A stretch of 64,000 nucleotides of DNA from Eledone cirrhosa (taxonomy: Eukaryota): positions 1 through 64,000 of the forward strand of contig CAXHJY010000344.1 of the NCBI GenBank assembly GCA_964016885.1. The letters are read 5' to 3'. A program made the translations under genes and the position numbers. Numbering within the stretch: the first letter of the stretch is position 1; each line of letters starts with the position of its first letter. The notes under the pieces were generated by a model that did not search any database, was not told the origin of the DNA, and saw only the letters and a program-made list of their open reading frames with translations. Below, piece after piece: positions 1 through 64,000 of the stretch.

Positions 1-1300
1 ACACACACACACACACACACAACACCCCAGCACACACACACACACTACTCAACACCCCACACACACACACACACAACACCCCACACACACACACACACAC
101 ACACAACACCTCACACACACGACCTCACACACACAACATCCCCACACACACACATCTCACACACAACACCCCACACACACACACACAACACCCCCACACA
201 CACCACACTACACCCCACACACACACACACATCACACACACTACACACCACACACACACACCTACACACACACACACACACACACACTACACACACACAC
301 ACACACTACACCACACACACAACACACCACTACACCACACTCACACACACAACTCACCACACACACACACACACACACCCACACACACACTCACACTCAC
401 ACACACACACACACACTCACACACCCACAGCACACACACCACACACACACCACACACACACACACACCACACACACACAACACACACACACACACAACCC
501 ACACACACACACACACTTACACCACACACACACTACACTACCACCACCACACACACACCACACACACACCACCCTACTACACACACACACACCCACACAC
601 CACACACACATCACACACCACTCCACACACCACACACACACTCACACTACACACACACACCCACAACCCACACACACACACACACAAACACCACACCCAC
701 TACACACACACACCACCCACACACACACGACACTCACCACCACACACACACACACTCACACCACACCCACCACACACACACACACTACCACACCACTCAC
801 CAATCACACACACTCACCACCCACACACCACACACACCACCCACACACTACACACACCACCCACACACACACACACACACACACTCACACACACACACCA
901 CACACCCACATCACACACACACACACACACACACACGACACTCACACACACACACACACACACCACACACTACACACACCACCCACACACACACACACAC
1001 ACACCCACACACACACACACACACCACCCACTCACACACCACACACACACACACACACCACACACACTCTACCACCACACACACACACACTCCACACACA
1101 CACACACACAACACCCCACACACACACACACCACCTACACACACACACACACACACCACTCACACACACACACCAGACACACACACACCACTCACACACA
1201 CTCACCACACACCACACTCACACACACACACACCACACTCACCACACACACACACACACAACCACCCACACACACACACACAGCAACACTCCCACACACA
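1..1300. repeat. Degenerate (CA)n microsatellite
   Basis: About 1.3 kb of noisy CA repeats. The C/V-rich ORFs here are artefacts. Confidence 0.95.
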
Positions 1301-1420
1301 CACCCGAGCTCCACAGCCTGACTCCCCACAAAATCCATACACAAAAACTACTAGTTACAGTACCCTATCCCATACCACCCTGCTCCCTCCATTCTCACAT
1401 GGCACTCATAACACCGCCCA

Positions 1421-2842
1421 TATAGTCGCGCAATGAAATTGGCGACCCTCGGAAGTTAAGAACACCTTTGCCTATCCTATGTTTACTTTCTCATAGCTAC
1501 TCTAGCAAATTTAGATTTGTACAATAAAATACTGATGTTATAACTGACATTTTTCTTTTTTCCCATTTTATTATTATGGGGAGAAAAAGAGATTTGAGTC
1601 CTACTAAACGGGCACGAATCGTCGAGTTGAGAAGTTGAATTTTTCCTTCCGCGTGATTTCTAAGATGACAACATGCAGCTCCACTGCTTGTATTCAAGCC
1701 TGGCGCGCTTGGGAACGTACAGGATCATACAAATCGAAGCCAAAACCAGGACCAAGTCGAAAAACGGACGATCGCCAGGATAGAGCGATTGGCCGGTCAT
1801 CAGAAAATAACAGAAAAAAGACTGCTGTCGAGATCTGCTCTGAAGTGAACACTTCCTACAACTCGGATATCTCAGTCAGAACTGTCCGTCGTCGTCTGCG
1901 CGAAATCGGACTCAATGGTCGCATCGCCAGACGTGTTCCGCTCATCTCACTCGCCAACCGTCGCAAACGACTTGCATTCGCATACAAATATCTCGCATGG
2001 ACACCCGCTGATTGGCGCAAAGTCCTATTTCAGATGAAAGTCTATTCACCATGGTCGGATCAGATGGCAAGACTTATGTCAGAAGGAGAACACGCGAGGA
2101 ATTCGATGATCGGTGTTCTCAAAAACGGTGAAACATGGTGGAAAATCGATCATGTTCTGGGGTGCATTTTCGGCTATGGGCACCGGTCCCCTTGTTCCCA
2201 TTTCCGGCAGTATGAACCAGAAAACTTATGTCAAGATCCTGGAAGACCATTTGGAGCCCTATGTTGATGAAAATATGCCTTTAAATTGGCAATTTGTGCA
2301 AGACAATGCCCTGTGTCATTCTGCAAAGTCGGTTAAGCAATTTTTTCATGAGAAAAAATGGAAGGTCATCGATTGGCCTCCTCAATCGCCAGACTTAAAT
2401 TGTATAGAAAACCTGTGGCATTTAATAAAGCGCGAAATTCGACATCAAACCCAAAAAACTTTCACGATCTGATGGCCACCATCAACCTGACATGGAACAA
2501 CTTCAGTTTGGACCAATGCATGAAATTAGTGGAAAGTATGCCTAGAAGATGTACTGCCGTGATCAAACAGAAAGGATATGCACCAAATATTGATTTCGAC
2601 CATAATTCGAGCATTAAATGAAATAAAATAAAAGTGTTCTTACTACCATGTCCGCCAAAATGTGGCTATAATTGCGTTAAAGAGTCATAAGAACTGGCCT
2701 ATTTGACTAATTGGCTTAATAACAGAGATAGCGATAGAGAAATTATTTCTCTTTCTTTAGGTATATTGCAAAGTTGCAGAACGAAATATCAAAAAAGTTA
2801 CATGCAAAATAAAAAGTGTTCTTACTTCCATGTCCTCCACTG
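1421..2842 (+). mobile_element. Tc1-family DNA transposon
   Basis: The right end (aaaaagtgttcttacttccatgtcctccactg, 2811-2842) is followed by TA. An inner direct repeat of it lies at 2630-2657. A degenerate inverted match (ggaagttaagaacac) lies at 1451-1465. The element encloses a Tc1 transposase. The left boundary is approximate. Confidence 0.85.
1576..2593 (+). pseudogene. Tc1 DD34E transposase, frameshifted as assembled
   Basis: Starts MGRKRDLS (ATG 1576). Contains the HTH motif SVRTVRRRL, WRKVLF(S)DES, TVKHGG..IMFWG, QDNA-x34-E (WPPQSPDLNCIENLW) and ends KGY(A)TKY*. Five -1 frameshifts; about 340 aa when repaired. Confidence 0.92.
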
Positions 2843-3660
2843 TATATACTAATATATATATATATATACTAAATATATATATATATATATATACTAAATA
2901 TATATATATATATATATACTAAATATATATATATATATATACTAAATATATATATATATATATATACTAAATATATATATATATATATATACTAAATATA
3001 TATATATATATATATATACTAAATATATATATATATATATATATACTAAATATATATATATATACTAAATATATATATATATATATATACTAAATATATA
3101 TATATATATATATACTAAATATATATATATATATATATACTAAATATATATATATATATATATACTAAATATATATATATATATATACTAAATATATATA
3201 TATATACTAAATATATATATATATACTAAATATATATATATATATACTAAATATATATATATATATACTAAATATATATATATATACTAAATATATATAT
3301 ATATATATACTAAACATATATATATATACTAAACATATATATATATATATACTAAATATATATATATATACTAAATATATATATATATATATACTAAATA
3401 TATATATATATATATACTAAATATATATATATATACTAAATATAATATATATATATATACTAAATATATATATATATATACTAAATATATATATATATAT
3501 ATATACTAAATATATATATATATATATATATATACTAAATATATATATATATATATATACTAAATATATATATATATATATACTAAATATATATATATAC
3601 TAAATATATATATATACTAAATATATATATATACTAAATATATATATATACTAAATATAC

Positions 3661-3707
<47 letters not shown>

Positions 3708-3751
3708 TAAATATATATATATACTAAATATATATATATATACTAAATATA
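2843..3751. repeat. (TA)n satellite punctuated by CTAAA
   Basis: Units of ctaaa+(ta)n. The same satellite resumes at 7041-7176 and 8283-9056. Confidence 0.95.
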
Positions 3752-6700
3752 TCATCATCATCATCATCATTTTACGTCCGCTTTTCCCTGCTTGCAAGGG
3801 TGGGACGAGTCTTATTCAGCACAGCATCTCTCCACTCGTCACGGTCCCTCGTCATCTCCACCGTGAGCTTCAATGATCTGAGGTCTGTTCTCACCACCAC
3901 CGCCCATGTTTTTCGTGGTCTACCTCTACCACGTCTTCCTTCAACTGGCATTTCCTGGCACTTCTTCACCCATCGGTCATCCTCCATGCGCATCACATGT
4001 CCATACCACCTCAGTCTCCTCTCCCGTACACTACATTCTATCCCTCTCAGACAGTTTCTCTCTCAACACATTTATGCTGGGTCGTTCACGCACATTTACA
4101 CTGCACATCCAACGGAGCATGCTTGCCTCATTTCTCTCCAGCCGTCGCATATCTTCTGCGGTAGCTGCCCATGTCTCACTACCATGCAGCATCGCGCTCC
4201 TCACACAGGCATCATACAACCGGCCTTTCGTACGCAGGGAGAAACCCTTCTTCGTCAACAGAGGAAGCAGCTCCCTAAACTTCTTCCAACCCGTCCTTAT
4301 TCTAGATACTATGGCCTCGGAACACCCTCCTCCCATGCTAATCTGATCTCCTAGGTACCGGAAGCTATCCACCACTTCTATAGCGCCCTCTCGCATTTGA
4401 AAAATGTGTCTATCAGTGCGACTTCTACTGTCTAATTTCCCTGTACATCTACTGCATACATAGTTCTCCCTACCTGTTAGTTTGCCTGCTATCCCGCTAC
4501 ATCTCTTGTGTACCCAGGACCTACATTGTGTGCATTTTATAGAATTTATGCCAGTTCCTTTTCTGCATATCGAACATGGCCATTTCCCTGACGGAATCAG
4601 GGTTTTGTCCTCTTTTCTACTCATCAACACTTTTGTCTTAGCTAGATTTACTCTCAGTCCTCTTGCTTCCAACTGCTGTTTCCATAGCCGGAATTTATTC
4701 TCTAGCTCCTCTACTGATTCTGCCATAAGAGCCAGATCGTCAGCATAGAGAAGTTCCCATGGACAGCCAGTCTTAAACTCCTCTGTTATGGCTTGGAGGA
4801 CTATAATGAACAAGAGCGGGCTGAGGACCGATCCCTGATGTACTCCTACTTGTATCTGGAATTCCTCACTAAACTCCATTCCTACCCTGACTTTACTGAG
4901 AGTACCTCTGTACAAAGTTTGCACTGTCCTTACAAGCCATTCCTCAACACCCAGCTTCCTTAGGGACCACCAGATGACAGATCGGGGTACCCTATCAAAG
5001 GCCTTCTCTAGGTCAACAAAGGCTAAGTATAGTGGCTTATTCTTCTCTAAGAACCTCTCTTGCATTTGTCTCACCAAGAAGAGGGCATCTGTTGTACTCT
5101 TCCCAGGCACAAAACCAAACTGCATCTCATCTAGTTTGACCCTTTCTCTAATTAGTTGTGCTAAAATCCTTTCTGCCACTTTCATAACCTGATCTATCAG
5201 TTTTATACCCCTATAATTGCTCCTCTCCAAAGCATCCCCTTTACCTTTGTAGCAATTTATGAGAATACTGCTGCACCAGTCTTTGGGTATGACACCACCA
5301 TATATAGCCTGATTGATTATGCGTGCAACCAGTTTAGTGCCTACGTCCCCTGATGCCTTCAGCATCTCAGCAACTATTCCCGATGGTCCGGCCGCCTTAC
5401 CATTTTTCATTTCCCTAATCGCCTCTTGGACCCTATATTCGTCAATCTCAATAGCTGGTCCCTCTGTCGGATCTACCAAGGGTAATTTCTCTCTCTCCCA
5501 TTCGTTCTCCACATTCATCAGTCTCTCATAATGACATTTCCAGGCCTCCTTTTTCTGGTCATTCGTGACACTAAGTACACCGGCATCATCCCGGACACAT
5601 TTATCACCAACAACATCCTGATTTGCATTGACACACTGCCTTGCAATGTGGAACACCGCACGCCTCTGATCTTCCCGTCGCAGAACATTGGCAAACCTCC
5701 TACTCTCTGCCTCCCTGCGTGCTAAGTACACCTGACGTCTAGCTTCTCTCTTAGTGGCTGTATATTCTTCCCTACTCCCACCCTTATTCCAAGCCTTCCA
5801 TGCTAGTCTTTTGTCTCTAATAGCCTTATCTACACTGCTGTTCCACCACCAGGTCACTCTCTGTCTGGTTGGAGCTCTGCTCCAGCCACAGGTTTCATCA
5901 GTAGCCTTTAGCAAGTTGTCACGTAAGAACTTCCAGTTATTATCTATGTCATACGTCTCTAAATCGTCTTCTTTTTAGGCTTTCCTAAATTTGAATTTTA
6001 GTGAAAGGTCTTTTAGCTTCCAGACCTTTCTTCTCCACACCTTCCTATATGTCTCATTCCATCTCTTGCTTACTGAGATATCACTAACAACTAACCTATG
6101 CTGTGGGGTACATTCTTCCCCAGGGTATGCCTTGGTATTAGACACTATCTGCCTGTCCCGCTGCCTAACTAGCAGGAAGTCAATCTGGCTTATGTGCTCA
6201 CCAGATTTGTAGGTTATTAGGTGATTGGCAGGTTTCTGGAAGTTTGTGTTGCAAATAGTCAATGTACTTGCATCACAAAATTCAAGAAGTCTCACTCCTT
6301 CTTCATTTCTTGAACCGTAACCGTGCCCACCATGTACCCCAGTGTAACCATCCTGGAGCTGTCCAACATGACCATTGAAGTCTCCTGCTAGCATAACGAT
6401 GTCTCCGTCCTCTGTCATTGTGGTTGTTTGCAAAAGTTGCTCATAAAAGCAGTCTTTCTCATCTTTGCCTAGGCCTGCTTGGGGAGCATAGACCGAGATG
6501 ATTGTCAGTAGTCTCCTACCTACAACTAATCTAAGCTTAATTATTCGATTACTAACTCGAACTACCTCTATTGTCTTATTGATCCATTTCTCAGCCAGGA
6601 AAATGCCTACTCCCCCTAACCCATCATCCTTACCTACCCAGAATAGCTTATAGCTAAGACGCTTGCCTACGACTAGTCTCGCAGAGGCACCCCTCCATCT

Positions 6701-7010
6701 CACCTCTTGCACGCAGCACACATCCACCTGCCTTCTCTCCAGCATCTCCGCTATTTCAGCAGACCTACCTCTGAGAGTGCCAACATTAAGTGTTGCAACT
6801 CTGAGATGCGACGTCTTCATATTTTCTATGCTGTTTTGTTGCTGTGCTGATAAGCTTTTTGGCGTTGATACACTGGTTGGATGCCCTTCCTAACACCAGC
6901 GCCACTTTACAGCATGGACTGGGTGCTTTTATTTGTGCCACCAGCACTAGAGAGGATGTCTTACTAGACTCAAGGGCCCTCTCTACCCCTCCGTTTTACA
7001 GCATCGTCAT

Positions 7011-7015
<5 letters not shown>
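3752..7015 (-). mobile_element. Near full-length RTE-clade LINE
   Basis: Single APE+RT reading frame, 5' UTR at about 6821-7015, and a (GAT)n 3' tail at 3752-3770. Inserted into the TA/CTAAA satellite. Confidence 0.95.
3772..6820 (-). pseudogene. RTE ORF: AP endonuclease + reverse transcriptase with PHD-like insert
   Basis: APE motifs TLNVGTL, CVQEVRW, SVYAPQ, GDFNGH, IDFLLV. RT motifs NYRGIKL, FVDLEKAFD, GVHQGSVLSPLLF, LLYADDL, FRYLG. C-terminus RLRWYGHVMRM...GRRGRGRPRKTW. One in-frame TAA at 5975-5977 and one frameshift near 4050. Confidence 0.93.
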
Positions 7016-7045
<30 letters not shown>

Positions 7046-7137
7046 CTAAATATATATATATACTAAATATATACTAAATATATATATATATACTAAATAT
7101 ATACTATATATATATATATATATATATACTAAATATA

Positions 7138-7181
<44 letters not shown>

Positions 7182-7224
7182 GGAAAGAAGGTTTACATGG
7201 TTTGCTATACAAAAAAGTTTTTAA

Positions 7225-7343
7225 TCACATAGCTTACATTTGTTTCACTGAACTGGTATGTCTAGAGATCGCTATTCGCTTAATTTTGCGTTACTCGATC
7301 GCCAATACAGAATTATAACCAGTCAGATCTTCGGAGCATGCGA
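7225..7343 (-). ncRNA. Type I hammerhead-like ribozyme, CCGAAGA core, long stem II
   Basis: Inverted copy of the 7970-8063 motif with 25 extra nt in the stem II extension. Confidence 0.6.
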
Positions 7344-7969
7344 GAATGAAGAAAATACACAGGCAAGAAAAGAAAAGAAAATACAGGCTACTATATGAAG
7401 TAGTAATGGCATTCAATTAGAACAATAACAACAATTACAACAATGCTATCAATAAACTATTTAAGGAGACCCTGACATTACTTAGGTGGGTGGTATATAA
7501 TGTATCTAATGTTACGGCGTGTAAAACTAGCTGTCATAAGGCAAAATGAAGCGTTGGCATGTACAAAGTATCGTAGTGTATATCAATTTTAAATTATAAA
7601 GATAAGCTAGTTTTTACAGTCTTTCTCTTCATCTTCAACAGTATACATGAGTGGGACCACTGTCAAAGCTAAATAGTTGTTGAGTTAATACAGAGGTTAA
7701 CCAATTAATATACGCATATATTTACGCACACACACATACACATATATATATATACACATATATACACATGCATGTGTACATAGACACATACATACACATC
7801 AATATACGCTCGTACAAAAATATACATACATGCAAAGAGAGGGTCTCCTTAAATAGTTTATTGATAGCATTGTTGTAATTGTTGTTATTGTTCTAATTGA
7901 ATGCCATTACTACTTCATATAGTAGCCTGTATTTTCTTTTCTTTTCTTGCCTGTGTATTTTCTTCATTC

Positions 7970-8063
7970 TCGCATGCTCCGAAGATCTGACTGGTAACGC
8001 AAAATTAAGCGGATAGCGATCTCTAGACATACCAGTTCAGTGAAACAAATGTAAGCTATGTGA
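7970..8063 (+). ncRNA. Type I hammerhead-like ribozyme, CCGAAGA core, long stem II
   Basis: Stem I tcgcatgct/agctatgtga. Core CCGAAGA at 7979-7985. Stem II ctgactggt/accagttcag. GAAA at 8042-8045. Stem III AC-aaat-GT. GUA site at 8053. Confidence 0.62.
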
Positions 8064-8282
8064 TTAAAAACTTTTTTGTATAGCAAACCATGTAAACCTT
8101 CTTTCCTGATTTATTATTACTCCAAGTGTTTACAACATAGGAATTACGGCATACCCGCAGCATCACTATGAAAACGCCTTGTTGAGTCAAACCAAGCCAA
8201 GCGTTAATATCATCCACTACCTGGAATACCATAACTGGACTTCACCTAAGTGGACTGCATTTAACTATTATTTGTTAATCCG

Positions 8283-9025
8283 TATATATATATATACTAA
8301 ATATATATATATATACTAAATATATACTATATATATATATATATACTAAATATATACTATATATATATATATATACTAAATATATACTATATATATATAT
8401 ATATACTAAATATATACTATATATATATATATATATACTAAATATATATATACTAAATATATACTATATATATATATATATACTAAATATATATATACTA
8501 AATATATACTATATATATATATATATACTAAATATATACTATATATATATATATATATACTAAATATATATATACTAAATATATACTATATATATATATA
8601 TATACTAAATATATACTATATATATATATATATACTAAATATATACTATATATATATATATATATATACTAAATATATACTATATATATATATATATATA
8701 TACTAAATATATACTATATATATATATATATACTAAATATATACTATATATATATATATATACTAAATATATACTATATATATATATATATATATATACT
8801 AAATATATACTATATATATATATATATACTAAATATATACTATATATATATATATATATACTAAATATATACTATATATATATATATATATACTAAATAT
8901 ATACTATATATATATATATATATATACTAAATATATACTATATATATATATATATACTAAATATATACTATATATATATATATACTAAATATATACTATA
9001 TATATATATATATATACTAAATATA

Positions 9026-9056
<31 letters not shown>
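8283..9056. repeat. (TA)n/CTAAA satellite
   Basis: Units of ctaaatatatactatata(ta)n. Confidence 0.95.
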
Positions 9057-9059
<3 letters not shown>

Positions 9060-9256
9060 TTAAGGATACTATTTATGGTTATGTATATACTAAAACCTTT
9101 TATAGTTATATATATATTAAACCCTAAATAGTGAAAGACAGTAATTTATTACTACCTTATTACCATTAAGATAAATAGCTCAATGTAATAACATCAGTTG
9201 TTCTACAGAGCAGTTATATAGAAAGGAAGTCAAGTATGTAATCAATCATTGAAAAA

Positions 9257-9305
9257 TTGCTTCGAAGACTCCAAACCTCGGCTTGGAAGAAACAATTGTA
9301 AGCGA
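9257..9305 (+). ncRNA. Type I hammerhead-like ribozyme, TCGAAGA core
   Basis: Stem I ttgct/agcga. TCGAAGA at 9262-9268. Stem II tccaa/ttgga. GAAA at 9289-9292. Palindromic ACAATTGT. GUA site at 9300, followed by AATAAA. Confidence 0.55.
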
Positions 9306-9363
9306 ATAAATGGTTTAAACAGAACTTTGATTCATGTAATTTCTATAATTTCTATATATATAC

Positions 9364-9398
<35 letters not shown>

Positions 9399-10067
9399 CT
9401 TTCTATCTACTTACTCTTTCAAATTTTGTGTTCTATGTCAAACCTTCATTTTCTATATTGATGTTTTTATTCAATGCTAACTCATAACATCCAGTAATGA
9501 TTTCATAGAAAATATCTAATAACAGGTTTGTTAAGTCAAATCTTTATAGAACCCTTACTGATGTACAGATAGATCACTGTGAAAATGTACAGTATTAGAA
9601 TAAATAATAATATTTTAATGTAATTCAGTCATAGTTTTTTATTTTGTACTTTTCAACATTGTCTTGCTAATGTGGTATCATGTTATACAGAATGTTAAGT
9701 GGTAAACAGCTAGCCTGTACATTGGAAGTCTCAGAAAATACCATATATACTAGAATAATAGTTGATCTCATGTAAAATTTGACCGCCTTTTTATGGCTAT
9801 AAAATATGGAATTTACCATAGACTTCATATAAAAGTCATGTTTCACAGATAACAGGTTAACATTTATCAAGATATCATTCTGTACATAAAAATAACACTG
9901 TTACAAAATCGTCTTGAATTTAAGACAACTTTATATTATTACAAATATATATCTGAAACTAAAAATATACCGAAACAGTTCGATGGATATGTGTAAAAGA
10001 ACAAGTGTAAGTATTTATAAGAGCTACGTGGTTTTAGCCATGTGTTTTGATGCATAGAAATTGGTAA

Positions 10068-10260
10068 TAATTGTTTCTACTTTTGGCACAAGGCCAGCAA
10101 TTATCTCAGTACATTACTGGTACTTTATTTTATCGACTCCGTAAGGATGAAAGGCAAAGTTAACCTCGGCGGGATTTGAACTCAGATCATAAAGGGCAGT
10201 AACTCTTTGCTGCTAAGCATGGTGTCTGACTTTCTACCGATACTGCCAATCCCCTGCCCT
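10068..10260 (-). mobile_element. tRNA-derived SINE family A
   Basis: A box TGGCAGTATCGG, B box GAGTTCAAATCC, body gcctttcatccttacggggtcgataaaataaagtaccag, tail agtagaaacaat. About 25 full or partial copies occur in the window. Confidence 0.85.
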
Positions 10261-12954
10261 TGGGAATTGGTAATAATACTGTAATTCATTGTGTTTTTGT
10301 TTTTATCTGTTTAGAGATCAATTGAGCTTCTGCTTTTGATTCTACTTTGAATTTCAAGCCCCTAAAAGGTAGTATCCATGTATTAGTCGACCCCATAAAT
10401 TTAACCTTAAAAAATAGTCTAAAATTTCGACTTCTACAGGAATATATACAGTATATCTATATATTAAAAATCTAAATGCAATGCTGACATATGGCAGCAA
10501 AGGCCTGTGTATTAAAGTATCTTATAACTTTACATCAACAGCAAGAACTAGATAAATAGATGCAGTACTCTTTTTACTCTTTACTGGTTTAGTCAGACTG
10601 CAGCCTTGCTGGGGCACTGCCATGATTTAGTCAATCATATTGGCCCCATTATTTTTTTCTGGTCCATATTTTATCGATCCTCTTTTGTTGAATCGCTAAG
10701 TTATGGAGCACACACACAGAGGCTTCTGCAGTTTCCATGTATCAAATTCCACTCAGAAAGCATTGGCCAACCCTAAGTTATAGAAGATACTTGTTCAAGA
10801 TGCTGCACAGCAAGATTGTACCCAGGACCACATGATTGCAAAATGAACTCTTTAACCACACAGTCACAGCTATGCCAGTAGCAATGTTCATTACATGGCA
10901 AATTAGCCAAGAATTTGATGATTGTTTCCCAAACTTCAACTTTAACACCTCCATTCTCCGAGGAGATCCATTATAGGCATGTGTGGCGGTGGGTGGGGGT
11001 AGGAGGCAATTAAAGAACAATAACTAGGTAAGGTGATTAATAACCTATTCACACACAGAAAAAAGGAAGTACCTTGATTATTAGTTGACATATTGTGTCT
11101 ATTCTGAAGAAAAGGCCTTGAGGGAGGAATTACAAAATTACAGAGCCAAATTCTTTCTTTCTAGTTGATGAAGTGTCATATCAAAATATCCCTATTTATG
11201 TCTTGGGGGCTCTATCAACAGGATTTGGTCATAACCTTTTAACCCTTTCCTTAACATATTTCTAATGACATACACGTATTGGAATTAATTAAAGAATTTC
11301 AAGGGATTTACTTAAATTATTATTTCATTAAGATAGTATTAGACATATAAAACTTTTTTTTATAATAAATGATGTTAAAAGGTTTTAATTTAAACAGGAA
11401 GCCTTTATTCTATTTTTTTTTTTTTTTTTTTTTTTTTCATAGAAAAAGGAGCAGTTTTGAGGCAGGTTGGTCTCAAAAGATTTTAAAGGAAATCTCTAGA
11501 AGATAACAGATTTTGGCAGAGTTCAGAATTGTAATTGAGATGGAATTTTGAAAATGAGAAAGCCATTTTATTGTTGCCAAGAGGAAAATCCCATTTCTAA
11601 ATTGATAATTGAAATGTTCATTTTGACATATTCTCACATTACATAGCTTAATTTTTAGTTATGAGATTTAGTAATTAGCAAGAAATGAAGTATTGGGGTT
11701 AGTGGGGTAGGGATAACATTTGAACCAGCAATCTTAGATTTCTTAATCAGTGTCTCCTTGAAGATTATGTTGATTGTTCTTCGTCTTGAAAAGAAGGTGA
11801 TAAAATACTTATTACTAATATTATGGAATATTAAACCAAATAAACAAGAATATGTCTGTCTAATTAATTAAAGTTAATTAAAAGTGTTGATAAATACAAG
11901 ATACAAGATTTAACCATTCCGTTACCATATTTCTAATGAAAGACACTGCCTACTATCTTCAAATAATTTTGGAAATAATCAAGAATTTGTCATGATTTAT
12001 AAACATAGCTAACGTTCTCATTATTAAGTTGATGTTTGGAACTTACAGGATCTTACATAAAATTATGACAGATGGAACTTGCCAGATCAGACCCAAGAAA
12101 TAATGTTTCCAATTTCTGATACTATCTACTGGTCACAACTCCCGACAGAATAGCAACATGAAATAAAATGTCTTGCTCAAAGACACATCGCCCAGCCCAG
12201 GAATCGAACTTACAACCTCACAATTGTGAATCCAACTCTCTATCCACTAAGCTACATGCCTTCAGTTTTACATCGTTGAACCAGGGGTGGTTTAGTATCA
12301 AAAAGATTAACACTTAACAAGCTAAAAAATAGAATTTCTAACTCAAATGTTTCCATCCTATTATGGATTTTACATAGTTTTTCTTGGGCGGGGTGGTTGA
12401 AATATATCTATATAAGTGCATTGACAGGAGAGAATGTGACATCTAACCAACAAACCTGACACCTAGCTCTAACTAGGTGAACCATTTCATTAACATTTCA
12501 TTCACTCATTTACATTATCATCAGCAGCAGCAACATCATTATTATTTTACATAAAAATACTTGTCAAAAATATTGTTAAGAGCAGAACAGATAACATCAA
12601 CTATGTTATTTATAATTCAGAGAAACTATGGTTGATAAATGAGTCCATCTGTAACAGTTAAGTGGAATTAAGATGGCATGCTAGCTGGACCTGAAAGACC
12701 AGTGAGCTGAATTTAGTAGTATTAATGTTCGTGAGGAGAAGAGATGTTGTTGTTTGTGCTGTTTCACTTATCTGATGACAACATTGACTGATGTTGTTGT
12801 TGACGTTGTAGTTATTGTTGCTATTGTTTTCAACCACAATGCACTGAAAGGTGAAAATGAACAAGCCACACCCTCCTCCAAACCACACCCTCTTCCAAAC
12901 CACACCCTTCCTGTAGACTCTTATTCAACATATGCCAATAGCTATTCCATATGA

Positions 12955-13195
12955 AGATATGTGATCTAGTGGTTAGGGTCTTTGACTAAAGATCATAAGG
13001 TTGTGGGTTCAATTCTCGGACCAGGTAAGGTGTTGTGTTCTCATCCACTCAAGTAATCATGAGTACCAGCAGTAGCTAGGGGTTAACCCTGCAATGGATT
13101 GGTCTCCTGTCCAGGGGGAAGTGTCTTGTACTTTCAGTTGTTTAACATCAATGAAACCTGGATAAATACTGGCCTGAAGAACCACCAAGCTTGGG
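12955..13195 (+). mobile_element. tRNA-derived SINE (family B head)
   Basis: Head ctagtggttagggt...gggttcaattct followed by tgttgtgttc. Confidence 0.65.
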
Positions 13196-13480
13196 ACAAA
13201 CTTTAACTTTCTTTTTTATTCTATAGCAAACAGATTGTCATGCCATGCCCTCCTCCAAATAACATAGCAGCTATTCCACATCAGACAGGGACTGTCTAGC
13301 CATGTCCATCACCTAGTAACATATACTAACACCTATTTCACATCAAATTATGACTATCCAACAATACCCTCCACCTCCTTGCAACATATACCATATAAAT
13401 GTACATTCATGCTAGCATCGAATATGGACGTTAAACAATGATGATGATGATGATGAGATATATATATATATATATATAGA

Positions 13481-13670
13481 CAGCTGAGAGAAAGGAGTAC
13501 TCAATATCGAAATAGAGTTTTAATATTCATTTTATTAAGGCCGTATGTATGTATATTTATATTGTGTCTGCTATTGAAATGTTAGTTCTTCTCTGATGAC
13601 CCTGTAATTAACAGGTGAAACTCCAGAGTAACAAAACTCACTATTTAGCCTGAATAAAATGAATATCTAT
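13481..13670. mobile_element. Small HHR-bearing element with inverted tail copy
   Basis: 13481-13545 is the reverse complement of the family tail seen at 27455-27530. The plus-strand HHR and tail follow. Confidence 0.6.
13584..13638 (+). ncRNA. Type I hammerhead ribozyme, canonical CTGATGA core
   Basis: CTGATGA at 13593-13599. Stem II cctgt/acagg. GAAA at 13617-13620. Stem III ACTC-ca-GAGT. GUA site at 13630. Stem I is decayed here but restored by the sibling sequence agaagact near 27655. Confidence 0.72.
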
Positions 13671-13674
13671 ATGC

Positions 13675-14076
13675 AGAGGACATGCATAGACTGAAGAGAA
13701 TTGAAGTAACCATGCTCTGTTGGATGTGCAATGTAAGTGTGAGAAAAAGGCAGAGCTTAGACAAGTGGAGGGAGAAACTTGGTTTAAGAGGAATCTAAGG
13801 TGGTGTGCAGGAGAGAAGATTGCATTGATATAGACATGCAATGTGCATGGACAGTGATTGTTGGGTGATGAAGTGCCAGGAAATGCAAATGGTAGAAAGC
13901 CACAGTAGAAGTAGACCCAAAAAAATATGGGCAGAGGTGGTGAGAGCTGATCTGAAATCACAGACTCACAGAAGCGATGACAAATGATCGTGACATGTGG
14001 AGAGATGCCATGGTGAGAAGGACCCATCCAACCCATGAAAGCATGGAAACGTGAACGTAAAAACAATGATGATGAT
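13675..14076 (+). mobile_element. 5'-truncated RTE 3' end
   Basis: Decayed homolog of 3752-4150, ending in (GAT)n. Confidence 0.85.
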
Positions 14077-14080
14077 GGTG

Positions 14081-14126
<46 letters not shown>

Positions 14127-14264
14127 TGAAATGTGTCAGTGACAAGGTTACAGAAACTGCAACAAAAATATTGACACCATGAAATAAATTAGTTAATGTA
14201 ACAACTTCTGGGTGATCTTTTTAAATGGCTCTTCCACAGAATAAATGGCTAAAATTCTTTTTCC

Positions 14265-14470
14265 ATGATAAAATGCACCCAGTACACTCTGAAAAGTTGT
14301 AGTGTCGATGTCAAGATATAATGTATGCAGTGCACTTTGTAATGTAAAGTGGTAGTGCCAATATCACAATAAAATTCACCCAGTACACCCTGTAAAATGG
14401 TAATGTTGGTGCCATGACAAAGCACACCCAGTACACATTGTAAAGTGGTTGATGATGACAACCCAGTGAA
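14265..14470 (+). repeat. Tandem decayed copies of the RTE 5'-UTR motif
   Basis: About four copies of aaaa.cacccagtacactctgtaaagtgg, matching the reverse complement of 6895-6930. Confidence 0.65.
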
Positions 14471-15764
14471 CTAATGACAGCATGAAGAATGGCAGTGTGA
14501 TGGTGATGAGTTTTTAAAAATGAGGAGAAAAAGTGTAGAGTTTGTGCTAATGCGGTAAATGATAATAGTATTGAATGCTATTCTCAGAGATATGGTGCAA
14601 TAATGATTACAGTAGGAAGAGAGAGAGAAAGTATGAAGAATTCTTGTCACAAGGTAAAACAGTGGAACAAATAAACAGATAAGGTGATGCATGTCACAGA
14701 TGAAGCAAAAAATAGAGATGTTTGCCCTAGCGTGTGATGCCAATTTGGAAAGTCTGATGTTTAAACCAATCAAAGCAATAATTATGATAATTCTTCTGGC
14801 CTCTAGCTATTCCTAGCCACTTTTATCAATCTAGTTTGGTTTCCATTACAAACATCGCTTGAGTTCTTCACAGGAAGGAGACAACAAAGAATTTGATTTA
14901 GAAACAGAATTTATTTTATTTTGTCTCTTTTATTCTGGCACACTACACAGATTATGTCTTCCAGTTCTCCTTTTCTTTCTCACTATCTATATGTCTGCCT
15001 ATCTATCTCTTTCACTATCTTTCTATCAACCTGTGTCTATTTGTCTCTCTACCTATCTATCTCTATCAAATTATCTACCTAACTACCATCCTGTCTATCT
15101 TTCCATTTATTTATCAACCTCTACATCCATCTACCTACCTATCAATCTATTTACCTTTCTATCTACCTACCTACTAACCTGTTTATATACCTATCTACCT
15201 ACCTACTAACCTGTCTACCTAACAATCTATCTGTGGGTGAAATTTGGTAGACAGAAAGTGCAGACACCCCTCACGTGTGTCCATATTTATGTTTATTCCT
15301 TGTAACTTAGTAGTTCAACAAAAAGAGATTGATAAAACAAGTACCAAACTTGAAAAATAATTCAATATGATTGACTAAATCTCTTTAACCCTTTTGCTAC
15401 CAACCCATCCTCAGAACCACCTCTGGTTCTAAGTAACAAAAAACTTATTTTAAATGGTTCTGATTTAAATTAAAATCTTCCAATATAAATTTATATAAGA
15501 ACCATGTTATTTTAGTAATGAAATAACTAGTTGTTGTAAATCCTTCAAAATTCTCTAACTCAAAGTCCTACACCACATGAAATCATATTAAAACAAGACA
15601 TTCTTAAATCATACAAAACAACACTATAACTGCATCAGATTAAAAATTGAAGTATTTTTTTTTTAGTTTACTGCAATTTTCCCAAAGATCTGTCCATTAA
15701 TATAGTCTAAAGTCTAGTCGCTAGTCTAAAGTCAGGAAGCTTATGAAGCTGGTCAGGAAGCTGG

Positions 15765-16578
15765 TCAGGCTGGTGCCTATCCAGGTTTTGTGGTATGAAG
15801 CAACTGAGAGTACAAAACTCCCCACAGGACAGGAAGCCAATCCATCACAGGGTTAAACCCCAGCTATTACTGGTACTCATTTTCAGCTGAGTATACTGGA
15901 GCAATGTGAAATGAAGAGCTTTGCTCAAGAACACAACACACAACCCAGCCCAGGAATCGAACCCATGACATTATGATTGTAAGTCCAACACCCTTACCAC
16001 TAGGCCACACACCTCCACTTATGATTGTAAGTCCAACACCCTTACCACTAGGCCACACACCCCCACTTATGATTGTAAGTCCAACACCCTTACCACTAGG
16101 CCACACACCTCCACTTATGATTGTAAGTCCAACACCCTTACCACTAAGCCACACACCTCCACTTATGATCATAGGTCCAACACTCTTACTACTAGGCCAC
16201 AACTCTACTTATGATCATAGGTCCAACACCCTTACCACTAGGCCACAACTCTACTTATGATCATAGGTCCAACACCCTTACCACTAGACCACAACTCTAC
16301 TTATGATCATAGGTCCAACACCCTTACCACTAGGCCACAACTCTACTTATGATCATAGGTCCAACACCCTTACCACTAGGCCACAACTCTACTTATGATC
16401 ATAGGTCCAACACCCTTACCACTAGGCCACAACTCTACTTATGATCATAGGTCCAACACCCTTACTACTAGGCCACAACTCTATTTATGATCATAGGTCC
16501 AACACCCTTACTACTAGGCCACAACTCTACTTATAATCATAGGTCCAACACCCTTACCACTAGGCCACATGCCTCCAT
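15765..16578 (-). mobile_element. SINE whose tRNA-like head is amplified 13 times in tandem
   Basis: SINE body at 15765-15969 (homolog at 33425-33675), then 4 x 48-bp and 9 x 46-bp units, each containing the A box TGGCCTAGTGG on the minus strand. Confidence 0.85.
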
Positions 16579-17509
16579 TAATAAAGACACTATAAATATT
16601 TGAATAAATAAACCTATTTTTAGACATTTTATGCTAAATCATTACAGGATGTTAAGAGTTAATTGAAATAGATTGTATTTCATTTGAAATATGGTCACAA
16701 TAGGTTTAAGGCTATACCCTGGCATGGTTGCAGTCAAATAACTGAAACCAGTTAAAAGAATAAAGAGAACATTTGAAGACCAAACAAAAAGCAATAAATT
16801 TTTACAGCGTAAATTTATATCGACAGAATATTTTCTAAATCAACTTTTAATTACTGGAAATAATTCCAGGGAAATAATAAAAAATAATAAAATAACAACT
16901 AATTATACAAATGCCCTCAAAGGAACCAACTTCTTTCCTGGTCTGATTCTGTTTGGAAAATAAATATAAAGAAATAAAGAAAAATTAAAGAAAAAAATGA
17001 TAAAGAAAAATTAAAATGAAAAATAAAAATAAAGGAAAATTAAAGAAAAAAAAACTTTGATAGAAATTCATTAAAATAAGATTTCATTAAACAGAACTGT
17101 TGTTTATTAATCCATTTATTTTGTGGTTCCCAGTAGAGTAGTAAAACTTAGCAATTTCTATGGCTGAACTTCTGTAATTTAAAAGGTTTTTTTAAGATGA
17201 TGATGATGACTGTTGTTGCTGTTTATATTTCCTGTGATGACCTCAGGTCAACAATAGATCTATATCACCAATGTGAAATATCATTAACAGATTTATAATA
17301 TATTGAGAATTTTATTGTTTTTTTACCGATGTTTCTACTTCAATGATAGGAATGACTTTAATAGGAACCTCTTTAAAACCAGCCTATGTTGCCATAATTC
17401 TTATTTACTTTACAGCCAACTAAAGTCTTCTCAAATAATAAAATATAATCTTAATTAGAAATTTCTAACATGGAATCCTAATTGCTTACTTTTATGAAAA
17501 AGAAAAAAA

Positions 17510-17543
<34 letters not shown>

Positions 17544-17544
17544 G

Positions 17545-18156
17545 ATTGGCAGAATCAGTAGAGCGTCAGACAAAATGCTTAGCAGTATTTTGTTATGTCC
17601 CTTTATGTTCTGAGTTCAAATCCTGCCGAGGTTAGCTTTGCCTTTCATCCTGACAAGGTCAATAAAATAAAGTACCAGTAATGCACTGGGGTCGATTTAG
17701 GCAGAAGGCCAACAATTTGAGGGGAGGGGAAAGTTGATTAAATCAACCCCGGTGCATTACTGGTACAATATTTTATTGGCCCAGTAAGGATGAAAAGCAA
17801 AGCTCATCTCAGTGGGATTTGAACTCATAATTATTATCATAGCATCTGACAACATACTTTGCAGCATATTGTTACAGCCCTTCATGCTGAGTTCAAATCC
17901 TGCCATAGTTAGCTTTGCCTTTCATCCTGATGGGGTCAATAAAATTAAGTACCAGTAGCACACATTATAATGTATGGATTGGCAGTATCAGTAGAGGGTC
18001 GGACGCCATGCTTTCCAGCATAGTTACGTCCCTTTACAATCTGAGTTCAAATCCCACCGAGGTTGACTTTGCCTTTCATCCTTACGGGGTCGATAAAATA
18101 AAGTACCAGTAATGCACTGAGTAATTGCAGGCCTTGTGCCTAAAGTAGAAACAATT
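17545..18156. mobile_element. Cluster of about four SINE family A copies, mixed orientation
   Basis: Repeated B box and gcctttcatcc...aagtaccag body. Confidence 0.85.
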
Positions 18157-18439
18157 ATAATGTATACAAATTAACAGAATTCTAAACAAAATAGAAGGGG
18201 AAAAGGGCAGGAGCAGATATGCACACTCAATCATATGGTACAAGAAGTGCTGGAGTTTTCCTGTACATATTCACAACATTGTTGCAGGTGAAAGTTAGGC
18301 TAAACCACAGAAAGCAGCTTTGTGAGATCACCTGATACATCAGTAAAGCAACCTGCCAACAATAACAAAAACCTTGTTTTCAGCAACCCAACTACCCGAA
18401 ACATCTTGAATACCACAGGCTGAAAAAAGTGGGTCGATA

Positions 18440-18635
18440 ATTAAGGGACAAATTTTACAGGCAAAACCAACAGGCAGGAGACCCAGGAGTAGATTCCCAA
18501 GTAAGATGGTTGTATAACATCCATGAGCTTGGCCGGTCTCGCTTGGGGATCCAGCAGGATCAGTTGGATATGGTTGTTTCTGACAGGACCTGCTGGAAAG
18601 AATGTTTGAGGACTCTGCCCAAACAACCCTCTCAT
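18440..18635 (+). mobile_element. RTE (Expander/Rex3-like) 3' fragment
   Basis: Shares aacatccatgagcttggc.ggtctcgcttggggatccag with 55730-55770. Confidence 0.6.
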
Positions 18636-19449
18636 AAATAAGTAGGCAAAGAAGAAAATTGGTATTTTAGAATTTTATTCCTGTGCCTACAGGTTCAGTG
18701 ACTCACATTTACCACAGTCTCCAAGATGTGGGATGGAGCAAATAAGTCAATAACTGTGGTGTCCCAAATGAGAGATCTATCTCTTACCCTGGAGCAAAGT
18801 GTAAGCCATCTAGCTTCTTCCCATCAACTCTGGACAATCTGATTGGCTCCAGAATTGAGGGGATGTTGAGTCAATCCTGGGCCCACTTCATAATTAGGTT
18901 TAGCTGAATATGCTAAGTGAAACAGCCTACATTTTACATTCATTTAAATTTTAACTACCACCACCCTCACACATTATCAAACTTTAATAGTGTTAAAAGT
19001 TTATTTGTTGTTTTTTAGATAATCAATCAATCAATATGTTCAATATTATAGAATTTTTCAGAAATAAAAAATAATTAAATATTCTCCTGTCCAACAAAAT
19101 ATATCAATATTCTTCCACTGAAGAAGAGTGAATTCTCATCAATCTAACACTATCTTTGTCGATCATCAACATATTGACTTAAACGTTACAATAAATTATT
19201 TTTATAATTAATCTATAGTTTTATATATCATACATTTTTTTAAAGCTTGCATTAAGTTTATTTCAATAGAATCCATACAAATAAACAATATATTTAAAAA
19301 AAAAAAAGGGAAAAACCAGAAGCACAAGAGTTTCCCTTTTAAAAGATTTTGAAGCAAGGCATTCATGGCATTGCTACAGGTGATAGTGTGGCTAAGGTAC
19401 TGGAATAACAAAACATCCTAAATTATTGAGGTGTTATAAGATAGTGATG

Positions 19450-19752
19450 GTGTGTGGCTTTGTGATAAAGGCACATAATCATAAGGTCATGAGTTTGATT
19501 CCTGGCAGCACATTGTGTCCTTGAGCAAAACACTATTTTTCATTGCTCCAGTTCACTCAAAATTGAGTTGTACCTGTAATTAAAAGGGCCAGCCTTGTCA
19601 CATTCTGTGTCATGCTGAATCTCCCCGAGTATTACGTTAAGGGTATGCATGTCTGTTGAATGTTCAGCCACTTGCATATTAATTTCATGAGCAGGCTGTT
19701 CTGTTGATCGGATCAACTGGAATGGTTGTCGTTATAACCAATAGAGTGCCAG
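19450..19752 (+). mobile_element. tRNA-derived SINE family B
   Basis: Head, then ttgtgtccttgagcaa, ending gatcggatcaactggaa...ggagtgcc. Homologs at 33953-34232, 49715-49980, 53720-54000(-), 57440-57712(-) and 62215-62380(-). Confidence 0.85.
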
Positions 19753-19819
19753 CACTATATATAAGATATTGCATATAAGATGTTTACATCTCTTTATACA
19801 TAGATCTATAGTTATATAC

Positions 19820-20193
19820 TGTAAGAGAAATGAACAACCATGCTTCATTGGATGTGCAATGTAAATGTGAGTGAAAGGCTGAGCTTGGACAAGTTGAGGG
19901 AGAAACTGGGTTTAAGATGAATAAAAAGCGGTGTGCAAGAGAGAAGACTACATTGATATCGACCCCTGATGTGCGTGGAAGATGATCGCTGGGTGAAGAA
20001 GTGGCAGGATATCACAGTAGAGTTAGACCAAGGAAGACCTGGGCGGAGATGGTGAGAGCTGATCTTAAAATCACTGAGACTCACAGAGGAGATGATGAAG
20101 GAATGCGACAAGTGGAGAGATGCTGCGCTGAAAAAGACCCGCCTAACCCATGAGAGAGTGGGAAAAAGCACATAAAAATGATGATCATGATGA
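19820..20193 (+). mobile_element. 5'-truncated RTE 3' end
   Basis: Encodes EDDRWVKK and PRKTWAEMVRADLK-like sequence with a gatgat tail; homolog of 3752-4130. Confidence 0.88.
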
Positions 20194-21048
20194 ATGCTTC
20201 CACCATTAAAATATATTACTGGTGTGTTTAGTGTTGGCTAAAATTCTTCAGATGTATTGTGTGTTATAGTAAAACAGTGTTGGTTGAAAATCAATAGTTT
20301 TATTATGTAGTAAACCATTTTACCTGTAAAATAAACTACTGGCAGTGTTTTCTGTTCACAAAGATGTTTATAAGATTTTTATATCTGTCTAGATATATAT
20401 TGAGTTATATTCTCTACTACTTAAAGTAGCATGTTAACATAAAATAATTGTTTGTTTTTGTCTACAACGATATTGCACATATAGACAAGGCATTTACATC
20501 TGTCTATTCATCAGTGTAGGCCAAAAATATATAGATATATTCTATAATACAGTATATATAGACAAGATATTTACATCTGCCTATATATACAGAGTTGGCC
20601 AAAATCTATAGACATATTCTGTAGTACAGTATATATATACAGATAAGATGTTTACACCTGACTATATATACACTTGGCGGCGAATTGGCAGAGTTATCAG
20701 AATGTCGCATAAAATGCTTGACGGTATTTGTTTCGACTGTTCTCAAAACAATTCCCTTTACCTTTCATCCATTCCAGGTCGATAAACAAAGTACCAGTCT
20801 AGTATTGGGGTAGATCTTTCCTCTATATCGCTTTCTCACTTCTATTCTCTCTGTAAGAAATCTGCAGTACACAGACCTCGAGATGAGATGGACTCCACCA
20901 GGTTTTAAAATGCCCTAGAAACACCATATGTAAATACAACTCCCCAAGGAGTTACGGGACCATTCATGCATATGGTTAGTAAGATCTATAGACAAATTTT
21001 GTAGTACAGTATATATATAGACAAGATGTTTGCATCTATCTATATATA

Positions 21049-21350
21049 ATTGTTTCTACTTTTGGCACAAGGCCAGCAATTATATCAGTGTATTACTGGT
21101 ACTTTATTTTATCGACCTCGTAAGGATGAAAGGCAAAGTTAATCTCGGCGGGATTTGAACTCAGAATGTAAAGGGCTATAACTCTTTGCATGGCGTCTGA
21201 CCCTCTACTGATACTGCCAATCCACAGCCTTTATCTATATATATATATAATTGTTTCTACTTTTGGCACAAGGCCAGCAATTTCCTCAGTGTATTACTGG
21301 TACTTTATTTTATCGACCCCGTAAGGATGAAAGGCAAAGTTAACCTTGGC
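21049..21350 (-). mobile_element. Two SINE family A copies
   Basis: Full copy at 21049-21228 and a 3' half at 21249-21350. Confidence 0.85.
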
Positions 21351-21365
21351 ATGGGCTAAAATCTT

Positions 21366-21820
21366 TATTCTTGTGTCGCAAATAATCATCCTTCCAACCA
21401 CCCACCCACCACCTACCCGCTTGTTAATTTTTCAGATTTCTTTCCAACAACCCCGTTCTTGCTCCCTACTCCCATTGAATTTTGCTAATATAACTCCTGT
21501 GAAATTTTATTTTAAGTGATAGCATTCCTGCAACAATTTTCTTTATATATTAAAAAACATTATACATGACAAACCAAGTACATTATTAGAAATCCCATGC
21601 GTTATAAAATAAATAGGATGGGTTGAGGTCTCAACATGTAAACTAAACGACTAAATCTGGTAAAAAAAAAAAATAAATTAATTAATTAATTAATTAATTT
21701 TAAAAAAAAAGAAAAAAAAAATCAACGGAGACAACCAAGAAAAATTACAAATTTTCCAACACTTCCACCCACCCCCACTTATCCCAACTCCCCTTCCCAA
21801 CTACTTGGGACCCGAGAGTA
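21366..21820. mobile_element. MITE with tactctcgggtc.caaataa-type TIRs
   Basis: Termini ttcttgtgtcgcaaataa and acttgggacccgagagta. Relatives at 22005-22353 (inverted), 36268-36648, 62535-62802 and 63190-63570. Confidence 0.75.
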
Positions 21821-21839
21821 GGTATATTACGGGCATAAC

Positions 21840-22570
21840 GATAGCTTAGTGCCCCTACGCCCGAAATTGTTTTCTCATAACTTTCTTAATAATGAATTTT
21901 TTTTCGTGAAATGCTTTAAAAGATGTTTAAATTATGTTGGTGAAATATAAATTTAAAAAATTGAAGGCATGATGAAAACAATTTCCGAATTTACATTTAA
22001 CATTTAACTCTCGGGTCCCCAAATAATAGGAGGGGATAAGCGGAAGGGCGGAAGGGGTTGGGAAATTGGTGCTTTTTCTATGTTGTCCCCGTTGGTTTTT
22101 TTAAAACCAGAATTAGTCGTTTAGTTTACATATTAAGACCCCCAACCCATCCTATTTACTTTATAACGTATGTGATTTCTAGTAATGTATTCTTTTGTCA
22201 TGTATAATGGGTTTTTTTTTAATGTATAAAGAAATTAAATGCTTCCACTTAAAATTAAATTTCGACTGCGAAAGATTAGCAAAATTTGATAAGGGGGAAG
22301 GATCTGAAAAATTAATAAGCAGGGGGTGGGGCGATTATTTGACACCCGACAGTCCAAACACAAATTGAAAATATTCAGCAAATTAAAGCATTATCGAACG
22401 GAACTATATACAAACTGATTTCTTTTGAAAAATTAACAATTAAAAAAATAATTATCAACATAATTGTAATCTATATCATGGAAAATGTATCTAAAATTTG
22501 ATTAGAAGATATCCAATATTAAGAAAGTTATGAAAAAACAAATTCATGGGAGCGAAAGACATAATTATGC
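21840..22570. mobile_element. TIR element with a nested MITE (22005-22353)
   Basis: Inverted arms gaaattgttttctcataactttcttaat (21863-21890) and attaagaaagttatgaaaaaacaaattc (22518-22546). Confidence 0.65.
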
Positions 22571-22979
22571 TTTTTTTTGTTGTTTCCTTTTCTTTTTCTC
22601 TCGCTTTGATAATATATTTTGTGCATTATATATTTGTGGGGTTCCTAGCAATAATTAACATTTATTATATGTTTTATAACGGTGGTTTTCACTGTCAGAA
22701 TTATAAATAGTTTGTAATGTTATTTATACAACTGTGAATAATAAATTTATAAATAGATTATGCTTCTGTTTATATATAAACCTATAATTATATATTGTAT
22801 TGTCTTAACATTTAATATATATTATTGGTGTGTTAAAGACATGTTTACACCTGTATGTTGGTTATATTCTGTATTATAGTATAACATTTAGCTTTAAAAT
22901 AAATTCCCGTTGTCCAAGAAGACATTGGATAAAAAAAGTTATTGTATAATAGGAGAGGAAAATAAACAAATACTGTGAT

Positions 22980-23210
22980 TTGTCTGTCCGCTTCCTATTT
23001 CTATGGGTTGCCGTCGAGACTTCCTGTGTCCTTGGTCCCCCGTACTGCCGATGTCCTCCGCAAAAACCAGAAAGGCAGTAAAAGGCCTGCCAGAGGAAGG
23101 AGCCCTGTTGCAGCAGGTCTACCTGGCTATTCTCTGCGGCAATACCTTAGCCATTCTGTCTGCAGGACACGGCCGAATTACCATACAAAATGGGGCGTAG
23201 AGTCTGTCCC
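22980..23210 (+). pseudogene. 3' fragment of a CRE-like non-LTR retrotransposon (restriction-like endonuclease C-terminus)
   Basis: FLFLWVAVETSCVLGP, then in a shifted frame LLQQVYLAILCGNTLAIL, matching the F.P.AVET.G..GP ... L.QR.S.AI.RGNA pattern. Confidence 0.65.
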
Positions 23211-23976
23211 TTTCCTTCGTTATTTTATTCTTTTTCCCATTAAGATAATAAAAGCAAGATATTTAAATATGTGTGTCTAGATACAATGTCGGCTATTAGA
23301 GTATAGTATTTACCTTCAAAATAAATTCCTGGCGTGTTAACAGTGTCCAATCGACAATGTATGATAAAAAGATATTTAAATCTGTCTCTATATACAATGG
23401 TGGCTACATTCTGTATTATAGTATAGTGTAGCATTTATCTTTAAAATAAATTCCCGTTGTCCACGAAGATATTCTATAATAAAGATTTTTGTTGTTATTT
23501 TCTAATTCTTCTGACAAATTACTTTTATTTTTAGTCAGAAAGATGTTTAGTTTTATTAAGGCGTAATTGTCAACATAATATTACAAATAGAAAAGGTGTT
23601 TTATCCACTCTCTATACGTACAATGTTGGTTAAGAATTATCAGATATAGTGTCATAATAAACCATTATGTAATAAAACATTTACCTTTAGTCTAAACTAT
23701 TTGTATGTTTATGGTGTGTTGTGTCCACAAAGATATATATATATACTAGCTGGCCCCGTGCCGTCAAATATGCCAGCTAATGAGTAAATGTGTATTTGTA
23801 TATTCCTTTTAGCTGCGTTTTATATTCTTGATAATTCTAATTTCGATATTGCTAGAGACTTCCTTGGACAACACACACACAAACACTCACAAAAGTGTAG
23901 CCATTCTAAGAAAGCTAGTTAAAAATAATTATTACATACACACTACTACTTTGACTCTAAATTTCGCCAGTTGCAG

Positions 23977-24586
23977 ACTACGCATCAACATGAAATATTT
24001 TTCTACACAAAGTTCGATCACCAACAACAGAGTTTAAAGAGCAAAGATCAAGTCCAGTCCATAGGTTGACATTATCAAGCCATCGTTTTGGCTGCCGGCC
24101 TCTGCTTCTCTTACCAGCCAATCTTCCTTCCAGGCATAACCTACTCACACCACGAGTTGATCTATATGACCGTATAGCTCGAGTACTCTTGACTTGACAA
24201 TTGATGTAGAGCAGCCCACTGATACAGATAAGGTCGCTGAGCCGCTTGCCAGTCATAAGTCTCATGATGTGGTTCTGGAATGTAGAGAGCCCAGATATGT
24301 TCAAAAAAGCATTAATAGCTGTACTCCACAAAAAAGGTAACAGACTTGATTGTGGGAACTATCGTCCTATCAGCCTATTGAGTCACGTTTACAAGCTTTT
24401 CATGAGTATCATTGCAGCACAAGTGAGTCAGATATTTACGCCTCATTTCCCGAATCACAAGCTGCGTATCACCTGGAAGAGGCACCATTGAGCAGATCCT
24501 AACTATTGAACAAATCATTGAGAAATCAATAGAATTCAACAACCCTGTGCACATCAGCTTCGTTGACTTCACAAAAGCTTTTGACA
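23977..24586. mobile_element. RTE-like LINE relic with internal inversion
   Basis: Minus-strand 3' end (LEGRLAGKRSRGRQPKRWLD, 23977-24290) fused to a plus-strand RT N-terminus (HKKGNRLDCGNYRPISLL...FVDFTKAFD, 24290-24586). Confidence 0.85.
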
Positions 24587-24839
24587 TGAAACTACACACA
24601 CACACATCTACACATATGTGTGCGTGTGTATATGTATACATTTATATGTATGAACAACACAAGTGTAACGAACGCGGTTTTCTATAGTTTGTCACAGCCC
24701 CCTTCCTTCCACACTCATCACATAGATGTGTGTGTATGTAATCATTAAAAAGTAGAAATAATTATTTTGTTTAATGTTTATGTTATGTATGTATTTATAT
24801 CTATATAACTGTGTTAATTGGACGACAAGGTCACTTCAG

Positions 24840-25135
24840 AAGCTCTACATTCCAGAACCAAACAATGAGACTTATGATTGACAAGCGGCTCTGCGACCGT
24901 ATCTGTATCAGTGAGCTGCTCAACATTACCAGACTCAGACCAATTACATCAATTGTCAAGTCAAGAGTACTCAAGCTATACGGTCATATCAAAAGATCAA
25001 CTCGTGGTGTGAGTAAGTTGTGCCTGGAAGGAAGATTGGCTGGTAAGAGAAACAGAGGCCGGCAGCCAAAACGATGGCTTGATAATGTCAACCGATGGAC
25101 TGGACTTGACCTTTGCTCTTTAAACTCTGCTGCCG
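24840..25135 (+). mobile_element. RTE-like 3' fragment
   Basis: Encodes LKLYGHIKR...GKRNRGRQPKRWLDNV; inverted homolog of 24030-24290. Confidence 0.85.
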
Positions 25136-25212
25136 GACTATCCGGGAGCTTCCAACAGCCATGGTTGCATTCTTTAAGGGTATGTCAATATTTATTTATA
25201 AAACTTATCTAT

Positions 25213-25280
25213 ATTATATTTTATCTGATGAAAGCACACCATAATTTAACTTGGTGTCCTTGAAACATGTATAATGAAAT
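25213..25280 (+). ncRNA. Minimal type I hammerhead ribozyme
   Basis: CTGATGA at 25225-25231. Stem II aagcacacca/tggtgtcctt (9 of 10 pairs). GAAA at 25262-25265. Palindromic ACATGT. GUA site at 25271. Host element about 25140-25410, homologous to 59379-59670. Confidence 0.78.
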
Positions 25281-25408
25281 AAATATGGTTTTATAAATAT
25301 AGTTTCCATTTGTTAATATCGTATTTTTACTCCAAATATTTGTTGAGTGCTTTATATCAGTTATAAAAATATTTGCTTGTTGTATCCCAACAATTTAAAT
25401 AGAACTTT

Positions 25409-25450
<42 letters not shown>

Positions 25451-25789
25451 CACGCGCGCGCGGTGTATATGTCTTATGATACAGTGTTAGCTAACCTATA
25501 GAAACAGTATGTAGTATCGAAAAGCATTAAATTATGAAAACAAATACTTTGTATTAGTGGTTACTTAAACTCACACGGACTATTCAAAGAATTACATATT
25601 ACGTTAGTGTATAGTAAATTATACGCTTACCAGATATTTAACAGATAAATATCATTTTGTGACGGTCACCGTTGAAACTTAGGGCATTTTTGGTCCCGAG
25701 GCAGCGACTGCCATCTTCCTCCATCAAGTTGAAAAGAGAGTATCGCCCCTGGATAAGATGTAATGGCTGTTGGTTGTGTTCTTTGAGAG

Positions 25790-26020
25790 ACAGACGACAC
25801 TTACACCATTTTGTCTGCGACAGGGGCATATAGTGGGGATGGCGTAGCTGAAACATGTTGAGGGAGGGGGTAGAGTCTCTCCGCCACCAACACCTTGTCT
25901 ATAGAGGAGGTGGCGAAGGGTAGACATGTCTAGCTGAGGGAGGGGTTACAGTCTCCCTACCACCACCCCCTTGTCTGTGGAGGAGGTGTAGCTGAGACAT
26001 GTCCAGTAGATGGGGAGGAA
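25790..26020 (+). repeat. Imperfect tandem repeat (2-3 units)
   Basis: tagctga...gggagggg.ta.agtctc..c.ccacca...ccttgtct..gaggaggtg is repeated. Confidence 0.6.
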
Positions 26021-26458
26021 GGAAAAGCAAAGATGAGGAACCTGCGATCTTCTATGCCATTTGTGCGGCCTTTTGAAAGAATAAAAAATTTCCAACAAGT
26101 TATTAATTTTTATTAATGTGTTTTTTACTATCTCTTATTTTAATTTAAACCTCTTACCGGCGGGAATCTACATTCTCATATCGAACCAAAATCAAGACAC
26201 CTTTGAGATCACAAATGGCAGATACCCATCTGGAGGTTCAGTTGAAATATCGGACCTCCATGTTGCAACCAAATATCAAAATGTTTTCCTAAAACAAGCA
26301 GTCACTAAAAACAAAGTCATTAGCTTTAAAATTCATGTTTTTCTTCGTTTTTTTTTTGTTTGTTTTAGATAATTAGTATATAGTAATTAGATTTTTACAA
26401 AATAATGTAGATTTTAAGAATAAAAATTTATGGTTCCTTGAAAGCGCCTTATTTTATT

Positions 26459-26660
26459 GGTTTCTGATTAAGGCATAAGGCCAAACATTTTGGGGGAAGG
26501 CAAAGTCGATTAAATCGACCTCAGTGCATTACTGGTACTTTATTTTATCGACCCCCTAAGGATGAAAGGCAAAGCTAACCTCGGCAGGATTTGAACTCAG
26601 ATCGTGAAGGGCCGTAGCTCTATGACATAAAGCATGTTGTCCGATACTCCACCGCCCTTT
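26459..26660 (-). mobile_element. SINE family A, long-tail variant
   Basis: Same body as family A with a tail ending cctaaatcagaaacc. Confidence 0.8.
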
Positions 26661-27537
26661 GCAGCCTTATATTAAAAGTAACTTAATGTGGCCTTTCAAC
26701 ATGAAAAGGTTTCTCACCTCTGGAATAGAATCTCATTACTATCGCCACTGTGGAGGAGGTGATGTATCTTAGATGTAACTTCAGCTGAGAGCGTGGGCGA
26801 CCTTACACGCCAGTTGCTTTTATGTCTTATGAATTTTCAATAAAAAAAATATAGCTTCTGTGTCTTAGATAGTTGGTGTTCATATATAATATTAGAAAAA
26901 TGAGATTAAACGTGATAGAATTAAATGTTTTATAGTTTTATACAAGACATAGTTGAAAGTAATAGAGAGAAAGTGACGCCTGAACGAGTATCCACCACCT
27001 CCAACTAACTTACAAACTCCGCCTTGAATTCAGGGAGTAAAGGGACATAACTATGCCGCAAAGCATGTTGTCCGACGCTCAACCGATACTACTGCCAATT
27101 CTCCGCCCTAATCCAGCAATTAATAATAGACTCCAGTCGTTTTATTTTCTGAGAACGTTAGACATCGAGATATTAATCACACCGTCTTAAATATAGCTGT
27201 ATTGGACAATGGAGTTCCTGGTACACGTTAACACGAGTTGGTCATGAGTGGAATGTATCTGATGAAACAACTGCTCAGAGTTGGTGTGAAGCTAAACAAG
27301 AACAGTCTTGGGAAATATTGTAGACACAAATTGGAACATTAAATGGAATGGAATATTAAAAATACTCATACAACATATTTAAAGTCATGAATTAAAATCC
27401 AATATATATTGTAGTACATTCATAGTAACAATGCACACACATATTCTCATTAACAAGACTCACTATTCAGCCTTAATAAAATGATTAAAACTCTACTTCG
27501 GTATTGAGTATTCTCTTCTCTCAGCCGTCAACCACAT

Positions 27538-27573
<36 letters not shown>

Positions 27574-27634
27574 CCGATTATTATTGACGACTACGTGAAT
27601 GAATATTCAATACCAGAGATGAAATTAAACTTTA

Positions 27635-27760
27635 CTTTATTAAAGCCAATTTTGAGTCTTCTTACTCTGGAGTTTCTCCTGCGTACTCATAGGGTGATGT
27701 CCCTAAGGGCGCACAGGAGAAATTCCAGAGCAACAAGATTCAAAATTGGCCTTAATAAAG
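27635..27760. repeat. Fold-back palindrome made of two HHR 3' halves
   Basis: Arms ctttattaaagccaattttgagtcttcttactctggagtttctcctg and caggagaaattccagagcaacaagattcaaaattggccttaataaag. Homologous to 13612-13660. Confidence 0.8.
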
Positions 27761-29229
27761 AATACATATATATAAATATACGGACGGTATTGTTGAAAAC
27801 GAACGACGGAACTTGCAGGTGGTGGCTCTATCTGCTAGAAATAGCAGCCAAACCACAACGTACTACCTTCTTAAAAGCAAAGGACACATTAGATGATGGT
27901 AGTTCTAGATATACTTAGACCAGCAGAATCCTTATGCTTAATATACCGTCTGCTCCATCAAGGTTGACTTGAGAGCTAAACAACATAAAAAGGTAATACA
28001 ATACTGATAAATATATATGGGGTCGGTTCTTCCTCTATTTATTTTCCCACTTCCATTCTCTCACTCTCTACTCTCCTTTTCTGGAAGAAATCTGCTGTAT
28101 TCAGATCTGGAGAAGATTGGATTTAAAATGCCCTAGAAACACTATAAGTTACGGGACCATGTTTTTTAAAATATATTTTCAATCAAGTATTTGGAGAAAT
28201 TTAGTAACTCTATCATAATCAAGTTAGTGTTTGGAACCTAACTTAACAAAGGTTCTTACATAAAATTATGATGGAAGGTTTCTCGATAAACAAATAGTTT
28301 ATAGCAAACAGTTTTTTTATATCATAGAAACAGGCCGTTACATCTTTTTTAATCGTAGGATCAGGTTGTTTCAAGTGATTTGGTATCATGAATTTTGAAG
28401 TTTAAAGCACCAGCACAAACAAACATATTGAGAAAGTGAATACAAACATAGAAACTACAATTTTCATGTGATTAAGAAATATAAAAACAGCAAATCTTAA
28501 ACTAAAAAGTTTGTCATTGAGTAACATGTGGTTTATATCGTTGAAATTTCTAAATAAAAAGGAAACTAGAAATATATTGCTCACGTAGTCTACTAGATGT
28601 TGTAGTTAAGCGCTACGTTTGTTAGTCCTGATTGATTAATCCTATGATTTAATGACCTTCCAATCGTGACTTTCCTGTCATGTGTGGTATTCCAGGGAGA
28701 GGGGTGGTTAAGGCGATATGGTATGATTTGAAGGAAACTGGCGGTTATATTTAAATATCCGAGCAAACACGTAAAGGTTTCCGTATTGGCGCGTAATATA
28801 CAATATTTATGATGAAAGATACATCAGTTATATATTGTGGTTAATTAACATAATAGATGTAGCAGAGCAGAGCAGAGTTGAATTGTGACAGGGAAATGCA
28901 ATGAATGTCATCTCTTTCCATTAGGAAAACTTAAATCTAAGTCTTTAATGAAAACACAGTTGGAGAGTTAAATGAATAAACATTGTTGTCTGATTGAGAC
29001 GAAGCGAGAATGTATTTGAATTCATATAAAAAATGAGAAAACTCATCGCCAGAACGGCCAAATGCTGTCAAAGACAGCGATGGACGTATATGCCACAGAG
29101 ACAATTTAATTAAGAACAAGTTTTCCATTCTTGAGTAAATATTAAATACTAGTGGACCAGTGTCATTAATAATGTTGGCAATAGTGTTGAATGTATTACA
29201 TTTTTGGAGTCCATGATTGTCAGGCCGTA

Positions 29230-29350
29230 CGAAGGGATGCTGCAAATTTCCTGGCTTTGGGTAAAAGAAAATAGAAGAGGATCAGTTAATTCTGATTTCT
29301 TTCAACATATTCCCGTCTCAGATTCACACACCTATTGCAGCAGTCCTACT
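29230..29350 (-). mobile_element. Partial mariner MITE
   Basis: Reverse-complement homolog of 56990-57108. Confidence 0.75.
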
Positions 29351-29589
29351 TCCCCTGTGGAGGTAACAGCTCTACCCTTTCGCGGTATCCATAAAGCCGG
29401 GATCTTTTCAGCACCCCCTCGTATATACCAGGATTACTGGATATATGAACAATCATACAAACTCGAAAATGTTTGTTTTGATACATTAATGAATGGTTTG
29501 CATAAGAGAAGCCCTATAGCTTTATGTTGATTACTGACATGTGCAAGTAATTAAAGATAAAAATATTTAAATAATTTATTTGTAGGATA

Positions 29590-29670
29590 TACGATGCCCG
29601 TGAGGGTGCTTGGTTGTTTCAGCGCCTTAGCCACGCCATCACACGCGGTAATGCTGCGAGCGGCGTTTAG
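29590..29670 (+). pseudogene. CRE-like retrotransposon C-terminal fragment
   Basis: Reads YDAREGAWLFQRLSHAITRGNAASGV*. Confidence 0.65.
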
Positions 29671-30920
29671 CTTGCCTCAAAAATTTCTGTTGACGCATGT
29701 GATGTAAGGCCGATTGTTGTACTTGGTTTCTTCTCGCTTTGATTATATATTTTTGTGTATTATATTTATAAGGTTCCTAGCAATAATTAATTGATTACAT
29801 GTATGTATTTCTATCTAATCTTATATATTTGTTATATGATAATAAAATTACATAAAAGTTCAGTATATATATATATCTATAAATAACATACAGGATTAAA
29901 TAATTATTTATAGGGACAAATGCAAAGTTAGAACCCAGGACCTTGTAATTGGAAAGTGAATTTCTTATTGTAGCAACATGACTGAGATAGGAAATGCATT
30001 GTGTATGTATGTAAATCCTTTTTAATGAGTTACAGGCACACACACACATATATGCACACACATACACAAACACGCACCGCGAATTATTATGGTGGTTAAT
30101 ATGAATACAGAAAGAAAATGTTAGTAAAACAAACTAGTAAATATTAGAAAACCAAAGAAAAAGACATTATGACTCACATAAACTTTTAAAATTCAGATTG
30201 CTTTCAAGTTTCTTTTGTTAGCGATTTTAGTTCATTAATGCAGTTGTTCTCGCACATCAGCCCTCATAAAGCCCTTCCTTACGATTTAACAACAGCAATA
30301 TAAAATAAATAGCTACTCCTATCAGTATTAATTTTTGGGAGTTACCTTTTATCTATTGTCCACGTTGAAATTACATTTTCCTCACTTCATTCATAAATCG
30401 AAATTGGTATAGTCCTATTTACGGGTTCCATTACCGTGAAAGTGAAATTTTCAAATGGAAAATTGAAAACCGCAACATAAACAACTAACGTACCTTTGTT
30501 TCTGTTTATACACATGAAATTGCGAACCATTAACTGAACTTTGGGTGATCTAATCAATCAATGCCCATACAATAAACTCTTGAAGGGCGATGGATAAAAG
30601 CAAAAAAGAAAAGTTTTCAAAATATACGCAAATAGATGAATTTCTGTATTCTTCGTATTTGTATGAACATATGTGGAGGGCTAAATTTAACGACCTTCAT
30701 CAGCTTCTTGCGAATCACATTTCCTGTAATAATGAAATCTATATCTTCAGTTGAAGGATTTTGCTAAGTACAATTTCCATTTTATTTAGCAGTTTCCATT
30801 GAACTTTCACAGCTACTATATATATTCTCTTACAATTAACAATAACTGTTTTTCTATTTTAAGTATACTTTTCATTCGTACTACTATATATATATACATA
30901 TAATGATGATGATGTTTATG

Positions 30921-30967
<47 letters not shown>

Positions 30968-31030
30968 AAAAAAAGATGAAATCGAAAATGCAACTGGAGT
31001 CTTATTTTTAAAAAAAATATATTTATTTGG

Positions 31031-31075
31031 TTCCTTTACCGGTTTCGCAGTTCTTCTGCTTTTCAAAAGTAGAGT
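31031..31075 (-). ncRNA. Minimal hammerhead ribozyme, U3-A8 core variant
   Basis: Minus strand reads ctt TTGAAAA gcag-aagaa-ctgc GAAA CCGG TA aag, with palindromic ACCGGT. Confidence 0.72.
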
Positions 31076-31420
31076 TGAGATGGAGGGTCTGTGGGTTTTT
31101 TTAACTACGGCGTCTTTTTCTCCTGTTTTCTTTTTCTTACTTTCGTCTATCTTTCTATTTCTCCATTTCTTCTCTCTCATCATTGTCTTCCGATGAAAGA
31201 CTAACGTCCAAAAGTTTAAGATACGTTTTCCTATTATATCAAGCGTTATACAAATATATATCATCATTGTATTGTATTGTTTTCCCGTACTGTTTTTCTT
31301 TGTTAACGTTTCTCATGTATATATGGTGAAAAAACGGAATGGTAAGTTATATCCAAAGTTGGTGGAGCACTCAGTCCAAAGAACGAGTTCGGTGTTTTTT
31401 TTATTTCTTGTTGAACTAAG

Positions 31421-31483
<63 letters not shown>

Positions 31484-31750
31484 CTCACCAAAACAGAACA
31501 AAGAAGACACAAAATAAATTAGCCACTGAGGAAGTCACAGAATGTGTAACGAAAGAGCTTTGACAATAAACAATCGTCCGGTTTTTAAACTAACCAACTG
31601 GAAGTTTATAATAAATTGAAGTGAAAACCAACAAGTGTGTTCGTTTTTATTGGCAACATGACTCTCAAGAAGTATAACAATAAAACAGACAGACCTGCCA
31701 ACCTCTAAAAACCATGAAAAAAAGAACCCCAAAATTGGGAGATTTTACAT

Positions 31751-31932
31751 AATTGTTTCTACTTTAGGCACAAGGCCAGCAATTACCCAGTGCATTACTG
31801 GTACTTTATTTTATCGACCCCGTAAGGATGAAAGGCAAAGTTAACCTCGACGGGATTTGAACTCAAACCGTAAAGGGACGTAACTATGCTAGAAAGCAGG
31901 GCGTACAACCCTCTACTGACACTGCCAATTCA
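31751..31932 (-). mobile_element. SINE family A
   Basis: Complete copy. Confidence 0.85.
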
Positions 31933-32221
31933 CATAATGAAAGCTATAACCATTTTCAAAAGAGAAGACATCTGTCACCAACCTCAAAGGCTATTGCAAA
32001 TCTCCCCGTCAGACACCGAGAGTTGACAGGTCTGCAGAGAGCCGAAACAAATACCACGAAGTATTTTATCTGACGTACTAACGACTCTGCCAATTTACCA
32101 CCAACACAATCCATGTTTATATATTTCTAATGTGATAAACTATATTTTCTCACCCAAAACCAGATTAATTATAAGACTACCTCTGAAGAGATTATTGTTA
32201 CGTCTATTTCTCATAGATATT

Positions 32222-32650
32222 ATCTCTCTCTCACTCCCTCAACCCATCTCTCTTACTCAACACTTCTCTCAATACTTCTCTCTCTTACTCAACCTCTCTC
32301 TCACTCTTACTCAACCTCTCTTTCTCTTACTCAACCCCTCTCTCTCTTACTCAACCTCTCTCTCTCTCTCTTACTCAACCTCTCTCTCTCTTATTCAACC
32401 CATCTCTCTCTCTCTCTTTCTCTGTCTGTCTCTCTTTTACTCCACCTCATACTCTCTCTCTCTTACTCCATCTCTCTCCCTATCTCTTTATTACTTCTCT
32501 GGCTCTCTCTCTCACTCTCTCACTCCATATCTGTCTCTTACTTCATCACTCTATTACTCCTTCACTCTCCCCTCTATTACTCCATCTCTTTCACTTTCTC
32601 TTCCTTTCCCCCTCTCTCTCTTTCTATCCCCCCCTCTCTCTCTCTCTCAA
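32222..32650. repeat. (CT)n-rich low-complexity repeat
   Basis: ctctcttactcaac units. The 178-aa ORF here is an artefact. Confidence 0.85.
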
Positions 32651-32834
32651 CAGACAGACAAGCTGTAATAGGATTATCAACAGTCTGTAATTAATACATT
32701 AGAATTTAGTTACAATATTCTGTGGTGTTTTCCATGTAAGACTTATAAGTTAGATGTAAAGATTTCTGTTTGGTGAGTCAAAGAGTGTGGAAGACATGGC
32801 CTAGTCGTTGGTTACAGTGCCAGTATTATTATTG

Positions 32835-33028
32835 GCGGTGGTGGATTGGCAGTATCGGTAGAGGGTCAGACACCATGCTTTGACGTATAGAGTTACGGCC
32901 CTTGCCATTCTGAGTTCAAATCCCGCTGAGGTTAACTTTGCCTTTCATCCTTACGGGGTTGATAAAATAATGTACCAGAAATGCACTGGGGTAATTGCTG
33001 GCCTTGTGTCAATAGTAGAAACAATTAT
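32835..33028 (+). mobile_element. SINE family A
   Basis: Complete copy. Confidence 0.85.
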
Positions 33029-33424
33029 TGTAGGGTCGTAGTTTCCATCCTTGAACTAAGTGGTGTGTTGTGTCCTTAAGTAAGACGCTCCATTTCACAT
33101 TACTTCAGTCCACTCAATAATATGTACAGGTGGTTGGTTAACCCATGCTAGCATGGAAAATGGACATTAAAAGATGATGATGGTGATGGTGGTTTCCATC
33201 CCCGAACTAAGTGATATGTTGTGTCCTTCAGCAAGACATTTCATTTCACATTATTCCAGTCCGCTCAACAATGTGTACAGGCAGCATCTGCGGTTTAACC
33301 ATGTAATGGACAGATGTTATACGATTCTTCAAAAATCATGGAACCCATAGCTATATTTTACGGACTATGTCAAAAACCACCTTAAGACATTGTCTAAAGT
33401 CTGTCTCAAGCCAAGAGGCTCATG

Positions 33425-33676
33425 AGGCCAGTGCTTATCCCGGTTTCCATGGCCTTAAGTGACTAAGAGTACAAGACTTCTCCCTGGACATGATGCCAGT
33501 CCATCACTGGGTTAAATACCCAGTTATTGCTGGTACTCATTTATAGTTTAATATACTGGAGCAACATGAAATAAAGTGTTTTGCTTAAGAACACAACACA
33601 CAACTCAGTCCAGGAATCGAACCTACAACATTATGATCATAAGTCCAACTCCCTGACCACTAGGTCACGTGCCTAC
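33425..33676 (-). mobile_element. tRNA-derived SINE with a single head
   Basis: Homologous to 15765-16018. Confidence 0.8.
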
Positions 33677-33952
33677 ATTAAATGAAACAGAATTTGTTTT
33701 AGAGACAGAATTTATTCATATAAAAAAAAAACCATAAAAAATTGTGAACAAAGTGGTTGGCTCAGGAAGCATTGGGGGGAAATTTGAAATTTTAGAAATA
33801 TTTATAAAGTTATTTTAGATGACACCTTATCTCATGGAACTGCAGAATTTCTCTTCGTACCCTGGAGTTCCTTGGAATCCTCTCTGGGAAACACTATGAC
33901 ATATATCTCAATATATCTATGACATATGTCTATATATTTCATAAATATTGTG

Positions 33953-34232
33953 AAGGCACATGGCTTTGTGGTTAGGGTATTCAGCTCACGATCGTAAGGT
34001 CAATAGTTTGATTCCCGGCAGCGGATTGTGTTCTTGAGCAAGATACTTTATTTCACGTTGCTCCAGTTTCCTCAGTTGTATCTGTAATTTGAAAGGCCAG
34101 CCATGTCACATTCTGTATCACGCTGAATCTCCCTTCAGAAAATGCTCGGCCACTTGCACGTTAATTTCACGAGCAGGCTGTTTCATTGATCGGATCAATT
34201 GGAACACTCGTCGTCATAACCAATGGAGTGCC
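33953..34232 (+). mobile_element. SINE family B
   Basis: Head and body as at 19450-19752. Confidence 0.85.
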
Positions 34233-35269
34233 TTCCATTGTAAATATAGTGGCGTATGTCTCTATATGACATAGATATACTGGACATACGTTTCTATATA
34301 TCTATTATATATATCTATCACATGATGGCATATAAAGGCATAATTCTCTACATATGTATATGTGTGTCCGTCATTTCAACTGAAACTGGGAAACAAACAT
34401 AAAACTTCATTCATATAAGAGATTGTTTATTTCACTCATACTTGGGTAATTACATTCTGTCATACTATAACATTATTAAATATAAAATATTAATTATATA
34501 CTAATTAAAATCAGTTACATTTAATGAAGGAGTTGAGATTTATTTCATTGAAATTTCAGCTGTTTATAACATCATCCCCAAATAACTAAAAACATTTTAA
34601 AATATACTGAGATATGGAAACCAAGATTTCATTACAACTGAATCACAAATATTATTTTTGCATGAAATTGAAACGAGATTTATATCAGATTAAATAATAA
34701 ATGGGGGGGGGGGGGAATAAGCAGGGAATTCAACCCAAGACCTAATATTTGTGAAACGAACTTCTTACTTGTTTTGCCATTCTGTGTCCACTCCAGTGAA
34801 GTAGAAAAATGCACAACAATGCAGAAAATACTTAAGTGGTCGCCATCCAAGATGTGAAAATAATTCTTAAGTGGTCACCATCCTAGGTCTGGCAATAATT
34901 CCCACCAATTTCAAGACTTTTAAGACACTGGACATTATTGATATTTCCAAGTTTATTTTCGTCTTTCTCACTCCAAAGCTTTTTATTGTTTTTTTTTCTG
35001 ATTTGGTTCTTTTTTTGGCCTTTTTTATTATACATTTTTAATTTTCTGTCGTTGTTGTTGTCGACGCCATTGTTTTTCTTTTGTCATTGGTAAGAAAGTA
35101 TTTTTTATTTGTTTTCTTTTTTTTTTAAATATTTGGTCAGTGTAAAGGATGTGGATACGTCAGCCATTGTTGCCAATGACATTGCTATCGCCATCGTCAT
35201 CAAAGTCCACCTTCACCTTCACCTTCACCTGCTAACATCACCATCGCCAGATTTATCAGCGTTGCTTTG

Positions 35270-35871
35270 TTGTCTACATCATCATTCCCATCATTGTCAT
35301 CATTGTCATCATTGTTGTCATGAACATCGTCATCAGCAGCATCAGCTGTGTCAGTCCTAACATTGGCGTAATCATTGCCATTTGTCATCATCATCACTGT
35401 CACAGCTATTATCATAACCACCACCACCACCACCACCATCATCACTGTCACAGCTATTATCATAACCACCACCACCACCATCATCATCATCACTGTCACA
35501 GCTATTATCATAACCACCACCTCCACCACCCCCATCATCATCACTGTCACAGCTATTATCATAACCACCACCACCACCACCATCATCATCACTGTCACAG
35601 CTATTATCATAACCACCACCACCACCACCACCATCACTGTCACAGCTATTATCATAACCACCACCACCACCACCACCATCACTGTCACAGCTATTATCAT
35701 AATCACCACCTCCACCACCCCCATCATCATCACTGTCACAGCTATTATCATAACCACCACCTCCACCACCCCCATCATCATCACAGCTATTATCATTAAC
35801 ACCACCACCATCATCATCATCATCACCATCACTGCCATCATCATCATCATCATCATGTCACAGCTGTTATC

Positions 35872-35902
<31 letters not shown>

Positions 35903-35905
35903 CAC
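35270..35905. repeat. Minisatellite of 42-48 bp built on CAT/CAC triplets
   Basis: About nine units of catcactgtcacagctattatcataac(cac)n. Confidence 0.9.
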
Positions 35906-38083
35906 CAACTGACAGCTCCAAGACAGCTCATGGACTTTTGATTTGTACAAGTTCCTCAATCCACCCCACTCCTCCCTATTTATATGTTATCCCTAACACT
36001 GTTCAATCAATAAATTCAATAGCTCAATAGATCAATATTTCCATAGCCTCATATTGACTGGTTGTGTTTTTACATCTGGAAAGAAAGTAGATCCAGCATG
36101 GCCAAAAGATTAAGGAATTCACTTTGCAATCATTAAGTCCCAGGTTCAATCCTACTGCATGACATCTTATGTATGTGTCATTTACTTTAGCTTTGGGTTG
36201 ACTTATGCCTTGTGTGTGAAAGTGGATAGACAGAAACTGTTTGGAAGTCTGTCTAATGGACTGTATCTACTCTTGGGTTCCAAATGATAGGGGTGAGGAT
36301 AAGCAGGGGTTGGGGAATCAGTAATTTTTCTAGGTTATCTCTGTTAATTTAAAAAAAAAAACAGAATTGGTTGTTTATTTTACATTTTGAGACCCCAAAC
36401 TTTTTATTTTATAACGTATGAGATTTCTAGTCATGTACTTTTTTTGTCATGTATAATGTTTTTTAATGTCTGAAGAAAATTAATTGTTCCAGGAATGCTA
36501 CCACTTAAAATAAAATTTCGCCAGAGATGGATTATCAAAATTCAATTGAGTGTGTGTGTAGGGTTTGAGTTGGTGGGTTGTGGAACAAATCTGAAAAATT
36601 AATAGGGATGAGGGGGGGGGGGGGGTATTATTCAAGAACTGAATACTCTGTCACCCAGAATTTCTTAAATGAAATATACTGTATCTGAATTAATCAATGA
36701 AGAATTTAAAAAGGAACTTCCAAACATTAGTAATTATTTCATTATTAAGGTGGCATTTGTAACATAAAATGGTTCTTAGATCCAATTATGCTAAAAGATA
36801 TTAATTTAAATAGGAACCCTTTGAAATCAGTGGTTTGGTTTCATAGAACGAGAAGTGGTTTTGGGGATGTTGTGGGGTGGTATCAAATGGGTTAAAATTA
36901 GCAGTTTTTGTTTCATAGAACTAGAGGCCAGGTTGATATGAAAAGGTTAAAACAGTGGATGCACTTTGAAAGAGAATTGGTTGCTATTTCTACCAGGTCA
37001 AACTACCAGGTAAAGCAATGGTTTTCAATTTATTGTCTGCTGACTCTGTGGTACTAGTAGGTTAGGACAGGGGGCCAACAGATCTTGGGATATTGCTAAG
37101 GTAGTCCTGGAGGGCCGTGAAGGGGTTAAGTAAACAGAATTTTCTTAAGACTGATATTCGTGGGAAAGAAATTAATTTAAATAAATGAGGTTATAAGGTT
37201 AGGAATGTAAGTGTATGTTGGAAGGAGGATGAGGTAAAAATACAAATGGCAGGTGGTGGTGGAGAAGGGAGGGGAACAAGGGTTGGAAAGTAAGAATTCA
37301 ACTGAGTGGAGTGGAGTAGAAATGATAGTATGAGGGTGAGTGAATAAAGGAATGATTGAGGGATGTAAATGGATGGGGATATGGCTGGGGTAGACTGATG
37401 AATAAATAATACAAAGGTAGGAAGAAAAAATGTAGAAGATAGATGAGAGATAACTAGAGTAAGTTAGATCATCAAGTTAGTGAATGGGGGACACAAAAAA
37501 CCATAGCTTTTTTCTGGGGAATTGAAAGGACTGTATTAAAGAGACAACTCTAAAATATCTGAAGTGACATGAAGTGAATGATTCAGACCTTAAATTACAT
37601 AAGATGATGATTGTTTATCAGTGACATACAATATGTGTGTATTGTAGAACATAGCTTAACAATATCAACAATCACTGACTATGAAGTAAATACAATGATT
37701 GTACACAAGTATAGATAGGGCCTCACATTCACCTGCTGTGGCCCTAAGCTATAGGGAATTTGAGGCCCTTCTTTAAAAAAAAAATTGGGGTAAAAAATTT
37801 TAAATAATTATACATTTTTATTATTTTTTTATATTAATTAGGACGGTAGTTTAGAGGTAGAGCATCAAACACCATGCTTTGCAGCATAGAGTTATGGCCC
37901 TTTACATTGTGAGTTCAAATCCTGCCGAGGTTAGCTTTGCCTTTCATCCTTATGAGGTCGATAAAATAAAGCACCAGTAATGTACTGGGGTAATTGCAGA
38001 CCTTGTGCCAAAAGTAGAAACATTATTTTTTTATGTTAATGATAAAGAATAAATTATATATGAATATATATATATATATATAT

Positions 38084-38316
38084 ATGGCTTAGTGGTTAGA
38101 GCATTGGGCTTGCAATTGAAAGGTTGTGAGTTCAATTCTAGGACCGGGTGATGTGTTGTTTCCTTGAGCAAGACACTTTATTTCACATTGCTCCAGTTTA
38201 CTCAGCTGTAGAAATGAGATGATAGGACTGGGGTCCCTATCATTAAATCACCCAAGACACCTCCAACGAGATATACCTTGGAGGAGGCCAGCTAAACCTA
38301 CATAGGTGTGAGCTGT
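38084..38316 (+). mobile_element. tRNA-derived SINE, family B head with a distinct tail
   Basis: Closely similar copy at 49478-49712. Confidence 0.85.
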
Positions 38317-38373
<57 letters not shown>

Positions 38374-38463
38374 TTTCCATCTTTTAAGGATCTTCACTCT
38401 ATTTTATAAGCTATCTTTTTAGCATTTCTGTGCTTGAGCACTTTCTTTATACTTATATATATA

Positions 38464-38559
38464 CAGGGTGTCCCAAAAAATCTATACACACTTTGATTAC
38501 CTGTACAGACAATATTCATTAGAATGTTTTTGAAGTGTGTATACATATTTTGGAACACC

Positions 38560-38562
<3 letters not shown>
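38464..38562. mobile_element. 99-bp Tc1/mariner MITE
   Basis: TA-cagggtgtcccaaaaaatctatacacactt ... aagtgtgtatacatattttggaacaccctg-TA. Confidence 0.85.
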
Positions 38563-38603
<41 letters not shown>

Positions 38604-39402
38604 CTTTATCAACAACATTGATATAAAAAATAATTATGTATAATTATTTTAAAAAAATTTATGAGTTTTTTTAGAAAAGTACCTCAAATTTCATATACCT
38701 TAGGTCCTCAGCAGGTGAAAATCCGGCCCTATACTTGGTTATCCCTAATCCTTTATTGATAATCTTTTAAAAGCTAATCCAATCTTCAATCCTCAGCCCT
38801 TAATCTTCTATTTTAAACTAATGTCAGTAGATACATGTTAGATAAATACATTTTATCTATAAACATCTTCATATGAAGTTTACATTTACATTCATATGTT
38901 ATGGTTCTGTAACTCCTGAGGGAGTCGTATGGGTGCCCCGTGTGAACATATGACATTTCTAGGGCATTTTTAAACCTGGCAGAACCCAACTCTCTCCAGG
39001 CCTGAATACAACAGATGTCTTCCAGAGAAGGACAGAGAGAGTGAGAGAATGGAAGTGCGAAAGAGATATAGAGGAAGAATCTACCCCAGTTCATGACTGG
39101 TACTTCATATTAATAGATCTCTCTAGATCTGAATGCTGCAGATTTCTTCCAGGGAAGGATAGTGAGTGTGAGAGAGAATGGAAGGGAGAAAGAGATATAG
39201 TGGAAGAATCAACCCCATTTCATGACTGGTACTTTTTTTATCGACCTCAAATAGATGAAAGGCAAAGTTGACCTTGGCAGGGTTTGAAATGAGAGAGCAG
39301 ACAGTCTAAATAAATACTGCAAAGCATTTTATCCGATGTTCCAGCGACTTTGTCACCATCTGTAGATTATATTTTGGAGATTACAGAAGACCAGACACTG
39401 AA

Positions 39403-42400
39403 GGTTTTGTTGTTGTTGCAGCTGCTGTGGCTGTCGTTGTTGTTGTTGTTGTTGTTGCAGTTGCTGTGGCTGTCGTTGTTGTTGCAGTTGCTGTGGCAGT
39501 CGTTGTTGTTGTTGCAGTTGCTGTGGCTGTCGTTGTTGTTGTTGTTGCCTGTGGCTGTCGTTATTGTTGTTGTTGCAGCTGCTGTGGCTGTCGTTGTTGT
39601 TGTTGTTGCAGTTGCTGTGGCTGTCGTTGTTGTTGCAGTTGCTGTGGCAGTCGTTGTTGTTGTTGCAGTTGCTGTGGCTGTCGTTGTTGTTGTTGTTGCC
39701 TGTGGCTGTCGTTATTGTTGTTGTTGCAGCTGCTGTGGCTGTCGTTGTTGTTGTTGTTGCAGTTGCTGTGGCTGTCGTTATTGTTGTTGTTGCAGTTGCT
39801 GTGGCTGTCGTTGTTGTTGCAGTTGCTGTGGCAGTCGTTGTTGTTGTTGCAGTTGCTGTGGCTGTCGTTGTTGTTGTTGTTGCCTGTGGCTGTCGTTGTT
39901 GTTGTTGTTGCAGTTGCTGTGGCTGTTGTTGTTGCAGTTGCTGTGGCTGTCGTTGTTGTTGTTGCAGTTGCTGTGGCTGTCGTTGTTGTTGTTGTTGCCT
40001 GTGGCTGTCGTTGTTGTTGTTGTTGCAGCTGCTGTGGCTGTCGTTGTTGTTGTTGTTGCAGTTGCTGTGGCTGTTGTTGTTGCAGTTGCTGTGGCTGTCG
40101 TTATTGTTGTTGTTGCAGTTGCTGTGGCTGTCGTTATTGTTGTTGTTGCAGTTGCTGTGGCAGTCGTTGTTGTTGTTGCAGTTGCTGTGGCTGTCGTTGT
40201 TGTTGTTGTTGCAGTTGCTGTGGCTGTCGTTATTGTTGTTGTTGCAGTTGCTGTGGCTGTCGTTGTTGTTGCAGTTGCTGTGGCTGTCGTTGTTGTTGTT
40301 GTTGCAGTTGCTGTGGCAGTCGTTGTTGTTGTTGCAGTTGCTGTGGCTGTCGTTGTTGTTGTTGTTGCCTGTGGCTGTCGTTGTTGTTGTTGTTGCAGTT
40401 GCTGTGGCTGTTGTTGTTGCAGTTGCTGTGGCAGTCGTTGTTGTTGTTGCAGTTGCTGTGGCTGTCGTTGTTGTTGTTGTTGCCTGTGGCTGTCGTTGTT
40501 GTTGTTGTTGCAGCTGCTGTGGCTGTCGTTGTTGTTGTTGTTGCAGTTGCTGTGGCTGTTGTTGTTGCAGTTGCTGTGGCTGTCGTTATTGTTGTTGTTG
40601 CAGTTGCTGTGGCTGTCGTTATTGTTGTTGTTGCAGTTGCTGTGGCAGTCGTTGTTGTTGTTGCAGTTGCTGTGGCTGTCGTTATTGTTGTTGTTGGAGT
40701 TGCTGTGGCTGTCGTTATTGTTGTTGTTGCAGTTGCTGTGGCTGTCGTTGTTGTTGTTGTTGCAGTTGCTGTGGCTGTCGTTATTGTTGTTGTTGGAGTT
40801 GCTGTGGCTGTCGTTGTTGTTGTTGTTGCAGTTGCTGTGGCTGTCGTTATTGTTGTTGTTGCAGTTGCTGTGGCTGTCGTTATTGTTGTTGTTGCAGTTG
40901 CTGTGGCCGTCGTTATTGTTGTTGTTGCAGTTGCTGTGGCTGTTGTTGTTGCAGTTGCTGTGGCCGTCGTTATTGTTGTTGTTGCAGTTGCTGTGGCTGT
41001 CGTTATTGTTGTTGTTGCAGTTGCTGTGGCTGTCGTTGTTGTTGTTGTTGCAGTTGCTGTGGCTGTCGTTATTGTTGTTGTTGCAGTTGCTGTGGCTGTC
41101 GTTATTGTTGTTGTTGCAGTTGCTGTGGCTGTTGTTGTTGCAGTTGCTGTGGCCGTCGTTATTGTTGTTGTTGCAGTTGCTGTGGCTGTTGTTGTTGCAG
41201 TTGCTGTGGCCGTCGTTATTGTTGTTGTTGCAGTTGCTGTGGCTGTCGTTATTGTTGTTGTTGCAGTTGCTGTGGCTATCGTTGTTGTTGTTGTTGTTGC
41301 TGTGGCTGTCGTTATTGTTGTTGTTGCAGTTGCTGTGGCTGTCGTTATTGTTGTTGTTGCAGTTGCTGTGGCTGTTGTTGTTGCAGTTGCTGTGGCCGTC
41401 GTTATTGTTGTTGTTGCAGTTGCTGTGGCTGTCGTTATTGTTGTTGTTGCAGTTGCTGTGGCTATCGTTGTTGTTGTTGTTGTTGCTGTGGCTGTCGTTA
41501 TTGTTGTTGTTGCAGTTGCTGTGGCTGTCGTTATTGTTGTTGTTGCAGTTGCTGTGGCTGTCGTTATTGTTGTTGTTGCAGTTGCTGTGGCTGTCGTTAT
41601 TGTTGTTGTTGCAGTTGCTGTGGCTGTTGTTGTTGCAGTTGCTGTGGCCGTCGTTATTGTTGTTGTTGCAGTTGCTGTGGCTGTTGTTGTTGCAGTTGCT
41701 GTGGCCGTCGTTATTGTTGTTGTTGCAGTTGCTGTGGCTGTCGTTATTGTTGTTGTTGCAGTTGCTGTGGCTGTTGTTGTTGCAGTTGCTGTGGCCGTCG
41801 TTATTGTTGTTGTTGCAGTTGCTGTGGCTGTCGTTATTGTTGTTGTTGCAGTTGCTGTGGCTGTTGTTGTTGCAGTTGCTGTGGCCGTCGTTATTGTTGT
41901 TGTTGCAGTTGCTGTGGCTGTCGTTATTGTTGTTGTTGCAGTTGCTGTGGCTGTCGTTATTGTTGTTGTTGCAGTTGCTGTGGCTGTCGTTATTGTTGTT
42001 GTTGCAGTTGCTGTGGCTGTCGTTATTGTTGTTGTTGCAGTTGCTGTGGCTATCGTTGTTGTTGTTGTTGTTGCTGTGGCTGTCGTTATTGTTGTTGTTG
42101 CAGTTGCTGTGGCTGTCGTTATTGTTGTTGTTGCAGTTGCTGTGGCTGTTGTTGTTGCAGTTGCTGTGGCCGTCGTTATTGTTGTTGTTGCAGTTGCTGT
42201 CGTTGTTGTTGTTGCAGTTGCTGTGGCCGTCGTTATTGTTGTTGTTGCAGTTGCTGTGGCTGTCGTTATTGTTGTTGTTGCAGTTGCTGTGGCTGTTGTT
42301 GTTGCAGTTGCTGTGGCCGTCGTTATTGTTGTTGTTGCAGTTGCTGTGGCTGTCGTTATTGTTGTTGTTGCAGTTGCTGTGGCTGTCGTTATTGTTGTTG

Positions 42401-43985
42401 TTGCAGTTGCTGTGGCTGTCGTTGTTGTTGTTGTTGCAGTTGCTGTGGCTGTCGTTGTTGTTGTTGTTGCAGCTGCTGTGGCTATCGTTGTTGTTGTTGT
42501 TGTTGTTGCTGTGGCTGTCGTTGTTGTTGTTGTTGCAGTTGCTGTGGCTATCGTTGTTGTTGTTGTTGGAGTTGCTGTGGCTGTCGTTATTGTTGTTGTT
42601 GCAGTTGCTGTGGCTGTTGTTGTTGCAGTTGCTGTGGCCGTCGTTATTGTTGTTGTTGCAGTTGCTGTGGCTGTCGTTATTGTTGTTGTTGCAGTTGCTG
42701 TGGCTGTCGTTGTTGTTGTTGTTGCAGCTGCTGTGGCTATCGTTGTTGTTGTTGTTGTTGTTGCTGTGGCTGTCGTTGTTGTTGTTGTTGCAGTTGCTGT
42801 GGCTGTTGTTGTTGCAGCTGCTGCAGCTGTCGTTGTTGTTGTAGCTGCCTGTGGATGTCGTTGTTGTTGTTGTTGCAGTTGCTGCAGCTGTCGTTGTTGT
42901 TGTTGTTGTTGCAGGTGCTGTGGCTGTCGTTGTTGTTGTTGTTGCAGTTGCTGTGGCTGTCGTTGTTGTTGTTGTTGCAGCTGCTGTGGCTATCGTTGTT
43001 GTTGTTGTTGTTGTTGCTGTGGCTGTCGTTATTGTTGTTGTTGCAGCTGCTGTGGCTGTCGTTGTTGTTGTTGTTGCAGTTGCTGTCGTTGTTGTTGTTG
43101 TTGCAGTTGCTGTGGCTGTCGTTGTTGTTGTTGTTGCAGTTGCTGTCGTTGTTGTTGTTGTTGCCTGTGGCTGTCGTTATTGTTGTTGTTGCAGTTGCTG
43201 TGGCTGTTGTTGTTGCAGCTGTCGTTGTTGTTGCAGTTGCTGTGGCTGTCGTTGTTGTTGTTGTTGCAGCTGCTGTGGCTATCGTTGTTGTTGTTGTTGC
43301 AGCTGCTGTGGCTATCGTTGTTGTTGTTGTTGCTGTGGCTGTTGTTGTTGCAGCTGCTGCAGCTGTCGTTGTTGTTGTTGCAGTTGCTGTGGCTGTCGTT
43401 GTTGTTGTTGTTGCAGCTGCTGTGGCTATCGTTGTTGTTGTTGTTGCAGCTGCTGTGGCTATCGTTGTTGTTGTTGTTGCTGTGGCTGTTGTTGTTGCAG
43501 CTGCTGCAGCTGTCGTTGTTGTTGTTGCAGTTGCTGTGGCTGTCGTTGTTGTTGTTGTTGCAGTTGCTGCAGCTGTCGTCGTTGTTGTTGTTGCAGTTGC
43601 TGTCGTTGTTGTTGTTGTTGCAGTTGCTGTGGCAGTCGTTGTTGTTGTTGCTGTTGCTATCGTTGTTGTTGTTGTTGTTGCAGTTGCTGTCGTTGCTGTT
43701 GTTGTTGCAGTTGCTGTGGCTGTCGTTGTTGTTGTTGCTGTTGCAGTTGCTGTGGCTGTCGTTGTTGCAGTTGCTGTTGCAGTTGCTGTGGCTGTGGCTG
43801 TCGTTGCAGTTGCTGTGGCTATCGTTGTTGTCGTTGTTGTTGCTGTTGCAGCTGTTGCAGCTGTCGTTGTTGTTGCAGTTGCTGTGGCTGTTGTTGTTGT
43901 TGTTGTTGTTGCAGTTGCTGTGGCTATCGTTGTTGTTGTTGTTGTGGTTGTTGTTATTGATGTTGTTGCTGATATTGTTATTGTT
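39403..43985. repeat. 4.6-kb (GTT)n-derived minisatellite, main unit 33 bp
   Basis: gttgcagttgctgtggctgtcgttattgttgtt plus shorter variants. The 1100-1500-aa ORFs are stop-free repeat translations. Confidence 0.95.
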
Positions 43986-44261
43986 TAGTCTCTATGTCCC
44001 CATGTCAGCTGCCCTTATCAAGTAGACCTATGATCAAATGTTTCACCTGTGATATATATATATATATACATATATATACACATACAGAGAGAGAGAGGGG
44101 GAGAGAAAGATGAAGGAGGGGGGGGGGAGGGTTATTGCGGTTAGAAAATAAACTCCGAGATTGGTTTAAAATTGAAGTAAGTGTCATTGATATTCTGAGA
44201 ATCAATGCTGTTTGCTGTTTAGTGCAGAGTTAGAGAGAGATCAATACAGCATTGTCTGTCA

Positions 44262-44530
44262 ATGACTACAACAACAACTACTACTACTACTACAATAGCG
44301 ACTACAAAGCCTACAACAACAACAATGACATGTACAGCAACAATAATGGCATCTACGGCAACAACAACGATAATGACTTCAAAACCTATAACAACAACAA
44401 TAACGACATCTACAGCAACAACAACAACAACGACTACTACAATATCTACAACAACAACAACAACAACGACTACTACAATATCTACAACAACAACAACAAC
44501 GACTACTACAATATCTACAACAACAAGAAT
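44262..44530. repeat. (AAC)n-derived repeat
   Basis: aacaacaacgactactacaatatctac units. Confidence 0.85.
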
Positions 44531-44624
44531 GGCAATATTTGATGTTTTGCCAGGGACTCTCTGAAAATTTGACATTCAGTCAATATTTGAAACTTTACAT
44601 TTCATCATCATCATCATCATCATC

Positions 44625-44790
44625 ATTGTTTCTACTTTTGGCACAAGGCCAACAATTACCCAGTACATTACTGGTACTTTATTTTATCGACCCCGTAAGG
44701 ATGAAAGGCAAAGTTAACCTCGGCGGGATTTGAACTCAGAACGTAAAGGGCCGTAACTCTATGCTGTAAAGCATGGTGTCTGACGCTATG
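44625..44790 (-). mobile_element. SINE family A
   Basis: Body and B box present. Confidence 0.85.
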
Positions 44791-45502
44791 AAATAATGAG
44801 AAAAAAAAGGGATCAGGTGAAATGAAGGGCCAACTCTACACCCCTAGATAGAATATCTCAACTGTGCTCCATGGACAATATTAGTGAAAGTATAGCCACC
44901 AAATCCATTTAATGTTTAAAATGTTGTCTTTAGTAACTATTATTAAAAGCTTAGCTTTGCCTTTCATCCTTACGGGGTCGATAAAGTAAAGTACCAGTAA
45001 CGCACTGGGGTTGATTTAGTCGACTTTCCCGCCCCCAAAATTGCTGCCTTGTGGCTAAATCAGAAACTATTATTAGAGAAAGGAGGTGGAACCTTATCCG
45101 AAGTCGATAAAATGGGTTTTCACCAGTTGTGACGATGAGTGTTCCAGCTGTTCAGTCAAATGAATGGTATACAAAAAAAAAACCTTCTGGTTATGGAATG
45201 ACCATGGGATTTGCATTTGAAAGTTCCCCCCTGAGGCACAAGCCCGAGCCAAGTGTTTTTATGGAAGACCAGTCCCTCTTCGCCATGCCACTGATGTTGT
45301 CCAAGGGAAAGGCAATGGCTGATACAGCTTGGTACCAGTGATGTCACAACTCATTTTTACAGCTTAGTAAACTGGTGCAACATGAAATAAAGTGTCTTGC
45401 TCAAGGACACAACACATCACCTGGTCCACTCAACCACATGCATTCTTTAGACATTAAAACACGTTATACATGACAAAAAAAGAACATTACTAGAAATCCT
45501 AT

Positions 45503-45965
45503 ATGCACTCACACACACACATGCATGCACACATATACATTCATACATGCATACAAGCATGCACACAAGTACGCATGTACACACTTATATACAAGCACAC
45601 ACACATACAAGCATGCATACACATACACGCACACACATACAAACACACACAACCACACATACACAAGTACACACAAACACAAGCACACGCAACCACACAT
45701 ACACACAAACACAAGCACACACACACATGCACACACATAACGCGCACACATACAAGCACATATACACAAGTACATACATACACACGCACACACAAACACA
45801 CACGCACACACAACAACACACGAACACAATTACACACACACATAATACACGCAAACACAAGTGCACACATACACACGCGCACACAAACACAAACACACAT
45901 ACACGCAAACACAAGTACACACATACACACAGGCACACACATACACAAGTACATACATACACGCA
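45503..45965. repeat. Degenerate (CA)n
   Basis: CA/CATA repeats. Confidence 0.9.
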
Positions 45966-46194
45966 GAGAAAGCGAATGACACAGAGAGTTGCCCCCAACG
46001 TGACATATCTACACTGACCACCAGTACAAGTAGCAACTATATCAACAGTAGCTGTTTTCTGGAACACATTAAATGGAATCAATATAGAACTGTGAAGTAA
46101 TTACTGTCTTGTAAATAATATACAGCTGGAATGCAGGGGGGGGGGGGATAAGAAGAGGAGAAGAACAGAGGACTTATACTCGTGTGTAGAGTGT

Positions 46195-46214
46195 ATCATC
46201 ATCATCATCATTAT

Positions 46215-46246
<32 letters not shown>

Positions 46247-46696
46247 TCATCACCATCTTCATCATCATCATCTCGACCATCATCATCATCATCATCAGCA
46301 TCATCATCACCATCATCATCATCATCATCACGGCCATCATCATCATCATCATCATCATTGTCACAGCCATTATCATCATCATCATCATCAAGGGCGGTTG
46401 ATTGGCAGTATTGTTAGAGGGTCGGACGTCATGCTTTGACGCATAGAGTTGCGGCCCTTGCCATTCTGAGTTCAAATCCCGCCGAGGTTAACTTTGCCTT
46501 TCATCCTTACAGGGGTCGATAAAATAAAGTACCAGTAATGTGCTGGGGTAATTGCTGGCCTTGTGCCTAACGTAGAAACAATTATCATCATCATCATTAT
46601 CACTGTCACAGTCATCATCATCATCATCATCATCATCACAACCATTATCACCACCACCACCTCCATTATATTCATCATCACCAAGACCACCGCCAT

Positions 46697-46700
<4 letters not shown>
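46195..46700 (+). mobile_element. SINE family A (46392-46583) inside a (CAT)n tract
   Basis: Complete SINE with CAT repeats on both sides. Confidence 0.85.
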
Positions 46701-46769
<69 letters not shown>

Positions 46770-46774
<5 letters not shown>

Positions 46775-46820
46775 CTGATGATTTCTAAAGAATGAAACAG
46801 TTCTAGTCCTGTAGAATCTC
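46770..46820 (+). ncRNA. Type I hammerhead-like ribozyme
   Basis: CTGATGA at 46775-46781. Stem II ttct/agaa. GAAA at 46794-46797. Stem III ACAG-ttctagtc-CTGT. GUA site at 46813. The 5' strand of stem I is lost into the T-tract. Confidence 0.55.
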
Positions 46821-47427
46821 ATCTATATTAAAACTATATATATATAAAACATGAGAAGAAAGAAGAATACTGCGTGGTTGCACATGGGTTACATATGATA
46901 AAAATAGTCCTTCGTCAGTGATTTTCCAACCATCATTGGTATTTCATCGCATTAAAAATCAGATACCTCAGGTTGGTGCGAGCAATAATCTAAAAAAAGT
47001 TATTGGGACCAGTAAATCGCGTAAAGCGAGGGGGACAAGTAAACAACATAGAAGGATAAAAGCAAACCATATACTTGTATATATGTTGTGGTCGTGATGA
47101 TGATGATGTGGAGGAGGAGGAGGCGGATGGTGGTGGTCGTAGTGATGATGATGATGATGATGAATATAATGGTGGTGATGATGATGATACACTGTATACA
47201 CGAGTATACATCGTATGTTCGCTCTTCTTGTCTAATATTTCCCCCTCCACTTCAACTGTATATATATATTAAAATAACAGATTAAAGAATCGCTGCTTAA
47301 CTATTCTTTACTTAAACTTTAATCTGTTATTTTAATAAATATTTGCTCTACGGTTCTTATATATTTGATATATATTTATCCTTATCGAGCCCTCTTTGGA
47401 TTTTAGTCTTCAAATTTATTATTATTA

Positions 47428-47612
47428 CTGGATTGGCAGTATCGGTAGAGGGTCGGACGCCATGCTTTCCAGCATAGTTACGTCCCTTTACGATCTGAGT
47501 TCAAATCCCGCCGAAGTTGACTTTGCCTTTCATCCTTACGGGGGTCGATAAAATAAAGTGCCAGTAATGCACTGGATAATTGCTGGCCTTGTGCCTAAAG
47601 TAGAAACAATTA
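47428..47612 (+). mobile_element. SINE family A
   Basis: Complete copy. Confidence 0.85.
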
Positions 47613-47684
47613 CTATATATATATATATACTTGTATATATGTCGAGAAATATGTGACAAAAAAAAAAAAACGATGGTAAATGGT

Positions 47685-48430
47685 GGAGTGACTTATATTC
47701 GAGGTCAATATTTTGCTGACTTTCAACAACTTCAAAATTCTACGTAAATGAGGCGCTAAAATATTTATCCGTTGTGGGTAAATATTACACCAGTTTCACT
47801 TTCGACGTGAAATTCGTATTTCCTATTTTTTTAAAATATGTTTTGTGTGAATCTGACATTCAAAACGGTCGGAAATTGGTAAAAAAAAAAAATCATTACG
47901 TAATAGAGTTGTGAAACAAAAGCCATACTCTAAACGACATTTAAAATATTTTGAATATCAAAATATTAAAACTTCATAAATATATTCTCCACTTATTAGA
48001 ATTTCAAAACCGCACAATCTAAACAATGTGTTGATTACCTGCCCCGTCTCCAAACATTTAGATTCTTTAAGACCGTTGAATTCTTCAATTTTATTGTTTA
48101 GTGTGGAGATGAAAATGTTTTCCAAAATTTCCAACTTGTTCATGTGGTTGATTATTTTTACATATATTTCATTACTGCACTAGGGCTTGATGAACACAAC
48201 CACAAGGATATGGTCCGAACGTGGAAGAGCCGAACTCCCGCTGTCATCGCCTCCTTCTCTCCGTATAGTGAGCAAATGGGGTCCCACGTGCTGGCCTCCC
48301 CACAGCCCCGGCGGACAGAATGGAGAGGCGTTTTCCCGGAGGATGGTAAGGAAGATGGGAACTTTGCCTATTTCTTAGACATGAAATAAGGTCGACTTAT
48401 ATTCAAATAGACTTATATTCGAGTATATGT
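47685..48430. mobile_element. Probable pogo/Tigger-like non-autonomous relic
   Basis: Repeated gacttatattcga motifs at about 47690, 48394 and 48410, ending cgagtatatg. Confidence 0.4.
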
Positions 48431-49420
48431 GATAGCTACTGTCTTGTAGATAATATAAAGCTGAAATGGATGGGAAAATAAACGACATGAAGAGAAGAGT
48501 ATATATGGATATATTAGTGTAGAGCTTAACAATATTATCCTATAGAAGTATAGATTTACATTTAAATCTAGCCATAGGGGATGTGTTTGTGTTAGGAAAT
48601 GCCTACTTTTCCAATGAAAGTCTCGGGGAACAAAGAAACAGCAATTAACTTAAACTGTACATTAAATCAGGTGTCTCATTTAATCTATTTACTGCTGTGT
48701 GAATTTTAACAAAACAAGTTATACCAATCATGCCATGACAAGGTATTTATTTTATCTGATCGAAGATATATTTATGTAACAAATGGAAATAAAATATAAA
48801 CATTAATATAGACTAAACTCTCTCTCTCTCTCTCTTTCATTTTCACTTTCATTCTTTCTCTCTCTCTCGCTTTCTCTCATTTCCCCCCCCTCTCTCTCTC
48901 TTTCGTTTTCACTTTCGTTCTTTCTTTCTTTCTCACAGCATTAACTCTCTCTCTCTGTCTCCGCTTGAGACATATCTAACAGTACAAAAGCGAACAAACA
49001 CATAAATGTATTACCGGCGCAACACTTATCTGTGTTATGGCTGTCAATGTTTGTCCACTTTAGGTGTATGTGTATGCGTATCTGTGTGATCACTATGACA
49101 TTCTACCTTCAGGTCTAATGATATTTTCCAAGCCGCAGACGCAAACAAAAGCAGCAGGATAATTTCCAACTAGCCATCTATTTCAACCTTTTTAGATCTT
49201 ATCAGCCACCCATGTTCTTAACTCGGAGCAATGTTTGCACATATTTATTGTTTCCAACCTGGCTCATTTAATTAAAAGTTAGGCAAGAAACACTTTACAC
49301 AAATATAAAATTTCCAGACACCATCTTCACTGTTTTGCTTTCTTTTTTTTTTTTGTTATTGTTGTTGTTGAACATTACATTTTGATCTGTTAATCTAAAT
49401 GTATCCTAATCCAACACACA

Positions 49421-49459
<39 letters not shown>

Positions 49460-49477
49460 CAGCTCATTATCATAAGG

Positions 49478-49980
49478 CACATGGCTTAGTGGTTAGAGCA
49501 TTCGGCTTGCAATCGAAAGGTTGTGAGTTCAATTCTAGGACCGGGTGATGTGTTGTTTCCTTGAGCAAGACACTTTATTTCACGTTGCTCCAGTTTACTC
49601 AGCTGTAGAAATGAGATGATAAGACTGGGGTCCCTTTCATTAAATTACCCAAAATACCTCCAATGAGATATACCTTGGAGGAAGTCAGCTAGACCTGTAT
49701 AGGTGTGAGCTGTTCTCATTATCATAAGGTCGTGAGTTCGATTTTTGGCGGTGTGTTGTGTTGTGTCCTTGAGCAAGACACTTTATTTCACGTTGCTCCA
49801 GCCCACCCAGCTGGCAAAAATGAATTCTACCTGTAGTTTAAAAAGGCTAGTTTTGTCATACACTGTGTCATACTGAATCTCCCTGAGAACTACATTAAGG
49901 GTACACGTGTCTGTGGAATGGCCAGCCACTTACACATTAATTTCATAAGCAGGCTGTTTCATTGTTCGAACAACTGAAAA
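49478..49980 (+). mobile_element. Two adjacent family B-head SINEs
   Basis: 49478-49712 matches 38084-38316. 49715-49980 matches 19475-19725. Confidence 0.8.
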
Positions 49981-50699
49981 TTATTTTTATTAGGGAGACT
50001 AAGGCGTATAAATAGGAGAAAAGGGTAGACATATTAGGGTTAGCCTAGGGTGCTAAATATCCAGACGCCAGCTCTGGGCATTGTTTGTGTTTTTTTTTGT
50101 TTTTGTTTTGTTTGTTTCACACCCACAGAAACTTGTTAATATGTTAACTCGGATAACCCTTTTCGTACCAAATTGTCCACCTTTTGAAGTGTTTTTTATT
50201 TACCTAAAACCCTCCTGCCACAAGTTTATATAAGAATGTTCTTAAAACTGTGAATGTTGGCGTTGGAGTAGCTGTGAACAGCTGATTGTTCTGTGTAACA
50301 AAAAGGTCGGGTTAAAATGTGACCACATAGTGAGCGGAAGAACGGAGAAGGGGAGATATTGGAAGAAAGAGCGTCTAAAGCACGTGATAAGAAGTGAGAG
50401 GGACAGAGAGAGAGGGGAGGACAGAGAGAGGGGGCGGCGGAGAGAAGAGGAGTAGAGAAAAGCGGGAATGCGATCGATGGAGCACAATATTTTGGAGAAT
50501 TACGAAAGATAACAATGATGTAAGAACCTTTATTAAATTATATTCTTAATAAACAATGAGAAAGCTATTTTATTAAATCTCTCCAAATACTTTTTTTTTT
50601 TGTTAGTAGTTTTTTTTTTTTTACAAAAGTTATCGGCAGTGTCTTTTATAAGAAGTATGGTAATGAGAGTGTTAAGATTTCAACGATGAAGATTTCTCA

Positions 50700-50930
50700 G
50701 TACATTGGCACCCGTCCACTCTGTAAGGTGGTCGTGCTGGTGACACAGCAAAAGGTACCTGGTCCACCCTGTAAATGGTCGTTCTGGTGACAATAAAAAG
50801 TACCTGGTCCATCCTGTAAGATGGTCAGCACGATAAAAAAAAGCCATGATAAAAAAAAAGCACCCAGTCCATCCTGTAAGTGTAGTTGGCCATAGGAAGG
50901 GCATCTAGCCATAGAAACCAAGCCAGAAAC
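50700..50930 (+). repeat. Tandem copies of the RTE 5'-UTR motif
   Basis: Four units of aaaag.acc.gtcca.cctgtaa, ending taggaagggcatctagcc; matches the reverse complement of 6875-6945. Confidence 0.7.
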
Positions 50931-51012
50931 AGTTCTGTATGAGCAAGGCACGGTCACCTGATCTGACCTTTTATCTCTCTCTCTCTCTCTCATATATATA
51001 TAATAAAGATGA

Positions 51013-51086
51013 AATAAAGATGGTTATAAGAGTTCCATATATTTTATTATAATAAAATATATGGAACTCTTATAACCATCTTTATT
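51013..51086. repeat. Perfect 74-bp palindrome
   Basis: aataaagatggttataagagttccatatattttatta|taataaaatatatggaactcttataaccatctttatt. Confidence 0.92.
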
Positions 51087-51227
51087 ATATATACTCCAGT
51101 TCTACCAATTGTTGAATGCTACTTATCTGATATATGCATAGTTTTATTGTTCTACAATATTACTCACCTTCTATATATAAGGAAAAGAAGTCAAAAGTAC
51201 AACTGGAGTCTTTAAGAATATTTATTT

Positions 51228-51275
51228 ATTTATTTTACCGGTTTCACAGTTCTTATGCTTTTCAAAAGTAAAATT
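51228..51275 (-). ncRNA. Minimal hammerhead ribozyme, U3-A8 core variant (second copy)
   Basis: Minus strand reads ttttactt TTGAAAA gca-taagaac-tgt GAAA CCGG TA aaataaa. Confidence 0.72.
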
Positions 51276-51300
51276 GAGATGGAGGGTTTGTGGTTTGTCT

Positions 51301-51358
<58 letters not shown>

Positions 51359-52299
51359 TATGCGCACACACGCATAACTATAGAAAATGATGCGAATAGG
51401 ATTTTGCTCACTATACAGTAGCAAAACGTGGAATAATATAGAAAAGACTAAGAGGAAGATAAGGAAAGCCAATTCATGATATGGCAGCTAAAAATACTAG
51501 AGGGTCATGTACGTCTATTGTACCCCTAGTGGCGAACTAGCGTATTTAAGTGGGTCTTAGATAAACTCAATCTAAGAATTAAAGTGGTAGAAAAGTCAGG
51601 GAATCCTAAAACAAAATGTTCCTTTTAAGTCATTGATTGATTTATTTCATTTGCCTCATAGAGAAAGAAAAATATGTTTTAAAGAAGCTCCAAGGGTGTT
51701 GGCCTTAAGTTATAGCTTATTTAGCTTATAGGGAAGTCTAGCACTGATGGTAACACCAGACCTGTCAACTCTTCCCGGGGAGATCTCCCACCCACTTTCG
51801 GGTGGGTGACAGATGTCTTCTCTTGTATAACTTTCATTATGTAAAATCTCCCCATTTTGCCTCATTTCTCCCCGTTTTGGGGCACTTTATTTCATGATAC
51901 TCCCGTTTGTTTTTTTTTTAGGTTGGCAGGTCTGGGTAACACCTATATGTACCATGTTCAATAGTAATATTGATTTCTAGTAAAGGCCAGTAGATTTTTG
52001 AGGAAGGGCAAAGGGGCTTAAATCGATCCCAGTACTTGACTGGTACTTATTTTATAGACCCTGGAAGCAGGACCGGATTTAATAGGAGGCAAAGGGGGGT
52101 AATTGGCCCGGGCCCTCTACAGTGAGGGGTCCACCAGCGACAGCCGTAGCAATTTATTTGTGCCCTCATCTGGGCTTTTTAGTACGGGGGTGGTTAGAAT
52201 TTTCGAACTTGCTATGTATTCTAATTTTTGTGCAAGAGAGGTCCCCGAAACCTGAAGTGCCCTGGGCCCCCCAAGGTCAAAATCCCACCCTGTCTGGAA

Positions 52300-53055
52300 G
52301 AAAGATATTTCAAAATTGAGCTCAACGGGATTTGAACTCAGAGTGTATAGGCCTGAAACAAATGCTGCTAAGCACATTTTCCCGACGCTCTAACAATTCT
52401 GTTAATTCATCGCCCTAAAGTTTGGCACATAACCAGCAGTTTTAAGGGATGGGGAAAGTCGATTAAATCTACCCCAGTGCGTTACTGGTACTTTATTTTA
52501 TCGACCCCGTAAAAATGAAAAGCAAAGCTAACCTCGGCGGAATTTGAACTGAGAACTCAGGACCATAACTATATGCTGCAAAGCATGTTGTCCGACTCTC
52601 TAACGACTGCTAATTTCCCACCCTATCTTCAATAATAATAATTGCTTCTACTTTTGGCACAAGGCCAGCAATTATCCCAGTGCATTACTAGTGCTTTATT
52701 TTATCGAACCCCGTAAAGGCAAAGTTAACCTCGGGGGGGGGGGGGGATTTGAGCTCAAGTCTTAAAGGACCGTAACTCTATGCTGGAAAGCATGGCGTCC
52801 GACCCTCTACCGATACTGCCAATCCACTGGTTTCTGATTTAGGCACAAGGCTAACAATTTTAGAGGAGGACAAAATCGATTAAATCAATACCAGTGTGTT
52901 ACTGGTACTTTATTTTATCGACTCCGTAAAGATGAAAGGCAAAGCTAATAGGCGAGATTTAAACTCTGAACTCGGAATGTAAATGGGCTGTAGCTAATTG
53001 CAGCAAAGCATGTTGTCCGACGCTCTAAAGACTCTGCGAATCACCCGCCCCATCT
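52300..53055 (-). mobile_element. Head-to-tail cluster of about four SINE family A copies
   Basis: Consecutive copies in the same orientation. Confidence 0.82.
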
Positions 53056-54465
53056 TCAATAGTAATATCAACAGCAGTACTACCACAGCTCTATGTGACG
53101 TTCTATATAAACAATGCAATGTCAATGACCTCTGGAAATATTGGAAAATTTGGGAAAAGGCAGATATTTATAGATAGACAGAGAGAGTGTGGGGCGGCAG
53201 ATATATATATATATACAATGATAATAAATAAATGGAGACTATATTTATTGAATATTCCTTCTGCTTATATATATATATATATGTAGGAGGTGAGTTTTAT
53301 TGTGGTACAATAAAGCAATGCAGATATCGGAATATATACATACACACATACGTACGTATGTACGTATATTATATAACGAAAGAGAGAGAGAGTGAGGTGG
53401 GGGGGGGGGGACAAACGAATGTGACCGGTAGATAGACACTTACATATACACACTTTGATGTAAAATCATACATACACACATGTACATACGCTCATTTAGA
53501 CACTTGTACACATCCTCTATATTTCTTTCTCACTTCCTCTCTCTCACTTTCTATCTTTCTCTGGAAGAAATCAGCTGTGTTCAGGCCTGGAGATGGGTGG
53601 GCTCCGCCAGGCTTAAAATGGCCAAGAAACGCCGTATGTCAATGCAGCGTCACTAACGACTCTATAAGGAGTTACGGGCGACATATACACACACATATGC
53701 ATATACACATGCACACACGCAAATGATCGTTCGAAGCATACAACGTGAAATTAACGAGTATTTGGTTGAGTTTTCCACAGGCACGTGTATTCTTCAAGTA
53801 AATCTCAGGAAAATACAGCATGAAACTGTGTGTGACATACCTGTAATTCAATGGGAATTACAGGTATAACATATTTTTGCCAGCTAAGCAGACTGGAAGA
53901 ACGTTAAATAAAGCGTATTGCTCAAGAACACAATGCGTTGCTGGTAATCGAACTAGCAACCTTACGATCGTGAACCGATGACCTTAATTACTAAGTCACA
54001 AACACTCACACATACACACGAGCGCGCGCGCACATACACAGATACACATACACACATACGTGCACATACACATACACACATATTCACACAAACAGGCACA
54101 CGCACACACACAATACACAGACTCGCACGCATTCACATAAACACACGTACACACACACACACTTAAACAGACACATACACAGAAACACGCAGAAACAAGC
54201 ACGCACACACACATACATAAACAGACACACACACATATATATACATACTATACTGTGAAACATTCCACTGTAATAATTGGTGAAACGCCGAATGATATAC
54301 ACACCTTTTACTACATTACACATTAACGGTCATTAGAGTTACTTCCCTTTGTTTATTTATACAATAATAGTCTCACTTATAGGCGCAATGTGGTGGTGGC
54401 GGCGGCGGTGGTGATGTTGTTGTTGTTGTTGGTGCTACATCAGTTGTAGCTATATAACGAGCAAC

Positions 54466-54498
<33 letters not shown>

Positions 54499-54944
54499 TA
54501 TATTGATGGTGGTGGTGGTAATGACGTTTTCTGGTTATCGAGAGGAAGAGTTAGAGATTGAGAGTGAGAGAGTGAGAGAGAGAGAGAGAGAGAGTGCGTG
54601 AGAGAGAGAGGATGTGAGAGCGAGAGAAAAAATGAGGTAGAGAGAAAGATAGATTAATGGTAGACTAATGACCATATAAATATGTAACTGCGCTATAGAA
54701 GTGTGTAGTAGACGACAATGACTAGGTCTCGGGTTCGATCCCACTGCATGTCATCTTGAACAACTGTCATTTACCATAGCCTTAGGTGAGCCAGAGAGAC
54801 GGAAACTGTTTGGAAGCCCACAAGATGGACTTTACTTGTAACTCAAACGGCTGGCTTTGTCACATATTGTGTCGTACTGAATCTCCCTGAGAACTACATT
54901 AAGAGTACACATGTCTATGAAGTACTCAGCCACATACCACATAA

Positions 54945-55325
54945 TGGTTTGTGATTTAGGCACAAGGCCAACAGTTTAGTGATGGTGGTGGGGGGTCGAC
55001 TTAGTCTACCTCAGTGCATTACTGGTACTTTATGTTATCGACTCTGTAAAGATGAAACGCAAAGCTAAGCTCGGCGAAATTTGAACTCAGAACGTAAAGA
55101 TCCGTAACTCTATGCCGCAAAGAATGTTATCCGGCGCTCTACCGATACAGCCAATCCATCGCCCTAAACATGAATAATAGTAATAATGGTTTCTGATTCA
55201 GGCACAAGACCAACAATTGTGGGGCGGGGATGCGAAAGTCGATTAAATCTAACCCAGTACGTTACTGGTACTTTATTTTATAGACCCCTCCTCCTGTAAG
55301 GATGAAAAGAAAAGCTCAGCTCGGC
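54945..55325 (-). mobile_element. Two SINE family A copies
   Basis: Body motifs repeated. Confidence 0.8.
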
Positions 55326-55609
55326 TGACCATAAAATACAAGGAATACTGAACCTGTAATTTTGAGAATTATGTTAAAATTTCAGGTGTTTAAGGAATGC
55401 TCAGTCACTTGCATGTTAATTTCACAAACTGATTGTCCCGTTGGTCAACAACAGCAACTGTCATCGTCGAAAACGATGTAGGCCCATTCCAGAACTGGAC
55501 AGACGAACTGTACAATTACTTCTAGCTGCTGTCTAGAAAGGTTAATTATAGGCAATCCTTGTTTGACGACCCAGTCGTAAAGCGATTTGACTGGTGAACG
55601 GAATCCTCG

Positions 55610-55868
55610 CTTAACGACCATGGGTCCATTACATCGACATGGTCGTAAAATATTTCAGATATTTATATTTGAAATGTGGGGACCAGCTGGCAGGAGTCCC
55701 ACGGCTAGACCACGAGCAAGATCGTTGGATAACATCCATGAGCTTGGCTGGTCTCGCTTGGGGATCCAGTTGGAGACAGTTGCTTCTGACATGACCGACT
55801 GAAAGGAGTGTTTCAAGACTGTTTCCATGACCGTCTCAGGAAGAAGAAGAAGAAGAAGAAGAAGAAGT
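55610..55868 (+). mobile_element. RTE (Expander/Rex3-like) 3' end with (GAA)n tail
   Basis: RSPTARPRARSLDNIHELGWSRLGI resembles RP.GRPRTRW.D.I..L.W.RLGI. GAA repeats at 55840-55867. Confidence 0.7.
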
Positions 55869-56163
55869 CCCAACGAAAATGACCATAATAGTTCTTTCTA
55901 GCATTGGCTAGAATTTGGGGGAAGGATGAAAGTCGATTATATGGACCCCGGTATTTAACTGGTACTTTATTTTAACGACCGTGGGAGGATGAAAGGCAAA
56001 GGTGACCACAGTGGAATTGGAACTTAGAACGTAGAAAGCCGCAACTAAACACCGCAAACCTTTTTATCCGACAGTCTACTGACTGTCAATCCACCGCCTT
56101 AGACTATAATAATAGTTTGTGTGTGTGTGTGTGTGTCTGTGTGATTAAGGAGTTCTACTATAG

Positions 56164-56867
56164 AAGGGGTCTCAAACTCAAGGCTTCAAAAGGGCCATTA
56201 TGTCCTGGGGTTGAGGCACAACGGACTGAAATTGGGGGGGGGGGGGGGGGTGATCGTGATTTCCACCAGTTATAATGTTAATCTGCAATACAGCTGATAG
56301 GTTGCTATTTATTCTATTAAAATGAGTACGTGTGTGATTGTAAGTGGGATATGTGAATTACTATAAAATGTAGAACAAATTTTCCGTTTCGAATTTCGAA
56401 TAGGCTACTTTGCCGGTCCCGGTAAAATAGACAAACGTGCTTTTAAAGCTAATTTTACCGGTCTCGGTAAATATAAATAGTGTTAGTGTTGGGTTAGGGT
56501 TTAAATTGTCTTAATAATTGGTGGTGAAAATAAATAAACTTCCGTGTTTTGTTATTTTTAACATTACTTACCCTCATAACAATAGTTTCTAATTTAGGCA
56601 CAAAGCCAACAATTTGGAGATTATTAAATCGACCCCAGTGCATTACTGGTGCTTTATTTTATCGACCCCGTAAGGACGAAAGGCAGAGCTAACTTCGGCG
56701 GGGTTTGAACTCATAAAGATCCGCAACTCTATGCTGCAAAGCATGGTGTCTGACACTCTTACCGGCAAAATAGCCTCATCCTTCTAAATTTCCTTAATTA
56801 GCCACGAAAATTGTTCTACCGTGAGCCATTGAAACGTAATATGCAGGCCGCGTGTTTCAGACCCCTG
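56164..56867. mobile_element. hAT-type MITE with a nested SINE (about 56583-56765)
   Basis: TIRs aaggggtctcaaac and gtttcagacccctg. 8-bp TSD tactatag/tactagag. Confidence 0.75.
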
Positions 56868-56892
56868 TACTAGAGTCTCTAAACGACCTATA

Positions 56893-57108
56893 CGAGGGGG
56901 TGCTGAAATGTTTCTGGCTTTAAGCTGCTATAGAGACCTGGCTGGAGGCCCAACCTTCCGAGTTGTTTTTACAGGGCTTAGAAAAACTGAAGGACCGCTG
57001 CAATAAGTGTGAGAATACGAGAGGGGAATATGTTGAATAAAATCATAATTAACTGATCCTCCTGTATTATCTTTTACCCAAAGCCAGGAATTGTTCAGCA
57101 CCCCCTCA
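56893..57108 (+). mobile_element. Mariner deletion derivative (MITE)
   Basis: TA-cgagggggtgctgaaatgtttctggcttt ... aaagccaggaattgttcagcaccccctca-TA. Retains the transposase C-terminus GLEKLKDRCNKCENTRGEYVE*. Confidence 0.88.
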
Positions 57109-57310
57109 TAGATACTTACATACAGACATTGAACGCCCGTAGCGTAGTGGTTAAGGTGTTCGGCTCATGAAGTTGTCGGTGTGTTGTGTCCTTGAGCAAG
57201 GCAGTTTATTTCATGTTTGCTAATCTATCTCCGGCGAAATGTTATTTTAAGTGGTAGAATTCAATTAATTTTCTTTACATATTAAAAGATTATTATATAC
57301 ACACACACAT

Positions 57311-57348
<38 letters not shown>

Positions 57349-57439
57349 TAAAATAACAGATTAAAGTTTAAGCAAAGAATCGCTGCTTTCACCCTTAACG
57401 GGTCTTCAAATTTATTATATATATATATATATATATACA

Positions 57440-57910
57440 GGCACTCCGTCGGTTACGACGACAAGTGTTCTAAGTGACCTGATCAACGAAACAGTCTGCT
57501 CGTGAAATTAACGTGCAAGTGACTGAGCATTCCACAGACATCTCTGGGAGATTCAGCACGAACCGAACGTGACAAGGCTGGCCCTTCGAATTACAGGTAC
57601 AACTCATTTGTACTAGCTTCGGTAGTGTCTTGCTCAAGGATACAACGCTGTGGGAATCGAACTCACGACCTTACGGTTATGAGCCGAATACTTTAACCAC
57701 AAAGCCACGCTTATATATTATAATTGTTTCTACTTTTGGCACAAGGCCAGCAATTACCCAGTGCATTACTGGTACTTTATTTTATCGACCCCGTAAGGAT
57801 GAAAGGCAAAGTTAACCTCGGCGGGATTTGAACTCAGAATGGCAAGGGCCGTAACTCTATGCATCAAAGCATGGCATCCAACCCTCTACCGATACTGCCA
57901 ATTCACCGCT
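57440..57910 (-). mobile_element. SINE family B followed by SINE family A
   Basis: Copies at 57440-57712 and 57722-57910. Confidence 0.85.
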
Positions 57911-58034
57911 TATATATTATAATATCATACAAACAGACATATATAAGTACGTGTATATATATTATAGTACATAGTTATATATAAGTAATACCTCCTACTA
58001 ACCAGCATATAAGTATCTATACATAAATGTAAGT

Positions 58035-58093
<59 letters not shown>

Positions 58094-58094
58094 T

Positions 58095-58197
<103 letters not shown>

Positions 58198-58437
58198 TCC
58201 ATTTGTCTTCATAGTTGAAGCTCAATATAGTATGATATTATGTTTATATTGAAAGAAGTAAATATTTGAGTTACGGAGAATCAATCGTTTGTCAACATAG
58301 ATCCTCCCTAAGTGTGCGTGAGTGTGTGTGTGTGTGTATATATGTATGTATGTATGTATGTGTGTGTCTGTGTTGGGGCGTGTATGAGCGAATCAGTTTA
58401 TTATCCTTGTGGTAAATGTTTACTTATCCCGAACGTA

Positions 58438-58484
<47 letters not shown>

Positions 58485-58540
58485 CCAGTGGACCTATACT
58501 GTACATCAGCTGGAGGAACAACGTAGCAAGATAAGGCAAG

Positions 58541-58571
<31 letters not shown>

Positions 58572-58660
58572 CCTTATCGTTACGTTTATACTGGCGCGCA
58601 TGTATAAATACATGTGTGTGAATATATAGGGTAAGAAAGAAAGAAAGAAAGAAAGAGAGG

Positions 58661-58694
<34 letters not shown>

Positions 58695-59331
58695 TTGAGA
58701 GAGAGAGAGAGACGGAAGTAGCGTAATAATGAATGAATAAAACCACACAAATGTGTAAGTAGTTAAGCGAGATATGTTACCTATATACTTGTATAAAACA
58801 CACAGATATATATATACAGATGCACATACTTATATACATACATGCTCACACACACACAGTGATACTTATGAATGATATCATCCACTGCACATACATACAT
58901 ATACAAACATACACATATGTATGTACATGTTCTCACACACACACACACAGAAATATATATATATATATGAGAGAGAAAAAGAGTGAGTGAGAAGGAAAGA
59001 CAGAGAGAGAAAGGGAGAGAGAAAGAGAGAGAAAGACAGAAAGGAATGAAAGAAAGAGAGAAAGAAAGAGAGAGAGAAAGAAAGAGAGAGAGAAAGAAAG
59101 AGAGAAAGAAAGAGAGAAAGAAAGAAAGAAATCCCGGCCGCGGCGTCAAGCGGTTTCGGCTTGCGTGTTCAACAAGCCTTTTCATATATATCCAGAAAAT
59201 AGCCGTCGAAACAGCTTGAGTCCTGCCGTCGGAGTTAAACATTTTCCTATTACCATTACCCACTCTACTACCTTAAGTATTGAGTACTCTGGTGCGTTAT
59301 GGTCCATCTTGTTCCTTACCACACTCCTTCG

Positions 59332-59381
<50 letters not shown>

Positions 59382-59447
59382 AGGAAGCTCCAACCGTTAA
59401 GGTTGTCTTTTTTTCGTGTATGTCAATATTTATTAATAAAAAAAATC

Positions 59448-59512
59448 TGTATTTTATCTGATGAAAACGCACCATAATTTGCTTTGGTTGCCCTTGAAAT
59501 ATATATAATACA
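59448..59512 (+). ncRNA. Minimal type I hammerhead ribozyme (sibling of 25213-25280)
   Basis: CTGATGA at 59458-59464. Imperfect stem II gcacca/tggttgc. GAAA at 59496-59499. Palindromic ATATAT. AUA site at 59505. Stem I tgtatt..a/taataca. Confidence 0.68.
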
Positions 59513-59665
59513 ATAAATATGGTTTTATAAATATAGTTTCCATTTATTAATATATTGTATATATATATATAATATTAAAACTCCAAGATTATTTCTCTGT
59601 TGAGTGCTTTCAATCTATTGTAAAACTGTATTCATTGAGTAATCAATGAGCCATATTAATCTTTG

Positions 59666-59704
<39 letters not shown>

Positions 59705-60505
59705 AATACGCGATCCCTGCTGTTCCACAAGTATTTTCAAGAGTGTATTCTTGTGGAACTCAAGTTAAAACCACCGGGCTCGCCCTCGGGTTGTCCATCT
59801 TCACTATATGTATGTGTGTGGTTACGTGTGTGTGTGTGTGTGTGTGTGTGATTACAGTGACAATGACAATGATTTTGAAAGACGAAATATCAACAATATA
59901 TTTTAAACGTGGCCGTAACCTGTGTGTACAGACAGACACACATAAATACACACATGTACACACACATACCACACACATACATATATCGTATGCTCGCCCT
60001 CCCCAAGACAATAACAAACCTACTTACCACATGAGTTGTTACTATATCATTTTCGTTTAGTACTCACAGTACCATTGTTGTTGTTTGTTGTTGTAATAGC
60101 TACGAGTGTTGTTGTTTATTGTTGTTGTCTTATATGTGTAAGCCTGTGCAAATCTGTATTTACGTAACTCCATTTCGTACAGACCACAACACAGAATCAG
60201 ACACACAGACACAAAGTCACACAGACCTACAGGTGCGTGTACGTATGTATGTATGTATGTATATATATATATATAGAGAGAGAGAGAGGGAGAGAGAGAG
60301 ATAGAGAGACAGACAGAGAAAGAGACAGGCAGAGACAGAAAGAGAGGTGTAAACACACACAAATACACATACGCAGACCTACAGGTGTGTGCGTATGTGT
60401 ATACGAGGTTTACTTTGCCTTTCATCCTTACGGGGGGGGGGGGTCAATAAAATAGAGTACCAGTAATGCACTGGGTAATTGGTGGCTTGTGCCAAAAGTA
60501 GAAAC

Positions 60506-60579
<74 letters not shown>

Positions 60580-60909
60580 GTGCACACACACAAATATACA
60601 GACTTACAGGTGTGTGTGTTTGTGCGCGTGTATATATATATAGAGAGAGAGAGGGAGAGAGAGAGAGACAGTCACACACACTTACAAACACACACGATAA
60701 TCCACGAAACTCAGATTAGCAACAGAGTAATCACTGGAATACAATACTCTCTACTTTGGTATTGAGTACTTTTTCGTTTCCCCCTGACGCACGGATATAT
60801 ATATATGTGTGTGTGTGTGTGTGTATGTATGTATATTAAACTAATATATTTCTTCCATGTACTGAACCGTTTTGTTATTTCTGTTTACCTTTAACATACA
60901 CACACACAT

Positions 60910-60985
<76 letters not shown>

Positions 60986-61467
60986 GGTGGCTGCCAACTC
61001 GTTTTCGAGTACGGCCACTACTTTATATCCATCTAGGAGAACCCCCACCGATGCGCTGTACGAGTGTGACTTTTTAGTCCAGCCAGCGACTTGAAAACTC
61101 TGGTACAAACACTACACCTGTGACAATTATTGACACATAGTGCTGGGCCCATGGTACCATGTGACGACAAGTGCAGAGAGATCTCCAGATATAAAACAAT
61201 GCCTGTGCCGTGAAGCTTTTATTATGAGCAAAGGCACTGCACAAAGCCAGTCCCACTCTCTTAACCAAGATGATATTTACCAAAAAGAACAAGTCAACAT
61301 CATTGGATACCATCAGGGTTGCAGGTGTTATATCAGAGTTTTCCTTCTCCTAGAATTCTGCCTTGACAAAGGTTAAGGGGTCATCTCTGCCGGTGATTTT
61401 GGATGGCTATTGACTCTTAAGAGCTCCTTTGCCCTTTGACAGGTTTTGTTTTTAGTCCTGCAGAATG

Positions 61468-61592
61468 TCATACATACATACATATATATATATTTATACA
61501 AATATGTATATATATTTATACAAATATGTATATATATATATATATATAAATGTGTGCGTATACGTATGTGTGTGTATACGTATGTATGTATG

Positions 61593-61628
<36 letters not shown>

Positions 61629-61689
61629 CGTATGTATGTATGTATCTGTGTATATATATACACACACATACATACATATACATATATAT

Positions 61690-61722
<33 letters not shown>

Positions 61723-61738
61723 ATATACATATATATAT

Positions 61739-61778
<40 letters not shown>

Positions 61779-61846
61779 ACAAAAACATACACACATATAT
61801 ATATATATATATACATACACACACATACACACACACATATATATAT

Positions 61847-61907
<61 letters not shown>

Positions 61908-61954
61908 CAAAAACATACACACATATATATATATATATATACATACACACACAT

Positions 61955-61987
<33 letters not shown>

Positions 61988-61992
61988 CATAC
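61468..61992. repeat. Mixed (TA)n/(CA)n/(TG)n microsatellite
   Basis: Simple repeats; the ORFs are artefacts. Confidence 0.9.
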
Positions 61993-63016
61993 TGTCACAA
62001 TGCAATCATCGTGACTTAGTGAAAACAAAAAAGCAGACTACACTAGTGATGATGGTGGTGGCGTGCAACAAGTGAGAAGATTACGGTTTCGTGTGCACTA
62101 CACTGACATGCACACACGCACGTCAGTAGGTGCATGCATGCATGCATCTACTGACATATATAATATATATATATATGTATACGTACATAAACGCGCGTGT
62201 GCGCAGTGGATCTCAGTCGGTGTCGACGATGAGTCAAATATTTTTCTTTTTGTTCGATCAACGAAACATCCTGGCTGAGTATTCCATAGGAATGTTGTTT
62301 AACCTTAATGAAACCCTTGGAGAGATTCAGTGTGATGTATTGCGTGACAAGGACGGCACCTTTTCATTTGAATTACAGGTAGAGTCCATCCAACGGGCTT
62401 CTAAGCAGCCTCCGTCTACCTTATTTCACCTCATAATGCTTGGGTGGACTCCAAGCTATGGTAAATCATATTTCACCAAAATGCCACACTGAGATCGAAC
62501 CCGGGGCTTAAAGATTTACATCGATAATATATAATCTCGGGTCGCGAATAATCGTTCCTCACTCCCAACTTTTTAATTTTTCAGATTTTTTCCAACCCAT
62601 TTCACTCGTTCTTATACCCCCCCCCCCATTAAATTTTACTTATGTATCTCCGACGAAATGTTATTTTAAGTGGAAGCAATCAATTAAGCGACAATTTTCT
62701 TTATACACTAAAAATATTATACATGACAACCTAAAACAATTACCACCCCATCCCTCCCCCGCTTACCCCCCACCCCGCTTATTTGGGACGACCAGAGAGT
62801 ATACATACGGGAGTGACAATTACAGAGTCTATCGTGGCCCACAACAAAGAGCCAGATTTTCAGCTGCTGGTGCCCGAAGCTGTATGAAATTTAAGGCCCT
62901 TCTCTAAAAACAACATTCGGGTAAAAAAATGTTCAATAATTATAATTGATTATTATTTATCATATTAATGTTAATGATAAATAATATCTATCGATATATA
63001 TCTATATATATATATA

Positions 63017-63100
<84 letters not shown>

Positions 63101-63274
63101 TTTGATGATTTAGTGTTAAAGAATAAAAACTAACGATAAAATTAAAATGCATTTTAAAAAATGAGCCCCCCCCCCCACCTGAGGGTATCAACGGAGATTA
63201 CCTAGAAAATTACAGATTTTGCAAATCCCCCGCTTATTCCAACCCCCTTCCCTCTATTACTTGGAACCCAAAAG

Positions 63275-63306
<32 letters not shown>

Positions 63307-63584
63307 GGATCTTGTTGATAATCTGCCAAATTCCTATATTACACTTTGCATCTTAAAAGCTGACTATCCTTCTCCTCCTCATCAACAAAAACAACAACGA
63401 CAACCACCATCACCACCATCACCACACCAAATCCCATACGTTATAAAATAAATAGGATGGGTTGGTAGTCTCAATATGTAAACTAAACGACCTATTCTGT
63501 TTTTTTTTTAAATTAACGGAGACAACCTAGAAAAATTACCGATTTTCCATCTTCCTCATATTCCGCTCCCACATGTCCCATGCT

Positions 63585-64000
63585 CCATTATAAAGTCACA
63601 AGCACCATTCTAAAGTGTCACGCCCCATTCTAAAGTCACACGCCCCATTCTAAAGTGTCAAGCCCTATTCTAAAGTCCCACACACCATTCTAAAGTGTCA
63701 CGCCCCATTCTAAAGTCACATGCCCCATTTTAAAGTCACACGCCCCATTTTCAACTCCCACGTTCCATTCTAAAGTCACATGCCCCATTCTAAAGTCACA
63801 CGCCCCATTTTCAACTCCCACGTTCCATTCTAAAGTCACACGCCCCATTCTAAAGTCACACGCCCCACTCTAAAGTCACACACCTTATTCTAAAGTGTCA
63901 CGCCCCATTCTAAAGTGACACGCCCCATTCTAAAGTCACAAACTCCATTCTAAAGTCACACGCCCCATTCTAAAGTCACACGCCCCATTCTAAAGTGTCA
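63585..64000. repeat. 20-21-bp tandem satellite running off the window end
   Basis: About 20 units of cgccccattctaaagtcaca / cgccccattctaaagtgtca. Confidence 0.93.

Follow-up and report, generated by a model that had tools for sequence, protein, structure and literature searches.

The locus described here bears on the role of hammerhead ribozymes in Penelope-like elements (PLEs). In the window, the whole 64,000-nucleotide stretch of Eledone cirrhosa DNA that was analysed (contig CAXHJY010000344.1, assembly GCA_964016885.1), two hammerhead motifs lie on opposite strands of an inverted repeat, each with C at position 4 of the core (C4) and with an enlarged stem II, and it must be asked what kind of element left them there and whether a motif of this design is still a ribozyme. 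The clade to which the element belongs offers a natural series, with intact young ORFs, sister lineages with C4 or U4, stems III with or without a palindrome, and an extra domain that covaries and contains two invariant motifs. With such a series, direct tests become possible both of cleavage assisted by protein and of what the ribozyme is for.

The locus is one recent insertion of a PLE of the Hydra clade into a (TA)n array, and it comprises the following features (positions in the window):

7163 to 7177, no strand: left copy of the target-site duplication (TSD), a TA repeat with C at its end, 15 bp identical to 8283-8297.
7178 to 7839, minus strand: left 5'-truncated PLE copy, consisting of 3'UTR with an internal microsatellite, hammerhead and plain 3' end (site a); unit positions about 2836-3527.
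7225 to 7343, minus strand: intact type I hammerhead, with stem I at 7343-7335/7234-7225, core CCGAAGA at 7334-7328, GAAA, an 8-nt stem III region and the predicted cut at 7235/7234.
7258 to 7317, minus strand: 60-nt stem II extension of the left hammerhead, with a single-stranded linker, an invariant GUA.GAC element, a helix, an invariant AG/G internal loop and a terminal hairpin.
7474 to 7839, minus strand: upstream 3'UTR of the left copy, earlier noted as a spacer; it matches the minus strand of family copies.
7839 to 7840, no strand: head-to-head junction of the two 5' truncation points, with microhomology of about 1 nt and family sequence past each breakpoint.
7840 to 8282, plus strand: right 5'-truncated PLE copy, unit positions about 3236-3527 followed by the tail.
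7970 to 8063, plus strand: hammerhead with a damaged extension, with core CCGAAGA at 7979-7985, a 25-nt deletion at 7994/7995 and the predicted cut at 8053/8054.
8112 to 8282, plus strand: 171-nt tail, the 5' leader of the element, which stops at site b just short of the ORF region.
8283 to 8297, no strand: right copy of the TSD, 15 bp identical to 7163-7177.
8283 to 9056, no strand: compound (TA)n target microsatellite, whose left continuation is 7041-7177.

The identity of the 15-mers at both ends points to a single insertion event. Apart from a 25-nt indel and a single substitution, the arm at 7178-7473 (296 nt) is the reverse complement of the arm at 7840-8110 (271 nt); 156 nt are 100% complementary and separated by 366 nt. 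The preliminary description had placed these arms around a separate 366-bp spacer; the arms stand, but the spacer dissolves into element sequence, because the left copy directly abuts the right one at 7839/7840 and the right copy extends to 8282. The predicted fold of a read-through RNA pairs 80% of 933 nt in a long duplex, which would sequester the single sense hammerhead; such fold-back, which had earlier been put forward as a potential ADAR or siRNA substrate, is a generic property of many pairs of this kind in the genome. Since the two hammerheads lie on opposite strands, no single transcript carries both in sense, and no dimer can form in cis. The locus copy has no ORF and is, by itself, an unremarkable dead end.

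The nature of the element emerges from a full-length copy elsewhere in the genome (L048), which consists of an inverted partial pLTR, a pLTR, an ORF of 808 codons and a second pLTR; the unit measures 3527 nt. Neither Pfam nor a PDB sequence search returned a match for the 808-aa product (P0001), yet its AlphaFold model (pLDDT 79) finds telomerase reverse transcriptases (RTs) as the best PDB matches in Foldseek (8 of the top 10), and the protein has 73 relatives at about 31-46% identity. The Hydra clade has been defined by RWK, the change of DKG to DKT, a CxCX5C linker, CxxC and CxH around a conserved E and N, a C-terminal endonuclease and (TA)n targets, in the published account of the clade (Craig et al., 2021; PMC8557442). 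P0001 carries RWK, DKT, CxCX5C, and CxxC and CxH around the conserved E and N, together with a C-terminal endonuclease-like region; it is collinear by eye with published Hydra proteins, and all 43 mapped pairs of the family are inserted in TA repeats. A VY...YIG motif at the C-terminus aligns across relatives, and one of 21 aligned proteins gives a weak Pfam GIY-YIG match (E=0.012). The published Hydra element of Octopus bimaculoides shares the terminal motif, in keeping with a cephalopod host. A single ORF with a telomerase-related RT (by fold match, the locus copy having none), partial-tandem pLTRs, an inverted 5'-truncated copy, a one-sided tail and a TSD are all features of PLEs seen in this family. 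On its predicted protein, the element is a Hydra-clade PLE encoding a telomerase-like RT and a putative C-terminal endonuclease, and the earlier suggestion of a recent Penelope-type inverted insertion is borne out by the full-length relative, the Hydra motifs, the telomerase-like fold and the mapping of the locus onto the unit. Assignment to Naiad or Chlamys, with their N-terminal endonuclease, was rejected on account of the C-terminal position of the endonuclease-like region, and so was a non-LTR retrozyme (short non-coding head-to-tail tandems), the copies here being truncated pieces of a coding 3.5-kb unit arranged head to head. Residues 494-544 and 616-665 of P0001 form low-confidence Asn/Arg/Gln-rich inserts that are absent in most relatives and are reminiscent of the Asn-rich inserts described for Penelope ORFs of the rotifer Adineta vaga (Arkhipova et al., 2013; PMC3846280).

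Both arms contain the complete set of hammerhead parts previously listed for them, namely CCGAAGA, a 9-bp bulged stem I, U.U at 10.1/11.1, GAAA and a GUA site, with ACAAAUGU as the stem III region. The U.U pair had been read as a departure from the norm; it is tolerated in hammerheads and is common in those published for the Hydra clade, so that this reading does not hold. The small hairpins that had been named in stem II are recovered in the fold predicted for the long arm. A right-arm search of the 3.0-Gb genome gave 1525 candidates. Of the 40 that were scored, most have the long, 186-nt form; the short, 25-nt-deleted form occurs once genome-wide even with one mismatch allowed, which identifies the right-arm deletion as private damage. 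The difference between the arms falls inside the extension, as had been noted, but to say that it merely spares the core understates it, for this unique deletion takes out the 5' half of both invariant extension motifs. The isolated motif folds no better than shuffled sequences (z -0.77 and -1.27), and structural support must therefore come from covariation and not from energy. An Rfam search of window positions 5000-11000 returned no hammerhead family at E<=1 and only microsatellite-driven miRNA matches below threshold; Rfam also misses five sister loci, three of them with U4. Together with the standard descriptors (CUGA core, short stem II), it misses thousands of hammerheads in one animal genome.

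Whether C4 is a private lesion or a family trait can be read from the genome. Exact 23-mer searches returned 777 copies with CCGAAGA and 3 with CTGAAGA, so that C4, in place of the U expected at position 4 of a type I hammerhead, is the family consensus and not a private mutation, and the contrary case envisaged in the preliminary description, a CTGAAGA consensus, falls away. Looser genome-wide patterns with a long stem II returned 3234 C4 matches (control 3), 1201 U4 matches (narrower pattern, control 2) and 160 G5A matches (control 12). With anchors that leave out the core, hand counts among the first matches listed gave 71 C4 and 26 U4, with 3 G5A, in family C (100 of 513), and 46 C4 and 51 U4, with 7 G5A, in family D (100 of 209). 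Among 30 family D loci (n=29), C or U at position 4 goes together with particular states of other diagnostic bases (best p=4e-6), which indicates that U4 and C4 are lineage states and not only products of CpG decay. Within the same family (L220-L249), C4 goes with C17 in 15/17 copies and U4 with U17 in 11/12, a lineage linkage unseen across other subfamilies; a general coupling between C4 and N17 was accordingly rejected. In family C, 6 of 20 loci from a set ranked by a U4 query have U4, vs TG at 13/116 other CpG sites, and part of the U4 in this family is explicable by CpG decay. Decay as the sole origin of U4 copies holds for the window's subfamily and was rejected for family D and others.

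A motif tree with position 4 masked, for which 177 of the 229 motifs were retained once G5A copies, copies with deletions and distant families had been removed, requires 26 changes at this position, at least 15 of them forced by well-supported branches; many are single tips, attributable to CpG decay, and multi-member U4 clades among C4 ones are also present. C4 occurs in sister families whose proteins are 43-65% identical, and lineages switch between C4 and U4 with the other core bases fixed; on this sequence comparison, C4 would be old in, or recurrent within, the long-stem clade. In a protein tree, 18 host rows fall on one side of a 100/100 branch from 26 metagenomic relatives, a split that comes from a query-anchored alignment and is confounded by the shared host. 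Hammerhead-like matches were found in 47 of 77 loci of these metagenomic relatives, and 45 of them have U4 with 10-25 nt between core and GAAA; the extension is absent from their credible hammerheads, one long match inside an ORF having been judged spurious. One metagenomic Hydra-type element (L342:2159) combines a C4 core with a short ordinary stem II, so C4 can occur without the extension. A sister subfamily, whose 3' half has 1850 exact matches, retains C4 and has A at 11.1, a perfect palindrome and a GUC site. More distant hammerhead families with a different long stem II and the same stem III palindrome were seen at 11 loci (L165, L251, L206, L288, L182, L137, L273, L282, L289, L287 and L269), which include both C4 and U4; L206 adjoins a Hydra-type ORF 43% identical to P0001. 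The U4C hammerhead is reportedly the subject of a 1998 paper by Ambros and Flores. In the published description of a viroid, a U4C hammerhead was weak in vitro and sufficient in vivo (PMC3088659), and CYGANGA cores have been reported from viromes (PMC13481778); there the state is a rare variant or one of RNA viromes, whereas most members of the retrotransposon clade described here, which spans several families, have it, and it alternates with U4 between lineages.

The remainder of the core and the enlarged stem II have been kept across considerable divergence. Eight subfamily consensi, 58-92% identical, retain C3, G5, A6, G8, A9, G12, A13, A14, A15.1 and U16.1, and vary at positions 4, 7 and 17, where N17 is A, C or U and never G. 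The three-way junction, with C3-G8, A15.1-U16.1 and H17, is fixed in the 8 consensi and in 25 loci, and the core-free samples agree. A fixed core with a base other than G at position 17 is the tolerance pattern of an active hammerhead. The stem II region measures 81-83 nt in all eight subfamilies. Over 25 loci taken across the tree, 90.7% of the cells in the proposed helices are paired (27-43% in slid controls), and two-sided changes occur in 13/28 pairs, a figure reached in 4/500 shuffles, with 6/16 extension pairs among them; relatedness is not taken into account in the shuffles, and the same sequences served to draw the structure, so this covariation is strong support, not formal support. 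It nevertheless supports the 60-nt extension as a real extra domain, as had been proposed for stem II. Two near-invariant elements stand out in it. In one, GUA faces GAC, which may be read either as a helix with a bulged A or as a loop-E-like motif; the other is an AG/G internal loop with G-C and U-A as its closing pairs. That their sequence stays constant while the helix around them covaries suggests a site of binding or of tertiary contact. A SECIS-like interpretation was rejected by eye, the helix being too short and the motif lost in three subfamilies. The clan as a whole comprises thousands of copies in the genome with a 60-base extra arm in their predicted fold and, often, the unusual core base.

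Stem III sets the window's own subfamily apart. In 7/8 subfamilies it is the palindrome ACAAUUGU, as expected for dimer-dependent PLE hammerheads on the published model (Cervera and de la Peña, 2014; PMC4209133), and in the window's subfamily it is the non-palindromic sequence given above, with a predicted dimer duplex of -0.7 vs -6.4 kcal/mol for the palindrome. This subfamily is the youngest, with a mean pairwise distance of 0.023, and its monomer stem III is predicted at only about 13% probability; lacking the palindrome and with so weak a monomer stem, it may cleave very poorly.

The head-to-head layout of the locus is the rule in its family. A plain end stands opposite a tailed one in all 43 fully mapped pairs, many of which were selected because they were already pairs (one of the tails is slightly short), and a hand count among the first 100 matches listed gave 21 divergent and 0 convergent pairs within 5 kb. 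For the 35 of 43 pairs that were parsed for TSDs, a duplication of 15-18 bp was found in 6 with an interrupted repeat, most others were uninformative, and about 3 loci with an interruption near the left end show no duplication. Either arm of a pair may exceed one unit length. In 38 of the 43 pairs (4 were skipped and 1 had no comparators), the arms could be compared with those of other pairs; the distance between partners is below that to the median other arm in 38/38, and in 24/38 no other arm is nearer than the partner. In families C and D, the DNA end lies 50-69 nt from the hammerhead in 65/123 copies and 190-249 nt from it in 34, with 13 copies lacking a TA run; 9 of 15 pairs in these families have one plain and one tailed end, 4 are ambiguous and 2 do not fit. 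The mapped loci show no pile-up of 5' truncations at the predicted hammerhead cut site. At three loci (L055, L059 and L045), both arms are truncated at the same unit position with perfect palindromic junctions, two of them at the short stem I palindrome. The rule that a plain end is paired with a tailed one suggests that both DNA ends are primed on a single template, and, since two independent RNAs would also give pairs with the same end, one shared RNA is favoured. Together with TSDs of 15-18 bp, it is a sharp constraint on models of PLE integration.

The reading that we prefer, at a probability of roughly two in three, is that the motif is a slow hammerhead, assisted by dimerization or by protein, which would process tandem transcripts into unit RNAs, and that the extension is a protein-binding or tertiary scaffold which allows C4 to be tolerated. 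In such a scheme, the hammerhead would likely cut and religate unit RNAs from tandem transcripts at a low rate, with the putative scaffold making the weaker C4 core tolerable. The hammerhead of an anole PLE, by the published account, cleaves only with protein (Frangieh et al., 2024; PMC11167929). On the DNA side, the endonuclease would cut both strands of (TA)n with a stagger of about 15 nt. Each 3' end would then start reverse transcription at one of two fixed positions, 58 and 229 nt 3' of the hammerhead cut; the two ends would use different positions, probably on the same tandem or circular RNA, and the two cDNAs would afterwards be joined at their truncated ends. A bolder version, which we put forward tentatively and consider rather unlikely in its entirety, would make these motifs a distinct structural subclass of animal hammerhead (>4000 copies here, missed by Rfam) whose 60-nt domain binds the RT-endonuclease, gates cleavage and lets U4 drift to C, the same ribonucleoprotein using two fixed sites of a single circular RNA to prime both ends of a cut with a 15-nt stagger. 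If true, gated cleavage and priming on one circle would explain the head-to-head, one-tailed architecture of Penelope elements.

Several other explanations bear on the same observations. In the main rival reading, the hammerhead and its extension would be a non-cutting docking or ruler element for the RT-endonuclease, with C4 and the broken palindrome as signs of relaxed catalysis. Such a role would suit the conserved distances between the hammerhead and both DNA ends across divergent families, the fact that every DNA copy spans the cut site, and the loss of the palindrome in the youngest subfamily. It would also suit what has been described in other PLEs, where hammerhead cleavage is dispensable for insertion in vitro of an anole element, mutants of the ribozyme being without effect and no RNA ends mapping to the cut site (Frangieh et al., 2024; PMC11167929), and where Naiad elements thrive without a canonical hammerhead, with "half cores" 35-50 nt apart that are possibly related (PMC8557442). 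A structure that had ceased to cut would not, however, be expected to keep the catalytic G8 and G12 and other core bases fixed, and N17 never G, across subfamilies 58% identical, and we regard it as improbable. Less probable again is a ribozyme that cuts but whose enlarged stem II serves to have the downstream ORF translated without a cap. From the cut in the 5' pLTR it would be about 280 nt to the first ATG (58 nt as far as the unit end and 222 nt beyond), and translation initiation has been described as promoted by type I hammerheads of viral 5'UTRs and by HDV-like ribozymes of retrotransposons (PMC13725137); after the cut, though, the core and the whole extension would be on the upstream fragment, tied to the leader only by stem I.

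It could further be argued that C4 is an inactivating mutation of a master copy, amplified by a recent burst, given that the window's subfamily is very young and uniform and that U4 is found in the metagenomic hammerhead-like matches (45/47) and in all Hydra rows of the published table (PMC8557442). A founder effect of this kind has to contend with C4 in families related at 43-65% protein identity, with its persistence though CpG decay pushes towards U, and with a core that is otherwise undecayed in every C4 lineage; as a single recent event it is already largely refuted, and we give it very little credence. The near-identical arms and the small contig could, lastly, be taken for an assembly or read fold-back artefact, a concern raised from the outset. 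Public contigs and reads aligned to 7800-8290 contain the element family in its long form in other samples, and none of them bridged the junction at 7839/7840. The arms nonetheless differ by a unique deletion and a substitution, the tail is one-sided, the TSD measures 15 bp, the same layout recurs at 42 other loci with 21 divergent and 0 convergent pairs (among the first 100 matches listed), and opposite-strand joints of the element family are present in raw reads of another sample; an artefact is the least credible explanation of all, and the locus can be treated as genuine.

Much of the system has precedent. The Hydra PLEs, as set out in the published text, share the RWK, DKT, CxCX5C and CxxC/CxH motifs, the (TA)n targets, a type I hammerhead close to the 3' end that in many cases has U.U at 10.1/11.1 and a palindrome in stem III, and an inverted 5'-truncated copy with a one-sided tail (Craig et al., 2021; PMC8557442); the VY...YIG motif of P0001 may correspond to their C-terminal GIY-YIG. 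Their published unit is generally <3 kb, vs 3.5 kb here, and their tail 30-40 nt, vs 171 nt here, and all Hydra rows of File S2 of that work give CUGA with a stem II of 3-7 bp and a loop of 3-10 nt, in contrast to C4 and 81 nt from core to GAAA here. The canonical Hydra hammerhead, with CUGA and a short stem II, is thus not the form found in this family; it is a descriptive trait of the clade and not its basis. The minimal, dimeric hammerheads of PLEs have in common with those described here the type I fold, the location in the pLTR, a weak palindromic helix III, a model involving circles, opposite-strand pairs 100-700 bp apart and an expectation of low activity, but their helix II of 6-8 bp, with neither C4 nor a multi-helix extension in the published description, is unlike the one seen here (Cervera and de la Peña, 2014; PMC4209133).

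An experimental parallel is the Poseidon element PAc of Anolis (Frangieh et al., 2024; PMC11167929). Its reverse transcription starts at two internal sites, both downstream of the hammerhead, and these fix the extent of the tail; cutting and extension take place on both strands of the DNA, and the hammerhead is assisted by protein. PAc belongs to another PLE clade, and the published in vitro assays indicate no strand preference for the start sites, whereas the genomic pairs here strictly have one of each (43/43). Head-to-head inverted pLTRs with a tail that is optional on one arm have been described for Penelope in A. vaga, where the TSD is 8-10 bp, vs about 15-18 bp here, and where the authors favoured self-priming on an antisense template and not double-ended priming (Arkhipova et al., 2013; PMC3846280). 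The full texts covered, which further include PMC6765202, PMC13282606, PMC3376415 and bioRxiv 10.64898/2026.07.22.740005, contain in the parts consulted no PLE hammerhead with a covarying 60-nt extension, no PLE clade with a C4 majority and lineage switching, and no strict one-of-each rule; the supplements of Cervera 2014, of Frangieh 2024 and of a 2026 retrozyme preprint, and the PLE hammerhead variants of Lunse et al. 2017, may hold similar cases. The element type, the inverted layout, the tail, the U.U pair and the possibility of C4 are already known; what is new is a structural variant of a known ribozyme and retroelement system, defined by the 60-nt domain, the C4-majority clade and the one-of-each ends.

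The insertion has several neighbours in the window. A LINE on the minus strand (4034-6889) encodes an AP endonuclease and an RT in two frames, with a PHD-finger match inside the RT frame; it shares the compound (TA)n array, and its 5' end faces the PLE insertion. Its 5'UTR (about 6890-7010) resembles RTE leaders with HDV-like ribozymes, and the Rfam search of 5000-11000 returned no match over it. Loose CUGANGA...GAAAC...GUH matches at 46775 (plus strand), 25225 (plus strand) and 4743 (minus strand) are probably due to chance. A fragment of a Tc1/mariner-type transposase (PF01498) lies on the plus strand at 1608-2264, and a 4.6-kb minisatellite occupies 39407-43985, with a 33-bp unit in 144 copies and a stop-free frame of 1571 codons.

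What the first reader, a model, noticed from the sequence alone, without database searches (positions are those of the whole stretch)
9257..9310. A second element also has C4 (TCGAAGA) and a perfect ACAATTGT palindrome
Seen: ttgct-TCGAAGA-ctccaa..ttggaa-GAAA-CAATTG-TA-agcga-ataaa inside a roughly 300-bp island between (TA)n tracts. It shares only GAAACAAwTGTAAGC with the 7970 motif; stems I and II differ in sequence yet still pair. Inference: recurrence of YCGAAGA in two diverged elements suggests a real U4C hammerhead subclass rather than decay.
Basis: partly seen in the sequence, partly recalled or inferred. Interest (0 to 1): 0.72.

Follow-up and report, generated by a model that had tools for sequence, protein, structure and literature searches.

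The report
C4-core hammerhead-like motif of Penelope retroelements
This 290-base island is a short two-armed insertion of the tail of a Penelope-like jumping gene, and it carries a hammerhead-ribozyme-like RNA motif with a C where a U is normally fixed; that C is the norm in thousands of copies in this genome, so the motif is likely a working variant, but self-cutting has not been tested.

Summary
The text at 9257-9310 is exactly as described and is not chance. The island (9055-9348) is not a separate element. It is a short two-armed insertion of the 3' end of a Penelope-like retroelement (PLE) into a (TA)n tract: an inverted 165-nt tail joined to a direct 127-nt arm that carries the motif.

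The motif has the plan of the published PLE minimal hammerhead: short helix I, 7-bp helix II and a palindromic helix III. Its box is CCGANGA, not CUGANGA.

- **C4 is the family state.** Counts are 3279 CCGAAGA against 75 CTGAAGA in the GUA lineages, 88 of the first 100 listed rows in the GUC lineages, and 799 against 3 in the 7970 family.
- **The window's T is private.**
- **The conservation fits a hammerhead.** Across sub-lineages N7 takes all four bases, position 17 is fixed as A or C only, loop 2 varies, and helix II shows compensatory changes. The rest of the core is invariant, although the two PLE proteins share only 36% identity.

Rfam finds no hammerhead, even in natural U4 copies. No RNA data were available. 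Of 100 inverted arms, none ends at the predicted cut site. Cleavage is therefore untested. I class this as a new variant of a known kind, of moderate interest.

The parts
9055..9221 (-). Inverted arm (Y'). It is the reverse complement of the 165-nt 3' tail (Y) that follows the motif module in about half of the copies of this PLE family. It begins directly at the (TA)n tract.
   Evidence: In 23 of 46 motif modules Y follows H on the same strand. In 8 of 8 two-armed loci exactly one arm carries it.
9222..9348 (+). Direct arm (H). It is the 3'-terminal module of the PLE family, equal to the last ~125 nt before the (TC)n/(TA)n in copies L103-L105 (5'-truncated, with about 240-500 aa of ORF). It ends ...GTAATTTCTATA at the (TA)n tract.
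   Evidence: The junction with Y' at 9221/9222 is unique to this copy. Loose ends fall at 9220-9224.
9257..9261 (+). Helix I, 5' strand (UUGCU, positions 2.5-2.1).
   Evidence: pairs 2.1-2.3 are formed in 49-54 of 55 rows. Pair 4 is A-U, G.U or U-A. Pair 5 is mostly unpaired.
9262..9268 (+). Core box TCGAAGA. The family state is CCGAAGA (C3 C4 G5 A6 N7 G8 A9). The T at 9262 is private to this copy.
9269..9288 (+). Helix II hairpin. It has an unpaired or mismatched 10.1 (C, 9269) and 11.1 (A, 9288), a 7-bp stem (9270-9276 with 9281-9287) and loop CUCG (9277-9280). The C at 9282 is a private change that gives an A.C mismatch.
9289..9300 (+). G12 A13 A14 (9289-9291), then the palindromic helix III/loop 3 ACAAUUGU (9292-9299), then A17 (9300). 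The predicted cleavage site lies between 9300 and 9301.
   Evidence: These columns are invariant in A1.
9301..9305 (+). Helix I, 3' strand (AGCGA, positions 1.1-1.5).
8283..9056 (.). (TA)n-rich tract. It is the shared insertion target between the 7970 PLE copy and this island.
9353..9398 (.). (TA)n tract on the 3' side.
7974..8062 (+). The '7970' motif, in the 3' UTR of a second PLE family. It has box CCGAAGA at 7979-7985, a long helix II with a U.U 10.1/11.1 mismatch, GAAAC-AAAU-GUA at 8042-8053 and helix I AGC... from 8054. This arm runs on to 8282 with a ~175-nt tail.
7181..7473 (-). Inverted partner arm of the 7970 PLE copy. Its box is at 7334-7328 and GAAAC... at 7246-7235. It ends at the (TA)n tract without the tail.

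Best explanation
The island is a short two-armed insertion of the 3' end of a Penelope-like retroelement into a (TA)n tract. Its motif is that element family's hammerhead-type RNA module, with C instead of U at core position 4. The module is likely kept by selection and predicted to act as a weak, dimer-dependent self-cleaving ribozyme on element transcripts.

**Shown**
- The anatomy is an inverted tail arm (9055-9221) plus a direct arm (9222-9348).
- The same module sits at the 3' end of copies that encode the reverse transcriptase and GIY-YIG-type endonuclease.
- C4 is the state of more than 5000 copies in at least three motif lineages.
- Variation falls where hammerheads tolerate it: N7, position 17 as A or C, loop 2 and the 10.1/11.1 pair. 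Helix II changes are compensated.
- This copy carries two private, probably disabling changes: C3 to U, and an A.C mismatch in helix II.

**Inferred**
- Master copies are under selection for the hammerhead fold.
- Two motif copies pair through the palindrome ACAAUUGU to form an 8-bp helix III, and cleavage follows GUA or GUC.
- C4 is tolerated in vivo.
- The two arms arise when two primers from the cut (TA)n target copy the element RNA, one from its 3' end and one from the internal UAUA after the motif module.
For: **Architecture**
- 29 copies were aligned. Each of the 17 copies with a direct arm like the window's has its own junction.
- Of 46 motif modules, 23 are followed by the tail Y and 23 by a microsatellite. 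In 8 of 8 two-armed loci exactly one arm has Y.
- Copies L103-L105 carry the same module about 1.5 kb after the ORF stop (L104).
- The 7970 copy in the window has the same one-tailed, two-armed plan.

**PLE identity**
- The ORFs end in CNCx5-6CPLx3-4C, YIGST..R..H and C.LC...C.H motifs, downstream of YRDD.
- Full-length relatives are 897-970 aa (the six aligned) and have FD..FYPSI.
- The nearest atlas clusters carry GIY-YIG and RVT_1.
- The published PLE traits (TA)n targets, inverted arms, a tail at one end and a hammerhead near the 3' end come from PMC8557442 (passages).

**C4 is fixed**
- Counts: 3279 against 75; 90 of 100 unbiased rows; 88 of 100 rows in the GUC set of 1475; 799 against 3.
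- Contig depth at 9262 reads C, and no alternative to C is listed at 9263.

**Hammerhead-type constraint**
- 55 distinct rows show an invariant core, 88.6% of cells paired against 22-42% when the partners are slid, and A-U to G-C changes at two helix II pairs (7 and 3 rows).
- The covariation score is 0.100 against 0.074 in shuffles; 0 of 500 shuffles reach it.
- GUG and GUU occur only 45 times, sporadically.
- The motif is shared by PLE families whose endonuclease regions are 36% identical.

**Fold and precedents**
- The double-hammerhead dimer is the predicted minimum-energy fold for three of five copies tested.
- The plan matches the published PLE minimal hammerhead: long helix II, short helix I and a palindromic helix III (PMC4209133, main text parts 1-2 and supplement file 2).
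- Precedents exist: a U4C viroid variant that works in vivo, and a natural U10.1-U11.1 mismatch (PMC3088659, section 8 and passages).
Against: - No Rfam hammerhead model matches at E up to 10, either here or in family copies. The four natural CTGAAGA copies searched fail as well, so this mainly shows that the models do not cover this minimal form.
- U4C is reported to lower activity considerably in vitro (PMC3088659).
- The G10.1-C11.1 pair, called highly conserved in PLE minimal hammerheads (PMC4209133), is absent.
- Published PLE minimal hammerheads cleave poorly in vitro even with a canonical core.
- Of 100 tail-anchored arms, 89 read through the predicted cut site, 11 stop short of it and 0 end at it. 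The DNA therefore records no cleaved template.
- Most genomic arrangements are head-to-head, which does not place two motifs on one strand for dimer formation.
- Covariation within the family is modest, and related sequences can exceed shuffles without any structure (caveat given).
- Dead copies evolve neutrally. Selection is inferred only from differences between lineages.
Confidence: 0.55

Rival explanations
1. The motif is a catalytically dead descendant of the PLE hammerhead. It is kept in master copies because the folded 3' module is what the element's reverse transcriptase or endonuclease recognises, or because it stalls or positions reverse transcription. On this view C4 and the lost G10.1-C11.1 pair mark the loss of cleavage.
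For: - U4C and 10.1/11.1 mismatches lower activity in vitro (PMC3088659).
- Of 100 inverted arms, 0 end at the predicted cut site and 89 read through it.
- Cleavage there would sever the last ~47-212 nt, which are exactly the ends found in genomic copies.
- 12 of 29 copies have their arm junction at the helix II hairpin, so the structure does influence reverse transcription.
- Naiad PLEs proliferate without a canonical hammerhead (PMC8557442).
- U4 revertants made by CpG decay have not founded any sub-lineage.
Against: The conservation pattern is what catalysis demands, not merely what a fold demands. G5, A6, G8, A9, G12, A13, A14, A15.1 and U16.1 are invariant in 55 distinct rows and across families with 36% protein identity. 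N7 takes all four bases, and position 17 is fixed only as A or C. A protein-binding role does not obviously predict that pattern.
Confidence: 0.3
2. The island is a unit of a non-autonomous element that propagates on its own, either a SINE or a non-LTR retrozyme. Its RNA would be cut by the ribozyme, circularised and copied back into the genome.
For: - The copy number is high: 2965 first-look candidates for the island.
- Animal retrozymes are proposed to be PLE derivatives (bioRxiv 10.64898/2026.07.22.740005, abstract only; PMC7229834, search listing only).
Against: - The copies are not in tandem.
- All 17 copies with a direct arm like the window's have different junctions, so no master of this form was copied.
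- Both parts are the 3' end of coding PLE copies.
- No joint in the contigs indicates a circle.
Confidence: 0.05
3. The motif is a chance resemblance, or a decayed canonical hammerhead, with no constraint on C4.
For: - This particular copy does carry two decay changes, at 9262 and 9282.
- No Rfam hit was found.
Against: - Shuffles and reversed-pattern controls give 0.
- C4 outnumbers U4 by 3279 to 75 and by 799 to 3.
- CpG decay runs from C4 to U4, not the other way.
Confidence: 0.03

Closest known systems
Minimal hammerhead motifs of metazoan Penelope-like elements (Cervera and de la Pena 2014, PMC4209133; main text parts 1-2 and passages of supplement file 2 read)
   Same: - Type I topology in the 3' region or pLTR of a PLE.
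- Long helix II (7-8 bp) and short helix I (3-5 bp) with AU-rich flanks.
- GAAA followed by a very short helix III whose 15.2-16.2 pair and loop 3 are palindromic, so that two motifs can form a dimer.
- U16.1 followed by H17.
- Thousands of dispersed copies, often close together on opposite strands.
   Different: - The box is CCGANGA instead of the published consensus CUGANGA. The supplement passages I saw list only CUGANGA and the U3-A8 covariant.
- The G10.1-C11.1 pair is replaced by a variable, mostly mismatched pair (C.A, A.G, C.U, U.U or U-A).
Natural hammerhead core variants (Perreault et al. 2011, PMC3088659; section 8 and passages read)
   Same: - A U4C variant of a viroid hammerhead is cited as much less active in vitro but sufficient in vivo.
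- A natural U10.1-U11.1 mismatch is reported and called the best-tolerated mispair.
- Tertiary contacts are proposed to offset core defects.
   Different: Those are single sequences or rare variants. Here C4 is fixed in several retroelement lineages with thousands of copies in an animal genome, and it is combined with a non-canonical 10.1/11.1 pair.
Canonical C-terminal-endonuclease PLEs and their insertion structures (Craig et al. 2021, PMC8557442; passages read)
   Same: - The ORF runs from reverse transcriptase to a C-terminal GIY-YIG-type endonuclease with a cysteine-rich linker.
- Insertion into (TA)n microsatellites.
- An inverted 5'-truncated copy next to a direct one.
- An extension ('tail') at only one end.
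- A hammerhead near the 3' end.
   Different: - The tail here is about 165-175 nt rather than the 30-40 bp quoted.
- That paper states that canonical hammerheads are universal in PLEs other than Naiad and Chlamys. These families are an exception in the core.
Metazoan non-LTR retrozymes (Cervera and de la Pena 2020, PMC7229834; seen only in search listings here)
   Same: Short non-coding repeats with type I hammerheads, linked to PLEs.
   Different: Retrozymes are tandem arrays of unit repeats that give circular RNAs. This island is a single two-armed truncated PLE insertion with a junction of its own.

Membership tests
Hammerhead ribozyme (type I core consensus) | 5' core box C3 U4 G5 A6 N7 G8 A9 | tested here: not met
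   The family reads C3 C4 G5 A6 N7 G8 A9. The window copy reads U3 C4. Six of the seven positions fit; U4 does not.
Hammerhead ribozyme (type I core consensus) | G12 A13 A14, an A15.1-U16.1 pair, and a cleavage-site nucleotide H17 that is not G | tested here: met
   These are invariant in 55 of 55 distinct rows. Position 17 is A (3279 copies) or C (1475). G and U together occur only 45 times, sporadically.
Hammerhead ribozyme (type I core consensus) | Three helices around the core, supported by covariation | tested here: met
   88.6% of cells are paired against 22-42% when slid. Compensatory changes occur at two helix II pairs and one helix I pair. Helix III is only 2 bp within one molecule. 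The support is moderate, and the tool's caveat about related sequences applies.
Hammerhead ribozyme (type I core consensus) | Match to the curated covariance models (Rfam Hammerhead_1, Hammerhead_3, Hammerhead_II, HH9, HH10) | tested here: not met
   There is no hammerhead hit at E up to 10 in window 7600-9800 or in 6 family loci, 4 of which are natural CTGAAGA copies.
Hammerhead ribozyme (type I core consensus) | Site-specific self-cleavage | not testable with these tools
   No RNA run was listed. A DNA footprint was looked for and not found: 0 of 100 arms end at the site.
PLE minimal hammerhead (Cervera and de la Pena 2014) | Location in the terminal repeat or 3' region of a PLE | tested here: met
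PLE minimal hammerhead (Cervera and de la Pena 2014) | Long helix II, short helix I, and palindromic 15.2-16.2 plus loop 3 that allow a dimer | tested here: met
   Helix II is 7 bp and helix I is 3-5 bp. CAAUUG is invariant. The dimer with an 8-bp helix III is the predicted minimum-energy fold in 3 of 5 copies. The 7970 family has CAAAUG, which is an imperfect palindrome.
PLE minimal hammerhead (Cervera and de la Pena 2014) | Conserved G10.1-C11.1 pair, with one extra nucleotide between A9 and G10.1 | tested here: not met
   The positions flanking the 7-bp stem read A/G, C/A, U/A, C/U, C/C and others, and U/U in the 7970 family. The first stem pair is U-A.
Penelope-like element | A single ORF with reverse transcriptase followed by a GIY-YIG endonuclease with CCHH cysteines | tested here: inconclusive
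   The motifs can be read in the alignment: FD..FYPSI, YRDD, CNC..CPL..C, YIG.T..R..H and C.LC..C.H. Full-length relatives are 897-970 aa (the six aligned). Pfam gives only a sub-threshold GIY-YIG match in one relative (E 0.0011). Atlas neighbours carry GIY-YIG and RVT_1. No phylogeny was made.
Penelope-like element | Two-armed (inverted plus direct) insertions, a tail at one end, and a microsatellite target | tested here: met
Metazoan non-LTR retrozyme | Tandem arrays of 170-400-bp units, each with a hammerhead | tested here: not met
   The island is single. Tandem Repeats Finder reports only (TA)n and a 27-bp doublet. The junctions differ between copies.

The most novel reading that the evidence does not exclude
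A whole clade of animal Penelope-like retroelements runs on a hammerhead ribozyme whose 'invariant' U4 is C and whose G10.1-C11.1 pair is gone. The clade includes at least three motif lineages, more than 5000 copies, and proteins down to 36% identity. If these motifs cleave, U4 is not essential for hammerhead catalysis in a natural extended or dimeric context. Searches with CUGANGA descriptors would then have missed an entire class of eukaryotic hammerheads.
Probability: 0.4. Interest if true: 0.65.

Novelty: new variant of a known kind. Interest (0 to 1): 0.45.

Why it matters
Hammerhead searches in eukaryotes, including those that defined PLE hammerheads, fix the box as CUGANGA. A C4 lineage of this size would be invisible to them. 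That may explain some PLE families reported as lacking a canonical hammerhead.

The case also gives a natural test of an open question: do PLE hammerhead motifs serve by cutting RNA, or as structural signals? The same genome holds about 3000 copies of a canonical-core motif family beside more than 5000 C4 copies. U4 'revertants' arise by CpG decay and never spread.

A cleavage assay comparing C4 with U4 on these natural scaffolds is simple and informative either way. For the window itself the result is ordinary: a dead, mutated copy of an abundant retroelement tail.

Tried and rejected
- **Rfam, gathering thresholds, whole window.** Only a tRNA-like hit at 57650-57707(-).
- **Rfam at E up to 10.** It was run on 7600-9800 and on six family loci. 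The hits were only low-complexity or hairpin microRNA look-alikes below threshold, and no hammerhead.
- **The look-up of sequencing runs, kind rna.** No RNA holder was listed. The four coded runs are contigs of unknown kind from one study.
- **Read laying on those runs.** It served only to read the family state at 9262, 9263 and 9282 and the loose ends at the arm junction. It says nothing on expression, RNA ends or circles.
- **Metagenome scan with CCGANGA-N18-26-GAAACAATTGTMAGC.** It returned 9 stretches, all without a helix II and in unrelated GC-rich sequence. I treat them as chance matches, so there is no cross-species evidence.
- **DNA footprint of cleavage.** The test was whether inverted arms end at the predicted cut site. 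0 of 100 do. One copy (L011) stops 5 nt short.
- **Pfam on the ORF fragments and on six full-length relatives.** One sub-threshold GIY-YIG match only.
- **Lunse, Weinberg and Breaker, RNA Biol (PMC5785218).** This is the main paper on small PLE hammerhead variants. It is not held, so whether it lists C4 variants is unknown to me.
- **Literature searches.** 'hammerhead ribozyme' + 'U4C' found one paper. 'hammerhead' + 'octopus' + 'Penelope' found nothing on this variant.
- **Rejected: the 290-bp island as a SINE with a master copy.** The junctions all differ.
- **Rejected: inversion polymorphism as the cause of the opposite-strand matches.** Those matches are the second arms of hairpin-type copies.
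- **Unexplained.** Searches give the same total of 3279 for different patterns. This may be coincidence or an unstated cap. If it is a cap, the C4 count is a lower bound.

Full report
**1. Observation**

The palindrome ACAATTGT is at 9292-9299.

The island (9055-9348) lies between a 774-bp (TA)n-rich tract (8283-9056) and a second (TA)n tract (9353-9398).

The composite pattern is found once in the window against 0.00 expected in shuffles. Its 3' half occurs three times against 0.03 expected: here, at 8042-8056(+), which is the '7970' motif, and at 7232-7246(-).

**2. What the island is**

The island is one of thousands of similar stretches in the 3.0-Gb genome (2965 first-look candidates). 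Aligning 29 copies and mapping them onto modules shows that it has two parts.

- **H (9222-9348)** is the last ~125 nt of copies that encode a reverse transcriptase and endonuclease ORF. There it lies about 1.5 kb after the stop codon (seen in L104) and is followed by (TC)n/(TA)n (L103-L105).
- **Y' (9055-9221)** is the reverse complement of a 165-nt tail, Y. Y follows H on the same strand in 23 of 46 motif modules sampled; the other 23 end in a microsatellite or other sequence.

In 8 of 8 loci where both arms were captured, exactly one arm has Y. The general plan is therefore (TA)n - [Y'-H'-...] - [...-H] - (TA)n, with an inverted arm that starts with the tail and a direct arm that ends with H.

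In the window the inverted arm stops at the end of Y' and the direct arm begins 40 nt before the motif box. All 17 copies with a direct arm like the window's have different junctions. The other 12 of 29 turn at the helix II hairpin and form ~75-nt perfect foldbacks.

The island is therefore an individual, truncated insertion event and not a copy of a 290-bp master element. Loose ends of sequencing contigs at 9220-9224 mark the same junction.

The '7970' motif belongs to a second family with the same plan. A minus-strand arm (7181-7473) ends at (TA)n soon after the motif. A plus-strand arm (7840-8282) carries a further ~175-nt tail. Both insertions sit in the same (TA)n tract.

**3. The elements are Penelope-like**

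- The ORFs end in a cysteine-rich linker (CNCx5-6CPLx3-4C), a YIGST..R..H..S block and C.LC...C.H, downstream of YRDD.
- Full-length relatives from public data (the six aligned) are 897-970 aa and have FD..FYPSI and YRDD reverse transcriptase motifs.
- Pfam recognises only a sub-threshold GIY-YIG match in one relative.
- The nearest atlas clusters carry HTH_animal, GIY-YIG and RVT_1.

Published traits of endonuclease-bearing PLEs match as well: (TA)n targeting, inverted 5'-truncated partner copies, a tail at one end and a hammerhead near the 3' end (PMC8557442, passages). I made no phylogeny, so the clade within PLEs is open.

**4. The motif across the genome**

Counts of the two box forms:

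| Lineage or sample | C4 form | U4 form |
|---|---|---|
| GUA lineages, box plus GAAACAATTGTAAGC | 3279 (CCGAAGA) | 75 (CTGAAGA) |
| Sample anchored outside the box, first 100 rows | 90 CCGAAGA | 0 CTGAAGA, 1 CTGAACA |
| GUC lineages (1475 in all), first 100 rows | 88 | 12 |
| 7970 family | 799 | 3 |

Reversed-pattern controls were 0 throughout. The other 9 rows of the sample were 3 CCGAACA, 2 CCGAAAA, 2 CCAAAGA, 1 CCGATGA and 1 CCGAAGG.

C4-G5 is a CpG, so the scattered U4 copies are what deamination of dead copies gives. The change runs from C4 to U4.

The window's T at 9262 (position 3) is read as C in essentially all contig depth. Its C at 9282 is read as T. This copy therefore has two private changes: C3 to U, and an A.C mismatch in helix II.

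**5. Is it constrained like a hammerhead?**

I aligned 55 distinct 59-nt motif rows. They came from 69 distinct instances, after I dropped 10 CTGAAGA rows that had been sampled on purpose and 4 rows with indels. Because of that exclusion, the invariance of C4 in this alignment is by selection; the counts in section 4 are the evidence for C4.

- **Invariant:** G5, A6, G8, A9, G12-A14, A15.1, C15.2, AAUU, G16.2 and U16.1.
- **Variable:** N7 is A, U, G or C. Loop 2 is CUCG, UUCC, GAAA, UAAA, UUAA or CUAG. The 10.1/11.1 positions also vary.
- **Position 17:** it is fixed as A or C. G and U together occur 45 times, scattered over all backgrounds.
- **Pairing:** on the hammerhead structure 88.6% of cells pair, against 22-42% when the partners are slid.
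- **Compensation:** two helix II pairs show A-U to G-C changes (7 and 3 rows), and one helix I pair shows U-A to A-U (2 rows).
- **Covariation score:** 0.100 against 0.074 in shuffles, reached by 0 of 500. The tool's caveat applies: related sequences can beat shuffles without any structure.

The 7970 family keeps GCU-CCGAAGA and GAAAC-AAAU-GUA-AGC. Its helix II is quite different and longer, and its distal helix I also differs. Its endonuclease region is only 36% identical over 283 aa to that of the other family.

For three of five copies tested, including a consensus-like one, the predicted minimum-energy dimer is the double hammerhead with an 8-bp ACAAUUGU helix III.

**6. Against activity**

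- Rfam finds no hammerhead here or in family loci. The four natural U4 copies searched fail too, so the models simply do not cover this minimal form.
- U4C is reported to lower activity considerably in vitro, although a viroid with it remains infectious (PMC3088659).
- The G10.1-C11.1 pair, stressed as conserved in PLE minimal hammerheads (PMC4209133), is replaced by mismatches. A natural U.U mismatch at that place is documented and called the best tolerated (PMC3088659).
- PLE minimal hammerheads with canonical cores already cleave poorly in vitro.
- Of 100 tail-anchored arms, 89 read through the predicted cut site, 11 stop before it and none ends at it.
- No RNA data could be laid.

**7. Comparison and novelty**

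The closest known thing is the metazoan PLE minimal hammerhead. Its published consensus is NNN-CUGANGA-H-G...C-GAAA-N-palindrome-N-U-H-NNN (supplement file 2 of PMC4209133, passages). The motif here agrees in place, topology, helix lengths, palindromic helix III and the GAAA/UH elements. It differs at U4 and at 10.1/11.1.

The passages I saw list only CUGANGA and the U3-A8 covariant. My literature searches found no report of a C4 PLE lineage. The key paper on small PLE hammerhead variants (PMC5785218) could not be read.

The same genome holds 2985 copies of a repeat with a canonical CUGAGGA...GAAAC core. C4 is therefore specific to these lineages and is not a property of the genome.

Earlier notes of this scan report two-armed Penelope-type repeats in this genome and C4 cores in phage hammerheads. 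I treat them as leads only.

**8. Verdict**

It is wrong on the Y at position 3 and on the independence of the two elements. Ribozyme activity is unproven.

I class this as a new variant of a known kind, of moderate interest. The window copy itself is a dead, mutated insertion.

Noticed in passing
window 57650-57707 (-): A partial tRNA match (Rfam RF00005, 36.2 bits, model positions 8-63 of 71). A near-identical partial tRNA-like hit appears in locus L064 (1215-1272, 28.1 bits), so it may be part of a tRNA-derived repeat.
   Followed up: no
window 8283-9056: The 774-bp '(TA)n' tract is not pure. Between about 8900 and 9030 it holds repeated TATATACTAAA-(TA)n units of roughly 31-33 bp. A PLE insertion lies at each end of the tract.
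   Followed up: partly
window 7990-8010 versus loci L032-L060: The window's plus-strand copy of the 7970 family lacks about 25 nt of the long helix II insert. That insert is present in the minus-strand arm (7181-7473) and in nearly all other copies.
   Followed up: no
loci L008, L010, L012, L014-L016, L018-L021, L023, L024: 12 of 29 island-like copies are ~75-nt perfect foldbacks whose turn lies in the helix II loop. The loop occurs in both orientations (GAGG or TCGG). This suggests a recurrent template switch or snap-back of reverse transcription at that hairpin.
   Followed up: partly
L056 1139-1170 (+) and its mirror on the minus strand; G000-wide: Another repeat family carries a canonical-core minimal hammerhead-like motif (CUGAGGA-UCCGCUAAGGU-GAAAC-ACUU-GUU) in head-to-head palindromes. 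The 23-nt probe has 2985 exact matches in the genome.
   Followed up: partly
L042 minus strand, around position 2236 of the reverse complement: A further motif, UUCGAAGA-CCUUUUG...CAAAAG-C-GAAAC-GCGC-GUC, has a box that also reads CGAAGA. It may be another non-canonical family.
   Followed up: no
L056 (3018 on +, 459 on -): Two copies of GAAACAUUUGUA are preceded by CCUGAAAGAAGCC. This looks like a box with an extra A and may be another variant family.
   Followed up: no
L101 1979-2114: A 136-nt near-perfect hairpin scores 63 bits against a plant microRNA model (below its gathering score). It is most likely another inverted-repeat insertion.
   Followed up: no
G000 C1:30850377 (-) and 30850474 (+): The two arms of one insertion differ at core position 4: one has U4 and the other C4. 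This shows change after insertion, or between the two templates.
   Followed up: no
Two different patterns gave the same total of 3279 matches (1586+1693 and 1585+1694). This may be coincidence or an unstated cap on the count.
   Followed up: no
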